DNA of 64,000 nucleotides, taken from a virus. Taxonomy: Duplodnaviria > Caudoviricetes. Made by a program: the position numbers and the translations under genes. This document shows positions 1-64,000 of the stretch, one piece after another. The notes below the pieces were generated by a model. The model had not been told where the DNA came from, made no database searches, and saw only the letters and a list, made by a program, of their open reading frames with translations. Position 1 is the stretch's first letter. Every line of letters starts with the position of its first letter. The stretch is taken from IMG/VR virus record IMGVR_UViG_3300032332_001787, positions 96,001 through 160,000 of that record; one strand, given 5' to 3'.

Positions 1-2
1 AT

Positions 3-131
3 AGTAGAATGGTTAGCAATATATTAAACTCATTGGTTAATAAAGGTATTCTTGATAGTGCTTATGATGACGAACAAAACGATTTTATTTTTTGGGTAAA
101 AGAAGAAAAACAAAAACCTGAAAATAATTGA
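3..131 (+). CDS. 3' end of hypothetical protein (truncated by window start)
   Basis: Open frame 3 from window edge: SRMVSNILNSLVNKGILDSAYDDEQNDFIFWVKEEKQKPENN*, TGA at 129-131. Confidence 0.75.
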   Translation, partial: SRMVSNILNSLVNKGILDSAYDDEQNDFIFWVKEEKQKPENN

Positions 132-187
132 AATTGGTTGGTAGTAACACATTGGTTAAATAACATTTACTTTGGAGATAAGATAGT

Positions 188-1105
188 ATGGCTAATGCAA
201 TTAGGCCCACGAAATTTAGTGAAATTACTGGTCAGTCAGAGGTTATAACAAGACTAGGAATTATCGTTGCAGGCTGTAAAAATTCAGCGGGCGTGATGCC
301 TCATGTTTTAATAGATGGCCCGCCGGGGCTTGGAAAGACCACCATTGCCAGTGCCATAGCAACAGAGATGGGAGTGAATCTATATACCATCAATGGAGCG
401 GGCATCCGCAGTATTAAAAATATTCTTCCGTATCTTACTGGCATGGAACCAAGGTCAGTATTATTTATTGATGAAATTCATAGACTTCCTAAAATTGTTG
501 AAGAATTTCTATATCCTGTCATGGAGGATTTTGTTTTAAATATCACTGTTAAAGGTGATGATGATAAGGATAAGCCAGAAACTATCGAACTGCCAATGTT
601 TACTGTGGTAGGGGCTACAACTAGCGGAGGTTCTCTAAGTCAACCTTTCTATGATAGATTTCAAATTAAAGAACATTTGTCTTTCTATAATGAAACTGAT
701 CTAGCTAAATTAGCCCGGTTAAACGCAACTAAGCTCGGACTAATGATAAATGATGATGATCTTTTAGAAATAGCCAAAAGAAGTAAAGGAACACCTAGAA
801 TCTTAAATGCTAGGCTTCAATGGTATAAGAACTGCGTTGCTTATTACCCAGACAAAGTAATGACTGTTGATGATATTTTTATTAATCAAGGTATTGATAA
901 AGATGGTCTAGATGTGTATGATAAGATGTATCTTAAGGTTTTAGCTAGTAGTAAGGGTGCTGCTTTGGGACTAAAGAGTATTTCTTCTTTGACTGGTATT
1001 GCTATTGAAACAATTGAGAATAGCATTGAACCTTATCTCGTCAGAAAAGGTTTTGTTGTAAGAACCCAAAAGGGAAGAGTTATAGGCTCATATAAAAATG
1101 AATGA
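188..1105 (+). CDS. ruvB: Holliday junction branch-migration AAA+ ATPase RuvB-like
   Basis: RP..F.E..GQ start, Walker A GPPGLGKTT, Walker B LFIDEIHRL, GATT sensor, KGTPRI, IEPYL..GF..RT.KGR; GGAGAT RBS. Confidence 0.92.
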   Translation: MANAIRPTKFSEITGQSEVITRLGIIVAGCKNSAGVMPHVLIDGPPGLGKTTIASAIATEMGVNLYTINGAGIRSIKNILPYLTGMEPRSVLFIDEIHRLPKIVEEFLYPVMEDFVLNITVKGDDDKDKPETIELPMFTVVGATTSGGSLSQPFYDRFQIKEHLSFYNETDLAKLARLNATKLGLMINDDDLLEIAKRSKGTPRILNARLQWYKNCVAYYPDKVMTVDDIFINQGIDKDGLDVYDKMYLKVLASSKGAALGLKSISSLTGIAIETIENSIEPYLVRKGFVVRTQKGRVIGSYKNE

Positions 1106-1430
1106 AATATCAATATCTATAAACTTACCAACTATGATTTTTTTCTCAATCACACTCCTAGCAATAGGGGTGTGTTTGTTTTTAATAGGCTATTTTTATG
1201 GTTTGTCCAAGATTGGTAATGGTGTATCTAATTTAGTTATAGATAGGCCGAAAAACTTTTTTGGCCATAATGTTACAAAAAATAACAAAATATCTATTGA
1301 CAATACTAAAGTTGTAACAGATATAAAAACTGATAATTTAGAGAAAAAATATGAATCTTTGGGCGAAATCAAAAATTCTGAAGATAATATATCTGAATCA
1401 ATCAATAAACTGAAAAATTTAAAGAGGTGA
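1098..1430 (+). CDS. hypothetical membrane protein
   Basis: N-terminal hydrophobic helix (FFSITLLAIGVCLFLIGYFYG); overlaps ruvB end. Confidence 0.7.
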   Translation: MNEISISINLPTMIFFSITLLAIGVCLFLIGYFYGLSKIGNGVSNLVIDRPKNFFGHNVTKNNKISIDNTKVVTDIKTDNLEKKYESLGEIKNSEDNISESINKLKNLKR

Positions 1431-1433
1431 TTT

Positions 1434-2438
1434 ATGGCTGGATGTGGCTTAGACGTTGGTACAAGCTATATAGTTTTATCAAGAGAAGAAAATAATAATT
1501 TAACATACAAAGATTTTAGAGATGCTTTTTATGTTATCAAGCCTACAACTCCAGTTGCCACCAAGATGATAGAAAAAGGATTAACTGGGAAAGTATTTAT
1601 TAAAGATGCTGACGGATCATTTATTTTGTTGGGTAAAGACGCTATAGAAAAAGCCATAGAAAGAAATGATACAGCAAAAAGACCTATGTATAAAGGGGTA
1701 GTATCTGCTAAGGAAAAGGATGCAAAAAGGGTGTTAGCTTTTATTCTTAAGGAAGTAGTCGGACAAGCTTCGGAGCCCGGTGAAAAGTTAGTCTTTTGTG
1801 TTCCCGCACAACCAGTAGATCAAGAAGATGAAGATTTTGATGTGGGATATCATGAAGATGTTGTAAAAACTATTCTTGCAGAATGTGGCTATAGTGCTAG
1901 AGCTATTAATGAAGCAGAAGCTCTTTGTTATGCTGAGTTAGAAAACGATGAGTACACAGGTATAGCAATTAGCTGTGGCGCAGGAATGACGAATGTTTGT
2001 GTGATGTTAAACGGCGAACCAACAGTAGTATTCAGCACAACCAAAAGCGGAGACTGGATTGATCGTATGAGTGCTGTGGCAACAGGAGAGCCTGACAGTG
2101 TTGTTCAAGCAGAGAAGGAGGGTGGTGGTTTTAAAATCGGAGAGCCTATAGAAAATCCAGTTTTAGGTGCGGTGTCAGCTTATTATGAAAGACTAATTGA
2201 TTATACGACAAAACAATTGTCTGCTGCATTAACTGGGCATAAATCTTTACCTAAATTCAAAGATGCTTTAACCATAGTTGTAGCCGGTGGAACATCACAA
2301 GCTAATGGATATATCGAAGAATTTACTAAAAAATTAGCAGATAATAATTTTCCGCTTAAGATTAAAGTAGTCAGACATGCTGCGGACCCCTTACATGCAG
2401 TTGCTAAAGGATGTTTGATTGCGGCAAAGGTATTATGA
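1434..2438 (+). CDS. actin-like ATPase (MreB/ParM/FtsA superfamily)
   Basis: Phosphate-1 GLDVGTS, connect-1 INEAEA, phosphate-2 SCGAGMT, adenosine VVAGGTS, connect-2 AVAKG; GAGG RBS. Confidence 0.85.
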   Translation: MAGCGLDVGTSYIVLSREENNNLTYKDFRDAFYVIKPTTPVATKMIEKGLTGKVFIKDADGSFILLGKDAIEKAIERNDTAKRPMYKGVVSAKEKDAKRVLAFILKEVVGQASEPGEKLVFCVPAQPVDQEDEDFDVGYHEDVVKTILAECGYSARAINEAEALCYAELENDEYTGIAISCGAGMTNVCVMLNGEPTVVFSTTKSGDWIDRMSAVATGEPDSVVQAEKEGGGFKIGEPIENPVLGAVSAYYERLIDYTTKQLSAALTGHKSLPKFKDALTIVVAGGTSQANGYIEEFTKKLADNNFPLKIKVVRHAADPLHAVAKGCLIAAKVL

Positions 2439-3224
2439 TCATACTTTAATTTGACCATCATCAAAATAAGTTGGAACAACATCCCATCCTTTACAAACCA
2501 TATCTACGCATGTCAAATTTGAATCTGGACCAAACCAAGTAGATGGCATTAAAACTTGTCCTTGTTTTTTAGATAAATAAGCTGACCACCAAGAAAAAGA
2601 AGAATTAGATAAAATAAAATTATTACACATAGATAATATCCATAGTATTTCTAAAGGTTCTGTTTTATCAATAAAAGTAGCATTTTGCAAAGTTATATTT
2701 GATCTGCACCAATCAATATCATCGCTACATATGATGTAAGAATCAGAATGAATAAGGTTTGCACAATAATTTATATACTCTATAGAAATAACTGGATGGA
2801 TATTTGGATAATATAAATAATCTCCACGTCTAACATGTATGGCTGTAGTGTTGTTGGACATTAGATGTTTATTGTTTTTGATAAAATCATCATTGGGTCC
2901 AAACATAGAGCATATTAATGGTCTATGGTGATTGAAATATTTATCTGTTTGACCATATCCAGTTAGAATTAAATTTTTATTTGGAAGAATTTTAATTGGA
3001 TTATAGTTATGGGATACCGAGATGTGAGTGTAGTCTGAAATATCAATATCTAAGTATTGAATATTTTTTAGAATACTATTTTTATATTCATGATAAACAC
3101 CAGGATTATCTTTATGAATAAAAAATTTTAAATTATTATCTATTGAGATAGCTGTACAGTATGCTATTTGAAATAGATTATTCCCCAATCTCCCAGCAAG
3201 ATTACATGTTATTTTATTTGGCAT
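2439..3224 (-). CDS. alpha-1,2-fucosyltransferase-like glycosyltransferase (GT11)
   Basis: GRLGNNLFQ, AIHVRRGDY, CSDD, ILSNSSFSWWSAYL motifs. Confidence 0.9.
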   Translation of the reverse strand: MPNKITCNLAGRLGNNLFQIAYCTAISIDNNLKFFIHKDNPGVYHEYKNSILKNIQYLDIDISDYTHISVSHNYNPIKILPNKNLILTGYGQTDKYFNHHRPLICSMFGPNDDFIKNNKHLMSNNTTAIHVRRGDYLYYPNIHPVISIEYINYCANLIHSDSYIICSDDIDWCRSNITLQNATFIDKTEPLEILWILSMCNNFILSNSSFSWWSAYLSKKQGQVLMPSTWFGPDSNLTCVDMVCKGWDVVPTYFDDGQIKV

Positions 3225-3921
3225 AGTCTGGCAATTCTTGGTAATAATTATTTATAAATTTTGGATCTAAAATAATTTTTCCTTCTTCTTTATTTACCAT
3301 ATTATCTATTTTGTTTAGTATACTATTGCCTGTGCCTAGTCCAGATATATGATAAGTATTCATACCCCACCTATATATCATTGTTGGTTTTAGTGTTGAT
3401 GTATAAATTTTAGCATTATTTTCAAAAGTTATTTCTACATCTTCATTAGATGTTTTATCGGGAAAAGTAATTCTATCTAAGTATTTTTTTGTATAAATAT
3501 TTCCATTATTTATATTATTACTAATTTGAATAAATTTATTATCAGTAAAGAAATAGTGTCCATTAGATCTATAAATCTCATATTCAGGATTGTTCAGTAT
3601 ATCATAGCACGCATTTTGTATAGCCCAAGGACATAATAAATCATCATCATCAAGCCTATAGATATTATCGTATTGACATTGTTTGTAACCAAATTCAAGT
3701 TTAGCTGATAATGACTTGAATCTATTTTTTGTATTTATGATTCTAACGTTACAAGAATAATTTATTGAGTACTCAACAGATACTGAATCATTAATTATTA
3801 CCATCTCACAATCATATTTTGATTCATTTTGAGATAAAAATGAGTAAATAGCTTCTTCAAGAAGACGGTATCTGTGATAAGTTAAAGTTAGTATTGAGAT
3901 CATAAAGTTATACTTATACAA
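3214..3921 (-). CDS. glycosyltransferase family 2 (GT-A)
   Basis: ISILTLTY.R...LEEAI.SFLSQ, VIIND, RLDDDD; start may be ATG at 3903. Confidence 0.85.
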   Translation of the reverse strand: MYKYNFMISILTLTYHRYRLLEEAIYSFLSQNESKYDCEMVIINDSVSVEYSINYSCNVRIINTKNRFKSLSAKLEFGYKQCQYDNIYRLDDDDLLCPWAIQNACYDILNNPEYEIYRSNGHYFFTDNKFIQISNNINNGNIYTKKYLDRITFPDKTSNEDVEITFENNAKIYTSTLKPTMIYRWGMNTYHISGLGTGNSILNKIDNMVNKEEGKIILDPKFINNYYQELPDYAK

Positions 3922-3938
3922 TATTTAATATTATTTTT

Positions 3939-3958
3939 ATACACTAATAATGTGTATA
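3939..3958. promoter_or_regulatory. divergent pair of putative phage promoter motifs (minus: TAGTGTAT 3946-3939; plus: TGTGTATA 3951-3958)
   Basis: Same motif recurs upstream of many genes; each copy is 43 nt from a start codon (3903 minus, 3994 plus). Confidence 0.55.
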
Positions 3959-3993
3959 TTGAATTAGTTTATATACTATATAATAGGTAATTT

Positions 3994-4302
3994 ATGTTTG
4001 GATTTTTTAAAAAAATAAGATATGCAACAAGATCTCCTAAATGGGTAAATGTTCGTAAAGAGCATTTAAAGAATTATCCACTATGTGCAGCTTGCGGAAA
4101 AGACTCAAAATTAGAAGTTCATCATAAAATTCCAGTACATATTAGTCCAGAACTTGAATTAGAACCTTCTAATTTAGTTACATTATGTGCTGATCCTTGT
4201 CATATTATATTTGGTCATTTAATGAATTTTAAAAGTTACAATAAAAATGTGGTCGAAGACTCTATGGTGTATTTAGATAAGGTAAAAAATCGACCAAAAT
4301 AG
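3994..4302 (+). CDS. HNH endonuclease
   Basis: CAACG...LEVHHKIP...NLVTLC..CH. Confidence 0.88.
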   Translation: MFGFFKKIRYATRSPKWVNVRKEHLKNYPLCAACGKDSKLEVHHKIPVHISPELELEPSNLVTLCADPCHIIFGHLMNFKSYNKNVVEDSMVYLDKVKNRPK

Positions 4303-4334
4303 AATGTCGTATATTTTGCCCAAGGAGTACTATA

Positions 4335-5093
4335 ATGAAGATACTCACTTTTTTTATGGGCTTATTACTAATTATTAATTCAACAGCAATATCTGGAACA
4401 ATAGATCCAGCAGTGCCTGATGAAAAATATATCGAATATGGATCAAAATTTGACCATACCGGAGAAATAGTTTGTTATGATAGTCAGGGTATGTCTGTTG
4501 GTTCTGGTGTTGTATACAGACCTCATTGGGTGATTACTGCTGCTCATGTAGTTAACCAAATGACTAATCATTCTTTTGTGTTAGATGGGAAGAAATATAA
4601 AATTACTCAAATTATTTGTCACCCTGAGTATAGAGAAAATTTATGGGGATATCATGATATAGCTCTTTGTTTTATTGAAGAAAATATTGATATAAATAAA
4701 TATCCAGAATTATATGAAGATTCGGACGAAGCTGGTAAGGTATGCGCTATAACTGGAATGGGTTTCACTGGTAATTTTAACACAGGCGTAAAGATCAAAG
4801 ACTACAAAAAAAGAGCAGGATCAAACATAGTCGATAAAACAGAAAGAAATACTTTAGTCTGCTCTCCTTCGCGGCCCGGTCAAAAAAGTACAGAGCTTGA
4901 ATATCTAATTGCTTCTGGAGATAGTGGAGGTGGTTTATTTATTAATCATAAATTAGCTGGAATAAATTCTTCTGTAATGGCAGTAGATGGGAAACCGAAT
5001 TCTAATTATGGAGACGAGAGTTCTCATACAAGAATTAGTTTATATAGTAGTTGGATCAAAAAAGAAACTGGAATCTTAAATGAAAAAAAATAA
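4335..5093 (+). CDS. secreted trypsin-like serine protease (S1)
   Basis: Signal-peptide-like N-terminus; triad motifs TAAHV, HDIAL, GDSGG. Confidence 0.92.
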   Translation: MKILTFFMGLLLIINSTAISGTIDPAVPDEKYIEYGSKFDHTGEIVCYDSQGMSVGSGVVYRPHWVITAAHVVNQMTNHSFVLDGKKYKITQIICHPEYRENLWGYHDIALCFIEENIDINKYPELYEDSDEAGKVCAITGMGFTGNFNTGVKIKDYKKRAGSNIVDKTERNTLVCSPSRPGQKSTELEYLIASGDSGGGLFINHKLAGINSSVMAVDGKPNSNYGDESSHTRISLYSSWIKKETGILNEKK

Positions 5094-6012
5094 AAATAAC
5101 TGTAAATTATTACCACATATTAGAACAGATTTGTATGGCTTATCTCCTGATAGTATGCAATTTTTTAGTTGGCCTATTAAAAAATTTGATGTAGAAAAAC
5201 AATGGAATCATTCTCAAGGAGAAGGCGTTACAGTAGCGGTGATAGATACTGGTTGTGACGTAAATCATGAAGATTTAAAAGATAATATTATTGATGGATA
5301 CAATTTTATAAATCCAGGCAAAGATCCTGTAGATGAGAATGGTCATGGTACACATGTTTCAGCTACAATAGCAGCCATAAATAATGGCATAGGAATGGTA
5401 GGAATTGCTCCAAGGTCGAAAATCATGCCTGTTAAAGTGCTGGGTGCTGACGGAGCAGGTAGTAATATAAATGTCGCAAACGGCATTGTGTGGGCTGCTG
5501 ACAACGGAGCAGACATCATAACCATGTCTCTTGGTTCGGAAAATCCATGTGATCAGATAGCGCAAGCTATAGAATATGCAAAAAACAAAGAGTCTATTAT
5601 TTTTTGTGCTGCTGGAAATAGTGGAATAGAATCAGGTATAATGTATCCAGCTAAATATAATCATACAATTAGCATTGGTGCCATAGACGAAAACTTAAAT
5701 ATTTGTGAATTCAGTTGTTGCGGAGATGAGCTTGATTTCTTAGCGCCCGGCCATAATATAGTTAGTGCAGTGCCTAACAATAAATATGCTTCGATGACTG
5801 GAACCAGCATGGCTAACCCATTTGCGGTGGGGTGTGCCGCTTTATTTTTATCATATGCTAGAAAAATTAAATTCTCTTCGTTAGACAATATGTTAAGAAA
5901 TACAGAAGACTATATTTCTATTTTTGCAAAAAAATCTTTGAAACTGAAAGATAAAAAATACTCTGGCAATAAAAAATACGAGGGGTATGGTATAATCAGA
6001 CCCGTGCTCTAA
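5080..6012 (+). CDS. subtilisin-like serine protease (S8)
   Basis: VAVIDTG, HGTHV, AAGN, GTSMANP. Confidence 0.95.
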   Translation: MKKNKNNCKLLPHIRTDLYGLSPDSMQFFSWPIKKFDVEKQWNHSQGEGVTVAVIDTGCDVNHEDLKDNIIDGYNFINPGKDPVDENGHGTHVSATIAAINNGIGMVGIAPRSKIMPVKVLGADGAGSNINVANGIVWAADNGADIITMSLGSENPCDQIAQAIEYAKNKESIIFCAAGNSGIESGIMYPAKYNHTISIGAIDENLNICEFSCCGDELDFLAPGHNIVSAVPNNKYASMTGTSMANPFAVGCAALFLSYARKIKFSSLDNMLRNTEDYISIFAKKSLKLKDKKYSGNKKYEGYGIIRPVL

Positions 6013-6096
6013 GAATATTATTAACCCAACCCCTGCATAATACATATGTTTTTTCATAGAATCTGTCAAGTTTTAGAAATTGCAATCCTTTCACAC

Positions 6097-6125
6097 TTGA
6101 CTTCCACTTTCTTGGATTGTACTAT
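6097..6125 (+). promoter_or_regulatory. sigma70-like (early) promoter
   Basis: TTGACT (6097-6102), 17 nt, TACTAT (6120-6125) preceded by TG extended -10. Confidence 0.7.
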
Positions 6126-6146
6126 AGAAGACGAGGTGTTTTAGCA

Positions 6147-6335
6147 ATGTCCGATCCAGATTTTGAAAATCGTAAAACTTCCAGGAGACAAAGTCTCCAA
6201 CAGAAGTTGTCTATGAGACATAATGACAATAATGATGTTCGCGACCTAAAAAAACTCAAAAAAGAGTTTAAAAGAAACAAGGAATCTTTAAGACAGGAAG
6301 AATTATGGGACGATTGGGAAGATGAAATATCTTGA
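6147..6335 (+). CDS. small charged hypothetical protein
   Basis: GAGGTG RBS before ATG 6147 (track start 6117 overlaps the -10 box); acidic C-terminus WDDWEDEIS. Confidence 0.7.
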   Translation: MSDPDFENRKTSRRQSLQQKLSMRHNDNNDVRDLKKLKKEFKRNKESLRQEELWDDWEDEIS

Positions 6336-6585
6336 AGAATTAAATCCTGGCGACTTATTTTTGTGGAATAATGATAAATTTATTTTAACCACAGATTTTA
6401 AGCAAAGCAAAGAAGATAAATCTAAAAAAATGGCCATAAATATACAGAATGGCTTTGTTCAATGGATTATAGAAGATGCTATAGTTGAAGACTTGGATCT
6501 TTATTATCGTGATAAGGATGCTAATATAGTAGCTTTAAAGGAAAGAAAAAATGAATATACAGAGAAAAATAATAACTTTCCTTAA
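6322..6585 (+). CDS. hypothetical protein
   Basis: ORF coupled to neighbours by overlaps. Confidence 0.7.
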   Translation: MKYLEELNPGDLFLWNNDKFILTTDFKQSKEDKSKKMAINIQNGFVQWIIEDAIVEDLDLYYRDKDANIVALKERKNEYTEKNNNFP

Positions 6586-6835
6586 ATCTTTAGCGTTTCA
6601 TGTTTGGGGTGGCTTCCCTAAATCCACACAGACAGAGATTGATAGTAGATTGAACATTTGCAAGAACTGTGAAATGTTTGATAATACTCATAGTCAGTGT
6701 CTCGTGTGCGGGTGTAATTTAAGTTCTAAAAAAATATTCATGAACAAATTAGCCTGGGCCGACCAAAAATGCCCTCTAGACAAGTGGGGTGCAATAAATA
6801 GGAGTAAAAATGCAACAGCAAACAACAACAAATAA
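6551..6835 (+). CDS. small Cys-rich protein (DUF6171-like)
   Basis: RLNICKNC...CLVCGC...K......KCPLDKW; same motif in the minus-strand protein at 62935-63420. Confidence 0.7.
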   Translation: MNIQRKIITFLKSLAFHVWGGFPKSTQTEIDSRLNICKNCEMFDNTHSQCLVCGCNLSSKKIFMNKLAWADQKCPLDKWGAINRSKNATANNNK

Positions 6836-7361
6836 TACATATCAAAATACTTTTCATACTATTAAGAATAGAAATATTTTTAGTTCAATAGTTGATAGGA
6901 TTAAATCTGAACAGAATGGAGCTACGATAATAGTCCCCCATGTTTGCAATAATGTTAACGCTTTTGGTGCTGGTTTTGCTGGTCAAGTAGCAGATCTTTA
7001 TCCAGAAGTAAAAGCTAATTTCCATATGCTTGGACAAAAGGCTAAACTCGGACATGTCCAGTTCATTAACGTTAGGTCAGATAAAAAATATAGACATAGT
7101 ATTATATTTGCAAATATGATAGCTCAGAATAAACTTATTAATGCCAATAATAAACGACCCCTCAACTATGCTGCGCTAGCATATTCTATGAATGAAGTCA
7201 AGTCTTTTGTAAAAAAATTACAATCAAACAACGAAACTAACAAAGTAGAAATACATGCACCAAAATTTGGTAGCGGATTAGCCGGAGGTAATTGGAATTT
7301 CATTTCTGAATTAATTAATGACGTTTGGTATGATTTGCAGGTTTATATTTATTTACAATAG
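6810..7361 (+). CDS. macrodomain protein (Poa1p/TARG1/DarG-like)
   Basis: IVPHVCNN..AFGAGFAGQV..LYP and IHAPKFGSGLAGGNW..I. Confidence 0.88.
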   Translation: MQQQTTTNNTYQNTFHTIKNRNIFSSIVDRIKSEQNGATIIVPHVCNNVNAFGAGFAGQVADLYPEVKANFHMLGQKAKLGHVQFINVRSDKKYRHSIIFANMIAQNKLINANNKRPLNYAALAYSMNEVKSFVKKLQSNNETNKVEIHAPKFGSGLAGGNWNFISELINDVWYDLQVYIYLQ

Positions 7362-7377
7362 AATTGGAGACTATATT

Positions 7378-7461
7378 ATGTACTATTGTGCTCTTTGGAT
7401 TATGCTTATTTTGGGTGTTATTAAGGGCTTAAATAATTTATACGGATTTAACAGGAATTAA
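7378..7461 (+). CDS. putative 27-aa membrane peptide
   Basis: GGAGA RBS; MYYCALWIMLILGVIKGLNNLYGFNRN*; fills intergenic gap; not in the ORF track. Confidence 0.5.
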   Translation: MYYCALWIMLILGVIKGLNNLYGFNRN

Positions 7462-7474
7462 AACTAATTTTTCT

Positions 7475-8005
7475 ATGAATAGATTACGAAATCAACGAGT
7501 ATATTTAGCTGGTGCTATGGATAGAGTTGCCGATAGAGGAGCAACATGGAGAGATAATATTACTCCTTTTTTAATACAAATGAGCATAGAAGTTTTTAAT
7601 CCTATTACTAAGCCAACTAATATTGGATTAGAAGATAGAGATGTTCATAATATTAAAACAAAACTAAAAGAAAAAGGAGACTATGATGAACTCACTAATA
7701 TGATGAAAACAATCAGACGAGTAGACTTAAGGCTCGTTGATATTAGTGATTTTTTAATTGTTAACCTAAATTTAGACACTCATCCATGCGGAACATACGA
7801 AGAAATTTTTCTAGCTAATAGGTCAAAAAAACCCATATTAGTACATGTAGAACAAGGCAAAAATAATGCTCCAGATTGGCTATTCGGTACTATTCCTCAT
7901 CAAATGATTTTTTCAGCTTGGGATGAAATCAAAGAATATTTGCAACATATTAATAGTCATGAAAATATAGACACTCACCGAAGATGGCAATTCTTTTTTG
8001 TATAA
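7475..8005 (+). CDS. nucleoside 2-deoxyribosyltransferase / nucleotide N-glycosidase family protein
   Basis: RVYLAG, VFNP, DLRLVDISD.LIV, GTYEE, KKPIL. Confidence 0.82.
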   Translation: MNRLRNQRVYLAGAMDRVADRGATWRDNITPFLIQMSIEVFNPITKPTNIGLEDRDVHNIKTKLKEKGDYDELTNMMKTIRRVDLRLVDISDFLIVNLNLDTHPCGTYEEIFLANRSKKPILVHVEQGKNNAPDWLFGTIPHQMIFSAWDEIKEYLQHINSHENIDTHRRWQFFFV

Positions 8006-8213
8006 ACATACAATGGCTAAATATTACGTATCTTCTGGCCAGATTAAGCATGTTATTAATAGAAAAACTCACTCATCTGCTATAATAGATACATTAAAAT
8101 ATTATAGAGGAAAAGGATTAATGACAGCTCTCAAGATATGCATAAGCGAATCTGGTTGGACTAGAGGACAGATATGCTATGATATTGATTTTTTCTTGAA
8201 GGATATTACATGA
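7998..8213 (+). CDS. hypothetical protein
   Basis: Short ORF in tightly packed operon. Confidence 0.65.
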   Translation: MYKHTMAKYYVSSGQIKHVINRKTHSSAIIDTLKYYRGKGLMTALKICISESGWTRGQICYDIDFFLKDIT

Positions 8214-8671
8214 AACACACAGTAAGGCCCGATGACACAAAAAAATTAGATTATATACCTCCAAATAAAGTCATTATTGGAGACTCTAAAATTCAGGGCA
8301 GAGGGGTTTTTTCTTTAGTTGATATTAAGAAAGGTGAAATTATAGAAAGATGTCCATTGATAGAAATGGAATATAGATCCAAATATCAATTAGATCCTAC
8401 TATTTTTGCATACTTATATGCTCAACCTCCATGCGATTGCGAAGAATGTACTAAACATGGATTTATTCTTAATATGGCGTTAGGATATGGGATGATGTAC
8501 AATCATCAAGATAGTCCAAATGCTTTATGGAAATTTAATTATACTCAGTCTCTTGGAGACGTAATAGCCATAAAAGATATCAAAGCAAATGAAGAAATTT
8601 TTGTTAGTTATGGTAATTGTTATTTCAATAGTAAAGACATAAGTACAGGAATAGAACAGGTAAAAGCATAA
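8210..8671 (+). CDS. SET-domain protein-lysine methyltransferase (copy 1)
   Basis: SKIQGRGVF, MYNHQDSPNA (NHS-like), A.KDI.ANEEIFVSYG. Confidence 0.92.
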   Translation: MKHTVRPDDTKKLDYIPPNKVIIGDSKIQGRGVFSLVDIKKGEIIERCPLIEMEYRSKYQLDPTIFAYLYAQPPCDCEECTKHGFILNMALGYGMMYNHQDSPNALWKFNYTQSLGDVIAIKDIKANEEIFVSYGNCYFNSKDISTGIEQVKA

Positions 8672-8673
8672 TT

Positions 8674-9138
8674 ATGTTAGACGAAAAAAATATAGAAACA
8701 ATATCTGATGTAGAATTTTATTCACCATCTAAAATTATTATTAAACCATCTACTATACATGGAAGAGGAGTTTTTTCTACTCAAAATATCTTAGAAGGAG
8801 AACTAGTAGAAAGATGCCCCATGGTACCTCTAGGTTTTAGGTCTAGATATCATAGTGATCCTCAAATATATAACTATTTATATAGCCAACCTCTTTGTGA
8901 TTGTAGAGAGTGTGCTTTGCATGGGTTTTTCTTCCATATGATATTAGGATATGGCATGCTTTACAATCATCAAGATGATGCTAATACAACATGGAAGTTT
9001 GACTACAATAAATCTTTTGCTGATGTTATCGCTAATAGAGACATAGAATCAGGTAGTGAAATTTTTGTAGATTATGGTGTGAAATACTTTTACAACAAAG
9101 AAAAAATAGAACGAGATCATGCAAAAAATAATCAATGA
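8674..9138 (+). CDS. SET-domain protein-lysine methyltransferase (copy 2)
   Basis: STIHGRGVF, LYNHQDDANT, ANRDIESGSEIFVDYG. Confidence 0.92.
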   Translation: MLDEKNIETISDVEFYSPSKIIIKPSTIHGRGVFSTQNILEGELVERCPMVPLGFRSRYHSDPQIYNYLYSQPLCDCRECALHGFFFHMILGYGMLYNHQDDANTTWKFDYNKSFADVIANRDIESGSEIFVDYGVKYFYNKEKIERDHAKNNQ

Positions 9139-10246
9139 ACTGAAATTAGATTTTGATGACGTACTGATTAGACCCAAAAGATCCACACTATCAAGCAGAT
9201 CTGAGGTTTCTTTGATCAGAGACTTTCATTTCAAACATTCACTAAGAAAGTTTTCTGCTGTTCCTGTTATTGTAGCTAATATGGATACTACTGGCACTTT
9301 TGATATGGCTAATGTTGTTTGTGAACAACAAGGCATGGTCGCATTACATAAGCACTATAAACCAGATCAACTGGTTGAATATTATTGCAATAGCACTAAT
9401 GATCATAAAGAATTAACATTTTACTCTACCGGAACTTCATCTTCTGATATTGAAAAACTTACTTATGTATTTAATGCGATCAAGTCTAGAAAATGTTTAT
9501 TACCAAATATTTGCGTCGATGTGGCTAATGGATACAGTGAAAAATTTGTAAAAACAGTATCTCATATACGAAAACTATATGAAGAAATTATTATTATGGC
9601 AGGAAATGTCGTAACTCCGGAAATGGTAGAGGAATTAATTCTTCATGGAAAAGTAGATATTGTTAAGGTTGGTATAGGACCAGGATCTGTTTGTACAACC
9701 AGATTAAAAACTGGAGTCGGATATCCTCAGATATCTGCTTGTTTAGAGTGTTCTGATGCTGCTCATGGTCATGGAGGACATATATGCGGAGATGGAGGAT
9801 GTAAAAACGTTGGAGATATTTGCAAGATTTTTGGAACTAATGCAGATTTTGTAATGGTTGGTGGACTTTTTGCTGGTTGCGAAGAAAATGAAGGAGAATG
9901 GCAATATGAGTATCAAGCTGGATTTGGCGTAGGATTAGCTGAGCCGTTTTGGCAACCATTTTATCCTGGTCATGATGGACCAAAAAGAAAAACAAAACTC
10001 AAATTTTATGGTATGAGTAGTAAAGAAGCTATGAATAAACACCATAATGGAGTAGCTGATTATAGAACTAGCGAAGGTAAATGCGTAGAAATACCATACA
10101 AAGGTCCTGTTAAAAATATTATATCTGATATTTTTGGTGGTTTACGAAGTGCTTGTACCTATATAGGAGCATCAAAAATAAAAGACTTTGGCAAAAAAAC
10201 TACTTTTATACAAGTTAATAACACACACAATAAGGTTTTTGAATGA
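9119..10246 (+). CDS. guaC: GMP reductase
   Basis: LKLDFDDVLIRPKRSTL.SRSEV, ANMDT, DVANGYSE, KVGIGPGSVCTTR, FYGMSS..AM.KH. Confidence 0.93.
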   Translation: MQKIINELKLDFDDVLIRPKRSTLSSRSEVSLIRDFHFKHSLRKFSAVPVIVANMDTTGTFDMANVVCEQQGMVALHKHYKPDQLVEYYCNSTNDHKELTFYSTGTSSSDIEKLTYVFNAIKSRKCLLPNICVDVANGYSEKFVKTVSHIRKLYEEIIIMAGNVVTPEMVEELILHGKVDIVKVGIGPGSVCTTRLKTGVGYPQISACLECSDAAHGHGGHICGDGGCKNVGDICKIFGTNADFVMVGGLFAGCEENEGEWQYEYQAGFGVGLAEPFWQPFYPGHDGPKRKTKLKFYGMSSKEAMNKHHNGVADYRTSEGKCVEIPYKGPVKNIISDIFGGLRSACTYIGASKIKDFGKKTTFIQVNNTHNKVFE

Positions 10247-11301
10247 ACATTAATTTATATGCTCCAATAGGCGTCACTGGATATGGTAATGTTGCTGTTA
10301 ATCTTCTTAAGGAACTAAATAAAACAGAAAATGTATGCCTATCTCCTATTGGAACACCTAGACCAGAAACACAAGAAGATGCAAATATTATAGAGGAGTG
10401 TTTAAATAAACAATCAATAATAGATTACAATTCAGTTTGTGTTAAAATTTGGCATCAATTCGATTTAATAACCAAGGCAGGAAATGGTAAATATTTTGCT
10501 TATCCATTTTTTGAACTTGACACTTTTAATGATCGAGAAAAACACCATCTATTATTTCCAGATGAACTTATTGTTAGTTGTGAATGGGCTAAAAATATTC
10601 TTGTTAATCACAATATAAAACAAAAAATATCTACAGTTCCTTTGGGCATTGATCCAAAAATTTTCTATCCGATACAAAGAGATAGTAAATTACCTAACTA
10701 TATTTTTCTCACTATTGGCAAATGGGAAATAAGGAAATCCCATGATGTTATTATAGAATGTTTTAGTAAAGCTTTTAATGAAACAGATAACGTTGAGCTA
10801 TGGATGATAACCAACAACCCGTTTCTGAATCAAGAACAAGAGAATGAATGGTTAATGATGGTTCAACAGTCTAAATTAAGAGATAAAATTAAAGTCTTCC
10901 CAAGGCTTGCTACACAAGAAAATATTGCTGAAGCCATATCATATTCAGATTGTGGAATTTATATTTCTAGAGCAGAGGGGTGGAATCTTGAATTACTGGA
11001 AACTATGGCAATGAACAAACCAGTTATAGCAACAAACTACTCTGCCCATACAGAATATTGTAATTCTAATAATAGTTATTTAGTTGATATTAATACTACC
11101 GAAAAAGCTATTGATAATAAATGGTTTCATGGAACTGGTAATTGGGCTAAAATAGACGATATCGCAAAAGACCAAATTATTGACTATATGAAATATGTGT
11201 ATACTAATAATATTAACACTAACCAACACGGACTTGAAACAGCACAAAAATTTACTTGGGAAAATTCGGCTAAAGCTTTATTAAGGTGTATAAATAAATA
11301 G
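10243..11301 (+). CDS. glycosyltransferase family 4 (GT-B)
   Basis: TGYG, IGKWEIRK, EX7E motif EGWNLELLE, KFTW. Confidence 0.9.
   Translation: MNINLYAPIGVTGYGNVAVNLLKELNKTENVCLSPIGTPRPETQEDANIIEECLNKQSIIDYNSVCVKIWHQFDLITKAGNGKYFAYPFFELDTFNDREKHHLLFPDELIVSCEWAKNILVNHNIKQKISTVPLGIDPKIFYPIQRDSKLPNYIFLTIGKWEIRKSHDVIIECFSKAFNETDNVELWMITNNPFLNQEQENEWLMMVQQSKLRDKIKVFPRLATQENIAEAISYSDCGIYISRAEGWNLELLETMAMNKPVIATNYSAHTEYCNSNNSYLVDINTTEKAIDNKWFHGTGNWAKIDDIAKDQIIDYMKYVYTNNINTNQHGLETAQKFTWENSAKALLRCINK
11285..11292 (+). promoter_or_regulatory. putative phage promoter motif GGTGTATA
   Basis: 36 nt upstream of ATG 11321; recurrent motif. Confidence 0.5.
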
Positions 11302-11320
11302 ATCCAGGAGATACTATATA

Positions 11321-11854
11321 ATGCCCATTCCACAACCACATAAAAATGAAGATAAAGAACATTTCGTTTCTCGTTGTATGAGTGACGAAGTTATGAAAAA
11401 AGACTATAAAGATGGTAAACAGAGAGTTGCTGTTTGTCTTCAACAAACTAAAAGCTCTTTAATAGAAGAAGTACAATTAAATTTAGCATATAGACAACAT
11501 GAATACGATGATAATTGGGATGAATGGGTTGTAGAAGTTGAACCAGATGTTATTTTTGATGAAGATGAGAGTTTAATTGCCGCAGAAAATGCAACTAAGA
11601 AAAAAGTTAAACTCAATAAGCCTTTTAGAACTCCAAGTGGACCCAAAAAATTTAGCGTTTATGTCAAAAATGACAAAGGCAATATTGTAAAAGTAAATTT
11701 TGGCGATCCAAATATGGAAATTAAAAGAGATGACCCAGAACGCAGAAAATCTTACAGAGCAAGACACAACTGCGATAATCCTGGCCCCAAATGGAAAGCC
11801 GAGTACTGGTCTTGCAAAATGTGGTCAAAAACTAACGTGAGTGATTTAACATAG
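11321..11854 (+). CDS. hypothetical two-module phage protein
   Basis: AGGAG RBS; N-module MPIPQP..EDKEHFVSRCM; C-module KLNKPFR...KKF.VYVK...VNFGDPNM...RARHNC...YWSCKMW. Confidence 0.75.
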   Translation: MPIPQPHKNEDKEHFVSRCMSDEVMKKDYKDGKQRVAVCLQQTKSSLIEEVQLNLAYRQHEYDDNWDEWVVEVEPDVIFDEDESLIAAENATKKKVKLNKPFRTPSGPKKFSVYVKNDKGNIVKVNFGDPNMEIKRDDPERRKSYRARHNCDNPGPKWKAEYWSCKMWSKTNVSDLT

Positions 11855-11863
11855 GAGACTGAA

Positions 11864-12400
11864 ATGTCAGAGAAAAAAACTATTGATCAACTACTTAATG
11901 AACAAAATCAAACAAAGGCTCAACAAGTCGAAGGATATACCTCAGACACTGTTATAGAACTAATAAAAAAATCACTCAATATTCACTGGCAACAAACCAC
12001 TGTTTTAACAGCCCAAGCAGAACATCTTCAAAGGTGGGGTTATAAGAAATTAGCAGCAATTATTAAAGAAGATGCTATTCAAGAACAAACACATGCTGCA
12101 ATTAATATTAAAAGATTAGAATTTTTTGATGCTGATTATCAACCATTAGTACTAAATCCTCCCGTTTGGAAAAGACATGATATGGTTGCGATGATTAATT
12201 ATAACCTCGCCTCAGTAAGAGAAGCATCAGCAGCAGAGAGAGCAACAATAGTTGCTGCAAGAGCAGTAGGGGATGAGATAACTGCTAACATGTTTATTGA
12301 GCTATTAGAAGGTAGTGAAGATGGTATCATTCTCTATGAGGGTTTTTTAAAGTTGATCGAACAAATGGGTATAGATAATTTCTTAACACTACAAGTTTAA
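11864..12400 (+). CDS. bacterioferritin-like four-helix-bundle protein (degenerate ferroxidase centre)
   Basis: RWGYKKLA...EQTHA..RL..FD and GDEITA.MF..LL...IEQMGIDNFL..Q resemble Bfr. Confidence 0.75.
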   Translation: MSEKKTIDQLLNEQNQTKAQQVEGYTSDTVIELIKKSLNIHWQQTTVLTAQAEHLQRWGYKKLAAIIKEDAIQEQTHAAINIKRLEFFDADYQPLVLNPPVWKRHDMVAMINYNLASVREASAAERATIVAARAVGDEITANMFIELLEGSEDGIILYEGFLKLIEQMGIDNFLTLQV

Positions 12401-12414
12401 TAAGGATATTTATA

Positions 12415-13413
12415 ATGGATAGAATTCACAACATACTAAACGGTATCCAAGAATCTGTCTCTGGACAAAAGACATTTGATGGCAAAAAAAGAAGTGATCT
12501 TAAAGATAGTGATTTTCTTTTTCCAGAAACTCGTTCTTTTCCAATAACTACTCCAGCAGACGTAAAAGATGCTATTAGTAATTATGGACGAATGAGTGGC
12601 AAGATGAGTTATGATGCTTTTTTGAATAAATTGTATAATATGTGCAAAAGAAAGGGATCAGAATTCGTTGCTGCATTACCAGAAGCAAGTAAAGAAAAAT
12701 TAGATATAAAATCAAAATCTGATACTATTTTTGACGATAGACTAATATTGAATCCGGACCCACAAAATACAAATAAAACTGATTATATTGAAGATGAATC
12801 TGATGATGATAGCATGTTGGAGCTTGATGAATATAAAAAAGAGTATCTTCAGATGGTACTAGGGTCTTTAAATAAGATATTACATAACGTATCTGATATT
12901 TTAAATAATTCTGATCTGGATCGCGTAAAAGAAAATTTGACAGAACCCTGGCTTCAGGGTATGATTGCTGTTGTTGATGACAATGTGAGCACAATTCATG
13001 ATTTTGTCAAGTTCTATGACTCCGAAGACGATAGTGAAGAAACAGAAGCCACTCGTAAAGAAATAGATCGTCATCGTAAACATCATCATAAAGAGAAACC
13101 AACCGTCAATCTTTCATACAGAGGGTCGCCTACTATAATAACTCATATTAATGTGCCTCATAATGAACAGAACGAACATGAATCTCATGAAGAACCCAAC
13201 GAAAATAATGAACCAACTGAGACTAATGAAAGTCCTAGCGAGAGTCCATCCACAATGGCAGCGCCAGATGTAAATAGACCAGGACTATGGGAAAACATTC
13301 GCAAAAAGAAAGAAAGAGAAGGTAAGAACTATAAGCCAGCAAAGCGTGGAGATAAGGATAGACCAGATCCAGAAACATGGAAAAATCTAACCAAAGAAGA
13401 CAAGAAGAAATAG
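12415..13413 (+). CDS. hypothetical modular phage protein with acidic/His-rich linker
   Basis: RSDLKDSDFLFPETRSFPI module, acidic middle, RHRKHHHK, C-terminal PGLWENIRKKK module. Confidence 0.75.
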   Translation: MDRIHNILNGIQESVSGQKTFDGKKRSDLKDSDFLFPETRSFPITTPADVKDAISNYGRMSGKMSYDAFLNKLYNMCKRKGSEFVAALPEASKEKLDIKSKSDTIFDDRLILNPDPQNTNKTDYIEDESDDDSMLELDEYKKEYLQMVLGSLNKILHNVSDILNNSDLDRVKENLTEPWLQGMIAVVDDNVSTIHDFVKFYDSEDDSEETEATRKEIDRHRKHHHKEKPTVNLSYRGSPTIITHINVPHNEQNEHESHEEPNENNEPTETNESPSESPSTMAAPDVNRPGLWENIRKKKEREGKNYKPAKRGDKDRPDPETWKNLTKEDKKK

Positions 13414-13457
13414 TTAGTTTGTATTGATACTAGGACTTAAATAAAAGGACATTAAAA

Positions 13458-14042
13458 ATGGAACAAGAGTTTGAGGATCTGTCTACATATATTACTTTAG
13501 CAAAGAAGATAATATCCAAGTTTGCCCCAGGTTTTTATTCAACACTAAGACAAGAGTTGTTGTCTAATGAAGACGCTATTGCAGATATAGCTTCTGCTAT
13601 TATGGTTGGAGATTGGAGATGGGACAAAAATCGTACTGGATTCGATGGAAAGTCTAAGACAAGATATTCATACAGAAATCAATGTGGTATTTGGGCCATT
13701 AAAACCTACCTATCCGGCAAGTACAAAAAGCAAAATAGTCACTACTCATTAGATAATCTGAATAAAGATTCAGATTTTAATTTCTCAGATAATATTGCTG
13801 ATAAACCGGAATACGATCCAGCTACATTAGCAGAAGAGTCTGAGTATGACAAATCATTGAAAGCTAATATAGATACCATTTTATCATCTGGTTTAATTTC
13901 CGAAAAACAAAAGGAACAGATTCAGAAATATTATCTAGAAGATAAAACTCTATCTGAAATCGGTAAAGAATTTGGAGTAACTAGAGAAGCAGTTAGACAA
14001 AATATTCAGAAAGGATTAGCTAAAATAAGAGAATATGTTTAA
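13458..14042 (+). CDS. RNA polymerase sigma-70 family sigma factor
   Basis: Region-4 HTH KTLSEIGKEFGVTREAVRQ..QKGLAKIR; region-2-like IADIASAI....W.....K.RYSY...IWAIKTY. Confidence 0.85.
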   Translation: MEQEFEDLSTYITLAKKIISKFAPGFYSTLRQELLSNEDAIADIASAIMVGDWRWDKNRTGFDGKSKTRYSYRNQCGIWAIKTYLSGKYKKQNSHYSLDNLNKDSDFNFSDNIADKPEYDPATLAEESEYDKSLKANIDTILSSGLISEKQKEQIQKYYLEDKTLSEIGKEFGVTREAVRQNIQKGLAKIREYV

Positions 14043-14382
14043 TATTAGTATTCAACTTTATGTATTATCTTTTGATTTTGAGAAAAACGAAAGATGTTTT
14101 GTTTCTACTGATAGCAATGTCTACCTACCTCTTCAAAAAGAAATAGAACATAATTCTTTATCTATTGAAGATAATCTAGCAGAACTATTCGAAAAACATA
14201 TACAGCTTGGTTTTGGTTGGGTTAAACATATTATAATAGGTGTTACTAAATTAGACGAAAATATCAACATGTGTTATGCATGTTCAATTCCTCCTGGTAC
14301 TCCACTAATAAATTCCTACTATAAAAGTAGTAATGTAGCTATTATTAATCCATTAGCCAGAAAAGCACTATTGTATGTTTAA
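14035..14382 (+). CDS. hypothetical protein
   Basis: Overlapping operon ORF. Confidence 0.7.
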   Translation: MFNISIQLYVLSFDFEKNERCFVSTDSNVYLPLQKEIEHNSLSIEDNLAELFEKHIQLGFGWVKHIIIGVTKLDENINMCYACSIPPGTPLINSYYKSSNVAIINPLARKALLYV

Positions 14383-14806
14383 TTTTTTTCGTAAACAAAA
14401 AACACTAGAAGAAAATAAAGTAATCAAAACTCAAGTAGTAGAAAATATATCAACCAAAACAGAAGAAAAAAATAAACATATTTGTAGCATAAATGTTCAA
14501 CTTAATATAGATAATACAATAGATATAGTATGTCATTGGCCTGATTTAGATAATCTAGATGAGTTAATTATAAATGACATAGCTAATAAATATGCTACAA
14601 TGATTTATCTATTAGATAGTGGATCACTAAAAAAAGACATAGCAGATACTCTATCATCTATATGTGAAAATAATATTTATGACACATATTTTTCTCGTCA
14701 GGTTTTGACAAGGTGGTTAGAACTATTCGAAAAACAACATTTGGCCGATTCTAACCAGCCACTAATCAAGCCTTCTAGTGTATTTAAAAATTACTCAGGG
14801 AAGTGA
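14375..14806 (+). CDS. hypothetical protein
   Basis: Overlapping operon ORF. Confidence 0.7.
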   Translation: MFNFFRKQKTLEENKVIKTQVVENISTKTEEKNKHICSINVQLNIDNTIDIVCHWPDLDNLDELIINDIANKYATMIYLLDSGSLKKDIADTLSSICENNIYDTYFSRQVLTRWLELFEKQHLADSNQPLIKPSSVFKNYSGK

Positions 14807-14830
14807 TTTTAGAACCATTAAGGATAGATA

Positions 14831-15265
14831 TTGATGAAAAATATTTATGGAGAAGATAATCTAATTGTCTGGCAAAAATGGTTTGATCCATTTGGCAGCG
14901 ATGATTCTCCACCTAATATTTCGTATTCTAAAAACCATGACGAAGAATTAGATTCTTCAGATATTGCAGATTCTCATTTTAAAGATATTTCAGCTAGTCA
15001 ACCCATGAGAGCTATCTCTACTCCTATGGGATTGATACCATATACAGAAAATACTGCTTGTAGTAAAATTTTTAATTTTTGGGTTGGACATACTAACTTT
15101 AATTTAACTAATCTAGTAGTTGAAATTATTGAAGATACAGATGGCGTAGAAACTTTAGATATTTTTACTAGATATAGATTTCGTATAGCAATAGGGAAAA
15201 ATTTTGATGATGCAAGAGTAATGAAAGCAATTAATGATCAGGTATATAAATATTTAGGAAATTAA
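14831..15265 (+). CDS. hypothetical protein
   Basis: AAGGA RBS; operon ORF directly upstream of the ClpP-like gene. Confidence 0.7.
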   Translation: MMKNIYGEDNLIVWQKWFDPFGSDDSPPNISYSKNHDEELDSSDIADSHFKDISASQPMRAISTPMGLIPYTENTACSKIFNFWVGHTNFNLTNLVVEIIEDTDGVETLDIFTRYRFRIAIGKNFDDARVMKAINDQVYKYLGN

Positions 15266-15268
15266 ATA

Positions 15269-15943
15269 GTGACAAATACATCAATAGATAATCAAATCAA
15301 TGATATTCATAATTTTAATATTGATGTAAAAAACAGAGAAGTGTATTTGCATTCATATATTGATTCTCAAGAAGAAGGCGGAGTAGATTATAGGTCCGCA
15401 GTAATATTTGAAAAAAATATCAGATATTTTAATACTCTATCATATGATCCAATATTAGTTCATATGCATCTACCAGGAGGAGACTGGCAAGATTGTTTGG
15501 GCATATATGATACCATAAGATTTTCTAAAGCTAAGATTATTATTTTAGCCTATGCCAAGGTAGAATCTTCAAGCAGTGTAATATTACAGGCTGCTCCACT
15601 AAGAATTTTAATGCCAAATACAAATGTTATGATTCATTATGGATCATTTAGTATGGATGCAGAACACAGTAAAGCTGCCGCTGCTGGTATTCAATGGAAT
15701 GAAAAAGAATGTGAAAAAATGATTGATATATTTACTGATAGATGCATGGAAAGCGAAATGGCCAAACAAAAAAATTGGAAAAAAATGATGGCAAGAAAAC
15801 ATATCATTTCTCAACTAGCAAATAAATGTGATTGGATTTTAACAGCTAATGAAGCCGTAGACTACGGCTTTGCTGATGGTGTATTAGGTAGTAAGAAATA
15901 TCCTACTATGGAACTACTTAAAACACATAAGTTTAAAAAATGA
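15269..15943 (+). CDS. clpP: ClpP-like serine protease
   Basis: NREVYL, PGGD....GIYDTI, catalytic-Ser region ESSSS.ILQA, R.LMPN..VMIH, DW.LTA.EAVDYGFAD.V; GTG start. Confidence 0.85.
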   Translation: MTNTSIDNQINDIHNFNIDVKNREVYLHSYIDSQEEGGVDYRSAVIFEKNIRYFNTLSYDPILVHMHLPGGDWQDCLGIYDTIRFSKAKIIILAYAKVESSSSVILQAAPLRILMPNTNVMIHYGSFSMDAEHSKAAAAGIQWNEKECEKMIDIFTDRCMESEMAKQKNWKKMMARKHIISQLANKCDWILTANEAVDYGFADGVLGSKKYPTMELLKTHKFKK

Positions 15944-16593
15944 TTATAGAATACTGCTTATACGACATCTCTCTTTCTGATGAAGAATTTAAACAAAATA
16001 TAAATTCTGCTATTTCATATAAGCCAAAATCTGTATCTGTTTTATCTTCTTATGTTAGATTAGCTAAAAATTTATTACCAGAAGATATTACTCTTTGTTC
16101 TTCTATAGATTATCCTCTTGGTACTTCTGATACTAAGAATAGAAATATGGCTATCGAAACATCAATCAAATCTGGTGCTAAAATTATTAATTTGGTATCA
16201 CAACCTTATTATTTTTGCAACAGGAAATATGATAAATTCAGAGATGATATTAAAAGCAATTTAGAAATTTGCAATAAACATTCTGTTGAATTAAGATATA
16301 CTCTTGAATATAGAGTTTTTACCTATGAATTATTATACAAAGTATCTCAAATCTTACTAGATATTGGGGTGAATACGATATATCCATCGTCCGGGTATTT
16401 ATTAGATGATATTAATGACAATATTTTAGCCACAGCATTAATTAATAAAAAAATACCGATTAATATTATTGCTAATGGCAACATATGGAATATTAGCCAA
16501 ATTAAAACAGTTTATAAGGCCAATCTTTTTGGTATTATGGTCAATTCTATTAATGCTTTAAAATTATTAAGTGAAAATAATTCGTCTTATTAA
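15940..16593 (+). CDS. deoxyribose-phosphate-aldolase-like TIM barrel, probably inactive
   Basis: SVSVLSSYV.LAK..L, IDYPLG, SIKSGA..I.LV match DeoC; Schiff-base Lys positions appear replaced. Confidence 0.75.
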   Translation: MIIEYCLYDISLSDEEFKQNINSAISYKPKSVSVLSSYVRLAKNLLPEDITLCSSIDYPLGTSDTKNRNMAIETSIKSGAKIINLVSQPYYFCNRKYDKFRDDIKSNLEICNKHSVELRYTLEYRVFTYELLYKVSQILLDIGVNTIYPSSGYLLDDINDNILATALINKKIPINIIANGNIWNISQIKTVYKANLFGIMVNSINALKLLSENNSSY

Positions 16594-16599
16594 AAAATA

Positions 16600-16607
16600 G
16601 GGGTATA
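16600..16607 (+). promoter_or_regulatory. putative phage promoter motif variant GGGGTATA
   Basis: 44 nt upstream of ATG 16644; one mismatch to RGTGTAT. Confidence 0.4.
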
Positions 16608-16643
16608 GTATAATTAGTCTTTTTCAAACATACGGAGAATATC

Positions 16644-17192
16644 ATGGCAACATCTAAAGTTAATGGTTCAGACTATGCTGTTCCACCTAATACAAGAAGT
16701 AGTGGATCAGTTAATAATCATGGTGTGGTTGCCAGAGGCGGCTCAGTTGCTTCCGGTAAGCTCACCAATGTTGGAGTATCTCGTTATAACTCAACAGTTT
16801 TTGCATCAACTGTTCTTGATAATAGTTGGGCAGATAAGGCTGTTTCTGCCGGTATCTTTGCTTATGGAGATAGAGATGGTGTCGCTATGAGAAGCACATC
16901 TACTCTAAGTGGTATCTCTAATACAGTACTACGTAGTGGAGCTAATGTTCCGGGTTTAATGAGAAGTATCCACAAGCTTGAAGTATTAAGAACTCGCAGA
17001 TTTACTAGTGCTATCAGAGCTAATAAGTATAATAGATTCACTGGACAGTTTGAAGTTGGTTATCCAGTAGTAGCTGTTGACTCACTAACAACAGATAATG
17101 CTGCGAACCCAACCAGAGGCGTCCCAGGTCAAATTGTTTACAAGCTTGGCCAGCCTGTACCATTTACCCAGAATTATCAGTCTGAATCTTGA
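16644..17192 (+). CDS. hypothetical, probably virion structural protein
   Basis: GGAGA RBS; S/G/V/A-rich; flanked by own promoter-like motif and terminator. Confidence 0.65.
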   Translation: MATSKVNGSDYAVPPNTRSSGSVNNHGVVARGGSVASGKLTNVGVSRYNSTVFASTVLDNSWADKAVSAGIFAYGDRDGVAMRSTSTLSGISNTVLRSGANVPGLMRSIHKLEVLRTRRFTSAIRANKYNRFTGQFEVGYPVVAVDSLTTDNAANPTRGVPGQIVYKLGQPVPFTQNYQSES

Positions 17193-17214
17193 TTCAAATA
17201 ATTTAATTAATAAG

Positions 17215-17258
17215 AAACAAGGCCACTTACACCTAGAGTGTCTGTGGCTTTTGTTTTT
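17215..17258 (+). terminator. rho-independent terminator
   Basis: AAACAAGGCCAC...GTGGCTTTTGTTTTT stem with inner ACAC/GTGT stem, T-rich tail. Confidence 0.75.
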
Positions 17259-17272
17259 AATGGAGAATATTT

Positions 17273-17587
17273 ATGAACGAAGCTCATGTGTGGCAAATTA
17301 TTGCTTCTACTAGTATTGGTATTATAGTAACACTCATTACATTTTGGGCTGCTTTAGTGCGTAATATTGTAACCAAGTCTGAAATTGAAAATTTAATACA
17401 AACCCATTCTCCATATCTTCAAGATAGACAATTTATAATGGAAAGATTAGCTAGTAATAAAGAAAACCAAATCGCTTTTGCTACTGCTCTGCAAAGAAAT
17501 AGTGAAGTTATGAATGAGCTTAGAATTCAAATGACAATATTAACTAAAACTTTGGAAACACTAGAAGACAGAATAGATAAAAACTAA
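17273..17587 (+). CDS. membrane-anchored coiled-coil protein
   Basis: GGAGA RBS; TM IIASTSIGIIVTLITFWAALV; C-terminal heptads. Confidence 0.7.
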   Translation: MNEAHVWQIIASTSIGIIVTLITFWAALVRNIVTKSEIENLIQTHSPYLQDRQFIMERLASNKENQIAFATALQRNSEVMNELRIQMTILTKTLETLEDRIDKN

Positions 17588-17599
17588 GTATTGTAATTT

Positions 17600-17607
17600 A
17601 GTGTATT
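17600..17607 (+). promoter_or_regulatory. putative phage promoter motif AGTGTATT
   Basis: 46 nt upstream of ATG 17646. Confidence 0.5.
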
Positions 17608-17645
17608 AAACCTTATAATTACCTCTTACTAAAAAGGAAAATGAT

Positions 17646-18224
17646 ATGCTTATTGATGAACAAAATCCGAAACTAGGTGCAAATCTAGACCTTAATAGTT
17701 TTAATATTGCAGGCACAGGTTCTATTGATGCTATTGGGAGTGGAAATTTTACTCAAGGTCTATATATTAATAGTACTGGAGTGAGCTTAAACAATCACAC
17801 TCATCTGATAGCAAATATAAGTGGATTGCAAATTGCTCTGGATAATAAACAACCATCTGGCAGCTACGCTCTATCTAGCCACACTCATCTAATAGAAAAT
17901 ATTAGTGGATTGCAAATTGCGCTGGATAACAAACAACCATCTGGTTCTTATGCTCCTGCTGTGCATACTCATACCTCTTCTGATATTATAGGATTCAATA
18001 GTTCTGTTAGTGGATTGCTTCCTGTCTTAAATGTTGCTGGAAGTAGCAATATCGATGTTGTTTCCATTAATAAAACATTTACTATTACTTCTACTGGATT
18101 AATTAAAAGTGATGTAACAAACATCAATAATGCTTCAATTGTTAATAATATTGTTGTAATGAGTGAAGCAAACTACAATTCACTTGCTGTTAAAGATTCC
18201 AACACCATTTATTTTGTAACCTAA
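17646..18224 (+). CDS. tail-fibre-like protein
   Basis: NP.LG.NLDLN.F.I, HTH.I..ISGLQ.ALD.KQ repeats, C-terminal NYNSLAVKDSNTIYF module. Confidence 0.75.
   Translation: MLIDEQNPKLGANLDLNSFNIAGTGSIDAIGSGNFTQGLYINSTGVSLNNHTHLIANISGLQIALDNKQPSGSYALSSHTHLIENISGLQIALDNKQPSGSYAPAVHTHTSSDIIGFNSSVSGLLPVLNVAGSSNIDVVSINKTFTITSTGLIKSDVTNINNASIVNNIVVMSEANYNSLAVKDSNTIYFVT
17796..17963 (+). repeat. 2 x 84-bp (28-aa) tandem repeat, HTHLI.NISGLQIALDNKQPSGSYA
   Basis: Units start at 17796 and 17880, near-identical DNA. Confidence 0.9.
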
Positions 18225-18225
18225 T

Positions 18226-18696
18226 ATGAATATTAATTTAAAAAACTTACTTAATGCATATGGTAAAAATGCTCATATTTCTAATATTCCAGATAGTAAT
18301 ATCAAGTATGGATCAAATAATGGAATAGCTATATATAGTGGAACAAACTTGATTAAAAAAGTATATTATGGTACAGTAACACTATTTGATAGCCATATTC
18401 ATGCTCAAGCAGAAACTATTATTTCTTGTCGCGATAATGAAATATTAAAAATTAATAATCTTTATATTACAAATATAGATGGATTAAATAATGCTACAAT
18501 AACAGCATACATTAGTCATAACGATGAGACCCTAAGCTATATTGCTAAATATTTCCCTGTAAATGCTAGTCAAACAGTTGATCTTATTATAGGACAAACA
18601 TCATCAATATATCTTACAGAGGGTCAAAGTATTAAATTAATTACCAATGTTAATAATTGTCTTTCTGGTTTTATAAGCTACGAAGAACTATCTTAA
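18226..18696 (+). CDS. tail-associated hypothetical protein
   Basis: N-terminal G...IKKVYYG...LF module; beta-rich C-terminus ending ISYEELS. Confidence 0.65.
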   Translation: MNINLKNLLNAYGKNAHISNIPDSNIKYGSNNGIAIYSGTNLIKKVYYGTVTLFDSHIHAQAETIISCRDNEILKINNLYITNIDGLNNATITAYISHNDETLSYIAKYFPVNASQTVDLIIGQTSSIYLTEGQSIKLITNVNNCLSGFISYEELS

Positions 18697-18712
18697 TATA
18701 ACGGAGAAAAAT

Positions 18713-18934
18713 ATGCCCAGACCTTTTACAGATATCTCAAAATCAATTAGTACTAATCCTATTAAAAATGGAACACTAGTAACTTCTACAACATTTACAG
18801 GAAAATATTCTGTTAATAATAATTATGTTAAAAATACTCCAATTATAGATACTATAGCTAGCAAATATGGCTATAGATTCTATAACGGAATTTTTGTACA
18901 ATTAGTTGGTGACCAAACACTAATAGGTGGATAA
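18713..18934 (+). CDS. hypothetical protein
   Basis: GGAGA RBS; TAATG coupling to next gene. Confidence 0.7.
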   Translation: MPRPFTDISKSISTNPIKNGTLVTSTTFTGKYSVNNNYVKNTPIIDTIASKYGYRFYNGIFVQLVGDQTLIGG

Positions 18935-21174
18935 TGAGTATAAAAAGAATAAATCAATTTCCAGAAGGTAGTGGCAGTCTAACCTCAGATGACGTTTTCC
19001 TATTTATGGATGATCCATCTAATAGTGGAACCACTAAGAAAATTAGTTTGAATCAAATAGCAAATGCTATTGGGGGAAATGCTTCAATTCTAAAATCAAC
19101 ATATAGTTCAGGAAATGAAGGCGGCGAAATACAACTAGCAAAACCAGTAAACAGTTCATTGAATGGTGATGTTGTAGTTGATGTTTATCAAGATAAATTA
19201 CGTATATTTGAAGGTGGAGGAAATTCTCGTGGAGGTTATTTTGATTTGACCACAATGGGAAATAATGCATCTACAAATTTATCTAATTCAACTAACGGTA
19301 CAAGTTTTCAAATATCCTCAGTAGACCTTCATAATGGAGGAGTACAGAATGCTCAAGTTTTAAAATTTGACAATTCTAACTATCAATCAGTAATTACAGG
19401 ACCAATCCCAACATCAGGTAATACAGCACAAAGATTAATCATCCAGGGTCAACGTGCGCAAGGTGGGGGTGAGGGTGGAGATGTTTATTTATGGGGTGGT
19501 GATGCTGATATTAATGGTGGTGATATTAAAATATATGCTGGTGATGCTGATAGTAACGAATCCGGGAATGGTGGATATATTAATATTGACGCTGGCAATG
19601 GACATGATAATGGTGGACAAGTTAGTATTAGTGCTGGAAACTCTTCTGTCCAAGGTGGAAATGTTAATATTCGTGCTGGCTATCCGAGCGGGAATGTTGT
19701 AATTGATGCTAATGGAGGTAGTCAAAGTTGGAATTTTAAATCAGATGGTACAGTATCCTTACCATCAAATACTCTAGATGGTGGAACCAATAGTATAGAT
19801 ATCAAAAGCTCAAACTATGCTGGATTATGGTATCAGTCTGGTCCTAGTGGAACACCAGATAACTATATAGAAAATCCAAATAATAATAGTGAAGCTTATT
19901 TTTGGACAACATATGATGGCACACATATTGAAAACTATAGAGTTAATGACGGAACCAATCCATCATTGAGTTATGAATGGCATTTTAGTAATGATGGTAA
20001 ATTAAGACATCCAGATGGAACAACTAATAGCGGAGGAACTGTGGTTGCTCCTGGAACATATGATATACAAAGTATTGAGAATACGCTAATTCAAACCAGC
20101 GCTAGTGCTCAAGCCAAAACTTGGGACTTTGGTACAGATGGTGGTTTAACACTACCAAAAGGAAGCATACTAAGCGAAACAAATAATACAGTGTCTTTAA
20201 TGCCACCAACAGCGTCTTCTGGACAGAGCTTGGTAATTCGTCCAACCGCTGCACCTTGGAGTATTAATTCTAGTAATTATATTGAGTATGGTAATTCTAT
20301 CACTATTTCAGTTACTATAAATGGTTGGGTTTATTTTGGAACAGTAAACTATACAATCTCTGGTGCTGGAGTTACTTCACAATCATTAGGTCGAGAATTA
20401 ACTGGCAAAATAACTTTCTCAGGCATTAGTGGTCAACCAGATACAAAAAATATTACTTGGACTATACCAGCTAATAGTAATATCTCCGAATTTACTTTTA
20501 CATTAACTAGTGTTGACGGAACAAGACCGGGTCCAGATGTTGCAGACGCAAACCTTTATCCAGAACTATATTACAATTTTGAAGAATCCAACGGAATGCC
20601 TATTGGTCAATTTATTACAGTAACCAATAATGGAATATCTAGTTCAGAGCATAGTCATGTACATCTTGTATCAGGAGATCCTTCAACAGTTGATATTTAT
20701 TTAGGTGATGATGATCAATACGTTAAGATTGAAAAAAATGGTGGAGATGTGATTGTTGGCACCAATTCAAATACTCACCTTTGGACTTTTGATACAGACG
20801 GCAAATTAATATTACCAGGAGGATATGCTCAAGTTGTTGTAGAGGGTGATGCTGGGGTTCGTATTGGAACAGCGGAAACTAACGTTGCTCCCAATAGCCA
20901 AATTAAAATCGGCGGTGCTGAACATGCGTTTGAAATCTTTGGAGGGCCTCCTGGATATAGCTGGAAGTTTGAAGGAAATGGTGAACTAACATTACCAGCT
21001 AGTGGTAGTATCACATTCCCAGATAATACCACCCAAACTTCTGCTGGCATACCAAGTAATACCGGACTAGTTCCAAATTCAGTTAGTATTACTAATATGG
21101 TTAGTATCTCACAAAGTAATTATGATGCGATAGCAACAAAAGACCCTAACACATTGTACATAATTAATAACTGA
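18934..21174 (+). CDS. long tail fibre / receptor-binding protein
   Basis: IKRINQFP start, Gly-rich GG.V.I.AG repeats, repeated W.F..DG.L.LP knots, C-terminal NYDAIATKDPNTLYII module. Confidence 0.8.
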   Translation: MSIKRINQFPEGSGSLTSDDVFLFMDDPSNSGTTKKISLNQIANAIGGNASILKSTYSSGNEGGEIQLAKPVNSSLNGDVVVDVYQDKLRIFEGGGNSRGGYFDLTTMGNNASTNLSNSTNGTSFQISSVDLHNGGVQNAQVLKFDNSNYQSVITGPIPTSGNTAQRLIIQGQRAQGGGEGGDVYLWGGDADINGGDIKIYAGDADSNESGNGGYINIDAGNGHDNGGQVSISAGNSSVQGGNVNIRAGYPSGNVVIDANGGSQSWNFKSDGTVSLPSNTLDGGTNSIDIKSSNYAGLWYQSGPSGTPDNYIENPNNNSEAYFWTTYDGTHIENYRVNDGTNPSLSYEWHFSNDGKLRHPDGTTNSGGTVVAPGTYDIQSIENTLIQTSASAQAKTWDFGTDGGLTLPKGSILSETNNTVSLMPPTASSGQSLVIRPTAAPWSINSSNYIEYGNSITISVTINGWVYFGTVNYTISGAGVTSQSLGRELTGKITFSGISGQPDTKNITWTIPANSNISEFTFTLTSVDGTRPGPDVADANLYPELYYNFEESNGMPIGQFITVTNNGISSSEHSHVHLVSGDPSTVDIYLGDDDQYVKIEKNGGDVIVGTNSNTHLWTFDTDGKLILPGGYAQVVVEGDAGVRIGTAETNVAPNSQIKIGGAEHAFEIFGGPPGYSWKFEGNGELTLPASGSITFPDNTTQTSAGIPSNTGLVPNSVSITNMVSISQSNYDAIATKDPNTLYIINN

Positions 21175-21182
21175 GAATTCGC

Positions 21183-23114
21183 ATGACAACAATAAATAGC
21201 GAAATATTTTTAAGCAACTCCAACATAACCTCTGTTAAATTAGGAAATACTGGTGTTTCTAAAATATTTTTAGGAAATAATATAGTATTTGAAGCTACTG
21301 ACAACTGCCCTGACTCAACGTCTAGCGTTAAAATGACAGGATGGTTTGTTGGTGATCGAATTCTATCTCCGATTGGATATGCTCCTTATGGACGTGAAAC
21401 TTATATCTATGGGGATGAAGCTGTTCGATATGAAACTGGAGTATGGATTTATACTAATACTGGAGGAGAGATTGTTAGGGCATATAGTTATGCTGACCGG
21501 CCTTGGCTAGTAGAGTGGCCGTCCCCATATGCTGCTGAGAAAGTTCGTCAAGATGGTACGTCATGTGAGTCTGCAAGTACAACAACCACTACAACAACCA
21601 CAACAACCACCACAGAAGCACCAACTTTTGGAAGTTCAGGATTTCAGTGGATGACAATGAATTCTATTACAGAGTCTACAGCATCAGGGATTGGTCAAAA
21701 TAATATAACAATAAATGTTACCCAAAATGGTGGCGGTATGTTTCTACATAACGGAGCGGTCGGAGCCACTAATTTTCCAATAGAATATGGAGTACCAACT
21801 GACGGTAATCAAATTGCAAACACTCAACCCGGAGTATTTACTGCAATATTTAGTTCACCCGTTACAGATGCTCTTGTTGCATTTGCCAGTGTCGGACAAG
21901 CAGGATTACAAGTTCCTGTTATGGTACTTGATGAGAATTCTAATCCAAAACCTTTTACTCCAATTTGGTCGTCCAATGCTATTATTCCGGGTACACAAAC
22001 AACGTATTTGAATCAAGTAAGTCCAACTCAATACACACAATTTGTTGGAGAAGAAGGATACAATATTATCCGAATTGACGGAACAATGAGTAGTGTGACA
22101 TTCAATTATGGCTCCGCTGAATATTACTGCACAGTTTGTTTTGGATTTGTGGATCAAAATGTTACAACCACTACAACCACAGAAGCACCAACAACCACAA
22201 CCACAACTACAACACCAGCTACAGTATCGCCAGGAGCTAATTCTGCTAATTTTAATGTTTGTGCTGATTGGGATGGCGCGGATGGCAATGTTACTACTGT
22301 GGGAAGTAATGGTGGACCTAGTGCATACGGTACTTATGATCAAAGTGGACAGGTTTTTGAGTGGAACGATTTAGATAACACTCCCGACTCGTCTCGCGGG
22401 TTGCGGGGCGGCAATTGGTACTTCAACAGTCAGTTCCTCTTGTCGTCCTCCTTCAACAAATTGGAAGACCCGTCGTTCAAGAACTTCTACATCGGTTTTC
22501 GTCTCGCTAGTTCCTTCTCTATACTTAATCCTTTAAATCTTCCTAACTTGGTAGCTGTTAGTGATGTTAACAACGCTTCTGATACTGCGGGAAGCATTGG
22601 AAAAGGAGGTGTAAGTTACAATTATGCTATAGGAAAATATCTTGTAACTAATAGCGAATATGTAGAATTTTTAAATGCTGTTGCTGCAACCGACACATAT
22701 TCTCTTTACTACTCAAGGATGGCAGGTGATATAGGTGGTATCACAAGATCAGAAACTAGTGGAAGTTATACTTACAGCGTAAAAACTAATTACGGAAACA
22801 AGCCGCTCAACTGGGTAAGCTGGTTTGATTGCGCCCGATACTGTAATTGGTTACACAACGAAAAACCAACCGGGTCTCAAAACAGCAGTACTACCGAAGA
22901 TGGAGCTTACACATTAAATGGTGCCGTTTCTGGAAATGCCGCTGTCAGAAACTCCGGAGCAAAATACCACATCCCCACAGAAAACGAATGGTATAAAGCG
23001 GCTTATTACAAGGGTGGCGGGACCAATTCTGGGTATTGGAGTTATGCCACCCAAAGCGATACTAATCCAACTTGCGTTAGTGCTGATGCTTCCGGTAATG
23101 GAATAATACCATAG
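21183..23114 (+). CDS. multi-domain tail/receptor-binding protein with Thr-rich linkers and a circularly permuted FGE-sulfatase (C-type lectin fold) domain
   Basis: GTYDQSGQVFEW, RGLRGGNW, IGFRLAS occur before IGKYLVTN.EY.EFLN, VSWFDCARYCNWL, IPTENEWYKAAY. Confidence 0.85.
   Translation: MTTINSEIFLSNSNITSVKLGNTGVSKIFLGNNIVFEATDNCPDSTSSVKMTGWFVGDRILSPIGYAPYGRETYIYGDEAVRYETGVWIYTNTGGEIVRAYSYADRPWLVEWPSPYAAEKVRQDGTSCESASTTTTTTTTTTTTEAPTFGSSGFQWMTMNSITESTASGIGQNNITINVTQNGGGMFLHNGAVGATNFPIEYGVPTDGNQIANTQPGVFTAIFSSPVTDALVAFASVGQAGLQVPVMVLDENSNPKPFTPIWSSNAIIPGTQTTYLNQVSPTQYTQFVGEEGYNIIRIDGTMSSVTFNYGSAEYYCTVCFGFVDQNVTTTTTTEAPTTTTTTTTPATVSPGANSANFNVCADWDGADGNVTTVGSNGGPSAYGTYDQSGQVFEWNDLDNTPDSSRGLRGGNWYFNSQFLLSSSFNKLEDPSFKNFYIGFRLASSFSILNPLNLPNLVAVSDVNNASDTAGSIGKGGVSYNYAIGKYLVTNSEYVEFLNAVAATDTYSLYYSRMAGDIGGITRSETSGSYTYSVKTNYGNKPLNWVSWFDCARYCNWLHNEKPTGSQNSSTTEDGAYTLNGAVSGNAAVRNSGAKYHIPTENEWYKAAYYKGGGTNSGYWSYATQSDTNPTCVSADASGNGIIP
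21578..21620 (+). repeat. Thr-rich linker (ACA/ACC/ACT repeats)
   Basis: STTTTTTTTTTTEAP; similar run at about 22164-22220 (TTTTTEAPTTTTTTTTPA). Confidence 0.85.
22386..22514 (+). other. putative DGR variable region (VR)-like segment
   Basis: 63/120 GC over 22381-22500; encodes the CLec loop RGGNW...GFRLAS; many NNC codons (tac ttc aac ... ttc ctc ... aac ttc tac atc); no TR or RT seen in window. Confidence 0.55.
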
Positions 23115-23120
23115 CCTATT

Positions 23121-23128
23121 GGTGTATT
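23121..23128 (+). promoter_or_regulatory. putative phage promoter motif GGTGTATT
   Basis: 49 nt upstream of ATG 23170. Confidence 0.55.
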
Positions 23129-23169
23129 ACTATCTTAGATATATAATCTATTTTTAATTGGAGTTTAAA

Positions 23170-23496
23170 ATGGTCAAACCTGGCTATAAAACTAGTGAAT
23201 TTTGGTTCACTATGGTTAGTTTTATTTTTAGTGGTTTGTATCTAATGGGAATTATTGGAGAAAATTCTCAAAAAGAAGACTTGATTCAAGAAACTAGTAA
23301 AGGACTAGAAGCTACAATATTAATTATTGGACAATTAACAATACTATTTAAATATATCAAAGGAAGAACAGATCTGAAAAAGACTTGGTGGAGCACAGCA
23401 ACTCCAGAAGAAAGAAAAGAAGCAAATAGAAAGAATAGCCAGCCTTTAAGAAAAAAGAGAAAAACAAATGGAAAACCAAAACCAATCAGTAAATGA
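23170..23496 (+). CDS. holin-like membrane protein
   Basis: GGAG RBS before ATG 23170; KPGYKTSEFW motif, two hydrophobic helices, basic C-terminus. Confidence 0.6.
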   Translation: MVKPGYKTSEFWFTMVSFIFSGLYLMGIIGENSQKEDLIQETSKGLEATILIIGQLTILFKYIKGRTDLKKTWWSTATPEERKEANRKNSQPLRKKRKTNGKPKPISK

Positions 23497-23893
23497 TCTT
23501 GGATATTTAGTAGTCAAAGCTAAAGAAATACTTAAAAGCGCAAAAGCAGTAGCAATGCCACAGGCTTGGAATGTTTTACAACTAGCCACAGCAGAAGTTA
23601 TTCAAAACATAGAAAATAATAATCCCTCTCTTAAAGGGGTTGATAAAAAAACACTTGCTATGACTATGATCTCTAAGTTTTATGATCAAGTATTTACAAT
23701 AATAAATTTTCCATTTGTGCCACAGATTCTACAGCCTATTATACAGAAGTATGTGAAACAAATTCTCATGCTATTAGTCAGTGCAACTATTGATGCTTTG
23801 GTTACCACTTTCAGAAATAGTGGAATTTTTGTTGATCCCAATACTAAGGTCGATCCTGTCGTTGATAATACGCCTCCCGTTTCAGACAAATAA
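23468..23893 (+). CDS. hypothetical helical protein
   Basis: Operon ORF. Confidence 0.7.
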   Translation: MENQNQSVNDLGYLVVKAKEILKSAKAVAMPQAWNVLQLATAEVIQNIENNNPSLKGVDKKTLAMTMISKFYDQVFTIINFPFVPQILQPIIQKYVKQILMLLVSATIDALVTTFRNSGIFVDPNTKVDPVVDNTPPVSDK

Positions 23894-23904
23894 GGAATAA
23901 TAAA

Positions 23905-24294
23905 ATGAATTTTACAGAGAGCTTTCAAGAATTTAGTAGTAAACTGAGCACAACGGATTTGGCTCTTTATGCCGGTGTTGGTCTTGTATTATGGGTTTTG
24001 TTTAAGGACAAGCTTAGTCCAGTACAAAAGTTTCTTACTGGTTTAGTTGATAAGTTCAAGGGTACTACTAGTAGTTCTACTTTACCATTAGTAACAGTAC
24101 CATCAGTATCTCCAGTAGTTGTTCCGAAAAGCACTAATGCTGAAGATACCTTTTTTAAACTAGTAGTTTCATGGAAACAAACTCGTGATCTAGCTGTTCA
24201 GAGCGGTTGTTCTGAAGCAGTCAAGGTTGCTGATCAAATGTTTCCATTTTTAAGCCCCAACGTATGCAAAAAAAATGAGGATAAGGTATCATGA
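23905..24294 (+). CDS. hypothetical membrane protein
   Basis: AAGGA RBS; TM LALYAGVGLVLWVLF. Confidence 0.7.
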   Translation: MNFTESFQEFSSKLSTTDLALYAGVGLVLWVLFKDKLSPVQKFLTGLVDKFKGTTSSSTLPLVTVPSVSPVVVPKSTNAEDTFFKLVVSWKQTRDLAVQSGCSEAVKVADQMFPFLSPNVCKKNEDKVS

Positions 24295-24782
24295 ACCAAA
24301 AAAATATATTACTAGGATTAGCCGCTTTATTAATTGTTGTTGGTTTACTTAAGCCAGAGTTTTCAAATATTCTTGGCCCAAACAAACCAGCAAAAGTAGA
24401 TGTTTTAGAATTATCAGAACCAATAGATCCAGCTGTTAAAAAAGAAGCAGATGATGTTGTTACAGTTCTAAAAGAAGCTGGTGCTAAAGTAGATGCTAGA
24501 AGATTAAGAGATTTGTATATGGATTTGGCAAAGCTCGTTGAGCTTGACGGAGAAAATGAAGTAGTTAAAAGTACAGAAGAAATTCGTCAAGCTAATAGTT
24601 TGGCTGGTGTGATGCTTAGACTAGATATTAAGGGTAAGTATCCTGACCTAGCTAAAGAAACAAAAGAAGTAGTAGTTGCTTCTATTGGTGATGATCAAAT
24701 TCTTTTATCAAAAGAGCTCAGAGTTAAAGCCGTAGAAGGTCTTAATGCTTTAGCTTGGGCTTGTAATACGGGGTCAAAATAA
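24291..24782 (+). CDS. membrane-anchored hypothetical protein
   Basis: N-terminal TM ILLGLAALLIVVGLL. Confidence 0.7.
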   Translation: MNQKNILLGLAALLIVVGLLKPEFSNILGPNKPAKVDVLELSEPIDPAVKKEADDVVTVLKEAGAKVDARRLRDLYMDLAKLVELDGENEVVKSTEEIRQANSLAGVMLRLDIKGKYPDLAKETKEVVVASIGDDQILLSKELRVKAVEGLNALAWACNTGSK

Positions 24783-25708
24783 TGCCAAGACTTTCTCCTA
24801 AAGAACTATATGATAATTATCGCAAGGGATTTAGTGGATGTATCTGGGAACAGCACGTCTACGATCATTTTATGGAGAATGCTAAATATCCATTATTTGG
24901 CGATGCTAGTAAAAAAATTAGTGGAACTGGTAAAGGTAAACTTTCAACACCATACAAAAGCGTGTTACGATTTGAGAAGAATCCTTATAATGAAAGACAA
25001 ACTGTCGGGGATTGTGTGAGTCATGGAACACGAAATGCTTGTGATATTACCCGAGCAGTAGAAATTGATATTGGTAATGAGAGAGAGGACTGGGTAACAA
25101 AAGGAGCAACAGAAGCTATTTATGGAGCTAGAGGTTTTTCTGGAGAAGGAATGAGTTGTGCTAGGGCTGCTGAGTTTGTTAGCAAGATTGGCGGAATTGT
25201 TCTTAGAAAAAATTATCCCGGCATTGCTGACTTTAGCAAATATAATGGAAATCTAGGTGCTGGTTGGGGAGGTAGAGGACTTCCAGATAAAGTATTAGAT
25301 TTAGCCAATGATCATCAAATTAAAACTGCTTCATTAATAAGAACAGTAGAAGAAGCTCGTGATGCTCTTGCTAATGGTTATGGAATAGCAGTATGTTCTA
25401 ACTATGGTTTTAGTAACACCAGAGATAAAAAAGGATTTGCCAGAACATCTGGCAGTTGGGGCCATTGTATGGCTTGGACAGCTTGCGATGATACTAATGG
25501 AGAGCCAGCATTTCTAGTACAAAATAGCTGGGGTAAATGGAACGATGGAGGACATCCAGAATGGGGGCCAATTCCAGACGGATCATTTTTAATTCATGCT
25601 GATGATGCTGCTGGAATGCTTTCAATGAATGGCTCTTATACATTCAGTGGTTTTGACGGTTTTCCTCTACAAAAACTACCAAGCTACGGATTTGAAGACT
25701 ATCTATAA
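24782..25708 (+). CDS. papain-like cysteine peptidase (C1-like)
   Basis: Q..GDCVSHG (Gln/Cys), WGHCM (His), VQNSWG.W (Asn). Confidence 0.88.
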   Translation: MPRLSPKELYDNYRKGFSGCIWEQHVYDHFMENAKYPLFGDASKKISGTGKGKLSTPYKSVLRFEKNPYNERQTVGDCVSHGTRNACDITRAVEIDIGNEREDWVTKGATEAIYGARGFSGEGMSCARAAEFVSKIGGIVLRKNYPGIADFSKYNGNLGAGWGGRGLPDKVLDLANDHQIKTASLIRTVEEARDALANGYGIAVCSNYGFSNTRDKKGFARTSGSWGHCMAWTACDDTNGEPAFLVQNSWGKWNDGGHPEWGPIPDGSFLIHADDAAGMLSMNGSYTFSGFDGFPLQKLPSYGFEDYL

Positions 25709-25746
25709 AATTCGTAATAGGGTATTTTAAATAACGCCTAATATTA

Positions 25747-25754
25747 GGTGTATA
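25747..25754 (+). promoter_or_regulatory. putative phage promoter motif GGTGTATA
   Basis: 45 nt upstream of ATG 25792; overlaps palindrome CCTAATATTAGG (25737-25748). Confidence 0.55.
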
Positions 25755-25791
25755 TATTTATATATCTCAATTCCTTCTATGGAATAATTTT

Positions 25792-26010
25792 ATGAATTTA
25801 AGAGAAAGACTAGAACTCAGAGCTGTTATCAATATGATTATTGGTCTCATTGAGACAATTACTAAATTGTTTTCTAAGGCTCAAGAAAAATTTGGACCTA
25901 AACCAAAAGTAGACACTCCAGTTAAACCCAATAGGCCACGACCACTAAAAAGGGTTATTGACACTATTGATAATGTTATACCTCTTCCATGGAGAGATAA
26001 AGATGAATAA
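25792..26010 (+). CDS. hypothetical protein
   Basis: GGA RBS; operon ORF. Confidence 0.65.
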   Translation: MNLRERLELRAVINMIIGLIETITKLFSKAQEKFGPKPKVDTPVKPNRPRPLKRVIDTIDNVIPLPWRDKDE

Positions 26011-26356
26011 ATTATTTGTTGGTTTATTTTGTGTTAGTCTGTTGTTTACTCAGTCTCACTACTATGGCTCAACAACGGCTCCTGTAACTCTTGCTGGCGG
26101 TATTATTAAAGCAAAGCATGTACAGGAAGCTACCCAAAAGTATAAAAGAAAAGACTGCCCCATTTGCAAGGGAAAAGGTTGGTATATGAGCGGTGACGGA
26201 ATTCTTAAAATTGATTGTAATTATTGTGAAGCAGACAAAGGGTCTGTGTCGGTAGGACCAATAAAATCGATCACACCAACAGTCCCCAAAGTCTATTCTG
26301 CTCCAATAGATTGTCCAAATAATCAATGCCCTATTAATAAAACACCAAGGAGATAA
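26003..26356 (+). CDS. secreted Cys-rich protein (CxxC...CxxC, CPNNQCP)
   Basis: GGAG RBS before ATG 26003; signal-like MNKLFVGLFCVSLLF; CPICKGKG...CNYC. Confidence 0.7.
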   Translation: MNKLFVGLFCVSLLFTQSHYYGSTTAPVTLAGGIIKAKHVQEATQKYKRKDCPICKGKGWYMSGDGILKIDCNYCEADKGSVSVGPIKSITPTVPKVYSAPIDCPNNQCPINKTPRR

Positions 26357-26361
26357 ATACT

Positions 26362-26760
26362 ATGGCTGATAATGAAAAACTCAAAGCTATAGCTATTAAA
26401 GTTTTAGAAAAGTCTAGAGTACCCAAAGAAGATAATTATGGATTTGCTATTGTTACTATTTTAATGATTATTAGCATAATTTTAACTTGTGTGAGAATAC
26501 TCCAAGAGTGTAATAAGAATAAACTATCAGTACAATCTACGTCTGAAGATAAATATGCTATGTATGGCGAACAACTTAAAACATTTAGTGAAAAACGTGG
26601 TTGGTTTACAAAAATGAGAATTAAAAAAATTCTAAGAAGAGAAATGACAAAAGAAGATTATGAAAAATATTCTTTATCAATATTGAATGCTTTGTTAGAA
26701 AAAGGAGAAACTCTCACGGATGATGAAATTAGTACTTTAGTGGAGGCAGCAAATGTTTAA
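26362..26760 (+). CDS. hypothetical membrane protein
   Basis: AGGAG RBS; TM FAIVTILMIISIILTCV. Confidence 0.7.
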   Translation: MADNEKLKAIAIKVLEKSRVPKEDNYGFAIVTILMIISIILTCVRILQECNKNKLSVQSTSEDKYAMYGEQLKTFSEKRGWFTKMRIKKILRREMTKEDYEKYSLSILNALLEKGETLTDDEISTLVEAANV

Positions 26761-26998
26761 TTTATTAGTATGGTCTATTTATGGTTTATTCACAGGAGCA
26801 ATTGCTAAAAGTATTGTTCCGGGCGAAGAAAAGATGGGATTTTTCCAAACTATTGCTTTAGGCGTTGCCGGATCTTATGTTGGAGGATCGTTGCTATATC
26901 TTTTAGGTCAATATGAAAGCGTATCTCCTGCCGGTGTGATTATGGGAGTTATAGGATCGGTTGTTGCTTTAGTGGTTTATAATAAACTAACTAAATAA
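26753..26998 (+). CDS. GlsB/YeaQ/YmgE (transglycosylase-associated) membrane protein
   Basis: GLFTGAIAK.IVPG...G...TIALGVAGSYVGG...G.I.GVIGSVV.L. Confidence 0.88.
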   Translation: MFNLLVWSIYGLFTGAIAKSIVPGEEKMGFFQTIALGVAGSYVGGSLLYLLGQYESVSPAGVIMGVIGSVVALVVYNKLTK

Positions 26999-27038
26999 TA
27001 TCTAATAGTACTATTAAGATTAAATCTAATATGACTAT

Positions 27039-27046
27039 AGTGTATT
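27039..27046 (+). promoter_or_regulatory. putative phage promoter motif AGTGTATT
   Basis: 46 nt upstream of ATG 27085. Confidence 0.55.
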
Positions 27047-27084
27047 GATAGATATACTATATTAGGATTTATTTAGGCTAAAAT

Positions 27085-28635
27085 ATGTTTACTCCAAGAC
27101 AACTATATATTAAATATTCTTTAGGGCCTTGTAATGGATCAGTAGGAACTGGAACTCCTTATGATTTACCTAGATTAATTCAATTTTTAAAACACCTTAA
27201 ATATCCATGTGTTCAATCGGCTCCTCACGCTACTGTTGTTCCATCAGAATCTAATCCATTAGGCATTCAAGGAACAGGAACTAATAAGATAGGTATTCCA
27301 TATAAATTTTTGTGCAAAGTTGATCCTGAAGCTTTTACAGAGATACAACCTTCAATACAAAGCGGAACTTCACATGGAATTAGAAATGCTTGTGATATTA
27401 CTAGAATTTGCGATATAGAAACTTCAAATAATAAAGACTACAGAACTTGGATTAGTAGAATGGCTACAGAATATCTAGAACATTATGGAGGCAACTCATT
27501 ACCAGACTGTTTAATGGTTCTTGGCCCAGACTTAGTCCCCGAAGCAACTGCTGAATATAGAGCAACTGGGTGTGGTATTTTGGGAGCTTGTTTACCCAAT
27601 ACTCAATATGGTGCGGCTGGAGCTAATCATGGTTGTGAAAAAAGACCAGGAGAATTAACCGCTAAATGCACGAGCTGTGGAATATGTAATGACTCTGATC
27701 CTACTGACCCATGCTGCGGATCTAGTTGTGAAGATTATACTAATAAATGTTGTCGCGGCATTCTAACAAACAGAACGGATTTCTCTTATATTGTACCTTC
27801 AGATGATGGATATTTTGGAGGTAATATATTTAGTGGTTTTGTTGATCAAATATTAAAACATGTTGGTATTTTACTTAGAAAAAGTTATGGTGGATATGCT
27901 AATTTTATAGATAATAGCGGGTCAAATTTTTATGCTGCTAGAGATGATGTTTTTTTAAAGTATTTTCAGGGAATAAATGGATATAATTATACAAATGATA
28001 CCGCGAGCGCCATTAATCAAAGTATTCAAAGATTTCGTACCGTTGCCTTTCTTAATCAAAATAATACCACTACAACAGTTAATACTATAAAAGACTTATT
28101 ATTTAATGGGTATGGAGTAGTATTAATGAGCAATGTCGGCTTTCCAGATTCCAGAGATTCTACAGGATTGAGCTATCCGGATAAAATTTGGTATCATACT
28201 TATTCTATCATAGGTTATGACGATACTAAAATAGAATACCCTGAGTGTGTTTATATACTAGCTAATAGTTTTGGAGACTGGAATAGTGGTGGACATCCTA
28301 GCTGGGGTCCTTTACCAGCTGGTAGTTTTTTGGTTACAGAAAGTCATTTAAAAGGAATGGTGGCTTTTAATCAATCTCCAAGCCTAATGGGATGCAGGGG
28401 TGGTTATTGCCCTCCTCCTTGTTCTCCTGAAATGGTTTCATTATATGCAGGATGCACAGAGAATAATAGCTGTGTTCCTTTTGAATGCTCTGATAGACAA
28501 CGAGCATTTGGTATGGCATTTGGATTATCCACATCAGAAGGTTTTCCAAAAAGAACATTAAATTATCAACAATTTTTACCTACTAATAATTGGCGTTTGT
28601 TTGATAATAGTTCAGAATTGTATTTTGATGAATAG
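27085..28635 (+). CDS. papain-like peptidase paralogue with Cys-rich insertions, catalytic Cys apparently lost
   Basis: SHGIRNACDITR, MATE, ILLRKSY, SNVGF, HTYSIIGYD, LANSFGDW, GGHPSWGPLP.GSFL align with 24782-25708. Confidence 0.8.
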   Translation: MFTPRQLYIKYSLGPCNGSVGTGTPYDLPRLIQFLKHLKYPCVQSAPHATVVPSESNPLGIQGTGTNKIGIPYKFLCKVDPEAFTEIQPSIQSGTSHGIRNACDITRICDIETSNNKDYRTWISRMATEYLEHYGGNSLPDCLMVLGPDLVPEATAEYRATGCGILGACLPNTQYGAAGANHGCEKRPGELTAKCTSCGICNDSDPTDPCCGSSCEDYTNKCCRGILTNRTDFSYIVPSDDGYFGGNIFSGFVDQILKHVGILLRKSYGGYANFIDNSGSNFYAARDDVFLKYFQGINGYNYTNDTASAINQSIQRFRTVAFLNQNNTTTTVNTIKDLLFNGYGVVLMSNVGFPDSRDSTGLSYPDKIWYHTYSIIGYDDTKIEYPECVYILANSFGDWNSGGHPSWGPLPAGSFLVTESHLKGMVAFNQSPSLMGCRGGYCPPPCSPEMVSLYAGCTENNSCVPFECSDRQRAFGMAFGLSTSEGFPKRTLNYQQFLPTNNWRLFDNSSELYFDE

Positions 28636-28643
28636 GAAACATC

Positions 28644-31532
28644 GTGACACAATCTAATTGGTGCGATAAGAATCATTGGTATCTTGACAACACACTGTCA
28701 ACTAAAAGCACGCATATACCAAAAGATACCATAGATGATACTAATATTGTAAAAAAAAATTACACATATGTTATTGCTGAAAATGCATGTTTTCAAAAAA
28801 TACCATCTTTAGTATGTAATAATTTAACTATTATAGTTGGACAAAATGTACAACCTAATGCTGCAGGATCTTTTATTTGCGCTCTATTAGAAGCTAGTAA
28901 TGTCATTTGTGGTAAAAATATAACATTAAGTCACTGGGAACCAAATACTTTTTGCGAATGGACAGTATCTTCTTTAGCAACATCGTCCGGTTGCGCCATA
29001 AATTATCTAATAATAGATGCTAATTCTAGTTCTGGCACAGGTTTGTATACTGAAGGATCATCACTACAAAATTGTTATATTAAAACCAATAATTTATATT
29101 TATACAATACTTCAGTATCTTCTTCTACTAATTATGTAACTAAAATTCTATGCACTTCTGGTACTTTTGTGTCTTCTACTATTAATGACAAAGTTATATG
29201 TGAAGGTAATTTTTCTATTAGTGGAAATACTATTTTTGGAGGAAGCGGAAATGGTTCATTCATTTTTAATGAAAACTCTATTAATGCAGGAAAAATAAAT
29301 GGGTTGACAACTTTTAATGATAGTAGTATTAATCAAGGTATTGTATATAGCAATGTGTTGTTCTCTGGAGCAAGTAGTAATAATGGTATAATTGTTGGTG
29401 ACTGCGTATTTTTAAACGGGACAAAAAATCTAGGCACGGTTTCTGGCAATGCACTATTTAGTGATTCATCTATTAATAGTGGCACAATTATCAATAATAG
29501 TTTTTTTAATAGCGGATCTATAAATGCTGGTATTGTGTCAGGAATATCCAAGTTGGATTATGCTATCAATAATGGAACAATATCAGAAAGTTATTTCACT
29601 CATTCAATCAATAGCACAGACGGGATTGTGACGGGTATATCTGTATTTAATCAATCTATAAATAATGGATTATTGAATAACAAATATATAAATTTTTCTT
29701 TTATCAATAATTCCATAAATAATGGAACAATATCTGGGAGTGTTACTTTTGATTCTGGATGCATAAATAGTAATATAATTACTAATTCAAGCGGAACTGT
29801 TATATTTAGAAAAAATTCTATTAATAATGGAAATATTGAAGGTAACCATATTACTTTCACAGACGATAGTGAAAATAATCATAGTATAATTAATTCTAGC
29901 GGTTTAACAATTTTTAGTAAAAATGCTATCAATAATGAAAATATTATAGGGTCGGGATCTGTAGAATTTTATAATTCATCTCTCAATAATACTAATGGTA
30001 CATTTAATAGTGGAAATTTTTATTATGAATCTACCAATAGTGGAACACTTAATATAGCATACTTTTATCAAAATGCTGCAAATTTTAAAACTGTTAATAG
30101 TGGTATTTTTAATGATTATAGTATTAATAAACCGGAAGGATCTGGTAATAATTTATGTTTTAATAATAATGCTATCAATTTTGGTTTTGCTGGAATAGGC
30201 AGTTTTGCTAATAATGCACAAAATTATGGTACGGGCTATAGTCTACAATTTTGTCATAAAGCCATCAATGCTTCCGGTGGAACATCTTTAAATTATATAG
30301 TATTTTGGGGTAATTCTACTAATTTAAGTGGATCAATAAATAATGAATTTGCTAATTTTCATGAAAATTCTAAAAATTATTCGAATAGTACACCTGATTG
30401 TCGATTCATTTTTCATGATAGGTCTGTTAATTATGCTAATGTATATTCTGGTATTTTTAAAGATTTTAGTAAAAATAGTATAAATACTACTGGTTATAAT
30501 TTAAATTTCTATGATAACAGCACTAATCATGGAACAATAACTAATTTAGGATTATTTAATGATAGATCATCTAATAAAGGCACATTATTTAATACTGGAA
30601 TATTCTATAATCTTAGCTCTAACCAATCTCTAGGAGTATTACAAAATTCTCTCTTTTTAGATTATTCTTCAAATATTAGTAGCTATCAATTTGATCATAC
30701 CAAAATTCCTATAACTATACCTCAAATTATTTTTTCTGGATATTCTATAAATAAAGGCAATATAGTTGATTCTTATGTCCAGTTTGGAGACCATGCTTCT
30801 AATCAAAACACTATATCGTGGAATAGTACGCTACTATTTACTTCGTCAGGAATATTCTTTCCAGAATTAGATAACAAAGGAAAAATCATCTACCGCCACT
30901 TTTCTGGACCAAATGGAACATACGAAACCGATGTTGATGAATTCATACGAACATTTTATAGGTGTGCGGGTTCTTCTAGTGATTACTCTTGGCCACAAAT
31001 AATTTTTAATGACTACTCAACAAATTCTGGAAATTTAATAGGCTATTATAATTATATTTTTAATAGTGGTTCATCTAATTATGGATACTTGAATACATAT
31101 CCAGTAATACCTAATTTACATACTGTAGCATTTTTTGATGGAGCTTTAAATTTTGAAAGTATAGTTAATGGCAAAACAAGTTTCATTAATAGCATTAATA
31201 GTGGAACTGTATTATTTCCGTATTTTGAAAATTCAATTAATTATGGAGATCTAATAGGATCACCAACTGAACAGTTTTATCTGTGCAATGATTCTTATTT
31301 AGATGGTGTGTCTGTAGTTGAATTTATTAATTCAACAAATTTTGGAAGAATGAATCTGTTTGGTTCTTTTAATAATTCTATTAATTTTGGAAATATCAAT
31401 AGCAATGCTAGTTTTAATTTGGGTTCTATTAATAGAGGCACAGTAGTTGGGGATGGTGAGTTTATTAATGGATCTTGTAATTCCGGAACAGTGCTGGGAA
31501 CTATCACAACAGACAACACTTGTTCCAACTGA
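28644..31532 (+). CDS. large Asn-rich beta-helical repeat protein (fibre-like)
   Basis: AGGA RBS, GTG start; dozens of F...S.N.G repeats. Confidence 0.75.
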   Translation: MTQSNWCDKNHWYLDNTLSTKSTHIPKDTIDDTNIVKKNYTYVIAENACFQKIPSLVCNNLTIIVGQNVQPNAAGSFICALLEASNVICGKNITLSHWEPNTFCEWTVSSLATSSGCAINYLIIDANSSSGTGLYTEGSSLQNCYIKTNNLYLYNTSVSSSTNYVTKILCTSGTFVSSTINDKVICEGNFSISGNTIFGGSGNGSFIFNENSINAGKINGLTTFNDSSINQGIVYSNVLFSGASSNNGIIVGDCVFLNGTKNLGTVSGNALFSDSSINSGTIINNSFFNSGSINAGIVSGISKLDYAINNGTISESYFTHSINSTDGIVTGISVFNQSINNGLLNNKYINFSFINNSINNGTISGSVTFDSGCINSNIITNSSGTVIFRKNSINNGNIEGNHITFTDDSENNHSIINSSGLTIFSKNAINNENIIGSGSVEFYNSSLNNTNGTFNSGNFYYESTNSGTLNIAYFYQNAANFKTVNSGIFNDYSINKPEGSGNNLCFNNNAINFGFAGIGSFANNAQNYGTGYSLQFCHKAINASGGTSLNYIVFWGNSTNLSGSINNEFANFHENSKNYSNSTPDCRFIFHDRSVNYANVYSGIFKDFSKNSINTTGYNLNFYDNSTNHGTITNLGLFNDRSSNKGTLFNTGIFYNLSSNQSLGVLQNSLFLDYSSNISSYQFDHTKIPITIPQIIFSGYSINKGNIVDSYVQFGDHASNQNTISWNSTLLFTSSGIFFPELDNKGKIIYRHFSGPNGTYETDVDEFIRTFYRCAGSSSDYSWPQIIFNDYSTNSGNLIGYYNYIFNSGSSNYGYLNTYPVIPNLHTVAFFDGALNFESIVNGKTSFINSINSGTVLFPYFENSINYGDLIGSPTEQFYLCNDSYLDGVSVVEFINSTNFGRMNLFGSFNNSINFGNINSNASFNLGSINRGTVVGDGEFINGSCNSGTVLGTITTDNTCSN

Positions 31533-31542
31533 TTCAACAAAC

Positions 31543-31570
31543 TTGCCAAAAGGGATCACGACCATATGAT
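31543..31570 (+). promoter_or_regulatory. sigma70-like promoter
   Basis: TTGCCA (31543-48), 16 nt, TATGAT (31565-70). Confidence 0.5.
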
Positions 31571-31578
31571 ATGAGATC

Positions 31579-32040
31579 ATGAGACCAAACTGGCAAGAAT
31601 ATTTCATTGGACTAGCACAAGCTGTTGCGATGCGTAGTCACGATCTTCAAACACAGCATGGGTGCGTTATTACAGATCATAATAACAGAATCCTTGGGGT
31701 TGGGTATAATGGTTTCCCTAAAGGAGTTGATGATTCTCTCTTACCTAAAACGCGCCCTGATAAATATCCATGGATGATTCATGCTGAACGTAACGCTCTA
31801 TCTAACTGTACTATACGTCCAGACAATGGGATTGCTTACGTCACAGGACAATGCTGCAACGACTGTATTATGGCGCTATGGCAAGAGGGTGTTACTAAAG
31901 TTTTTATGAGAAATAATCATGGGACCCATCTTTTTGACAATGAACATCAAGAAAGATTTAACTTGTTTGTTCGTATGAGTGGTATTAGTATAGAATACAT
32001 TGACCCAGATCTTTCATGGATTAGGAGTATTCAAACTTGA
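31579..32040 (+). CDS. dCMP deaminase
   Basis: R..WQEYF..LA..VA.RS.D, GYNG.P.G, IHAERNAL, CCNDC. Confidence 0.92.
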   Translation: MRPNWQEYFIGLAQAVAMRSHDLQTQHGCVITDHNNRILGVGYNGFPKGVDDSLLPKTRPDKYPWMIHAERNALSNCTIRPDNGIAYVTGQCCNDCIMALWQEGVTKVFMRNNHGTHLFDNEHQERFNLFVRMSGISIEYIDPDLSWIRSIQT

Positions 32041-32672
32041 TATCATATTGTATTACTGTTTATAATGAAGCACAGGAATTGGTCAGATTAATAGCATCTA
32101 TAAGACCAGCAATATCTAGCTCTGACGAAATAGTAATTGTTCAGACGCATAAAAATGAAAATGAAAAAAATAGCGAGTCTTATCAAGAATTAAAAACTAT
32201 ATGTGAAAGACATGCAACTAAATACGGCTCTTTTCATTTTGAAAATAATTTTGCCGACCTGAAGAACTACATGAATAGTTTAGCTTCTGGACAATATATT
32301 ATCAATTTAGATGCTGATGAAACCATGATTCCGTTTTCCCTTGAAAAACTACTACCATCCATACTAGAAAATGATATTGATTTATATTATCTGCCAAGAA
32401 TTAATATAGTTACAGGTATTACCCAAGAAGATATACAAAAATGGTCTTGGAAAATCAATGAAAGAGGCTGGATAAATTGGCCGGACTATCAACCCAGAAT
32501 CTATAAAAATAATGGATCTATCAAATGGGTCAGCAAGGTACATGAACACCTAGAAGGTTTTCAAACTCATGCAATGATAGAAGCAGATGGCAAGATAGCT
32601 ATTATGCATAAGAAAACTATAGATAAACAAAGACAACAAAATAAATTATATTCCCAAATAGGTAGTAATTAA
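32037..32672 (+). CDS. glycosyltransferase family 2
   Basis: ISYCITVYNE, NLDADE, PDYQ.RIYKN, W...VHE; TTG start. Confidence 0.88.
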   Translation: MISYCITVYNEAQELVRLIASIRPAISSSDEIVIVQTHKNENEKNSESYQELKTICERHATKYGSFHFENNFADLKNYMNSLASGQYIINLDADETMIPFSLEKLLPSILENDIDLYYLPRINIVTGITQEDIQKWSWKINERGWINWPDYQPRIYKNNGSIKWVSKVHEHLEGFQTHAMIEADGKIAIMHKKTIDKQRQQNKLYSQIGSN

Positions 32673-33494
32673 ATGATATACGACTGTTTTATTATTCGAG
32701 ACGAACTAGATATTTTAGAACTAAGACTAAAAGTACTAAATAATTTAGTTGACAAATTTGTAATCTGTGAAGCAAATAAAACTCATACTAATATGCCTAA
32801 ACCATATTTCTATATTGATCACCAAGAAAGATTTTTGCCATGGAAAGATAAAATTATTTATTTGCCATTGGAATTAGATGACACTGGTCTTGATTTTTCT
32901 ATCAAAGAAACTTCTTATAATCCAAAATCTGCTGCTTTTCAGTTTGAATATTTACAGAGAAAAGCTTTGTTTGAGGGAATAAAACATTGCCAAGATAATG
33001 ATATTATTTTTATGGGGGATTTGGACGAAATACCAAATCCAGATTCATTATCTATAAATCAGCCATCTGTTTGTGTTATGAAATTTTTTTATTATTATGC
33101 TAATAACCAAAGTATTGGCCCAATAGATAAAGATTGGTATGGAACAGCCATTATTCCTTTTCATGTCCTGAAAGGTAGATTTAATGGAGACATGCAAAAA
33201 CTCAGAAATGAAAAACACTTACTGTATCATTCTAATGATGGTGGATGGCATTTGTCTTATTTAGGAGGCAAAGATGCTATCAGAACTAAGATACAATCAT
33301 TTTCGCATACGGAATATAATAGCGAAACATTCTATGGAGATCAAAATATAGAATATTGCTTAGAAAATGGCATTGATATATTCCATAGACAAGGTATGAA
33401 TTTTATGTTAGTAAATCTTGAAGATACTTATCCAAAAACTATTAGAGATATTATAAATAATTACCCAAACTATACCTATAAAAGGAAAGATTGA
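32673..33494 (+). CDS. glycosyltransferase family 17 (beta-1,4-GlcNAc transferase-like)
   Basis: IYDCF...ELDILELRL..L...VDKFVI.EAN.TH, E..QR, GDLDEIP, GGWHLSY, KIQSFSH.E. Confidence 0.9.
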   Translation: MIYDCFIIRDELDILELRLKVLNNLVDKFVICEANKTHTNMPKPYFYIDHQERFLPWKDKIIYLPLELDDTGLDFSIKETSYNPKSAAFQFEYLQRKALFEGIKHCQDNDIIFMGDLDEIPNPDSLSINQPSVCVMKFFYYYANNQSIGPIDKDWYGTAIIPFHVLKGRFNGDMQKLRNEKHLLYHSNDGGWHLSYLGGKDAIRTKIQSFSHTEYNSETFYGDQNIEYCLENGIDIFHRQGMNFMLVNLEDTYPKTIRDIINNYPNYTYKRKD

Positions 33495-34060
33495 TAATGT
33501 TCAAGATCCACCAAGAAGGCTATTGGGAAGGGGAGGAATGTCGCTCTCATCATTATTTTGATCAAAAACTTAATCAATCTATAGTCAATTTCTTTAAACT
33601 AAATAATATTCGAACCGTATTGGATTTGGGTTGTGGTTTAGGAGAATATGCTAAAGTTTTTAATGATAGTGGATTTAGTTGTGACTGCTATGATGGCAAT
33701 CCAGACACACTATTATTAACAAATAATCTATGCTCATGTATAGATTTATCAAATAGCATCTCACTTAATAAACAATATGATTGTGTCATGAGTCTAGAAG
33801 TAGGAGAGCACATTCCGGCAACATATGAAATGATATTTATCGAAAATATTGTGAAACATACAAAATCATATATCTTATTAAGTTGGGCTATTCCATTTCA
33901 ATCAGGTGATGGACACGTAAATTGCAGAAGCAATAGTTATATTATTAATGCTTTACAAAATTATGGTTTTGTCTTTTTAGCCGATGATACAAACTCCATG
34001 AGATCCTCAGTCGATCTTCCTTGGTTCAGAAACACTATTATGCTTTTCCAAAAAAACTAA
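33491..34060 (+). CDS. class I SAM-dependent methyltransferase
   Basis: VLDLGCGLG, YD..MSLEVGEHIP, Q.G.GHVN. Confidence 0.88.
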   Translation: MIMFKIHQEGYWEGEECRSHHYFDQKLNQSIVNFFKLNNIRTVLDLGCGLGEYAKVFNDSGFSCDCYDGNPDTLLLTNNLCSCIDLSNSISLNKQYDCVMSLEVGEHIPATYEMIFIENIVKHTKSYILLSWAIPFQSGDGHVNCRSNSYIINALQNYGFVFLADDTNSMRSSVDLPWFRNTIMLFQKN

Positions 34061-34089
34061 AACATTTAATTTGAAAGAAATGAACTACT

Positions 34090-35277
34090 ATGATTAATAT
34101 CCCCAAAATTACTTTTTGCATACCATCTAATAATAATCTAAGATATCTTAAATCTTGCATTAAATCTATTAAAGAAAATAGTTTTCGTAAAGATCATGAT
34201 ATTATCATCTTTGTAGACCGAGACAATGACGGCACTGTAGATTGGCTATCAGATAATCAAGAAAATTTTAATTATAAGTTCTTCCTTAATCCTGAGCTTA
34301 ATACATCTAAATTTGGTATAGCTAAAGCTTATGATTTTTGTATAGATAAAAGCACCACAGATATTTTTATGATCTTTCATGCAGACATGATACTAGGAAA
34401 AGATGCAGACTATCATGCCCTAAAATACCTAAAAGAAAAAACCGTAGTTTCAGCAACCAGAATAGAACCTCCACTATTTCCATCTGCTGGAGAAAAAATT
34501 ATCAAAGATTTTGGTTTATGGCCAGAAGATTTTAAAGTAGATTTATTTAATCAATTTGTTAATGAACAAATAGATTCTAATACTAATAAAACTACAGATG
34601 GTATTTTTGCTCCATGGATGATGTATAAAAAAGATTTCCTAAATATAGGTGGACATGACCATCAGTTTATATCATGCAATGAAGATTCTGATGTTTTCAA
34701 TCGTATGATTTTGAATAACTATGTAGCAATACAGCCTTGGGATTCTTTGGTATATCATTTTTGTGGTCGTGGTTTTCGTTTTGAGAATGATATTATGGAT
34801 TATAATCTTAAAAAAGAAGAACAAAATATCGCATATAAAAAATTTGTCAGAAAGTGGGGTTCTCCAGTACGAAGCACTCAATTGCTAAAACCTATTATCT
34901 CTCCCAAGTATGATATAGCTATACTAATTGATAATATGTCTTATTCTGACTTAGAAATCATAGAACCTTGGTGCTCTCACATCTACTTCTCTTCGACAGA
35001 TAAAAATAACATAACAAAACTTATAGAACAAGAAAAAAATAACAATGTGGATATTTCTTATAAATTTACAGAACTATCTATAGATGCTGATATTGATGGC
35101 TTGAGTAATGACATTATTATATTTAGTGAAGATAATACTTTTAAAGACCTAAGTATCATACAGGATGCCAACTTTATTGTTTCTCAAATTAATCAGGTTG
35201 GAACTTTTAAAATCGAAAATATGATATTTGTGATTAGAAAAATACGAAATATTTTAATGAAGCACGATGAAGAATAG
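34090..35277 (+). CDS. glycosyltransferase family 2
   Basis: ITFCIPS.NNL.YLK.CI.SI, FHADM, GGHD, EDSD. Confidence 0.88.
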   Translation: MINIPKITFCIPSNNNLRYLKSCIKSIKENSFRKDHDIIIFVDRDNDGTVDWLSDNQENFNYKFFLNPELNTSKFGIAKAYDFCIDKSTTDIFMIFHADMILGKDADYHALKYLKEKTVVSATRIEPPLFPSAGEKIIKDFGLWPEDFKVDLFNQFVNEQIDSNTNKTTDGIFAPWMMYKKDFLNIGGHDHQFISCNEDSDVFNRMILNNYVAIQPWDSLVYHFCGRGFRFENDIMDYNLKKEEQNIAYKKFVRKWGSPVRSTQLLKPIISPKYDIAILIDNMSYSDLEIIEPWCSHIYFSSTDKNNITKLIEQEKNNNVDISYKFTELSIDADIDGLSNDIIIFSEDNTFKDLSIIQDANFIVSQINQVGTFKIENMIFVIRKIRNILMKHDEE

Positions 35278-36088
35278 TAAACTGCAAAATATTATTAATC
35301 AATCTATATTTGGTTCCATAGGACATATTGGATCAAAAGTAGATTTAGATAATTTTATCTCATATGTAAAATATAATGCTAATTTTTTAAATTCTTTCCC
35401 TCAGTTAATTTTTAGTTTCAATGGGGACTTAGACCTTATTAAAGAATGCAATAAGATCACCTCAGTGATACAGTCCCCATTAGAAATATCTATTGCACAA
35501 AACTTGGGCCATACATTTGGAACTTTTTTATTAGATCATAATCTTTTTGAATTAGCTCAAAAATATTCTTATAAGTACCTATGGAAGTTTTCTAATGATG
35601 TTATTGTTAATAAAGGTATTTTTGAAACTGAAATTACATCAGACATAGATTTTTATTATACAAATAATATAGGGTTTAATGAATTTAGATTTCAGACACC
35701 AGAAGAGTTACTAAAAAATATAGTAGATCAAAATTATTACTATCCACAAACCAACCATTACATTATCAAAAATTCAGCAATATTTCATCCAACCAAAGAA
35801 ATGATTTTACAACTAAAGCAGGAATTCGACAGGATTAGAAAAGAAAAACCTGACATAGCTCCCTGGCATGCTATAAGAGGATGTGACTGTGAGTCTATGT
35901 TGATGCAAACAGTAGAAAAAAATGGTTTTTCTAAACAGTATTTATTGCCTAAAAAAGATACAGAACTCTTGATCAATTTTATTCAAACAAATCAAATTCA
36001 TGACGGCAGCCACAAAAATATTATGTTTAGTAGTCTTGGAAATTTGTGTCATTTGCAATTTCCAAACCATCCAGTATATGTTATATAG
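35267..36088 (+). CDS. hypothetical protein, possibly glycosyltransferase-related
   Basis: In GT cluster; N.GH..G and K...D patterns. Confidence 0.55.
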   Translation: MKNSKLQNIINQSIFGSIGHIGSKVDLDNFISYVKYNANFLNSFPQLIFSFNGDLDLIKECNKITSVIQSPLEISIAQNLGHTFGTFLLDHNLFELAQKYSYKYLWKFSNDVIVNKGIFETEITSDIDFYYTNNIGFNEFRFQTPEELLKNIVDQNYYYPQTNHYIIKNSAIFHPTKEMILQLKQEFDRIRKEKPDIAPWHAIRGCDCESMLMQTVEKNGFSKQYLLPKKDTELLINFIQTNQIHDGSHKNIMFSSLGNLCHLQFPNHPVYVI

Positions 36089-36089
36089 T

Positions 36090-36097
36090 GGTGTATT
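36090..36097 (+). promoter_or_regulatory. putative phage promoter motif GGTGTATT
   Basis: 50 nt upstream of nrdB ATG. Confidence 0.55.
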
Positions 36098-36139
36098 GAT
36101 GGTATCAACTACTATCTAAAAAATATAAGGGCAGCAAAT

Positions 36140-37111
36140 ATGATTTTTGATGAACAAATCACAAGAAAACCAGACAATTATCCATGGACTCAAGAATTCA
36201 TAGAAGCAATGCACACTGGTTTTTGGACCGATAAAGAATTTAATTTTCAAAGCGATATTCAAGACTTTAGAGTTAATCTTTCCTCACAAGAACAAGAAAT
36301 TATAACAAGAGCACTATCAACTATAGGCCAGTTAGAAATTTCTGTTAAAAAATTCTGGGCAAAACTAGGAGATAATCTCCCACATCCATCATTAAATGAT
36401 ATGGGTTATGTTATGGCCAATACAGAGGTTATTCATGGGGATGCATATGAAAGACTATTAGAAGTATTGGGTATTCAAAATAGTTTTGACGAAATTCTAA
36501 AATTAGACATTATTAAGGGTCGCGTCAACTATCTAAGAAAACATCTTCACAAATTTCATAATGACAACAAAAAGCAATTTATCTATTCTTTGATTCTATT
36601 TACTTTGTTTGTTGAAAATATTGCTCTATTTTCACAATTTTATACCATTGGTTTTTTTGGCCGATATAAAAACTTATTAAAAGATACCAATAAACAGGTC
36701 GAATACACTTCCAGAGAAGAAAATCTTCATGCTATTATTGGTATTAAAATTATCAACACAATTAAACAAGAATATCCCGAGCTGTTTGACGACGAATTAA
36801 AAAACAAGGTCTTACATGAAGCAAGGGATGCTGTAAAATACGAATGCCAGATCATAGAGTGGATAGTAAATGGCTATGATCATGAAAAGTTGAATTCTGA
36901 CCTTTTGAAAGAATTTATTAAAAACAGAATGAATGATTCACTCAAACAAATAGGTTATGATGCTATTTTTGAAACTAATCAAGACATTATTGCCCAAACC
37001 ACATGGTTTGATGAGCAAATTCTAGGAAATAACATGACCGATTTTTTCCATAGTAGACCAGTAGAGTATGCAAAATCGGCCCAAAGTTTTGATGTTACAG
37101 ATCTTTTTTAA
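36140..37111 (+). CDS. nrdB: ribonucleotide reductase class I beta subunit
   Basis: YPW, FW...E, E..H..AY, EN.ALFSQF, SREENLH, TDFFH.RP.EY. Confidence 0.95.
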   Translation: MIFDEQITRKPDNYPWTQEFIEAMHTGFWTDKEFNFQSDIQDFRVNLSSQEQEIITRALSTIGQLEISVKKFWAKLGDNLPHPSLNDMGYVMANTEVIHGDAYERLLEVLGIQNSFDEILKLDIIKGRVNYLRKHLHKFHNDNKKQFIYSLILFTLFVENIALFSQFYTIGFFGRYKNLLKDTNKQVEYTSREENLHAIIGIKIINTIKQEYPELFDDELKNKVLHEARDAVKYECQIIEWIVNGYDHEKLNSDLLKEFIKNRMNDSLKQIGYDAIFETNQDIIAQTTWFDEQILGNNMTDFFHSRPVEYAKSAQSFDVTDLF

Positions 37112-37130
37112 TTAGAACGGAATCGAGATA

Positions 37131-38780
37131 ATGCATAAGAAGTACTATTGGCTCAATTCACATAGTCGTATTTTTCTAGAGAGAGGCTATATTGAACAAG
37201 GCGGCACTCCAGAAAAAAGAATCAGAGACATAGCAGAAAATGCTGAAAAAATACTGCAGATCAAAGGATTTGCAGATAAATTTGAAGACTATATGAGCAG
37301 AGGATTCTTTTCATTAGCAACCCCCGTGTGGACTAATTTTGGTAATGCTCGTGGTCTTCCAGTATCATGTTTTAATTCCTATATTTCTGATACTATGCAG
37401 TCTATCCTCTATAAGGTTGCAGAAGTAGGGATGATGAGTAAGCTTGGGGGCGGAACTAGCGGATTTTTTGGTGATTTGAGAGCCAGAGGATCTTCTATAA
37501 GTGTTGGTGGAGAATCTAGTGGACCTGTGCACTTTATGGAGCTATTCGATAAAGTAGCAGAAGTTGTAAGTCAGGGATCTGCTAGAAGAGGATCTTTTGC
37601 AGCATATTTACCAGTTGAACATTCGGACATAGAAGAATTCTTGCAGATTCGCTCAGAGGGACACAGTATTCAAAATATGAGTATTGGAGTCACTATTGGC
37701 GACGAGTGGATGAAACAGATGCTTGCTGGAGACAAGCAAAAAAGACAAATATGGGCAAAGATTATACAAAAAAGATTTGAAACAGGCTATCCTTATATCA
37801 TGTTTACAGATACAGTAAACAAAGAAGCTCCACAAGTATACAAAGATAAAAATCTTACAATCAAAAGCTCCAATCTATGTTCCGAAATTGAACTAGCTTC
37901 TGATGAAAATAATTCGTTTGTTTGCGTATTATCTTCTTTGAATCTATTACATTGGGATGAGATAGAAAAAACTGATGCAGTCGAAACATTAATTTATTTT
38001 CTAGATGCAGTAAATGAAGAATTCATACAAAAAACTAAAGATATTCCGTTCATGTCAACTGCTTACAATTTTGCTAAGTCACAAAGAGCTTTAGGCATGG
38101 GCGCTCTTGGATGGCACTCACTACTTCAACATAAGATGATATCTTTTGAATCTATGAAAGCTAAAGCCTTAAATACGTCGATATGGAAAACAATAAGAGA
38201 AAAAGCAGATAAAGCCTCTATTGAATTAGCTAAAAAATTTGGAGAGCCAGAATTATTAAAAGGATATGGTCGTAGAAATGTCACCACACTATCTGTTGCT
38301 CCAACAACATCCAGTTCTTTTATTTTGGGACAAGTAAGTCCATCAATAGAACCTTTGAACTCAAACTACTTTGTTAAAAAATTAGCTAAGGGTAGTTTCA
38401 CCTACAAGAACCCACATCTGAAAAAACTACTTAAAGATAAAGATCAAGACAATGACGAAGTATGGAGAACAATCCTAGTAAGAGGAGGATCTGTACAACA
38501 TTTGGATTTCTTATCCCAAGAAGAAAAAGATATCTTTAAAACCTTTGGTGAGATTAGTCAAAAAGAGATAGTAATACAAAATATACAAAGACAAAAATAT
38601 ATAGATCAGTCTATATCTCTTAACTTAATGATTCCACCTAATTGTCCAGCTAAAGAAGTGAGCGAATTATTAATTTATGGCTGGGAAAATGGTATCAAAA
38701 CTTTTTACTATCAGAGATCATCCAATCCTGCTCAAGAATTAACAAGAAGCATTTTAACCTGTTCATCATGTGAGGCATAA
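37131..38780 (+). CDS. nrdA: ribonucleotide reductase class I alpha subunit (no ATP cone)
   Basis: PVSCF, SNLCSE, CVLSSLNL, VAPTTSSS, KTFYY, C-terminal CSSCE. Confidence 0.95.
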   Translation: MHKKYYWLNSHSRIFLERGYIEQGGTPEKRIRDIAENAEKILQIKGFADKFEDYMSRGFFSLATPVWTNFGNARGLPVSCFNSYISDTMQSILYKVAEVGMMSKLGGGTSGFFGDLRARGSSISVGGESSGPVHFMELFDKVAEVVSQGSARRGSFAAYLPVEHSDIEEFLQIRSEGHSIQNMSIGVTIGDEWMKQMLAGDKQKRQIWAKIIQKRFETGYPYIMFTDTVNKEAPQVYKDKNLTIKSSNLCSEIELASDENNSFVCVLSSLNLLHWDEIEKTDAVETLIYFLDAVNEEFIQKTKDIPFMSTAYNFAKSQRALGMGALGWHSLLQHKMISFESMKAKALNTSIWKTIREKADKASIELAKKFGEPELLKGYGRRNVTTLSVAPTTSSSFILGQVSPSIEPLNSNYFVKKLAKGSFTYKNPHLKKLLKDKDQDNDEVWRTILVRGGSVQHLDFLSQEEKDIFKTFGEISQKEIVIQNIQRQKYIDQSISLNLMIPPNCPAKEVSELLIYGWENGIKTFYYQRSSNPAQELTRSILTCSSCEA

Positions 38781-39206
38781 GTGATTAAAATTAAAAAACT
38801 AAATGAAGTAGCAAAGGTGCCTGTTAGGGCTAATGAAACTGATGCTGGTGCAGATTTGTGTTCCGTTGAATCTGTTGTTATAGCTCCACTATCAAGGGCT
38901 TTAATCAAAACAGGAATTAGTATTGAAATTCCAAAAAATTATTATGGTAGAATTGCGCCACGATCCGGACTAGCTTTTAAAAATGGTATTGATGTTTTAG
39001 CTGGAGTTATAGACAGCTCTTACAGAGGAGAGATCGGGGTTATTCTTTTTAATACAGACAAAGACAATTATTTTGTAGTTAATCAAGGAGACAGAATAGC
39101 TCAATTAATTATTGAAGCACACTATAATATGTCTTTTTCAGAAAATGACAACTTAACAGATACAGAAAGAGGTGGTGGTGGTTTTGGTTCTACCGGAGTA
39201 AGTTAA
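38781..39206 (+). CDS. dut: trimeric dUTPase
   Basis: AGADL, RSGLA, GVIDSSYRGE, RIAQL, RGGGGFGSTG; GTG start. Confidence 0.96.
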   Translation: MIKIKKLNEVAKVPVRANETDAGADLCSVESVVIAPLSRALIKTGISIEIPKNYYGRIAPRSGLAFKNGIDVLAGVIDSSYRGEIGVILFNTDKDNYFVVNQGDRIAQLIIEAHYNMSFSENDNLTDTERGGGGFGSTGVS

Positions 39207-39227
39207 GATTATCATTTATTTTTATAT

Positions 39228-39235
39228 GGTGTATT
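39228..39235 (+). promoter_or_regulatory. putative phage promoter motif GGTGTATT
   Basis: 53 nt upstream of phoH start. Confidence 0.55.
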
Positions 39236-39280
39236 ATAAGGAACAAGAGTTATTTTACATCTATTAATAAGGGCTCACTC

Positions 39281-40015
39281 TTGAAAAAAAATAATAAAAG
39301 GTCATCTAAAAGACCTAGGGTTGTTGATGCTACTAATGAGATTGTGCAACAAGGAGCGGCTTATAGGAATAGATTAAAGCCAAGAAGTGAAAATCAAAAA
39401 GAATACATTAGAAGCATAGCTGAAAACCATATAACCTTTTGTCAAGGAGCAGCTGGTAGTGGCAAAACGCACTGTGCTATTGGTTTAGCTTTAGAATATT
39501 TACTAGATGACAAAGTTAAAAAAATTATTATCACAAGACCAATAGTTGAGAGTGGAGAAAAGATAGGATATTTACCAGGAACAGCAGAAGAAAAAATACA
39601 TCCATATTTACTACCAATATTAGATGAAATAAATCATTTTATCTCAACAGCTCAATATACTTCTCTTAAACTAAATAATAAAATAGAAATTGTTCCACTT
39701 GGATTAATGAGAGGTAGAAATTTTAACAATTGTTTTATTGTTGCTGATGAATGTCAAAACGCTTCTTATGAACAACTTAAAATGTTAATAACAAGACTAG
39801 GCAAAGATAGCAAAATGGTTCTAACAGGCGACATTGGTCAGTCTGATCTACAAAGACATCTCCAAGGAGGATTTTTAGAGATGATAGAACAACTAGAGAC
39901 TATAGAAGGAATAGCAGTTGCCAGACTACAATTTTCAGATATTGTAAGGAATCCAATCATAGCAAAAATTCTTGTTCGTTTAGACGCTTACGAAAATGAA
40001 ACCACAAAACAGTAA
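39281..40015 (+). CDS. phoH: PhoH family ATPase
   Basis: GAAGSGKT, TRP.VE.GE..GYLPG, MRGRNF, DECQN, TRLG, GD..Q.D, DIVR. Confidence 0.95.
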   Translation: MKKNNKRSSKRPRVVDATNEIVQQGAAYRNRLKPRSENQKEYIRSIAENHITFCQGAAGSGKTHCAIGLALEYLLDDKVKKIIITRPIVESGEKIGYLPGTAEEKIHPYLLPILDEINHFISTAQYTSLKLNNKIEIVPLGLMRGRNFNNCFIVADECQNASYEQLKMLITRLGKDSKMVLTGDIGQSDLQRHLQGGFLEMIEQLETIEGIAVARLQFSDIVRNPIIAKILVRLDAYENETTKQ

Positions 40016-40577
40016 ATGCCTTGTTCTTAATGCTGATTATACTCCATTAGGTATAATTAGTTGGAAAAGAGCTTTGGTATGGTCTATCAGACATGCTGAA
40101 AATCCACACATAGGCATGGAAATCATAGACTTCTATAAAGATGATTATATTTGTGGTACCAATAATAAAAAAATTCCAATACCAGCAGTTGCTAAAACTG
40201 CTAGATATTTCAGGAACAATAATCAAAAAGTAAATTTTTGTAGAAAAAATCTTTTTATAAGAGATAATTATAGCTGTCAATATTGTGGTATTAAAAAACA
40301 TATTAACGAATTAACATATGATCATGTTATTCCTAAGTCTGTTTGGACACAACAGATGGGATCTCCTACTTGTTGGACAAATATAGTAACAGCATGCGTA
40401 GGATGTAACAGAAAAAAAGGCAATAGAACCCCAAAACAAGCTAACATGCCCTTAAAAAGTATGCCCGCAATACCCAATAAGAGTCCAAAATACTTGCCGA
40501 TCACCAGCCAGCTCTTTAATATAAGAAGCGACATCCCTACAGAGTGGGCTGTTTATTTACCAGAATCCTATACATAA
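39996..40577 (+). CDS. HNH endonuclease (McrA-like)
   Basis: CLVLNADY.PL, RDNYSCQYCG, TYDHVIP, W.NIVTAC..CN.KKG. Confidence 0.92.
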   Translation: MKPQNSKCLVLNADYTPLGIISWKRALVWSIRHAENPHIGMEIIDFYKDDYICGTNNKKIPIPAVAKTARYFRNNNQKVNFCRKNLFIRDNYSCQYCGIKKHINELTYDHVIPKSVWTQQMGSPTCWTNIVTACVGCNRKKGNRTPKQANMPLKSMPAIPNKSPKYLPITSQLFNIRSDIPTEWAVYLPESYT

Positions 40578-40580
40578 AAC

Positions 40581-40934
40581 ATGCCTACTTATTCATATTT
40601 TTGTGATAATTGTCAAACCAAGTTTGAAATTTTTTCTAGCATCAAAGACTATGTAGAAAATGCACGATGTGAATATTGCAAGAAGAACAAAGATACCCAT
40701 AGACTATATATTGAAGACATATCAACCCTAAGTACCTCTATTAAAAAGAATGATAGCGAACTCAAAACAATAGGAGATTTAGCAAATAGAAATAGAGATA
40801 GACTAAGCGAAGATCATAAAATAGAATTAGACAACAAACATAATAGCTACAAAGAAGAAGTCTCTAAAAAAGAACTACCAAAAGGTATGTCCAGGATACA
40901 AAAACCAAAAACTAAATATAGATGGAATGGATAA
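40581..40934 (+). CDS. FmdB-type zinc-ribbon protein
   Basis: MPTYSYFCDNC...FE...CEYC. Confidence 0.8.
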   Translation: MPTYSYFCDNCQTKFEIFSSIKDYVENARCEYCKKNKDTHRLYIEDISTLSTSIKKNDSELKTIGDLANRNRDRLSEDHKIELDNKHNSYKEEVSKKELPKGMSRIQKPKTKYRWNG

Positions 40935-41344
40935 ATATAAGGAATTACACAATGGATAATTTTATTTTCAAACCGAGTAGTTTATTTAATAGTAAGTCAA
41001 ATGATTTAGAAGTAGCAGAGTATTATACTTTTGCTGATTTAGGCGACTTTATTGATTCTGAAGGAAACAACAGAGCAAAAGAAGAGAACGATAAAGTTGT
41101 TGCTAAAAAAACGACAAGAAAAAATGGTTCTATAAAATATACAATTAGATTAGGCAACGATAGCAAACTTTATAATCCGGCATCTATCTATGACAATAAA
41201 CAAGATCATACTTTTTTAGACAGAATTTGTCGATCTAATGATAGATTTAAACAAGTTAATCTAAAAGTTTTTAATCTATATCTTCAGTTTCTAAAAACCA
41301 AAAACACAGCATGGCTTAATAATGCAGAAAGAGAGAACGAGTAA
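40922..41344 (+). CDS. hypothetical protein
   Basis: Operon ORF; start may be ATG at 40952. Confidence 0.7.
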   Translation: MEWINIRNYTMDNFIFKPSSLFNSKSNDLEVAEYYTFADLGDFIDSEGNNRAKEENDKVVAKKTTRKNGSIKYTIRLGNDSKLYNPASIYDNKQDHTFLDRICRSNDRFKQVNLKVFNLYLQFLKTKNTAWLNNAERENE

Positions 41345-41688
41345 TGGCTAGAATTAATAAAACACAAACATATGCTATATTATGGCTTAATAGTCAGTCT
41401 TATGATAGTGCTTATATTGAAAAAGAACTTGGTGTCACAAATAAGCAGATTGAAACTGTTTTAAATAAGCTTAAAATTCCAGAAGAGCCACCAACAAATA
41501 ATATTAAAACATCATCTTCTCCAGTTGGACAATCTAAGTCTAAAAATCTTATGATAACGGAGAGTGCATCTAGAACAAGAAGTGTTGCTATCATGACTAA
41601 AGAAGCATCAGAATTAAACGATGCTCTAAAAAAGAATAGTCAACCAACTAAATCCGAAAATGGTATTTTTAGACCATTCAACAAGTAA
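41344..41688 (+). CDS. hypothetical protein
   Basis: TAATG coupling; possible N-terminal HTH. Confidence 0.7.
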   Translation: MARINKTQTYAILWLNSQSYDSAYIEKELGVTNKQIETVLNKLKIPEEPPTNNIKTSSSPVGQSKSKNLMITESASRTRSVAIMTKEASELNDALKKNSQPTKSENGIFRPFNK

Positions 41689-41696
41689 TATTTATT

Positions 41697-42140
41697 ATGG
41701 AAACATTGCCAACAAATCTAGACGATATATATTCTTCTCTCTCCAAAGAAGAGAGGGATGTATTGGACAATATTCAGAATAAATTATTAAAGGCTATGGA
41801 AATAGCCAAAGAACAAAAATTTGATCATATAGACGAAGAATCTCCAGAAAATGTTCCAGATTTTTCTCAGAAACATCCAGAGATTATACACCCCAAACAT
41901 ATTTCAAAAGCCCCACATGAAATACTCATTACGGTTAAAGCAGAAGTTTCTGAAATTAACGACCAAGGGTATATAGCTTCTACTAAAGATATGACACATA
42001 ATTATTATCATATCCCAGTCCCGGCCCAAGTAGATTATGAGCCATATACCGAAAAGTTTTTTGCTCTATTTACCAAATCCCTACAAGATATCTGTCAAGA
42101 TCTAAACGTCATTCATAAAGATTCCCTAAACAATAAATAA
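41697..42140 (+). CDS. hypothetical protein
   Basis: Operon ORF. Confidence 0.7.
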   Translation: METLPTNLDDIYSSLSKEERDVLDNIQNKLLKAMEIAKEQKFDHIDEESPENVPDFSQKHPEIIHPKHISKAPHEILITVKAEVSEINDQGYIASTKDMTHNYYHIPVPAQVDYEPYTEKFFALFTKSLQDICQDLNVIHKDSLNNK

Positions 42141-42141
42141 A

Positions 42142-42570
42142 ATGGCAGATAAGTACTTATCAAAGTATTCAAATGGAAAGACAGTATCTCCTGCTCAATT
42201 CATTACTGAGATAATCTGTGAGAGAAAAGCCCAGTCCGATAAACAGGATCTCCATTATAGATTTTGGGTTCATGATAAGTGGGCTGCTTTTTATAAGAAT
42301 CAGATAGCATCGGCTCATAAATTACTAAAAAAGAATTCTCCTAATGCCATCATAAGAGCTCTAAATACAGACACGGGCAAAAAAATTTATTCTTTGCGAG
42401 CACCACATCTTGCAGCTATCATAGCAGAACAAGAAGAATTACTAAGCAAAGAAAACACTAGCTTCACAAAAGATATTACTAGAAGCAGTGATGTAAAATT
42501 TACGACTTCGGAAAATAAAGCATCTAAAAATATTATTTCAAAACTTAAGGATTTAGACTATGGCTCTTAA
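42142..42570 (+). CDS. hypothetical protein
   Basis: Operon ORF directly upstream of recA. Confidence 0.7.
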   Translation: MADKYLSKYSNGKTVSPAQFITEIICERKAQSDKQDLHYRFWVHDKWAAFYKNQIASAHKLLKKNSPNAIIRALNTDTGKKIYSLRAPHLAAIIAEQEELLSKENTSFTKDITRSSDVKFTTSENKASKNIISKLKDLDYGS

Positions 42571-43573
42571 AGAAGATATCACAAAAAGCTTTGGCGACAA
42601 CATTGTATTAACTGGCAATGCTATAGTAGACAAAAAACTTATTACTATTCCAGTTAGCCCGTCTTTAGATATAGTTTTAAATGGTGGTATACCAGAAGGC
42701 AGTTTTGTTATATTAACAGGACAACCAAAATGCGGTAAAACCACAACTTCCCTTGATTTCTGTGCTACTGCTCAGAAACCAGAATATGCCTATGGTTCTT
42801 TTAAAGACGGAAGAGAAGTGTACTACCTAAATATCGAAGGTAGATTGAAGAAAAGAGATTTAGAAGGTATACCCGGACTTAATCTTGATAAATTTCATGT
42901 TATAGGTTCTCAAGAGGGTAAAATCTTACACGCAGAAGAATATTTACAAATTGGTGAAAGAATCATTAATGAAGTACCAGGGTCAATTGTAATCATAGAC
43001 TCATATTCTGCATTATGCACAGAGGCGGAAATTACATCAGATATGGATAAAATGCAAAGGGCAGATGGTGCAAAGCTGTTGGCTAAATTTTGTAGAAAAG
43101 TATCTAATGTTATTCCTGTAAATAAAAATATTGTTATCGGTATTACCCATCAGATGGGCAATCCAGGAATGGGTCATTCTGAATGGAAAGAAAAATCTGG
43201 TCAAGCTATTGCTTATCAAACAGACATCAAGCTTAAGGCTAAATTTTTTACTCCTTGGGTTTTAAGTGCTGATAGTGCTCAAATTGGACAAGAAATTCAA
43301 TGGCAAGTAGTCTGTTCTGCTCTTGGCCCTCCGGGAGGAACTATTACTAGTTACATTAGATATGGACAAGGTATTGATAAATATACTGAGTTAGTAAGTT
43401 TAGCTTCTGATATTGGTCTTATCAATAAAGCTGGTGCTTGGTATACTATTACTGGCGTGGAAGGTAAACCAAAATTCCAAGGAACAGAAAAAGTTAGAAC
43501 ATATTTATTGGAACATAAAGATGTATACGAAACTCTTTGGACATCAGTTAAAGAGACTATGGGAATAAAATAA
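42560..43573 (+). CDS. recA: RecA/UvsX-like recombinase
   Basis: SPSLD..L.GGIP.G, Walker A GQPKCGKTT, IVIIDS.SAL, G.GID...L.....GLI.KAGAWY. Confidence 0.92.
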   Translation: MALKEDITKSFGDNIVLTGNAIVDKKLITIPVSPSLDIVLNGGIPEGSFVILTGQPKCGKTTTSLDFCATAQKPEYAYGSFKDGREVYYLNIEGRLKKRDLEGIPGLNLDKFHVIGSQEGKILHAEEYLQIGERIINEVPGSIVIIDSYSALCTEAEITSDMDKMQRADGAKLLAKFCRKVSNVIPVNKNIVIGITHQMGNPGMGHSEWKEKSGQAIAYQTDIKLKAKFFTPWVLSADSAQIGQEIQWQVVCSALGPPGGTITSYIRYGQGIDKYTELVSLASDIGLINKAGAWYTITGVEGKPKFQGTEKVRTYLLEHKDVYETLWTSVKETMGIK

Positions 43574-43981
43574 ATGACCGTTAAGGACTTAGATGGACAT
43601 TCTCACTCTTGGCAGCTTACAGGAAATATGGCTAAGGGGAAAGTCGATTACAAATCCAGTTTGCACTTGAAGGCCCGTGAGCTTATTACTAATAGCTACC
43701 CAACACTACAGATTCTCGAAGAAGTACAGATACAATTAAGAAAAGGTGAACTTCTATATCTAGATTTTTATCTGCCTTTAATTAAAACATGTATTGAAGT
43801 ACATGGAGAACAGCATTATAAGTTTGTTGGTTTTTATCATCATAATATGCTAGGATTTGTAAGAGCAAAAAAGAGAGACGGCGAAAAAACAGAATGGTGC
43901 CATCTAAATGGAATTAAACAAATTATTTTGCCTTATGACGAAGATATTCAAAAATGGCAAGAAAGATTAAACAATGAGTAA
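43574..43981 (+). CDS. PD-(D/E)XK endonuclease (Vsr/DUF559-like)
   Basis: LYLDFYLP...CIEVHGEQHY...RD..K..WC. Confidence 0.8.
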   Translation: MTVKDLDGHSHSWQLTGNMAKGKVDYKSSLHLKARELITNSYPTLQILEEVQIQLRKGELLYLDFYLPLIKTCIEVHGEQHYKFVGFYHHNMLGFVRAKKRDGEKTEWCHLNGIKQIILPYDEDIQKWQERLNNE

Positions 43982-44462
43982 AACAGCAAAAGAAGAATTA
44001 CAAGACTGGGATAATATTCTTGATGAATACGAGTCCACAGTAGGTTTACCCAAATACAATCCTACGGTATTGCCAGAGGAAGAATTAAATAAGTATCTTA
44101 CTATGAGTAGAGATGAATTAGAGCGAACCACTCCAGAAGATTGTGCTCAGATTTCTTACAGACTAGCACAATTTTCATTTCATATTCAAAGAACTATAAA
44201 TAGAGAACTAGCCAGACATAACTGGTCAGAAGATACTACTAAAATTGTCATCGCAGATGAAATTAATTCCTATAAAGGATATGGATATGTAGAGAAATCA
44301 TTACAGGCTATTAAAAATAATGAAAAAGCCCAGGCATTAAATAAGATCCGTATTTTTGCTAAACAAAGAACGGATAGGCTGTCATATCTTGCTAATTCAA
44401 TTAAGAACTTGTCCGATATTTTACTTTCTATTCAAAAAATTAAGATGATGAAAAATGGATAA
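43974..44462 (+). CDS. helical hypothetical protein (possible recombination mediator, UvsY-like position)
   Basis: Coiled-coil character between recA and dnaB; function from position only. Confidence 0.5.
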   Translation: MSKTAKEELQDWDNILDEYESTVGLPKYNPTVLPEEELNKYLTMSRDELERTTPEDCAQISYRLAQFSFHIQRTINRELARHNWSEDTTKIVIADEINSYKGYGYVEKSLQAIKNNEKAQALNKIRIFAKQRTDRLSYLANSIKNLSDILLSIQKIKMMKNG

Positions 44463-44871
44463 TATAAATTTAGATCCTCAACAAATTCAACAAATGATAT
44501 TATTATTACAGGCTATGCTTCCTAAGCCAGGTTCTGAGGATACTAATAATCAAGAAATGTCTTTTAAAGTTGCTAAGGCTCCAAAGGCTACAAAATCTTC
44601 TAGATCTAAAAAATCATCTGAAGTTGCTGCTCCCTCAAAGCCAGCAAGACCCAATAAATTTGAGGATATGCCAGAAATAAATATGCATAAAGAAGATATA
44701 GCTCTAGATAAAAAACTATCAATATTACCACCAGTACCCAGAGCTAGAAAATTTGCTAAGATATCTGCAATATGCAGAGTTTGCGGGAAAAAAGAAGAAG
44801 TTAATCCAGCTTTGATTACAGATTCAATTGATAGATATAAATGCAACAAATGTTCTACAGGAGCCGGTTGA
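44455..44871 (+). CDS. hypothetical protein with C-terminal zinc ribbon
   Basis: CRVCG...YKCNKC. Confidence 0.7.
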   Translation: MDNINLDPQQIQQMILLLQAMLPKPGSEDTNNQEMSFKVAKAPKATKSSRSKKSSEVAAPSKPARPNKFEDMPEINMHKEDIALDKKLSILPPVPRARKFAKISAICRVCGKKEEVNPALITDSIDRYKCNKCSTGAG

Positions 44872-44874
44872 GAA

Positions 44875-46329
44875 ATGATTTTATGTGACGCAGCAGCAGA
44901 AAGAGCTGTTCTTTCCGGAGTTTTTAATTATGGAGAGGATGCCTATTTGGATATTGCAGATATAGTTCAGGAATCGTCTTTTACTATTGATAGCAATTCT
45001 ATTATTTTCAAATGTCTCAAAACTATTTTCGACAGGGAACAAAGACCCAAGATTGATATTGCTACTATCTTTTCTGTTGCTGAAGAATTAAATTATGGTC
45101 ATATCTTAGCCAAAAAAGAAGAAGCTCAACACTTGAAAGCTATTATGGATTTTCCAGTTAGCCTTGAGAATGTTAGGAAATTTGCAGCTAAAATTAGAAA
45201 ACTAGAAATTGCAAGACTATTAAGAAAACAACTAGAACTAGCACAAGAAAAAATATTAGACGTTAATGGTACAGAACCCATAGGTAGTATTCTTGGTATC
45301 GCTGAAGAAACTATTTTTAATTTCACATCTTTATTAAACGATGGAGATAATAATCCAGTTACTATAGGACAAGATCTTGATACCTATATACATAATCTAG
45401 AACACAACAGAGTAGATCAAGTTGGTATCCCTACGGGATTTCCTGTATATGACCAAGCTATAGGTGGAGGTTTGAGAAAAGGAACAGTTAATGTTATTGG
45501 GGCTAGACCCAAAACTGGTAAAACGCTACTGTCAGATAATATGGGTAATAACATAGCCAAGCTAGGAATACCTGTACTTAATATGGATACAGAAATGAAT
45601 AAAGAAGACCATATTAATAGAATATTAGCCATGATGACAGAAATTGAAATTAATGCTATAGAAACAGGTAAGTTTGCAGAATCTCCAGACAAAAAGAATA
45701 AGCTAATAGCGGCGGCAACAGAATTAAAAAAGACTAAGTTATTTCACAAAAGCATTGCTGGTCAACCATTTGAAGATCAGCTAGCGATTATGAGAAGGTG
45801 GGTACTAAAAGAAGTTGGTCTTAATGATGATGGCACAGCTAAAGAATGTGTAATTTTTTATGACTATCTAAAACTAATGGATAGTGCTGGTATGAGTCAG
45901 GATCTTAAAGAATATCAGGTATTAGGATTTATGATGACTTCCTTACATAATTTTGCTACCAGATATAAGGTGCCTATTGTTGCATTTATACAGTTAAATA
46001 GAGATGGTATCACAAAAGAAAGCACAGACTCTGCCAGCGGATCTGATCGTATTATATGGTTATGTAGCAACTTTAGTATCTTCAAACGAAAGACCGCAGA
46101 AGAAATAGCTGAAGATGGACCAGATAATGGAAATCGTAAATTAGTACCATTAATCAGTAGACATGGAGGAGGATTAGACGACAATGACTACATAAATTGT
46201 TTTATGAAGGGTTGGTGTGCTAAGATTACTGAAGGTAGAACAAGATTAGAAGTCATGAACAACAGAGGCAACACATCAGATGGATTCGTCGTTGACAATG
46301 AAAATGCAGAAGAAATATCATTCCAATAA
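44875..46329 (+). CDS. dnaB: replicative DNA helicase
   Basis: D.AAERAVL, GIPTGF...D.AIGG, GARPKTGKT, EM, DYLKL, QLNR. Confidence 0.95.
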   Translation: MILCDAAAERAVLSGVFNYGEDAYLDIADIVQESSFTIDSNSIIFKCLKTIFDREQRPKIDIATIFSVAEELNYGHILAKKEEAQHLKAIMDFPVSLENVRKFAAKIRKLEIARLLRKQLELAQEKILDVNGTEPIGSILGIAEETIFNFTSLLNDGDNNPVTIGQDLDTYIHNLEHNRVDQVGIPTGFPVYDQAIGGGLRKGTVNVIGARPKTGKTLLSDNMGNNIAKLGIPVLNMDTEMNKEDHINRILAMMTEIEINAIETGKFAESPDKKNKLIAAATELKKTKLFHKSIAGQPFEDQLAIMRRWVLKEVGLNDDGTAKECVIFYDYLKLMDSAGMSQDLKEYQVLGFMMTSLHNFATRYKVPIVAFIQLNRDGITKESTDSASGSDRIIWLCSNFSIFKRKTAEEIAEDGPDNGNRKLVPLISRHGGGLDDNDYINCFMKGWCAKITEGRTRLEVMNNRGNTSDGFVVDNENAEEISFQ

Positions 46330-47464
46330 AAACGATCAGGCAAAACTAAAAATAGTCTGTGATGATATTTGTGATAATATCGATCTGCTATTGGAGAGTT
46401 TTGATATCGAATATAGGTCTAACGGCAAAATGGTGACAATGGCATGTCCCATTCATGGAGGAGATAATATCTCTGCTGTAAATCTATATCCAGAAGGAGA
46501 AACTTATAGGGGTAACTGGAAATGCAGAACTCATGGTTGTGATAAAGTTTTTAAAGCTTCTGTACTAGGTTTTGTTAGAGGAATACTATCTCATCGCAAA
46601 CACGGATGGATGAAAGATGGAGATACTACATGTTCTTTTAATGAGGCTTTAGACTTTGCTCTAAAATTTATCAAAAAAGATCTTAGTAATATCAAGATAT
46701 CTAAAAGCGAAAGAGATAAAAAAGCTTTTACTAATGTGATCAACTATGTTAGTAAAGCTAGTCAAGAAACCGCACAGACGGCTCAAATGCCAACGAGAGA
46801 ACAAGTTCGTAAATCACTAAATATCCCAGCTCAATATTATATAGATAGAGGTTACTCCGAAAGCATTCTAAATAAATATGATATTGGATTATGCGATAAG
46901 CCACAAAAAGAAATGTATAATAGAATCATTGTGCCGATATATAATAATGATTATACTCATATGATTGGATGTAGTGGCAGAAGCATTTTTGAAAAGTGTC
47001 AGAAGTGTTCTAGTTATCATGATCCAAAGAATATCTGTCCCTCAAATGAAAAAACATGGTTGTTTTCAAAGTGGAAACATAGCACCGACTTCAAAAGTCA
47101 GAACTCTTTGTATAACTTCTGGTTTGCTAAAGAGCATATAACCAAAAGCTCAACAGTGATTTTAGTAGAAAGTCCTGGTAATGTGTGGAGATTAGAAGAA
47201 AACAATATCCATAATAGTGTAGCAATATTTGGTTCTTCATTAAGCGACAGACAAAAAATTATCTTGGATTCGTCAGGAGCTATGACTATTATAGTTCTAA
47301 CCGACAATGATGAAGCTGGAAATAAAGCTGCTGAACAAATTAAAAATAAATGCCAAAATACATATCGGGTTTTTGTTCCCAAAATATCTAAACCAGATGT
47401 TGGAGAAATGAATTCTCAAGAAATAGAAGCAGAAATTAAACAATTTATAGGATCAATATCATGA
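46280..47464 (+). CDS. dnaG: DnaG-like DNA primase
   Basis: Zn finger CPIHGGDN...C.T..C, Y..RG, RII.PI, G.SGR, TOPRIM VES...DNDEAG. Confidence 0.85.
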   Translation: MDSSLTMKMQKKYHSNKNDQAKLKIVCDDICDNIDLLLESFDIEYRSNGKMVTMACPIHGGDNISAVNLYPEGETYRGNWKCRTHGCDKVFKASVLGFVRGILSHRKHGWMKDGDTTCSFNEALDFALKFIKKDLSNIKISKSERDKKAFTNVINYVSKASQETAQTAQMPTREQVRKSLNIPAQYYIDRGYSESILNKYDIGLCDKPQKEMYNRIIVPIYNNDYTHMIGCSGRSIFEKCQKCSSYHDPKNICPSNEKTWLFSKWKHSTDFKSQNSLYNFWFAKEHITKSSTVILVESPGNVWRLEENNIHNSVAIFGSSLSDRQKIILDSSGAMTIIVLTDNDEAGNKAAEQIKNKCQNTYRVFVPKISKPDVGEMNSQEIEAEIKQFIGSIS

Positions 47465-48090
47465 CAAGAATTATAGCTATAGCGGGCAGGAAACAATCTG
47501 GTAAAAGTACCTCTTGTGATTTTATTAAATCAACTATCTCTAAGATCAATCCCTTAGCATCCACCAAAATATATAGCTTTGCAGATCCTCTCAAGCAGGA
47601 TGTTTGTATAAATATACTGGGTTTAACATATGATCAATGTTATGGATCAGACATTCATAAGAATACTTTAACTAGTTTGAGATGGACAGATATGCCCGGA
47701 TATAATCCTAATATTGTGGCTAAAAACGAATACATGACAGCAAGAGAAGTGATGGAATTTGTAGGAACAAATATATTTAGAGTGATGAAAAATAGTGTCT
47801 GGGTTGATGCTACACTCAATAAAATTAAACAAGAAAATCTAGACTTGGCTATTGTTGCAGATTGTCGATTTCCTAATGAGGTTATGGCTATCAAAAATGC
47901 TGGTGGGTTTGTTATCAGACTAGATTATGATCCATTTAATTCTACTTCAGACAGTGAAATAGCTTTGGATCAACACCTATTTGATTGGAATCATTTTGAT
48001 CTAGTTATAAAGAATAGTACTATGACTATAGATCAAAAAAATGAACAAATATTAAATTTTCTATCAGACAAAGGAACACTACCATTATAA
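47461..48090 (+). CDS. deoxynucleoside monophosphate kinase
   Basis: IAIAGRKQSGKST, SFADPLK, T.REVM..VGT, DCRFPNE. Confidence 0.9.
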   Translation: MTRIIAIAGRKQSGKSTSCDFIKSTISKINPLASTKIYSFADPLKQDVCINILGLTYDQCYGSDIHKNTLTSLRWTDMPGYNPNIVAKNEYMTAREVMEFVGTNIFRVMKNSVWVDATLNKIKQENLDLAIVADCRFPNEVMAIKNAGGFVIRLDYDPFNSTSDSEIALDQHLFDWNHFDLVIKNSTMTIDQKNEQILNFLSDKGTLPL

Positions 48091-49127
48091 TAACATATTT
48101 TAGAAGCTCATCATACAATACTCACTCAATGTGTGAGCAACAATATTTTCTTGAATATGTTTTAGGCTATCGAGGTCCGTCAGGACAAAAAGCCGATAAA
48201 GGAACCATAGTTCATAAGGTATTAGAAATCCTTGCAGTTATTAAAAAAGCTCAACAGGATAGTATTGATACTATAGATGACGATGTTATTGGCAAATTAG
48301 AAGTATCTAATTACAGTTTAAATACAATAATCGAAAAAGTATATAAGCATTATACAGAAGCAAATTCTCATCACAAGTGGGCCTTAAAAGACTACAAAGA
48401 CTGTCATGCTTGGGTATATAAAGCTATTGAATTTAATAATGGCATGTTTGATCCTAGAAACAGAAATATTTTATGTCCAGAACAACACTTTGATTTTGAA
48501 ATAAAAAAACCGTGGGCTCAATATTCATATGACACTCCAGAAGGGAAACTAGAAGGATATCTTGCTTTAAAAGGCACTATTGACTTGATCACACTTGTTA
48601 ACGATACTACTATAGAGGTTATTGACTGGAAAACTGGCAAAAGACTAGACTGGGCAACTGGTCAGGAAAAGACTTTGGAAAAACTCCAGAATGACCCTCA
48701 GCTTAGAATATATTATTATGCTATTACTCATTTGTATCCTCATATTAAGAATGTAATTTTTTCAATATACTTTATCAATGACGGTGGTCCATTTTCAATA
48801 TGTTTTGACAAATCTGATTTAGCAAAAACAGAGGACATGTTGCGTCAAAAATTTGAAATAGTCAAAAAAACACAGAAACCAAGATTAAATAAAAGTTGGA
48901 TGTGTACTAAGCTATGTCATTTTGGTAAAACCACTTTTGAGAATACTCACATAGAAGCTCAAGAAGAATACAGAGAAAACCAGACTTGTTCAATTGGTTC
49001 CAAGATGACAAAATGTGAACAAATTAAGCATGATATAAGTCTTTATGGAATGAAGCAAGTTGTAGAAGAATATAAGAATCGCAATCACTCTTTTGGAAAA
49101 TATAAAGCTCCAGGAACTACAGAATGA
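48084..49127 (+). CDS. PD-(D/E)XK exonuclease (RecB/AddB/Cas4-like, Cys-ligated)
   Basis: GT.VH, KGTIDL, VIDWKTG, QL.IY, C-terminal C...C..C; probable ATT start at 48084 (AAAGGA 8 nt upstream); track start is 48129. Confidence 0.85.
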   Translation: MIITYFRSSSYNTHSMCEQQYFLEYVLGYRGPSGQKADKGTIVHKVLEILAVIKKAQQDSIDTIDDDVIGKLEVSNYSLNTIIEKVYKHYTEANSHHKWALKDYKDCHAWVYKAIEFNNGMFDPRNRNILCPEQHFDFEIKKPWAQYSYDTPEGKLEGYLALKGTIDLITLVNDTTIEVIDWKTGKRLDWATGQEKTLEKLQNDPQLRIYYYAITHLYPHIKNVIFSIYFINDGGPFSICFDKSDLAKTEDMLRQKFEIVKKTQKPRLNKSWMCTKLCHFGKTTFENTHIEAQEEYRENQTCSIGSKMTKCEQIKHDISLYGMKQVVEEYKNRNHSFGKYKAPGTTE

Positions 49128-50998
49128 GTTATTCAGTTTTACATTGTCATAGCATGATGTCTCTGTTGGACGGACTATCCAAGTTTGATGATCTTGCATC
49201 AAGATGTAAGGAAATAGGAGCAACAGCGTGTGCTATAACAGATCATGGCAATATTGCGGGTGCGGTTAAATTTTATCAGTCAATGAAAAAAGCTGGCATT
49301 AAACCCATCCTTGGTTGTGAATTGTATATATGCGAACAAAGTCCTACCATCAAAGAAGTTAGCAATAAAAAACTTAGCCATTTTTTGGTTTTGGCTAAAA
49401 ACCTCAAAGGCTGGAAAAATTTAATCCAGCTAGTTTCCTTGTCCAACAGCCCAGACTTTTATTATCACAAGCCACGCCTCGACCTAGAGACTCTGGCGAG
49501 ATTCTGTGACGGCAACCTCATAGGAATATGCGGCCACCTTGGATCACTATTGGCCGATAAGATAATGGATGACAATAATGAATTAATTAATGATCATATT
49601 AATATAGGAATAGAAACTGCGGAAAAGCTCAAATCAATATTTGGTAATGATAATATATTTCTGGAAGCACAATTAATAGATAAAGAAAATCTACCTATTC
49701 AAGAGTTTTTAACTAATGCAATTAGAGAGATTGGTCAAAGGACTAATATTAAGATCATAGCTACTCCTGATGCTCATTATGCCAGAAAAGAGGATGCTGT
49801 TGATCAAAGAATTTTACTATGCAATAATCTTAAAATGACATTACCAGATATTAGTCGTAAAATTAGCAATAACGAAGATATCCCTATGGGCTGTTTCTTT
49901 TTGTCCGACAATTATCATATTCCTTCATTTGAAGAACTACAAAACATTCATCCCCAAGAAGAATTAGATAATACCAATTATGTCGCAGACCTTATAGAAG
50001 ACTACAACATTCTTGCTAAACCCAGATTGCCACCCTTTGCTTGTCCAGCAGGATATGATCCAGACACATATCTTAGACAGTTATGTAGAGATGGGTGGAA
50101 ACAAAAAATTGCAAAAAAAATACCAGAAGAAGAACAGAATAAATATGTTGAAAGAATCAAATATGAACTAGAAATCCTACAGGGTGCAGGGTTGTCAAGT
50201 TATTTCTTGATTGTGCAAGATATCGTGAACTATGTTAGGAACCAAGGGTGGCTTCCGGGTCCGGGCAGAGGAAGTGCGGCGGGATGTTTAGTGTCGTACT
50301 TAATTAGTATTACTAGTATTGATCCTATAAAATATGATCTTTTATTTGAGAGATTTTATAATCAAGGCCGACAAGAAAAAGGACACGTTTCATTACCAGA
50401 TATTGATGTTGACGTTCCAATTAATAAAAGAGAAGAAGTGATCTCATACATTAAAAATAAATATGGTGCGGACAAGGTTTCTCAAATGGTGACATTTAAC
50501 ACTATGAAAGGCCGTGGAGCTATTAAGGACGTATTAAGAGTGTATGGGAATATATCATTTGATGAGATGAATAATATCACCAAAAGTATTCCGGATGAAG
50601 CAAAAATTGCCGACGAGCTTCAAGAAATGAAAGAAGAAACAGGAGAAGCTTCTATTATTAGGTGGTCTTTAGAAAATAATGTAGAAAAACTCAAAGAATG
50701 GTGCTATATTGACGAAAATAACCAATTACAAGGACCACTTGCCAAAAGATTTGAACAGGCTATAAGATTAGAAGGTACGAAAACCAATCAGTCAAAACAT
50801 GCCGCTGGCATAGCTATAAGTGCTGAGCCACTACAAGAAATTTGCCCCATGGTTTATGACTCAAAAAATAATCAACTAATTGCTGGTATGGAAATGCAAG
50901 ACCTAGAAGCTTTGGGGGTAATTAAATTTGATATTCTTGGTATCGCTATGTTAGATAAAATTATGACTATTCAAGATATACTAGAAAAAGGAGAATAA
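49124..50998 (+). CDS. dnaE: DNA polymerase III alpha, N-terminal part (PHP + palm)
   Basis: LHCHS..S.LDG, TDHG, GCE, DAHY, GRGSAAG.LV.Y, LFERF, PDIDVD, HAAG, KFDILG; ends TAA soon after. Confidence 0.95.
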   Translation: MSYSVLHCHSMMSLLDGLSKFDDLASRCKEIGATACAITDHGNIAGAVKFYQSMKKAGIKPILGCELYICEQSPTIKEVSNKKLSHFLVLAKNLKGWKNLIQLVSLSNSPDFYYHKPRLDLETLARFCDGNLIGICGHLGSLLADKIMDDNNELINDHINIGIETAEKLKSIFGNDNIFLEAQLIDKENLPIQEFLTNAIREIGQRTNIKIIATPDAHYARKEDAVDQRILLCNNLKMTLPDISRKISNNEDIPMGCFFLSDNYHIPSFEELQNIHPQEELDNTNYVADLIEDYNILAKPRLPPFACPAGYDPDTYLRQLCRDGWKQKIAKKIPEEEQNKYVERIKYELEILQGAGLSSYFLIVQDIVNYVRNQGWLPGPGRGSAAGCLVSYLISITSIDPIKYDLLFERFYNQGRQEKGHVSLPDIDVDVPINKREEVISYIKNKYGADKVSQMVTFNTMKGRGAIKDVLRVYGNISFDEMNNITKSIPDEAKIADELQEMKEETGEASIIRWSLENNVEKLKEWCYIDENNQLQGPLAKRFEQAIRLEGTKTNQSKHAAGIAISAEPLQEICPMVYDSKNNQLIAGMEMQDLEALGVIKFDILGIAMLDKIMTIQDILEKGE

Positions 50999-50999
50999 A

Positions 51000-51203
51000 A
51001 TGATAAAATTTATGGATTTGGCGGCCGGGTTGAAGTTCACAGCTAGTCTTAATGGAGGCCCTATTACTGAATATATTAAAATTCAAGAAGAACGAATAAG
51101 CTGCTGTTCGGTACTAAATGCTCAGACAACAGGAGCTAATGGTCAAAAAGTACAGTTTCTTCCATTAGCTGAAGTAGAAGAAGTTAAAGAGGAAAACAAA
51201 TAG
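51000..51203 (+). CDS. small hypothetical protein
   Basis: AGGAGA RBS; between dnaE halves. Confidence 0.7.
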   Translation: MIKFMDLAAGLKFTASLNGGPITEYIKIQEERISCCSVLNAQTTGANGQKVQFLPLAEVEEVKEENK

Positions 51204-51205
51204 TA

Positions 51206-51892
51206 ATGATTAATTATAACAAAATTTGTGTTTTTGATTTTGAAACTGACGGATCGGACCCAAAAGTCTGTAGTCCTGTTCAAATTGCTGCAGTTATTAT
51301 AGATCCTATTAAGTTAGAGATAGTTCCAAATTCTGAATTTAATATTTTCTTTAAACCAGAAGTTTTAGCTAATGACGAAAACTATAATTATACAACAGAC
51401 ATATTGGATTTTCATGCTAAGGTTAGAGGATCTTCCAAAGAAGATATCCTGAAAGAGTGGAAAGCTTATCCTGCACAGGAACAATCTTGGAGACTATTCA
51501 TAGACTACCTGTCTATGCATCACACAAGATCAAGCAAGAAAAGCCAGTTTAGTGCTCCGATAGCTGCTGGTTACAATATTAATAGGTTCGATCTTACTAT
51601 CATTGATAGATTAAGTCGAAAATATGGCAATGTAAATAAGGAAGATAGGTCTGATGTATTTTTCCCTAGAGATGTCGTTGATATTATGAATCTTATTTTT
51701 TATTGGTTTGAACATAATAATGATTTAAAAAACTACACTTTAGATTCTATCAGAGATTATCTTGGTATTAGTAAAGAAGGTGCTCATGATGCTCTAAAAG
51801 ACGTAAAAGATTGTGCAGAAATACTAACTAGGTTTATGAGACTGCATAGAAACTTGGGACAGAAAGTTAAATTCAAAGGTTCTTTTTGCTGA
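51206..51892 (+). CDS. DEDDh 3'-5' exonuclease (DnaQ/epsilon-like)
   Basis: VFDFETDG (ExoI), AGYN...FD (ExoII), HDAL.D (ExoIII). Confidence 0.92.
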   Translation: MINYNKICVFDFETDGSDPKVCSPVQIAAVIIDPIKLEIVPNSEFNIFFKPEVLANDENYNYTTDILDFHAKVRGSSKEDILKEWKAYPAQEQSWRLFIDYLSMHHTRSSKKSQFSAPIAAGYNINRFDLTIIDRLSRKYGNVNKEDRSDVFFPRDVVDIMNLIFYWFEHNNDLKNYTLDSIRDYLGISKEGAHDALKDVKDCAEILTRFMRLHRNLGQKVKFKGSFC

Positions 51893-51899
51893 AGATAAA

Positions 51900-53528
51900 A
51901 TGACTAAAAAATTTCAATATAGTTGTGGTTGTTCTTTTGATATTATCGGTGAAGATAATCATAAAAACCTACAAATAAAATTTGAACCAAAAATTGAAGA
52001 TATTAACTTAGACTGCCAAAAAACTTGGGATCTTATTTCTGATGGAAATACCAAAGGATGCTTCCAATTGGAGTCTAGACTCGGCAAGTCTATGGCAAAA
52101 AAGTTAAAACCCCAGAACATAGAGCAGTTATCTGCTTTAATTAGCGTTTTACGGCCAGGATGTTTGGAAGCGGTTAGAGATGGAAAAACTGTTTCTAATC
52201 ATTATATAGATAAGAAAAATGGTTTGGAGTCCGTAGATTATTATCATCCTTGTTTAGAGCCTGTTCTCAAAACAACATATGGAGAAATGATCTATCAAGA
52301 GCAAGCAATGGAAATTGCAAAAACCGTTGCTGGTTTTGATCTTCAAGAAGCAGACATGTTAAGAAAAGCTATTGGAAAAAAGAAACCAGAAGAAATGGCC
52401 AAGATTAAGATTAAATTTCTAGCCGGATCTGCAAAGAGCGGCATGGTTTCTACACAACAAGCAGAGGAAATTTTTAGTTGGATTGAAAAATCACAAAGAT
52501 ATTCATTTAATAAATCTCATGCAGTATCTTATGCTGTAAATTGTTATTTGTCCGCATATACAAAAGCACATTTCCCAAAAATATTCTTTGCTGCTTATTT
52601 GAGATTTGCCAAAGACAAAATTGATCCTAAAGCAGAAATAAAAGAGTTAGTTCAAAATTCCAATGAAATGGATGTTGCTGTATCTATACCAGATATTAGA
52701 AATCTTAATAAGTTATTTATTCTCAAAGATGATAAAATATACTTTGGATTAACAGATATAAAAGGATTTGGACAATCTGTTTTTGATAAATTGATATCTA
52801 CTATAGATAGTAAAAAAATTAATTTAGATAGCATGACTTGGCCTGAAATTTTACTACATGTGTTAATAAACCTTAATTCAACATCCGCTAAGGCTTTGAT
52901 ACAGGGTGGTGCTTTATCGTTTATTGGCAAAAGCAGAACAAGTATGTTATTTGAACTTAGTCTTATTTCTGAATTAACAAAAAAAGAATCTGACCATATT
53001 ATTAGTAATATACATCATCACCGTACCATCGGAGATAGCTTACATGATTTATATCATAATGGAAAGTCTAATAAGAATAGAAAAGCTATTATATTAGGAT
53101 TAATTAACAATTATAATAAACCACCATATTCCTTGGAAGACAATCCAGAATGGATATCGGATACTGAAGACTCGGTTTTGGGATGTAGTATTACTTGTTC
53201 TAAAGTAGATATGTATGATATTACTATGACAAATACAACGTGCAAAGACTTTAAAACAACTTTGAATAAAGATAATATTATTTTGTGTGCAGAAATCGAG
53301 AATATCGGCGTCACAAAAACTAAAACTGGGAAAACTCCAGGTTTAGAGATGGCATTTGTTACATTAAGCGATGGAACAGGAGTATTAGATTCCGTTGTAT
53401 TCTTTCCAGAAGCATACAAAACGTATCGCAACACACTATTTCCTGGAAATGTTATTATTGTTAAGGGGAATAAAGCAAAAAATGGCGAATCTTTGATCGT
53501 AGAAAAGACTTATATTCCAAAGACTTGA
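51900..53528 (+). CDS. dnaE: DNA polymerase III alpha, C-terminal part (thumb/fingers, HhH, OB fold)
   Basis: G.T.GCFQLES, RPG, TYG.MIYQEQ.M, AD.LRKAIGKK, YSFNKSHA.SYA, FGL.DIKG.G, MAFVTLSD. Confidence 0.95.
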   Translation: MTKKFQYSCGCSFDIIGEDNHKNLQIKFEPKIEDINLDCQKTWDLISDGNTKGCFQLESRLGKSMAKKLKPQNIEQLSALISVLRPGCLEAVRDGKTVSNHYIDKKNGLESVDYYHPCLEPVLKTTYGEMIYQEQAMEIAKTVAGFDLQEADMLRKAIGKKKPEEMAKIKIKFLAGSAKSGMVSTQQAEEIFSWIEKSQRYSFNKSHAVSYAVNCYLSAYTKAHFPKIFFAAYLRFAKDKIDPKAEIKELVQNSNEMDVAVSIPDIRNLNKLFILKDDKIYFGLTDIKGFGQSVFDKLISTIDSKKINLDSMTWPEILLHVLINLNSTSAKALIQGGALSFIGKSRTSMLFELSLISELTKKESDHIISNIHHHRTIGDSLHDLYHNGKSNKNRKAIILGLINNYNKPPYSLEDNPEWISDTEDSVLGCSITCSKVDMYDITMTNTTCKDFKTTLNKDNIILCAEIENIGVTKTKTGKTPGLEMAFVTLSDGTGVLDSVVFFPEAYKTYRNTLFPGNVIIVKGNKAKNGESLIVEKTYIPKT

Positions 53529-53552
53529 CGCAATCGCACTGGTTTCTATAAT
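53525..53552 (+). promoter_or_regulatory. sigma70-like promoter for ssb
   Basis: TTGACG (53525-30), 16 nt, TATAAT (53547-52). Confidence 0.7.
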
Positions 53553-53594
53553 AGTTCAGTGTTTGGTTTTGGTTTTTTAAAAAAGGAGAGATTG

Positions 53595-53975
53595 ATGAAT
53601 ATCAATATTTTACGCGGTAATTTAGCTAGAGATCCCGAACTTAGAGTTGTGAACACCGGCGGTAAGCAAACCTCTGTAGTGAATTTTACAGTTGCTGTTT
53701 CTAGGGAATACACAAAGTCAAATGGCGAAAAGGACAAAGTTACCACGTTTGTGCCATGTGAAGCATGGGATAGTGGTGCAGAGATTATAGGGCAGTCTTT
53801 TAAGAAGGGCGATTTAGTTTTAGTAGAAGGCTCTCTTAGAAATGACTCATGGGAGAAGGATGGAGTAAAACATAATTCTCTTAAGATTAGGGTTAATAAT
53901 TTTTCAAAGATCACAAAGCTTTCTAAGAAGAAGGAACAAATAGAATCTGCTGAAGAAGAAGTTGTTAACTTCTGA
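53595..53975 (+). CDS. ssb: single-stranded DNA-binding protein
   Basis: AAGGAG RBS before ATG 53595; MN...L.GNL.RDPELR, NFTVAV.R, KG..V.VEG.L....W; acidic tail. Confidence 0.95.
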   Translation: MNINILRGNLARDPELRVVNTGGKQTSVVNFTVAVSREYTKSNGEKDKVTTFVPCEAWDSGAEIIGQSFKKGDLVLVEGSLRNDSWEKDGVKHNSLKIRVNNFSKITKLSKKKEQIESAEEEVVNF

Positions 53976-54002
53976 TCTGATTATCTCATCAACAGGAACA
54001 AA

Positions 54003-54035
54003 TAAGGGGGATGAAATACTCCCCCTATATTTTTA
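54003..54035 (+). terminator. stem-loop after ssb (terminator or translational hairpin)
   Basis: AGGGGGA-tgaaatac-TCCCCCT followed by ATATTTTT. Confidence 0.65.
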
Positions 54036-55702
54036 TGTCTAAGAAAAAACTCAAAATTTTAATGTGTTCTGAAGCCAGTTTTCTTAGCTCTGGTTTTGGT
54101 ACCTATGCTAAAGAAATTCTCAAAAGACTACATGCTACAAATAAATATGAGATAGCAGAGTTTGCTTCATATGGCAAAGTTAATGATCCAAAAGATACTG
54201 ATGTTTCTTGGAGATATTATGCTAATGCTGTAGATGATAAAGATCCAAGACATCAAGAATACAATAGTTCTGCAGAAAATCAATTTGGTAGATGGAGATT
54301 CGAGCGGGTTTTATTAGACTTCAAGCCCGACATTGTATTTGATGTTAGAGACTATTGGATGAATTCATATCAGCAATTTTCTCCTCTTAGACCATTTTAT
54401 CATTGGGTATTGATGCCCACGGTAGACTCAGCTCCTCAGCAAGAAGAATGGATTGATACCTTTTTACATGCTGATGCTATTTTTACTTATTCTGATTTTG
54501 GTAGAGACACTTTATTAGAACAAAGTAATAGAAAAATTAAATACATAGATACTGCTTCTCCAGGAGTGGATCTATCTACATTTAAAATAATAGAGAATAA
54601 ATCATCAGTAAAAAAAGCTCTAGGACTAGATGAGCAGTCTTTTATTGTTGGTTCTATTATGAGAAATCAAAAAAGAAAACTCATTCCTGAGCTATTTGTA
54701 TCTATAAAAAAATTAATCGAAAAATTTCAGAAGGAAAACAATCCTTTAGGAGAAAAAGTATTTTTATACTTACATACTAGCTATCCTGATGCTGGATGGG
54801 ACTTACCCCAACTTCTAAAAGAATACAAGATTGGTAATAGGGTATTATTTTCCTATAGCTGTAAAAACTGCAATTATTTTCAGCCATGCCTATATCAGCA
54901 TCCAGTGTCTTATTGTCCCAAATGTGGACAAAAATCTTTTAGTATGCCCAATGTTAGTTCCGGGGTTTCATCTAATATTTTATCAGTCATTATCAATAGT
55001 TTTGATATATATGTACAATATGCTATATGTGAAGGATTTGGAATGCCCCAAGTTGAAGCTGCCGCTTGTGGTGTCCCAATAGCTTCTACAGATTATAGCG
55101 CAATGAGTGACGTGGTAAGAAAATTAAATGGCTATCCAGTGAGGATTAAGCAATCTTTTAAAGAACTAGAGACCAAAGCGATCAGAGTCTACCCAGACAA
55201 CGACCACCTTGCTGAAATTTTATATAACTATACAAAATTACCAGAGTTTTTGGTAAATCAAAAAAGATTTGAAACTCGTAAATTAGCAGAAAAATATTAT
55301 AACTGGGATAATATTGCTAAAAAATGGGAGAATTACTTTGACCAAGTGAAATTAACGGGACTACAAGGACAATGGCAAGAAAGCTTAAATGTTCTTCAGT
55401 CTATCAAAGAATTGCCCAAACTTAATAGTAATTATGATATATTAACCCAGTTGGTGTCAAAACACTTACCAAACCATCAGATAGCGTCATCAATTATACT
55501 ACTCAACTTAATTAAAGATCTGGATAATGGTTTTGCTATCAATGGAATGCATACTGAGCAGTATACTATGTCTAAAGCTATTGATATTCTTAATAATATG
55601 ATATCTAATAATAATTTAGCACAAAATGCTAAAGATAATCATGAGAATCTAAAACATGAAGATTTTATTGAATACGCAGATATGAAAGCTAAATTACAAT
55701 GA
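54011..55702 (+). CDS. glycosyltransferase family 4 with internal zinc ribbon
   Basis: SGFGTYA, RNQKRK, EX7E EGFGMPQVE, YNW..IA; insert CKNC..C....CPKC; start 54011 or 54035. Confidence 0.9.
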   Translation: MKYSPYIFMSKKKLKILMCSEASFLSSGFGTYAKEILKRLHATNKYEIAEFASYGKVNDPKDTDVSWRYYANAVDDKDPRHQEYNSSAENQFGRWRFERVLLDFKPDIVFDVRDYWMNSYQQFSPLRPFYHWVLMPTVDSAPQQEEWIDTFLHADAIFTYSDFGRDTLLEQSNRKIKYIDTASPGVDLSTFKIIENKSSVKKALGLDEQSFIVGSIMRNQKRKLIPELFVSIKKLIEKFQKENNPLGEKVFLYLHTSYPDAGWDLPQLLKEYKIGNRVLFSYSCKNCNYFQPCLYQHPVSYCPKCGQKSFSMPNVSSGVSSNILSVIINSFDIYVQYAICEGFGMPQVEAAACGVPIASTDYSAMSDVVRKLNGYPVRIKQSFKELETKAIRVYPDNDHLAEILYNYTKLPEFLVNQKRFETRKLAEKYYNWDNIAKKWENYFDQVKLTGLQGQWQESLNVLQSIKELPKLNSNYDILTQLVSKHLPNHQIASSIILLNLIKDLDNGFAINGMHTEQYTMSKAIDILNNMISNNNLAQNAKDNHENLKHEDFIEYADMKAKLQ

Positions 55703-56823
55703 ATGTACTTTTCGTAGGTCCATATAGGCAACAAGACGGCTGGGGGTTAGCCTCTCAAAGCTATATAAGAGCCATAGCTTCTCGAACTTCAAATATAACA
55801 ACCAGACCAGTATTTTTAGCTGGTGGAGATGCTTCTCCTATTGATTCTGATCTTTTGGGCTATGAAAATTCTATCTACGAAAACTATGATATAGTAATAC
55901 AAAAAACACTCCCACACTGCTTATTTTATGATCGTAGATTCAAGAAAAATATAGGCTTGTTTGTATTAGAAACTAACAATATTTCTAATTCAACCAGTAT
56001 TGCTTCTATTAATAGAATGGATGAAATATGGGTACCAAGCAACCAAGAACAAAAATGTCTGATAAAATCTGGTATAACCAAACCAATTAAAGTTATATCT
56101 CAACCCTTAGATACAAATTTTATTGCTCAAAATAAAGATCATAAATTAGACTTTAATCATATTCTTAACAAGTCTTTCAAGTTTTATTTTATCGGAGAAT
56201 ATACAGAAAGAAAAAATATAAAAGATTTAATCATTGCTTTTCATTTAGCTTTTGATATTTCACAACCAGTTACATTAGTACTAAAAACTAGTATTTCAGG
56301 AATGTCTTCTAATGAATCTTATAAAACAATAGAAAAAGATATAGATAGTATCAAAAAACAACTCAACATTAGTAGTCGCTATAAAAAAGAAATATTAGTT
56401 ACTGAAAAATTGTCATACAAAGACCTAATAGGTCTTCATAATTCATGCGACTGTTTAGTAATGCCTTCCTATGGAGAAGCATTCTGTAGACCAGCTGCAG
56501 AAGCTCTATGTTTAGGCAAAATGCCTATTGTAACAGATAATACGGGGATGGTTGATTTTATCAACAATGATAATGGTTTTGTTGTGCAAAGTTCCAAAGT
56601 TCCTGTTGTAGTATCTAAACGAACACTATCTGAAGATTTTGATATATACAACGCACAAGAATACTGGTATAAAGTGCAAATTTATGATCTAATAGATAAA
56701 ATGAGGACTGCATATTCATTGTATAAAGATAATCGTAAAGCTTTTGAAACTAAGAAAAATATTGGCATGTCCCAAATAGAACAATTCAGCTATAAAAACA
56801 TAGGACAAAAATTATGTATTTGA
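55699..56823 (+). CDS. glycosyltransferase family 4
   Basis: DGWG, IGEY.ERK, EAFCRPAAEA..LG. Confidence 0.9.
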   Translation: MNVLFVGPYRQQDGWGLASQSYIRAIASRTSNITTRPVFLAGGDASPIDSDLLGYENSIYENYDIVIQKTLPHCLFYDRRFKKNIGLFVLETNNISNSTSIASINRMDEIWVPSNQEQKCLIKSGITKPIKVISQPLDTNFIAQNKDHKLDFNHILNKSFKFYFIGEYTERKNIKDLIIAFHLAFDISQPVTLVLKTSISGMSSNESYKTIEKDIDSIKKQLNISSRYKKEILVTEKLSYKDLIGLHNSCDCLVMPSYGEAFCRPAAEALCLGKMPIVTDNTGMVDFINNDNGFVVQSSKVPVVVSKRTLSEDFDIYNAQEYWYKVQIYDLIDKMRTAYSLYKDNRKAFETKKNIGMSQIEQFSYKNIGQKLCI

Positions 56824-57743
56824 GCTTTGTTAATGGAAATATATTACAGAAATTCTCTAAAGATAGATATAATATCGTATACTATCCTCAAAATAATTTA
56901 TTCGACTACTCTTTGATGCTTAATGATGAGTATAATTATTTTATTTTTGGAAACAATCAGAAAGACTATTATATGCCAAATATTATAGATCTTCCACAAA
57001 GTTATATATCATTATATAATTATAATTTGTCGATGACTAATAATATTATTGGATATACAACAAATAATCTTAAACAATTTCATCTAAATACTATTATTTT
57101 TACGCATTCATATAAGCCTCATTATATTAAGAAAGAGGATGCTTTATTAATTAACAAGAGACTAACTAGAGAAACGAAAGTTTTCTTTTCTGAAAAATCA
57201 AAAGAATCTTGGGGTCTGAGAGATAATGCACACGTCATAAAATATGGAATTCCACAAATATTTAGCAATCAGACAAAACAAAAAGACAGAAAAGACGTAC
57301 TGCTATTAAACTATGAAAATATGTCACATAATCAACAATTATATCAAACCATAAATACCGAAGGATATTCTTGTGATATTGTATCCTCTTGCACAGATGT
57401 ATCTTTAGACGATATTAATAATACATTCAATCAATATAAAATATGTATTGATTTAGCAGATCATAATATCTTCAACCTAATGTGTTCAATAGCTGCGGGT
57501 TGCTCTGCTATTACTATAAAAACACCAATGCTACATAACGAATATTCTAGTGTTAACGGTTTGTTTTTGATGGACTCAATAACTTCTGTGGTATCTCAAA
57601 TCAAGACCGTTATTGATCTGACTAATGATGAAAATAGCGAAAGATGTTCTAATCAAGTTTTAAACACCTTTAATTATGACACTTTTAAAAATAGCATGAA
57701 AACCCTGATAACGCGAGCAAACTCGGAGACCTTTTTATTATGA
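56814..57743 (+). CDS. degenerate GT-B-like protein
   Basis: IKYGIP, FNQYKI.ID...IAAGC..I resemble a GT-B C-domain; no EX7E. Confidence 0.5.
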   Translation: MYLSFVNGNILQKFSKDRYNIVYYPQNNLFDYSLMLNDEYNYFIFGNNQKDYYMPNIIDLPQSYISLYNYNLSMTNNIIGYTTNNLKQFHLNTIIFTHSYKPHYIKKEDALLINKRLTRETKVFFSEKSKESWGLRDNAHVIKYGIPQIFSNQTKQKDRKDVLLLNYENMSHNQQLYQTINTEGYSCDIVSSCTDVSLDDINNTFNQYKICIDLADHNIFNLMCSIAAGCSAITIKTPMLHNEYSSVNGLFLMDSITSVVSQIKTVIDLTNDENSERCSNQVLNTFNYDTFKNSMKTLITRANSETFLL

Positions 57744-58153
57744 TACCACAGATTAATATAGTTGTTAATAGCCATAATGAAGTTAAAGGATTTAATAATG
57801 TCAATATTAAAGACTTAGAACAAATCACCAACGGTTATGTTAATAATATAGTTTTTACTTGCATTGATGAACTTGAACAAGACCAAAGGGATCGTATATT
57901 TGTTTCCCTTTTAAAGAAACTCAGCCATGGAGGTTCATTAACTATCAAGTTTCTGAACCCATATGCTATAGCTCATAAGATTAAATCTGGATCAATGGAT
58001 GGAAGCGGATTTGCCAGTTCAATTAAAAACATCAAATCGTCATGGACAGAACCAGACTTTCTATCCATAGCAGCTTCCGGACAAGGATATAGATTAATCA
58101 AATTTCATAATGAAGACCTATATTCTATAGCAGTTATTGAAAAAAATAAATGA
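57740..58153 (+). CDS. truncated methyltransferase-like protein
   Basis: LLKKLSHGG.LTI resembles the class I MTase C-terminal part; no GxGxG. Confidence 0.45.
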   Translation: MIPQINIVVNSHNEVKGFNNVNIKDLEQITNGYVNNIVFTCIDELEQDQRDRIFVSLLKKLSHGGSLTIKFLNPYAIAHKIKSGSMDGSGFASSIKNIKSSWTEPDFLSIAASGQGYRLIKFHNEDLYSIAVIEKNK

Positions 58154-58839
58154 ACAAAATTGCTTGTTTTATACTATCGTATGAAATTACAAAAGGTATG
58201 AAGTCTTTTGGTCCTTTGGGATTATTAAAAGCTAACCCATCGTCCAAAGAACTCATACTCTGCCAAATTGATAGTTTAAATAAACTTTTTGATCATCCAG
58301 ACATATATGTAGTATCTGGTTTTGGTTCAGATAAAATTCATAAAAAAATACCAAATTCTATTTATAAAATTTTAAATACTTCACATGAGACCAAAAATCA
58401 TGGATATGCATTGCGTCTATTATTATCTAAAATAAAGCATTCTGAATATTGTGGATGTTTTATTATGAACGGAAGTGTTTTGTTGGGAAATATTAATAAA
58501 AATCAAATATTGTGCAAAGATTCTTCTTGGATATTATCTAGAAAAAACAAAAAATCATTATCTAAAGCAAAATTTATGGGACCGATAATGAATGATAAAG
58601 GCAAATTAGATTATATTTTTTATGATGTTGGTGAACACAATTGGTGCGATACGGTATATTTTTGCAGAGCTGATTTATTAAAACTTTCGGTTGATTCTTT
58701 TTATGACAATATGTTTTTATTTGAAATCATAAATAAGTCAATTGTTCATAATAACATACAATATGACGAGGTTGTTGTTCCAAATGATTCAGTTATAATG
58801 ATTACAGGAATAAAGGACAAACATAAAATTAAAGTATAA
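58150..58839 (+). CDS. nucleotidyltransferase-like (sugar-phosphate NTP-transferase fold), divergent
   Basis: GMKSFGP..LL, LI..QI..L, IYVVSGF..DKI. Confidence 0.55.
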   Translation: MNKIACFILSYEITKGMKSFGPLGLLKANPSSKELILCQIDSLNKLFDHPDIYVVSGFGSDKIHKKIPNSIYKILNTSHETKNHGYALRLLLSKIKHSEYCGCFIMNGSVLLGNINKNQILCKDSSWILSRKNKKSLSKAKFMGPIMNDKGKLDYIFYDVGEHNWCDTVYFCRADLLKLSVDSFYDNMFLFEIINKSIVHNNIQYDEVVVPNDSVIMITGIKDKHKIKV

Positions 58840-58842
58840 ATT

Positions 58843-59622
58843 ATGAGCATAAAAACATTAATACACACAGCTAATGAATCAGATTACCAGTTCTTTATAA
58901 GAAACTTATATGAACATGAAGATAAATTGGAGTTGGCTAATGCTAATATACATGGGAATCTTTTAGATATTTATTATCAGTTAAGATCTAGCATAGTAAT
59001 ACTACCAGCTAGCGAATATACTCAAGAATTTCATGATTTCATTACAGAATATCATAAGCAAACTAAAGTAATTATTTTTATCAATACGAATATTAAAAAT
59101 ACTCAGATTTTTCAATTCTGGAAAGAATGTTCAGTATTATGCGTAGGGAGAAGAGAATATTTTGGGGATCACTATGACGAAACCAACTGTTTAGCTTATG
59201 ACTCTTTGTATGATCATAATACCTACAGCTACACAAACCAAAACAGAAATAATAAAATTGCAGTGCTATTATCCCAGGATGATACCAAAAGCGCAGTTGC
59301 TATAGGATCATTACTATATCCAGAAACCAATGAAAAGCTGGTATTGTTCAATAGTGCTACATACTCTCATCCACAAAATGTGGGATTTTTAAATCCATCT
59401 GATACTTGCGTGGTATTAAATTCATATAAATCATTAATAGATCTCGATGATAAGTTTTGCTTAGAAGCACAAATTTGTAAGATACCCAATATATCCACAG
59501 ATGGAGATATATTATCTAATATTCAAAATTCTGTCACTAAAAAATTATGTGAAAATATTGAAAAGTATTCATATGATTCATTTATTGTAAATCAATTTTT
59601 ACCAAAAATTATAAAGGTATAA
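58843..59622 (+). CDS. hypothetical protein, possibly degenerate GT-B
   Basis: LNSYKSLIDL...LEAQIC in GT cluster. Confidence 0.5.
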   Translation: MSIKTLIHTANESDYQFFIRNLYEHEDKLELANANIHGNLLDIYYQLRSSIVILPASEYTQEFHDFITEYHKQTKVIIFINTNIKNTQIFQFWKECSVLCVGRREYFGDHYDETNCLAYDSLYDHNTYSYTNQNRNNKIAVLLSQDDTKSAVAIGSLLYPETNEKLVLFNSATYSHPQNVGFLNPSDTCVVLNSYKSLIDLDDKFCLEAQICKIPNISTDGDILSNIQNSVTKKLCENIEKYSYDSFIVNQFLPKIIKV

Positions 59623-59627
59623 CAATT

Positions 59628-60095
59628 ATGGATATAGGTTTTTATGTTTTGGATATCGAACCTAGTAGTGCATTTCAGAATCAGATATTATCATCTATCA
59701 ATGATTTGTGTAAATTAAGACCCTATGACAATATTGTTTTGTTTAATAATCAATTTAATAAACTAGACAATAATCATAAATATTATATATTGCATATTCA
59801 ACAAGCTAAATATTTTGACGGGATACTATTTGTGTTTGATACAAAGAGCGCTATGCTTACACAAACTTTTCCTTGTCCCAAAAAACAAATACTATATATC
59901 ACAGAACCAGAGTGGTCAAAGAATCCATCTTTACCATATGGCTTTTGGTATAATATCTATATGAAAGAGCAAAATAATCTTATAGCAAATTCTCAAGAAA
60001 TATATGACTTATTAGATATTTGTTGGAAAAAACCCATCAGTCTTATGCCGTCACTCAATAGCAAGGAATTAGATAATGTCATCTCTCAACTATAG
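59628..60095 (+). CDS. hypothetical protein (GT-cluster associated)
   Basis: Operon ORF. Confidence 0.6.
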   Translation: MDIGFYVLDIEPSSAFQNQILSSINDLCKLRPYDNIVLFNNQFNKLDNNHKYYILHIQQAKYFDGILFVFDTKSAMLTQTFPCPKKQILYITEPEWSKNPSLPYGFWYNIYMKEQNNLIANSQEIYDLLDICWKKPISLMPSLNSKELDNVISQL

Positions 60096-60867
60096 TCAAT
60101 TATCAGATAAGCAAAAAGTAGATGTATTACAAAAATACTATGTAGAAAAAAAATTAAGTTTTCAAGATATAGCCGGAATGTATAATACATATGCTAATAA
60201 AATTAGAAGAGATGCTAAAAAGTTAAATATCAACATAAGAGATAAAAGCGAAGCTCAAAAAAATGCTCTATCAACTGGTAAGCATAAACATCCAACAAAA
60301 GGTAGTCAAAGATCTGAAGATACCAAAAATAAAATAGGTTTGTCTGTTATGGAATCTTGGAATACTTTAAGTCCTGATGAACTACATCAAAGAAAAGAAA
60401 AAAGCAGAATCAATTGGGAGCAAATGGATGACGATGTCCGAGCTAACCTAATCAAGTCTGCTAACAATGCTGCTAGACTAAGTAGCAAAACTGGCTCAAA
60501 ACTAGAAAAATTTTTACTAGATAAGTTATTACAAGATGGCTATGTTGTAGAATTTCACAAGGAACAATCTTTACTAAATACCAAGTTGCAAATCGACCTG
60601 TTTCTTCCTACAATGAATGTGGCTATAGAAGTTGATGGGCCGTCTCACTTCTCTCCCATATGGGGAAGTGATGCTTTGGCAAAAAATCAAAAATATGACG
60701 AAAAGAAAAATGGATTATTAATTGGTAAAGGACTTAGTTTAATTAGAATCAAACAAGTAAAGGATTTTTCCAAAGCTAGGGCCAATATTATTTATCAAAA
60801 TCTTGCTGAAGTTTTACAATCAAAAGCTTACAAAACAAATACTATTTTAGAAATAAAGGACGAATAA
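60076..60867 (+). CDS. homing-endonuclease-like protein (HTH + NUMOD3 + Vsr/DUF559-type nuclease)
   Basis: KLS..DIA..Y, HPTKG..RSE.TK.KI, SKLEKFL, IDLFLP..NVAIEVDGP.H. Confidence 0.8.
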   Translation: MSSLNYSQLSDKQKVDVLQKYYVEKKLSFQDIAGMYNTYANKIRRDAKKLNINIRDKSEAQKNALSTGKHKHPTKGSQRSEDTKNKIGLSVMESWNTLSPDELHQRKEKSRINWEQMDDDVRANLIKSANNAARLSSKTGSKLEKFLLDKLLQDGYVVEFHKEQSLLNTKLQIDLFLPTMNVAIEVDGPSHFSPIWGSDALAKNQKYDEKKNGLLIGKGLSLIRIKQVKDFSKARANIIYQNLAEVLQSKAYKTNTILEIKDE

Positions 60868-60868
60868 A

Positions 60869-61606
60869 ATGATGGTAAAGGGAAAGAAAGAGACACTTGA
60901 AGAAGTTCCTCAGACACTTAATAAGATTGAAGAAAAGACTATTCCGTCTCCTAATGATCTGGCCTGGACTGACTATGTTTTGGGTCTTTTGTCTGAAGAT
61001 GAAAAAATTAGTGGAAATCCCACTACCGATGGACTAAGAAGAGTTTTTGAAATAGCTTTAAATTGTACAGTTATTGCCTCGGTGAGTGATGTTGTTCAGA
61101 CCCCTGAGCCAAATAATGAAAAAAGAGCCACCGTGGTTCACTCTATAACCTATATTTTAAATGATGGCGACCCACAGAAGCCAGAATTAAATGCCGTGAC
61201 CATAAACGGAGCTGCGGACGTTTTCTGGGGTAATTGTGACAAGGTATATCGCAACTACCCGGTAGCTGTAGCAGAAACACGAGCTGAGGGAAGAGCTTTA
61301 AGAAGGGCTCTAAAACTACGCAAAGTTGTGGCAGCAGAAGAAATCGCCAAAGATATTGAAGATCATCCTGATGAGAATTCGGTATCAAAAATTAGTGTTA
61401 ATCAAATAAACTTTATAGATGTGATTGCCCAACGACTAAATATTAATGTTGTCCTATTAATAAAAACACTTGCAATATCCGAAGAAAACGTTTATAATAT
61501 CTCTCATGAGAACGCTGTGGGCATTATCAAACAACTCACAACTTATCAGCAGGATATGACTAAAATTCCTGAAGAACTACTAGGCTATCAATCAAACTGG
61601 AAATAA
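60869..61606 (+). CDS. putative Rad52/Sak-like single-strand annealing protein
   Basis: GLRRV, ATVVH.I.Y, AVAETRAEGRALR.AL, C-terminal IS..QI.FI. Confidence 0.5.
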   Translation: MMVKGKKETLEEVPQTLNKIEEKTIPSPNDLAWTDYVLGLLSEDEKISGNPTTDGLRRVFEIALNCTVIASVSDVVQTPEPNNEKRATVVHSITYILNDGDPQKPELNAVTINGAADVFWGNCDKVYRNYPVAVAETRAEGRALRRALKLRKVVAAEEIAKDIEDHPDENSVSKISVNQINFIDVIAQRLNINVVLLIKTLAISEENVYNISHENAVGIIKQLTTYQQDMTKIPEELLGYQSNWK

Positions 61607-61609
61607 ATC

Positions 61610-61942
61610 ATGAAAGTATTTTATAAGGCTAATGATAAACTGTCCTTTGAATTAGAAGCTTCTGGTCAAAAAGAAGTTTTTAAAGAACTAGCCTTAATTC
61701 AAGAAATATTCTCAGAAGATAAATGTGGATTGTGTAAGAGCACTAATTTAAAGTTTATAGTGAGAAATGTCGAAGGTAACGACTACTATGAACTTAGGTG
61801 TGTGGATTGCGGAGCGCTTTTGGCCTTTGGACAGCACAAAAAGGGTGGTACGCTGTTTCCAAAAAGGAAAGATGATGATAATAATTGGTTACCTAATAAT
61901 GGTTGGCACAAATGGCAAAAAAATCAGTCAGAAAAAAGCTAA
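61610..61942 (+). CDS. zinc-ribbon hypothetical protein
   Basis: CGLC...YYELRCVDC..L.FGQ.K.GG.LFP. Confidence 0.7.
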   Translation: MKVFYKANDKLSFELEASGQKEVFKELALIQEIFSEDKCGLCKSTNLKFIVRNVEGNDYYELRCVDCGALLAFGQHKKGGTLFPKRKDDDNNWLPNNGWHKWQKNQSEKS

Positions 61943-62925
61943 AAAACAAAGCAATAGCATCAGAAAAAATAATTTATTTTCTGTATCAAAATGGCTTTTT
62001 ACAGAGTACTATTGTACATACTATAGTTCTACTAATAATGGCTTTAATAGTTGTTAAAGAGATAGAAAAAAAGCCCATCAAGATCAACCTCTCGTTTGCT
62101 TCAACATCTGATCAAGAAAACTTATCTCTAGATAGAGTCTTAGAATTTCCAAAAACAGAAACTCAAGAAGAATCTATTGATGTTTTTGAACAACAAAATA
62201 ATTCTAAAATTGTGGAGGCTTTAACATCAGTCGATACCTCAGAAGATATTTCTATTAAGGATATAATATTAGATAAGGAAAAATTTGATCAATCATTCAT
62301 AGATGAGATACCCCTGGCCCATCTAAATAAAGAAATTAAAATCAAAGAACAACAAAATTCTACTAGAAAAAATCATAGTGTAACAAATACCAGACAATTT
62401 GGTATAGCAGATACTAATCAATTGGAAGCGTTGTCAAAAGCTTTATCTGATAGAAGAACCACTCACGGTAATGAAAATCTATTTGCTAATAATAACGGGT
62501 CAATGGATATAGGAAATAGATTAGCATTAGCTGGTGCTAAAACTGGAGATATACAAATTTCTATAGCATGGAATACCACTGATGACATTGATTTACATGT
62601 TGGATTTAATAATGGAGCAGGAGTAACCTCTCACATATCGTGGATGAATAGATTTGGTCATGCTGGAGGAATGTTAGACGTTGACATGAATGCTAATCCA
62701 ACTAGACTAGTTAATAAACCTGTTGAAAATGTTTTTTGGCCAAAAGGTGGAGCCCCATATGGGGAGTTTATAGTTAGTATCCATAATTTTAGAAATTGGT
62801 CAGGACTAGCTGCTGTTCCAGTAATGGTTGTTATTGTTCATGAGGGTAAGACCACAACTTATCAATCTACAGTTACTACTAATAATACTAAAGAAATTGT
62901 TAGATTTAAAAGAATACCAAAATAA
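61903..62925 (+). CDS. membrane-anchored protein with C-terminal YfaP/DUF2135-like domain
   Basis: TM STIVHTIVLLIMALI; IQISIAWN..DDIDLHV, G.LDVD.N, PVENVFW, G.F.V.IH. Confidence 0.75.
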   Translation: MAQMAKKSVRKKLKNKAIASEKIIYFLYQNGFLQSTIVHTIVLLIMALIVVKEIEKKPIKINLSFASTSDQENLSLDRVLEFPKTETQEESIDVFEQQNNSKIVEALTSVDTSEDISIKDIILDKEKFDQSFIDEIPLAHLNKEIKIKEQQNSTRKNHSVTNTRQFGIADTNQLEALSKALSDRRTTHGNENLFANNNGSMDIGNRLALAGAKTGDIQISIAWNTTDDIDLHVGFNNGAGVTSHISWMNRFGHAGGMLDVDMNANPTRLVNKPVENVFWPKGGAPYGEFIVSIHNFRNWSGLAAVPVMVVIVHEGKTTTYQSTVTTNNTKEIVRFKRIPK

Positions 62926-62934
62926 AAACAATAA

Positions 62935-63420
62935 TCAGTTATTTATTGGTCCCCACTTATTAGCTGGGCAACTTTGATCTTTATGAGCTAACTTATTCTG
63001 ATGATTAGCTTCGCGAATAACAGTACATCCACAAAGTAAACAAGAATTATTTTGGAAATATTCACAAGTATTACAAATACCTAGCCTGTGTTCTATCTCT
63101 TCTTTAGAGCATAGATTATTTTCATTATTGTGATTAACTTCTCTAGCTACTTGGTCTTTTGTGTCTTGTTGTAACTGATCTAATAATGCCTCAGATATTG
63201 CTTGTTTAGAAGATCCTGCGTGAATCGGGGGAGCAACAGAGTCTCCCGTGTGCGCTTGGTGAATCTTGGAGGATAGATCTTCCATTTTTTTAAAACATAA
63301 TATCTTAGTATCCGGTGACTCTAATCCAACGGTCAAACCACAGTATTTACATTGAAAAAGTGGTTTATTATTGTAAAAAGTATTTAATGGTTGTAAATCA
63401 CAATAAGTAGAATTAATCAT
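62935..63420 (-). CDS. Cys-rich protein with C-terminal DUF6171-like motif
   Basis: CKYCG; RL.ICNTCEY...CLLCGC...CPANKW; ATG 63420 overlaps previous stop. Confidence 0.7.
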   Translation of the reverse strand: MINSTYCDLQPLNTFYNNKPLFQCKYCGLTVGLESPDTKILCFKKMEDLSSKIHQAHTGDSVAPPIHAGSSKQAISEALLDQLQQDTKDQVAREVNHNNENNLCSKEEIEHRLGICNTCEYFQNNSCLLCGCTVIREANHQNKLAHKDQSCPANKWGPINN

Positions 63421-64000
63421 ATTCAATCCTGTTAGCTCGACAACATGCTTGATCATTATCACACTTAGATGATGATCTATTATAGCAATGAGGACCTGTT
63501 TCGCAATCATCTGTTTTATATTTTGATCTTAATGATAAATTATTAGTGTCGCAATGAGAAGAAAACTCATTACATTTAATAGATGTATCTACTCCTTTTA
63601 ATATATCTTGAACATTTTTAGGTCTTCTATAAGAGTATGTGTAAGACGCTGTCAAAACAGTTACTGTTGCTTCTCTGAATTGAGGATCAGTAGTTGTTGC
63701 TCTATATTGGATAGCTGGATAACTAATTGATCCAAAATTAAGCTGACTGCAACTTCCGGGAACAACTCCCTCAATAATATCATTAATATCATATGTATTT
63801 ATATTATTTTTACAAACAGCTATATTCATATAAGCTTGTTTCATATTAGCTTTCCACTCAGACACATACACTCTATTGGCATCATTATTAGAAGTTTCTA
63901 TAGGAAAATGCACACCTATATCGCAACCAACTACCGCTGGTGGTCCTAATCCACTAGTATCTCGATCATAATGAATATTAAAGTAATTGCCTGGAGTACA
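63413..64000 (-). CDS. 3' part of Cys-containing hypothetical protein (truncated by window end)
   Basis: Frame open from 64000 (CTPGNYFNIHYDRD...) through the track ORF to stop at 63413. Confidence 0.7.
   Translation of the reverse strand, partial: CTPGNYFNIHYDRDTSGLGPPAVVGCDIGVHFPIETSNNDANRVYVSEWKANMKQAYMNIAVCKNNINTYDINDIIEGVVPGSCSQLNFGSISYPAIQYRATTTDPQFREATVTVLTASYTYSYRRPKNVQDILKGVDTSIKCNEFSSHCDTNNLSLRSKYKTDDCETGPHCYNRSSSKCDNDQACCRANRIEYD

Follow-up and report, generated by a model that had tools for sequence, protein, structure and literature searches.

The window, a stretch of 64,000 nucleotides, belongs to a 230-kb freshwater phage genome record, linear without end repeats and scored at 100% by CheckV. 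On its plus strand an ORF at 21183..23114 encodes, by translation, the 643-aa protein P0001 of the tail-fibre cluster; Phage_tail_C is present in both upstream genes (17646-18224 and 18934-21174). P0001 consists of an N-terminal domain, a threonine linker and a C-terminal, permuted FGE/CLec module, and with this module it is presumably a receptor-binding protein. The conserved N-terminal domain (21183..22163, plus strand) ends in the motif CFGFVDQNV, which is where the protein terminates in the closest relatives (products of 322-326 aa in L002-L004 and L012). The module is also skipped in runs X2 and X5, where contigs join 22161/22162 to 23145/23148. The translated linker, rich in Thr and Pro, lies between N-domain and module (22164..22217, plus strand), and its low-complexity ACN repeats draw in many unrelated contigs. 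A blastn search of the phage GenBank collection gave no match to the gene, and the NCBIfam search returned no family.

The module is read in two parts, both on the plus strand. Part 1 (22218..22514; GTYDQSGQVFEW...RGG...GFRLAS) corresponds to what is normally the C-terminal third of the FGE/CLec domain, and part 2 (22545..23111; YAIGKYLVTNSEY...WVSWFDCARYCNWL...IPTENEWYKAAYY) to its normally N-terminal two thirds. PF03781 matched in two stretches (1.4e-16; 61.4 bits versus a gathering cut-off of 23.3), with Pfam profile positions 34-126 falling on aa 477-611. Alignment to SUMF2 made the inverted order explicit, residues 187-234 aligning to aa 370-415 and residues 117-142 to aa 541-566, and residues 419-502 and 181-394 of a canonical bacterial DGR target aligned to parts 1 and 2, respectively. 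An AlphaFold model of the module (pLDDT 95, pTM 0.94) agreed, its two parts falling on opposite halves of FGE/CLec structures: part 1 aligned structurally to C-terminal regions (EgtB, Mtd, TaqVP) and model residues 102-299 to N-terminal ones (CarF, TvpA, PorK, ToxD). Among these, TvpA, Mtd and TaqVP are DGR proteins. Foldseek gave no match against the PDB at E<=0.001, with FGE-family entries topping its list; this null result is expected for a sequential aligner given a permuted domain. The permuted segment order, which is not the canonical PF03781 order, is kept in 50+ phage loci. The family of circularly permuted FGE/CLec modules is a large one (9268 representatives at E<=1e-3) and seems to be undescribed so far.

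DGR-type FGE domains are generally held to be binding modules. The first-pass annotation had proposed a permuted DGR target with a VR in mid-gene, and sequence and fold both bear this out. The VR block (22384..22511, plus strand, 128 nt, codons 402-443), delimited by homology to a TR, coincides with the RGG...GFR loop of the FGE/CLec fold, the binding loop on which it had been placed, and the part of the model that carries the VR aligns to the corresponding VR-bearing regions in Mtd, TaqVP and EgtB. The block is not at the 3' end of the gene; 603 nt separate its end from the stop codon. It lies in mid-gene, about 600 nt before the stop, because the domain is circularly permuted.

Composition of the loop block and its match to a TR

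The same annotation had described 22386-22514 as a sharply bounded GC-rich block, with 63/120 G+C against a background of about 30%. The excess is real (67/129 or 51.9% G+C; 62/120 in the first 120 nt), while the background had been put somewhat too low: the genome stands at 34.7%, the gene at 41% and the C-terminal module at 43%. No more than 1.7% of 129-nt windows in the genome are as GC-rich, in 43 patches genome-wide and two in the window. Synonymous sites show the anomaly much more strongly than plain GC does. Given the same amino acids and the phage's own codon usage, a GC3 of 0.22 would be expected and 0.77 was observed, compared with 0.32 and 0.52 for total GC, and A content is 17.8% versus 31% in the gene. 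Since GC3 is far above expectation and the block is A-poor, the excess is not an amino-acid effect. Its edges are less sharp than described when judged by plain GC. The island equals the TR-homologous segment, and in the phage genes it stops where TR homology stops, which refines the limits to 22384-22511.

The TR was predicted from an alignment of phage relatives and then sought in metagenome contigs. Against TR type 2 (L325/L334), the window VR aligns without gaps over 128 nt, with 104 identical positions (81%). The mismatches fall at 15 of 32 TR adenines versus nine of 96 other bases (Fisher p=1.4e-5), and the changes at A sites hit the first codon position eight times, the second six times and the third once. 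All nine non-A changes run from G/C to A/T. With this cognate TR, nine is more than a freshly written VR would show; the true donor may be a TR other than the variants sampled, in which case some of these mismatches would stem from it and not from decay.

Around a dozen homologous modules in other AT-rich phages carry the same block, with GC3 of 0.55-0.84 inside and 0.21-0.37 outside; more distant paralogues are without a GC3-rich block. A-free scaffold codons do alternate with NNC codons, a pattern described at first for this gene alone and present, at the nucleotide level, in the homologous phage genes as well. The scaffolds (cgg ggc ggc, ttg tcg tcc tcc, ccg tcg, and ggt ttt cgt ctc gca agt) are conserved even at synonymous sites, unlike the flanks of the blocks, which have diverged, and the codons between them are mostly NNC and differ from phage to phage. 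Among gapless phage VRs, 27/32 and 27/31 TR-A positions are variable, compared with 26/96 and 20/94 non-A positions. The phage lineages also match different TR variants, which include a 3-nt length difference: the window and L090 pair with the 128-nt 'aat tgg ... aat ccg' TR, L052 with a 'ctc cgc ggc ggc' variant (89% identity) and L074 with a 'ctt cgg' variant. Taken together, these nucleotide comparisons show 22384-22511 to be a DGR VR, copied with adenine-specific mutagenesis from a TR outside the phage.

A phage without a retroelement and bacteria with one

That the window holds no TR or RT had been noted before, and the statement extends to the whole phage genome and to Avd. In the 230-kb record BLAST recovered no TR, only the block itself; so did a TR/VR scanner built on blastn, whose validity had been checked with 17 real DGRs of phages and bacteria, and an exhaustive adenine-tolerant ungapped scan of both strands likewise found the block alone. 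Six-frame profile searches of the phage for RVT_1 (PF00078) and bAvd (PF22296) found neither RT nor Avd, and the RT and Avd of the TR contig L334 had no tblastn match in it. No RT was found in 47 related phage records (approximately 4.5 Mb; eight at least 90% complete, most 7-82%), among which are two complete genomes with GC-rich VRs, G000 and G010. The 13 records holding GC-rich VRs contained no second TR-like copy, and within 10 kb of the homologous modules there was no TR, the matches being paralogous VRs and Thr-linker repeats. In scans of the viral collection, CGGGGCGGCAACTGGAAC matched real TRs, but those of unrelated GC-rich DGR phages, TTGTCGTCCTCSAAC gave chance matches only, and AACGAGAACAACAACATCGGKTTYCGT found two GC-rich DGR contigs with a bacterial framework. 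An assembly chimera was rejected: the block is in frame, fits the fold and recurs across over 12 independent contigs as well as Logan contigs from two samples.

Fourteen contigs from lake metagenomes, with a GC content of 62-67%, proved to contain the predicted TR. On them lie complete canonical DGRs, with an FGE target, bAvd (2.8e-21), RVT_1 (7.7e-21) and the TR, so that TR, RT and Avd occur in one genome there and not in the phage. Between 83 and 93% of mismatches in their cis VRs lie at TR adenines. All 14 TRs sit in uniformly GC-rich contigs among bacterial-type neighbours (the PEP-CTERM target, a sigma-factor-like ORF and an ATPase-like ORF). In L334 and its 13 relatives the TR is equal in length to the window block and has the same scaffolds, and no canonical homologue is nearer to the phage module than the L334-type target (43% identity in the N-part, 52% in the VR-bearing part). 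This bacterial target has the canonical FGE order, a signal peptide and a PEP-CTERM anchor; its VR closes the domain at the 3' end and is followed by a plausible hairpin. The phage module, unlike it, is permuted, Thr-linked to a fibre N-domain and AT-rich outside the VR. Of the search for a TR in genome and host that had been suggested, the first half thus yielded no copy in the phage, whereas a matching TR with adenine-specific mismatches did turn up in GC-rich, bacterial-type DGR cassettes.

The nearest relatives of the TR contigs are Pirellulales/Planctomycetota. A Pirellulales MAG (G051) shares 86% nucleotide identity over 152 nt of the RT and has about 10 TR/VR-like copies, and none of 400 sampled Planctomycetota genomes came closer to the TR element. 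The contigs and their relatives show the donor DGR family to reside in planctomycete-like (Pirellulales-like) freshwater bacteria of 62-67% GC. The TR-VR match hints at the host of the phage, which may be sought among such bacteria. Phage and TR element had no common run among the runs listed, which is not evidence of absence.

The window VR itself appears inactive. Its closest relative, L349/P0158, is 93% identical over the module, and near-identical copies show no hypervariability: L349 and the X2 contig differ at 4/127 positions in the VR versus 56/755 outside, and the four differences in L349 are ordinary and mostly at third positions. Contigs of the source run have no variant paths at the VR, although contigs may hide rare variants. 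The phage VR is not followed by a GC-rich hairpin: the 86 nt that span its end and continue past it fold with an MFE of -2.3 kcal/mol (z=0.28). Because the closest relative lacks extra variation in the block, the window copy is, by all appearances, an orphan that is now decaying; with non-A changes all towards A/T, the suggestion of a fossil VR holds for the window lineage.

How the VR may have been written

We consider it probable that the VR derives from a bacterial TR, was rewritten recurrently inside a shared cell and survives in the window as an old orphan. Phage DNA would meet the bacterial DGR within a cell, where the phage VR, with conserved ends common to the bacterial VR, would be rewritten from TR-derived information, either by cDNA retrohoming in trans, the favoured route, or by patch conversion from the host's own VR. 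Such rewriting would have recurred independently in related phages, each fitting another TR variant. In the window lineage the last rewriting would be old, the orphan drifting to A/T through ordinary point mutation. An earlier suggestion, a VR served in trans by a distant TR/RT, is upheld as far as a matching TR outside the phage is concerned, while the route in trans is the favoured one. The further proposal that lytic jumbo phages have their receptor-binding loop rewritten in trans by a DGR of the host they infect, recurrently in lakes, is possible and is put forward tentatively. Phages that lack any retroelement would then borrow hypermutation machinery from their host, and about a dozen phage lineages would each bear the imprint of another TR variant. 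It would be unusual for a 35% GC phage to infect a bacterium of 63-67% GC, and this counts against the main reading, as do the missing hairpin and the lack of signs of present activity in the window VR.

Patch gene conversion, in which recombination with the diversified VR of the bacterial target would act without reverse transcription on phage DNA, we regard as unlikely on its own. The identical 20-30-nt scaffolds at the VR ends, both common to bacterial cis VRs and phage VRs, would serve as homology arms, and a missing phage hairpin is irrelevant to recombination. Several details fit this route. At the 3' junction, after 'gcaag', phage VRs bear a T as bacterial VRs do, where the TR has C, and in L090 similarity to the bacterial target extends upstream of the TR boundary (80%/192 nt to L329), with a 'ggc act tcc ggc tcg' identical to the flank of the L329 cis VR and unlike the TR. 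Nucleotide identity beyond the block is, however, too low for long homology arms, and phage blocks are closer to TRs (81-89%) than to sampled cis VRs and flanks (64-80%), although the latter is expected under either route since cis VRs are hypervariable. Patch conversion needs the same encounter and leaves the same footprint as retrohoming, so that sequence alone cannot separate the two.

Much less probable is a relic of a phage-borne DGR, that is, an ancestral avd-TR-RT cassette acquired from a planctomycete, which would have diversified the VR in cis before its loss. In favour of such a relic, the window copy is clearly inactive, the GC-rich viral contigs L312 and L313 hold related TRs, and a distant cassette could lie off-contig in the many related records that are fragments (7-82% complete). 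Against this stand the count of 0/47 for RT, complete G000 and G010 included, and the uniformly GC-rich, bacterial-type setting of all 14 TRs. Moreover, which bacterial TR variant fits depends on the phage lineage, the 3-nt difference in length included, and a phage-borne relic would therefore need repeated gain and loss.

The first-pass annotation had itself named transfer from a GC-rich host as an alternative, and this is partly right, because the donor information stems from a GC-rich bacterium; its DGR-free version, a module from such a host with GC-rich loop codons through chance, codon or DNA-structure selection, is scarcely tenable. It can draw on the composition of the whole module (GC 43% versus 35% for the genome; GC3 0.37) and on a second, weaker patch at 22773-22860 (GC3 0.6), for which no TR-like counterpart was found (22801-22860), but it leaves unexplained why the block matches a non-coding AAC-rich TR at 81% without gaps, why the mismatches are adenine-specific, why codon positions 1 and 2 vary with position 3 conserved and why the island ends exactly at the TR limits, and no significant secondary structure was found at the VR.

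Relation to known DGRs and significance

With the BPP-1 system (Mtd/Avd/TR/Brt) the phage shares a receptor-binding protein with a CLec-fold tip, a TR-rewritten loop, adenine-specific mutagenesis and NNC codons amid invariant scaffolds; the first 100 model residues align to the Mtd structure (Z 3.6), and Mtd_N occurs in the upstream fibre gene of a related phage. In BPP-1, TR, RT and Avd adjoin the target, and the VR lies at the 3' end of mtd and is followed by a GC-rich hairpin (PMC3240598), which is required for efficient homing in the phage (PMC3240598). The window phage, in contrast, has no TR, RT or Avd and a mid-gene VR in a permuted FGE-type fold, and its matching TR is in a bacterial genome of very different GC. 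DGR donor functions work in trans from a plasmid, and IMH plus hairpin are enough to retarget them (PMC3240598, PMC5758913). TvpA of Treponema denticola is likewise an FGE-sulfatase-type CLec target (2y3c aligns to residues 102-295, Z 5.6), and in TvpA and other remote-target DGRs one TR serves VRs distant from the RT, that is, in trans (PMC5758913). Remote targets have been argued to be unexpected for phage-associated systems (Wu et al. 2018, PMC5758913), and large DGR surveys are blind to targets in other genomes (PMC8144416). The remote targets described share a genome with TR and RT, whereas here the VR is in a phage and the TR in a bacterial chromosome-like contig.

DGRs have, to our knowledge, been described as self-contained, with one genome for TR, RT and targets. 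Here, phage genomes free of a retroelement hold a VR whose TR is in bacterial cassettes of very different composition. As the permuted module shows, the DGR scaffold can be permuted and can accommodate a VR in mid-gene. If retrohoming is true, phages would use a host DGR to diversify their receptor-binding proteins and, seen from the bacterium, DGRs would write into invading DNA. Under either route, a 35% GC jumbo phage would meet 65% GC planctomycete-like cells, and TR-VR matching would link uncultured phages to their hosts at the level of a single TR variant.

A permuted module in a tail-fibre cluster

The source is an IMG/VR record, a linear phage genome of 230,097 bp (GC 34.7%; 100% complete by CheckV), of which the window spans bases 96001-160000. 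The gene under study (21183-23114, plus strand) encodes the 643-aa protein P0001 and follows two genes, 17646-18224 and 18934-21174, whose only domain, at the end of each, is the Pfam 'phage tail tip' domain (Phage_tail_C). The fibre gene (1325 aa; L349:2015-5992) that precedes the module-bearing gene in L349, the phage contig with the closest relative of the module described below, has both Phage_tail_C and Mtd_N, the domain at the N-terminus of the BPP-1 tropism determinant. These upstream genes place P0001 in a tail-fibre cluster and, judged from this gene context, it is most likely a distal, receptor-binding component.

In P0001 a Thr linker separates residues 1-327 from a module of 299 aa. 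Two stretches of this module match PF03781 (FGE-sulfatase), but in inverted order: residues 370-415 align to SUMF2 187-234, and 541-566 to SUMF2 117-142. An AlphaFold model of the module, computed from an alignment of 60 homologues, is a single compact domain (pLDDT 95.3, pTM 0.94). Sequential structural aligners paired model residues 102-299 with the N-terminal parts of CarF, TvpA, PorK, ToxD, PvdO and SUMF2; for residues 1-103 the counterparts are the C-terminal parts of EgtB, Mtd and TaqVP, which bear the variable region (VR) of diversity-generating retroelements (DGRs). Since the two halves are matched in inverted order, the modelled domain is a circularly permuted FGE-type C-type-lectin fold; Foldseek scores were weak because a permuted order is poorly served by sequential alignment. 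The permutation also accounts for the mid-gene position of the RGG...GFR loop, as the first-pass annotation had proposed. In other phage loci (L065:6972-8717, L084, L086 and L087) the halves occur in canonical order, or a permuted unit is followed by a canonical one, an arrangement that would be expected had a tandem duplication and a later truncation produced the permutation.

As an evolutionary module, the permuted unit is present at 51 viral loci, usually as the C-terminal part of varied proteins and often as 2 to 7 paralogues; a full HMMER scan at E<=1e-3 returned 9268 representatives, of which many lie in tandem, and relatives occur in hundreds of PVC-group bacterial genomes. The closest IMG/VR relatives of the P0001 N-domain have no module and stop at CFGFVDQNV. 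Contigs from other samples (sequencing runs X2 and X5) join 22161/22162 straight to 23145/23148, and 22161-23148 is thus a presence/absence cassette of about 985 bp including the linker. In L349 the module (92% aa identity) lies mid-protein in a 972-aa protein and is followed by an N-domain-like segment. The linkers differ in composition between relatives (poly-T vs TPTPSP), which suggests that they may be recombination points in module shuffling. The Thr-linker ACN repeats at 21544-21617 and 22136-22209 draw hundreds of unrelated contigs, with depth up to 5700 and spurious joints.

Composition and codon pattern of the variable region

A GC-rich block within the gene, with scaffold codons alternating with NNC codons, had been the original ground for suspecting a VR, and both features were confirmed. 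The GC content of 22386-22514 is 51.9%, which is 2.5 SD over the genome mean and attained by 1.7% of genome windows, and adenine makes up 18% of the block vs 31% of the gene. Most decisively, the high GC is not a product of amino-acid content: under phage codon usage the same residues would have 32% GC and a GC3 of 0.22, vs the observed 52% and 0.77, whereas the N-domain of P0001 agrees with phage usage (GC3 0.226 vs 0.225 expected). GC3 is also raised in the module stretches 22773-22860 and 22923-23010 (0.45-0.6 vs 0.2-0.3 expected), which lack a TR-like counterpart and are no more than about 65-68% identical in nucleotides to the bacterial target; these may be residual un-ameliorated sequence or reflect codon selection.

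The same loop is GC3-rich (0.55-0.84) and A-poor in about 12 homologous modules of other phages (GC 32-41%); more distant paralogues are without such a block, and a few are intermediate. When these genes are aligned by codon, synonymous sites are identical across phages in the scaffolds cgg ggc ggc, ttg tcg tcc tcc, ccg tcg and ggt ttt cgt ctc gca agt, but not in the flanks of the block, which have diverged synonymously, while the codons between scaffolds are mostly NNC and differ from phage to phage. A third base that stays fixed while codon positions 1 and 2 vary is the opposite of ordinary evolution and the hallmark of AAC-based DGR mutagenesis.

A template in GC-rich bacterial DGRs

The phage itself lacks DGR machinery. 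No second copy of the block was found in the phage genome by BLAST, an exhaustive adenine-tolerant scan or a TR/VR scanner (which recovered 17 true TR/VR pairs in control loci), and no reverse transcriptase (RT) or accessory protein (Avd) by Pfam RVT_1 and bAvd searches or by tblastn with the cognate proteins. The absence noted for the window therefore extends to the complete 230-kb record. Likewise, no RT was found in 47 records of related phages, and the 13 records with GC-rich blocks yielded no additional TR-like copy.

A template repeat (TR) was predicted from the phage alignment by placing AAC at the variable codons, and metagenome contigs were scanned for TTGTCGTCCTCSAACARSAAC. The scan found 14 contigs, all of 62-67% GC and all canonical DGRs, on which the predicted TR extends over about 125-128 nt and exists in several variants. 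On L334, one such contig, a secreted target protein, which has a PEP-CTERM anchor and an FGE-sulfatase domain in canonical order, is followed by bAvd (2.8e-21), RVT_1 (7.7e-21) and the TR. The cis VR is 89% identical to the TR, and all but one of the 14 mismatches fall at TR adenines. The TR element was found in lake and freshwater runs from at least 15 studies. On another of these GC-rich contigs (TR on the plus strand), a 144-nt sequence at L332:2072-2215, just 3' of the TR, is repeated 3.3 kb away at 5545-5688 with 99% identity, each copy containing an imperfect palindrome.

The best relatives of the bacterial target are in Planctomycetota/Pirellulales MAGs (58-63% identity). One Pirellulales MAG, G051 (behind locus L278), has an RT fragment of 86% nucleotide identity, and a sample of 400 genomes contained none closer. 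G051 also holds about 10 TR/VR-like copies of 127 nt (for example C3:92105-92541, C3:53340-53466 and C5:124065-124191), 69-82% identical to the L334 TR and spread over at least 7 contigs, which points to a putative DGR with many remote targets. In five verrucomicrobial and planctomycete loci (L241, L258, L288, L306 and L311), homologues of the module in canonical order come with bona fide TR/VR pairs whose members lie 1.5-1.9 kb from each other and have 81-100% of their mismatches at TR adenines. The homologues have the framework RGLRGGSWNN..NNL..SNRNNN.PTNENNNIGFR in common with the phage VRs.

The window block (22384-22511) aligns without gaps to TR type 2, the variant on L325 and L334, with 104 of 128 positions identical, and shares with it the diagnostic 'aat tgg' and the extra codon. 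Differences fall at 15 of 32 TR adenines and at 9 of 96 other positions (Fisher p=1.4e-5); the former are distributed 8:6:1 over codon positions 1:2:3, and all 9 of the latter are G/C to A/T. The expected adenine-directed TR is thus absent from the phage but present on GC-rich contigs, although its differences are not confined to adenines. Other phage loci fit other variants: L052 the 'ctc cgc ggc ggc' variant (89% identity) and L074 the 'ctt cgg' variant (18 A-site and 7 other mismatches; p=1.7e-8). In the phage genes the GC-rich island is the TR-homologous segment; upstream of it they resemble the bacterial target at the protein level only, with AT-rich codons, and downstream the homology stops at 'gcaagt'. 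The block is TR-templated, and its TR family sits in GC-rich bacterial-type DGRs, which supports the earlier reading of a DGR-derived mid-gene VR, served in trans or fossil.

Route of transfer and present state

Phage DNA and a bacterial DGR would have to have been together in one cell, where the VR would have been rewritten. We favor retrohoming in trans, because DGR donor functions serve other replicons in trans (PMC3240598, PMC5758913) and because the TRs themselves are the nearest match to the phage blocks. Patch conversion from the host's own VR would leave the same footprint, and in the phage locus L090 similarity to the bacterial target extends upstream, which shows that there is recombination with the target gene as well. 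Loss of a phage-borne DGR cassette is less likely, given the 47 RT-free related records and the lineage-specific TR pairing.

The block resembles the DGR VRs of the FGE-type C-type-lectin class (TvpA-like) and, like BPP-1 Mtd, is used on a phage fibre. It has the sequence-defining feature of a DGR target, a TR with A-specific differences, but not cis machinery, a 3'-terminal position with a hairpin or present hypervariability. Remote DGR targets are known within one genome only (PMC5758913), and a global DGR survey was unable to detect them (PMC8144416). In the literature collection searched, we found no report of a phage VR with its TR on a bacterial genome, or of a permuted FGE/C-type-lectin DGR scaffold.

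The hypervariability that the first-pass annotation had proposed to look for did not appear in the contigs, and its fossil option stood. Between the window and L349 (the contig seen in run X2), 4 of 127 VR positions differ vs 56 of 755 outside, and the four are ordinary: three are third-position changes, and at one the relative retains the TR base. Contigs of the source run follow a single path through the VR, though they cannot exclude rare variants. A GC-rich hairpin is plausible at the bacterial VR, but none lies 3' of the phage VR; in BPP-1 the hairpin is required for efficient homing, with weak hairpin-independent homing (PMC3240598). Taken with the A/T-directed non-A changes, these observations argue that the window VR is an orphan copy, slowly decaying.

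If phage and DGR shared a cell, planctomycete-like bacteria would be the hosts; that the phage and this putative host lie 30 points apart in GC is a main weakness of this reading. The VRs of L052 and L074 have fewer non-A changes than the window VR, and a few homologous modules have intermediate GC3, which suggests that phage VRs may differ in age since their last rewriting. Since distinct phage lineages match distinct TR variants, including a 3-nt length difference, information must have passed several times from these DGRs to phage genes.

Follow-up and report, generated by a model that had tools for sequence, protein, structure and literature searches.

The window examined here (64,000 bp) belongs to a 230-kb uncultured freshwater phage whose sole recognisable DNA polymerase, of the DnaE type (Pol III alpha), is encoded as two separate proteins, dnaE-N and dnaE-C. 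Both genes are part of a replication module (Table 1), and between them lie a small ORF, here referred to as S1, and an exonuclease gene. The start codon of dnaE-N overlaps the stop codon of the PD-(D/E)XK nuclease gene (ATGA), and the spacers between dnaE-N, S1, the exonuclease gene and dnaE-C are only 1, 2 and 7 nt, which agrees with the clean starts and stops that had been noted from the sequence. The Shine-Dalgarno of S1 (AAAGGAG) sits within the final codons of dnaE-N (K-G-E), a terminus kept as K/x-G-E/V in relatives. The four genes form one tightly coupled operon, in which dnaE-N ends with a stop codon at 50996-50998 and dnaE-C has a new start at 51900. The synteny of the replication module is also kept in relatives with an unsplit dnaE.

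Table 1. Features of the split dnaE locus and of the surrounding replication module (positions refer to the window)
Feature	Position	Strand	Description
DnaB	44875-46329		upstream of dnaE-N; replication module
Toprim primase	46280-47464		upstream of dnaE-N; replication module
dNMP kinase	47461-48090		upstream of dnaE-N; replication module
PD-(D/E)XK nuclease	48129-49127		upstream of dnaE-N; replication module
dnaE-N	49124-50998	+	624 aa; PHP, palm, thumb; D426, D428, D603
Coupling junction AAAGGAGAATAAAATG	50988-51002	+	Shine-Dalgarno of S1 inside the end of dnaE-N
Small ORF S1	51000-51203	+	67 aa; predicted all-beta SH3/Tudor-like barrel
DEDDh 3'-5' exonuclease	51206-51892	+	228 aa; RNase_T/DEDDh match
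dnaE-C	51900-53528	+	542 aa; fingers, HhH (beta-binding), OB fold
dnaE-C N-terminal head	51900-51992	+	~31 aa; CxC motif
ssb	53559-53975	+	138 aa; adjoins dnaE-C downstream; replication module

Annotation against Pfam revealed the PHP domain (PF02811, E 8.7e-39) and DNA_pol3_alpha (PF07733, E 3.8e-76, positions 2-260 of the 260 in the profile) in dnaE-N, and DNA_pol3_finger (PF17657, E 4e-46, beginning at profile position 19), HHH_6 (PF14579, E 1e-7) and the OB fold (PF01336, E 3e-6) in dnaE-C. No part of DnaE is missing, since dnaE-N matches positions 42-615 and dnaE-C positions 612-1071 of PHROG 405, the full-length phage DnaE, and the two together cover it. Thus, the PHP, the palm with three aspartates and the fingers, HhH and OB regions of the DnaE type were all found, but not on a single polypeptide.

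When dnaE-N was aligned to Taq alpha, all nine PHP ligand positions were filled (H7, H9, D16, H41, E66, H86, H138, D216 and H218, of which H138 corresponds to a Cys in Taq alpha), and these ligands are invariant among 34 relatives, as are the catalytic D426, D428 and D603 (34 sequences). The protein terminates 21 residues beyond D603, which belongs to the KFDILG motif. Its alignment spans residues 9-565 of E. coli alpha and 7-627 of Taq alpha, and that of dnaE-C covers E. coli alpha 586-853 and onwards. The break therefore lies in the loop past the third catalytic Asp (approximately E. coli alpha 566-585, Taq 628-645), leaving the catalytic aspartates on one chain and the fingers, HhH and OB on the other. 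The fingers of dnaE-C carry the FQLES block, the RKAIGKKK nucleotide-binding motif and YSFNKSH, and their nucleotide-binding motifs are invariant across 34-35 sequences. These alignments, with the ORFs and Pfam matches, bear out the original prediction of a 624-aa N half that has an intact PHP site and three aspartates and then stops, and of a 542-aa C half that resumes after a novel N-terminal extension bearing CGC. This head, of about 31 residues, has no counterpart in solved DnaE and shows the motif F-x-[YF]-x-C-G-C-x-F, with C9, G10, C11 and F13 invariant, followed by a conserved C39. Compared with unsplit relatives or with Taq, the surplus at the junction amounts to about 25 residues.

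The larger gene in the gap encodes a DnaQ-like DEDDh exonuclease, having the Exo I, II and III motifs and an RNase H-like fold. It matched RNase_T (PF00929, E 1e-12) and phrog_192, 'DNA polymerase exonuclease subunit', and no other gene of the RNase_T family occurs in the genome; residues D11, E13, D129, H194 and D199 are invariant among relatives. The AF2 model (pLDDT 86) resembles the folds of RNase T, Exo I, TREX-like proteins, DnaQ and PolC-exo (E about 1e-8, TM 0.5-0.68). Its C-terminal tail is conserved as K-[VI]-K-F-[KE]-x-[SA]-F and is predicted to be disordered, with a pLDDT below 50. No known Pfam family was found for S1. The protein is confidently predicted (pLDDT 91.5) as an all-beta SH3/Tudor-like barrel, the model of which matched generic small barrels only (Z about 5), and it carries an invariant signature, F..Y..CC (F13, Y25, C35 and C36). 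Both a 67-aa ORF and a DEDDh exonuclease had been proposed from the sequence at this place, and the ORFs, the PF00929 match and the invariant residues agree with this.

The same architecture was found far beyond this phage. The N half ends at the same place in 115 non-redundant viral contigs of IMG/VR from many metagenomes (41-98% identity), with 22-46 residues, mostly 24-29, between the KFDILG motif and the stop. When 1.84 billion cluster representatives were searched, 151 N-type sequences were inspected (the query and its 150 best matches, 38-69% identical), of which 89 end 18-43 aa past a KFDILG-type motif; the motif pattern missed most of the remaining sequences, though most of them are also of N-half length. 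Relatives the size of the C half numbered more than 3000. An exonuclease gene lies between the halves in all 102 loci holding both of them, in a gap of 642-5631 nt. S1 was found in 64 of these 102 split loci and in none of the 6 loci unsplit at this site. Of the split loci, 80 have the CxC head, some of them without any small ORF. As the head is absent in 22 and any small ORF in 4 of the 102, neither can be a universal staple of the two halves. In two relatives (L022 and L138), 3.6-4.4 kb of unrelated genes occupy the gap (methyltransferase, ThyX, prepilin-like and others), which demonstrates that the DnaE halves tolerate separation. On the other hand, the junction is intact in six close relatives with the same synteny and about 45-50% identity, so polymerases of this lineage can do without the split.

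Strong purifying selection acts on all four genes. The dN/dS was 0.038 for dnaE-N (against relative L002) and 0.024 for dnaE-C, and values for the N half, the exonuclease and the C half all fell within 0.02-0.04, with 0.03-0.32 for S1. The record is a metagenome assembly, and in relative L120 a stop lies in frame close to the 5′ end, so errors of assembly or sequencing, or decay into a pseudogene, had to be considered. Chance or artefact is excluded because the same stop position, and with it the same architecture, recurs in the 115 contigs from many samples; decay is excluded because of the dN/dS of 0.02-0.04 and the invariant catalytic residues. The junctions are clean, and the locus is single-copy: PF07733 and PF17657 were each detected once in the CheckV-complete 230-kb genome, so there is no intact dnaE elsewhere. 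Such an origin of the split is effectively refuted by the comparative data.

We searched for elements that could rejoin the halves, and none was detected, either as an intein or as an intron signal. Contiguous and split inteins are rife in this dnaE family, true intein-fractured dnaE being present in three relatives (L055, L153 and L155), and the conserved C-G-C of the dnaE-C head, followed by a hydrophobic/acidic pattern, is vaguely reminiscent of intein block A. It might accordingly be proposed that a degenerate or atypical split intein, or another protein ligation, covalently rejoins the halves, or, in a weaker form, that a splicing-dead intein stump holds them together. However, neither an intein-N (about 90-125 aa, starting with Cys or Ser) nor an intein-C was found, and neither half gave a Hint/intein match in Pfam. 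The dnaE-N end has no extension and terminates within sequence alignable to unsplit DnaE; the dnaE-C head has no terminal His-Asn, and no conserved Cys, Ser or Thr nucleophile comes directly after it. A minimal Hint fold requires roughly at least 125 residues, and the surplus at the junction is therefore far too small for an intein. In hhalign, the head scored a probability of 0.3% against the intein-N and intein-C of the same family, over 32 columns and hence with low power. One of the intein-bearing relatives, L055, served as a positive control: a classic split intein (C-F-L-P-D-T... and ...V-H-N|S), accompanied by a stand-alone nuclease gene, interrupts its dnaE elsewhere, at GPGRG|S, and the 88-aa intein-N fragment does give Hint matches in Pfam, yet L055 still has the intein-free break. 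Together with the absence of the CxC head in 22 of 102 family members, these observations make covalent rejoining, and likewise an intein stump, improbable, and the absence of intein motifs at either end, as originally predicted, holds.

Even less probable is that the halves are joined through RNA or translation (a group I or II intron, trans-splicing or ribosomal bypass) to give one full-length alpha. Introns are common in phage genes, dnaE of the Bacillus jumbo phages among them, and in Bacillus phage WH1 dnaE is in three pieces with gaps of 400-700 nt. Here, however, apart from a chance U6atac match, no described RNA family of Rfam was detected in 48000-54500 at E up to 1, and two ORFs, both subject to purifying selection, take up the whole gap. 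Each half begins with a start codon of its own right behind the preceding stop, and among relatives the gap varies in both length and content, including the unrelated cargo.

The two products might instead not form one polymerase at all, with dnaE-N acting alone, for example, as a PHP exonuclease or an impaired polymerase and dnaE-C as a DNA- or clamp-binding factor, and with the host Pol III replicating the phage. The PHP metal site appears intact and could belong to an autonomous nuclease, and neither a clamp nor a clamp loader of the phage was detected in the genome, from which it follows that host replisome parts are used anyway. Such separate roles are nevertheless unlikely, as the halves are co-linear in a single operon in every one of the 102 loci, and the phage carries genes for DnaB, primase, SSB and nucleotide metabolism, as is typical of self-replicating phages. 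Moreover, the joint invariance of the aspartates of the N half and the finger motifs of the C half is sensible only if one active site is still built. No PolA or PolB was found in the CheckV-complete genome. Being the only polymerase there, with low dN/dS and invariant catalytic residues, the split polymerase must work.

Most probably, then, the replicative C-family polymerase of this phage consists of two polypeptides assembling non-covalently into one enzyme with a shared active site, as in the heterodimer of the original prediction; artefact, splicing and decay beside an intact copy, which had been named as grounds for rejecting it, all failed to do so. Judging from the genes, dnaE-N would physically assemble with dnaE-C, the first bringing the PHP, palm, thumb, three catalytic aspartates and the first fingers helix, and the second the remaining fingers with the basic motif binding the incoming nucleotide, the HhH duplex- and clamp-binding domain and the OB fold. 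With the aspartates on one chain and the nucleotide-binding motif on the other, the active site would be composite, and neither chain alone should be able to polymerise. The four proteins would be translated off one message with coupled starts, which should yield matched amounts made side by side. By analogy with epsilon, the C-terminal segment of which binds the PHP domain of alpha, the exonuclease may act as the proofreader, docking via its conserved disordered C-terminal peptide, and perhaps the CxC hairpin at the head of dnaE-C, the small SH3-like protein, or both, help replace the lost covalent link. A core of 3-4 subunits, with the exonuclease and the 67-aa protein among them, is an unproven candidate suggested by gene linkage.

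Among solved structures, the closest DnaE proteins consist of one chain. Single-chain DnaE (E. coli 2HNH/5FKU, T. aquaticus 2HPI, M. tuberculosis 5LEW, and those of Geobacillus phage GBK1 and Bacillus phage PK-1) has the same domain order of PHP, palm/thumb, fingers, HhH and OB, and shares the Asp triad, PHP ligands and finger motifs with the phage halves, whereas the phage form consists of two polypeptides, is longer by about 25 residues (the CxC head) and has two genes in the gap. A replicative DnaE in two genes is likewise known from the cyanobacterial dnaE-n/dnaE-c with its natural split intein, and from fractured DnaE loci, whose neighbouring halves flank a further gene (Dassa et al. 2009, PMC2677866). 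Unlike these, the phage break is at a different site and has neither intein halves nor room for them, the gap holds an exonuclease and a small barrel protein rather than a homing endonuclease, and the expected product is two chains and not a spliced one.

Essential replicases split in the catalytic core with neither intein nor intron have been described in family B. The gp43A/gp43B polymerases of Aeromonas phages 25 and 44RR are reported as non-covalent (Petrov, Ratnayaka & Karam 2010, as cited in PMC2988022), those of phage 25 being described as co-purifying and active (PMC2988022), and the PhiKZ DNAP-N and DNAP-C form a 1:1 complex (PMC13648687). The active complex was shown there and is predicted from the genes here; the fold differs, the break positions are unrelated, and where those genes are not simply apart, their gaps are occupied by an untranslated spacer or a homing endonuclease instead of a proofreader-type gene. 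In the 'minimal' split Pol III alpha of group 2.2 jumbo phages, the catalytic module is predicted as two stand-alone proteins (Iyer et al. 2021, PMC7824862); it has no PHP, HhH or OB, its genes lie far apart, and a PolB replicase is present beside it, in contrast to the full-length DnaE described here, the only polymerase of its genome, with one cut and both halves in one operon. Split PolB enzymes, intein-split DnaE and the 'minimal' split Pol III are thus already known, and no paper describing this intein-free two-piece DnaE with an exonuclease in the gap was found in the literature.

Two cultured phages, Rossellomorea phage phiT1 (gp20/gp19/gp18, PV767480) and Bacillus phage vB_BauM_KLEB27-3 (gp166/gp165/gp164, OM634661), also have two CDSs annotated as 'DNA polymerase III subunit alpha' and no intein motifs, and no paper discussing either split was found. 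In phiT1 the break is in the same loop, with a 49-aa ORF in the gap but no exonuclease there and no CxC head; in KLEB27-3 it comes about 40 residues later, behind FQIE, and the gap holds an HNH endonuclease. A tight link between a DEDDh exonuclease and a C-family polymerase is also seen in the E. coli Pol III core (alpha-epsilon-theta) and in PolC, where the polymerase chain itself contains the exonuclease domain as an insertion, although the phage exonuclease is only generically DEDDh and has no long C-terminal segment of the epsilon kind. A small accessory protein next to the exonuclease similarly suggests an analogy with theta, which is helical, whereas S1 is predicted to be an all-beta barrel.

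We identified the two halves of the phage Pol III alpha within a replication module (table below) of a record that is complete according to CheckV (230,097 bp). The window spans bases 96001-160000 of that record and is AT-rich, with about 33% G+C, and nearly all of its genes are on the + strand. The original prediction had placed a 67-aa ORF (here S1) and a DEDDh exonuclease gene between dnaE-N and dnaE-C, and both were found there. The four genes are separated by spacers of 1, 2 and 7 nt, and the ribosome-binding site of S1 (AAAGGAG) is formed by the final codons of dnaE-N. No terminator-like sites were found on the + strand within this four-gene block, and promoter-like matches in it occurred at chance frequency. 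A strong sigma-70-like site (TTGACG, 16 nt, TATAAT; 11/12) at 53525-53552 overlaps the end of dnaE-C just 5′ of ssb, and a GC-rich hairpin with a T-run at 54005-54026, right behind ssb, overlaps the initial codons of the glycosyltransferase gene at 54011-55702. Possibly, ssb is transcribed as a unit of its own. The sequencing runs containing the locus were DNA runs only, one of them perhaps the source sample, and no RNA run was listed.

Genes of the replication module around the split dnaE (window coordinates)
Feature	Position	Context
DnaB helicase	44875-46329	replication module
Toprim primase	46280-47464	replication module
dNMP kinase	47461-48090	replication module
PD-(D/E)XK nuclease	48129-49127	replication module
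dnaE-N	49124-50998	replication module
67-aa ORF (S1)	51000-51203	replication module
DEDDh exonuclease	51206-51892	replication module
dnaE-C	51900-53528	replication module
SSB	53559-53975	replication module
Two glycosyltransferases	3′ of SSB	replication module

Annotation of the N half with Pfam revealed a PHP domain (E 9e-39) and a complete DNA_pol3_alpha palm/thumb profile (E 4e-76), while matches in the C half were to the finger profile (position 19 onwards), HHH_6 and an OB fold. In the full-length phage DnaE family phrog_405, positions 42-615 are covered by N and 612-1071 by C; thus, the two ORFs make up one complete alpha subunit with no part lost. The N half aligned with residues 9-565 of the solved E. 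coli alpha and 7-627 of Taq alpha, and residue 32/33 of C with E. coli 586 and Taq 646, which places the break where palm and fingers meet, in a short helix-loop behind the strand that bears catalytic Asp number three. The PHP site and catalytic Asp of N had been described as apparently intact, and indeed all 9 PHP ligand positions are filled, one of them by His where Taq has Cys, and the triad D426, D428 and D603 is invariant among 34 relatives. N keeps the first finger helix (L-D-K-I-M-T-I-Q-D-I-L); the basic finger motif R-K-A-I-G-K-K-K (L-R-R-A-M-G-K-K-K in E. coli), FQLES and YSFNKSH are all on C, and invariant. As the catalytic Asp and the nucleotide-binding finger motifs are invariant but carried by different chains, the active site must be built from two chains.

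With the N half as query, 60 loci (59-98% identity) were retrieved from IMG/VR, and a further 80 came from a repeat scan in which distant N halves, aligned, served as query; after removal of duplicates 115 N halves were left, all of which end 22-46 residues (mostly 24-29) past the KFDILG motif. A C half follows downstream on the same strand in 102 of them, and in each of these 102 loci a DEDDh exonuclease gene lies in the gap, which measures 642-5631 nt (median 888 nt). We also searched 1.84 billion cluster representatives exhaustively with HMMER and examined 151 N-type sequences, namely the query and its best 150 matches (38-69% identical); in 89 of these the end lies 18-43 residues past a KFDILG-type motif, and most of the remaining ones were missed by the motif pattern, though they too are mostly of N-half length. 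More than 3000 C-half-sized relatives were detected in a collection of 5.8 billion proteins, on contigs of up to ~230 kb. Nothing was found in GenBank phages at the DNA level, and the nearest deposited phage proteins are ~35% identical.

The split could be an assembly artefact, or the two ORFs decaying fragments, but neither explanation holds with the same break in 115 non-redundant N halves and with the selection acting on the genes. Compared with L002, a relative with 98% identity, the window shows synonymous divergence (pS 0.21-0.50), and dN/dS is 0.038 for N, 0.020 for the exonuclease, 0.024 for C and 0.23 for the small ORF (0.03-0.32 in six other close pairs), indicating that all four genes are working. 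Fragments might also accompany an intact dnaE elsewhere; the complete genome has a single match each to PF07733, PF17657 and RNase_T, and hence no second copy. As PolA and PolB gave no match in it either, the split DnaE is its only recognisable polymerase. No beta-clamp or clamp loader was matched in this genome, which has DnaB, primase, SSB, dNMP kinase and nucleases, and presumably the split polymerase uses the host clamp, or none. One relative, L120 (5986-7869), has in its N half an in-frame TAA, with a GTG behind it, directly past the PHP H-x-H motif: either the sequence is wrong here, the start is shortened, or this copy is damaged.

Rejoining of the halves by protein splicing would require intein segments at the junction, and the original prediction that neither end has them was borne out. 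No Hint/intein domain was detected by Pfam in either half. N terminates inside sequence alignable to unsplit DnaE, and the junction surplus, relative to Taq and to the unsplit relatives P0013, P0027, P0033 and P0081 (~50% identity), is ~25 residues, all in the head of C, the first ~31 residues of dnaE-C. A minimal Hint fold is roughly five times as long. Comparison of this head with same-family intein-N and intein-C segments by hhalign gave a probability of 0.3%, which lends no support to an intein stump; for S1, considered as another such stump, the value against intein-N was 8%, which is not significant.

As a positive control, we recovered a classic split intein in the related locus L055 (IMGVR_UViG_3300009149_004827, 838-3919), where dnaE-N is also fractured, between GPGRG and SAAGC. 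Its intein-N (87 aa) starts with C-F-L-P-D-T and shows weak Hint matches, its intein-C ends with V-H-N followed by Ser, and two free-standing ORFs of 90 and 155 aa, the latter PD-(D/E)XK/TnsA/Vsr-like, lie between them, which is the layout of a "fractured gene" (Dassa et al. 2009, PMC2677866). Further on, L055 keeps the intein-free break too, with small ORF and exonuclease; three genes would give rise to its polymerase, with one junction spliced and the other not. Further intein sites were seen in relatives: a contiguous one past R-P-G-C in the fingers of P0009 (L154:8001-12191), split ones past R-Y-S/Q-F-N-K/A in P0011 (L155:1730-6407) and P0033 (L153:682-5381), each with a free-standing ORF of ~300 aa ahead of the final DnaE piece. 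Between GPGRG and S, many N halves of 950-1040 aa carry an intein of 340-400 aa.

An RNA intron was likewise looked for. Rfam gave none, and in several relatives unrelated cargo genes occupy the gap, with which RNA or protein splicing is hard to reconcile. These encode an FkbM methyltransferase, a DUF1559/N-methyl prepilin-like protein and ThyX (L022:8734-12380), a uracil-DNA glycosylase (L088:8136-8720) and a TylF-type methyltransferase (L084:8649-9425), and in L138 (9084-13518) there are ~4.4 kb of extra genes of no known function. The DUF1559 prepilin-like family is typical of Planctomycetota, hinting at the host of L022. The invariant active-site motifs shared between the chains, the conserved break and the lack of a splicing element support the predicted non-covalent C-family polymerase over an intein-rejoined one, and we consider a two-chain, non-covalent DnaE enzyme probable. 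In such an enzyme the first finger helix on N would pack into the finger domain of C, as in single-chain DnaE, and both this helix and the extensive interface of palm and fingers would tether the chains.

The head of C, predicted as an N-terminal extension with CGC, has no equivalent in solved DnaE, and its C-G-C is invariant. The wider motif, F-x-Y/F-x-C-x-C-x-F and then a second hydrophobic strand, is kept far outside the window's clade: a CxC head was found in 80 of 102 loci, including loci with an exonuclease just 33-45% identical, and was absent in 22. S1, present in 64 of the 102 split loci, was modelled as a small all-beta SH3/Tudor-like barrel (pLDDT 91.5), with F13, Y25 and C35-C36 invariant. 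It matched no Pfam or PHROG family and no PDB sequence even at E 10; Foldseek and VIA-align returned only generic SH3, Tudor, PWWP and EF-P-like barrels (Z ~5), and Atlas only unnamed viral clusters. At the same place, among more distant members of the family, 19 loci have S2 (72-83 aa; G-R-Y...S-I-C...Y-Q-V-H-C...K-F; e.g. L076:7705-7926 and L074:7824-8075) and roughly ten have S3 (~92-97 aa; e.g. L082:7898-8176 and L087:7910-8188), which is acidic and probably helical; these are not homologous, and neither belongs to a Pfam family. Four loci have no small ORF at all. The S1 HMM scored 1e-16 to 1e-27 in split loci and gave no match, even at E 10, in six loci with dnaE unsplit at this site, which is suggestive of an association with the split state, the unsplit side being two clades only. 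We also considered a zinc site with four Cys shared between the S1 CC and the head CxC, but co-occurrence rules out a strict link, since CxC heads occur without any small ORF (L073, L086 and L138) and alongside S2 or S3, and six S1 loci lack CxC.

The exonuclease is generically DEDDh by sequence and by fold, and keeps D11, E13, D129, H194 and D199. Conservation of its C-terminal tail (residues 220-228; 51866-51892), K-[VI]-K-F-[KE]-x-[SA]-F, extends down to 33% identity although the tail is predicted to be disordered (pLDDT <50), and we infer that it is a candidate docking peptide, which would bind the polymerase or the host sliding clamp like the epsilon tail. Complex prediction with the 67-aa protein as partner of N 300-624, C 1-300 and the exonuclease scored 0.00 and was counted neither way. 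Head, small protein and exonuclease as subunits or staples are hypotheses. It seems rather unlikely that the operon encodes an obligate four-part polymerase core, in which gene order would mirror assembly order, the exonuclease would be sandwiched between the chains, and S1 (or S2/S3) and the CxC hairpin would be staples replacing the palm-fingers peptide bond. Were it so, the fingers/clamp-binding module would be a cassette exchangeable between phages, and this would be the first C-family replicase with a two-chain active site.

Six relatives with an intact junction form two supported clades nested among split forms (FastTree and IQ-TREE), requiring at least 3 state changes; however, a tree grouping all unsplit forms, with a single change, was not rejected by the AU test (p = 0.155). 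Hence neither re-fusion nor a single split can be claimed, and it is a possibility that this large family was ancestrally split and that its few unsplit members arose by re-fusion. The unsplit relatives share the window's synteny (dNMP kinase, PD-(D/E)XK, dnaE, SSB and glycosyltransferases), with the exonuclease gene either directly 5′ of dnaE (L145 and L155) or 3′, past ssb and a glycosyltransferase gene (L144 and L154). Upstream of dnaE, translations revealed ORFs with an HNH-like C-terminal block (L144:3331-4050 and L145:3985-5031), and in L155 (58-1032) a LAGLIDADG_3 ORF (Pfam) lies just ahead of the exonuclease gene. By annotation, dnaE of GBK1 and PK-1 is a single gene, and the human-gut contigs L148 and L149 also appear unsplit, with the matches to N and C in a single frame and separated by 18-31 nt.

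All bacteria replicate with DnaE-type polymerases, and we found none in the literature studied other than as single or intein-spliced chains. Aquatic phages of a very large group with worldwide distribution apparently replicate with an alpha cut between the catalytic Asp and the nucleotide-binding fingers. This suggests that the C-family core has a site at which a split is naturally tolerated, makes a natural two-piece DnaE available for engineering, and raises the question of what holds the composite active site together and how proofreading couples to it. Annotation pipelines give each piece the name "DNA polymerase III subunit alpha", and the pieces may be marked as pseudogenes or fragments. 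One family presents, for comparison, three ways of a gene surviving invasion: through contiguous inteins, through split inteins accompanied by homing endonucleases, and through a split free of inteins.

Textbook split DnaE, as in cyanobacteria, always comes with split inteins. Intein-split DnaE is also known from "fractured" genes (PMC2677866). We found no report, in a search mostly outside subscription journals, of a full-length, intein-free two-chain DnaE with a proofreader gene in the gap, while databases contain thousands of examples, annotated piecewise. In Rossellomorea phage phiT1 the break is in the same loop, but the gap holds a 49-aa ORF and no exonuclease. Two cultured Bacillus jumbo phages differ further: in vB_BauM_KLEB27-3 (L151; OM634661; gp166/gp165/gp164) the cut is just past G-L-F-Q-I-E, ~40 residues later than in the window, and the gap holds an HNH endonuclease gene, whereas in vB_BceM_WH1 (L062; gp235-237) dnaE is in three pieces, with gaps of 400-700 nt that are possibly introns. 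The minimal split Pol III module of PolB-bearing jumbo phages (Iyer et al. 2021, PMC7824862) is a different thing from the full-length two-piece DnaE described here. Family B replicases with intein-free splits that work as complexes are also known, namely Aeromonas phage gp43A/B (PMC2988022) and DNAP-N/C of PhiKZ (PMC13648687). Most likely, the window's polymerase is a non-covalently split phage replicase of this kind, here in family C.
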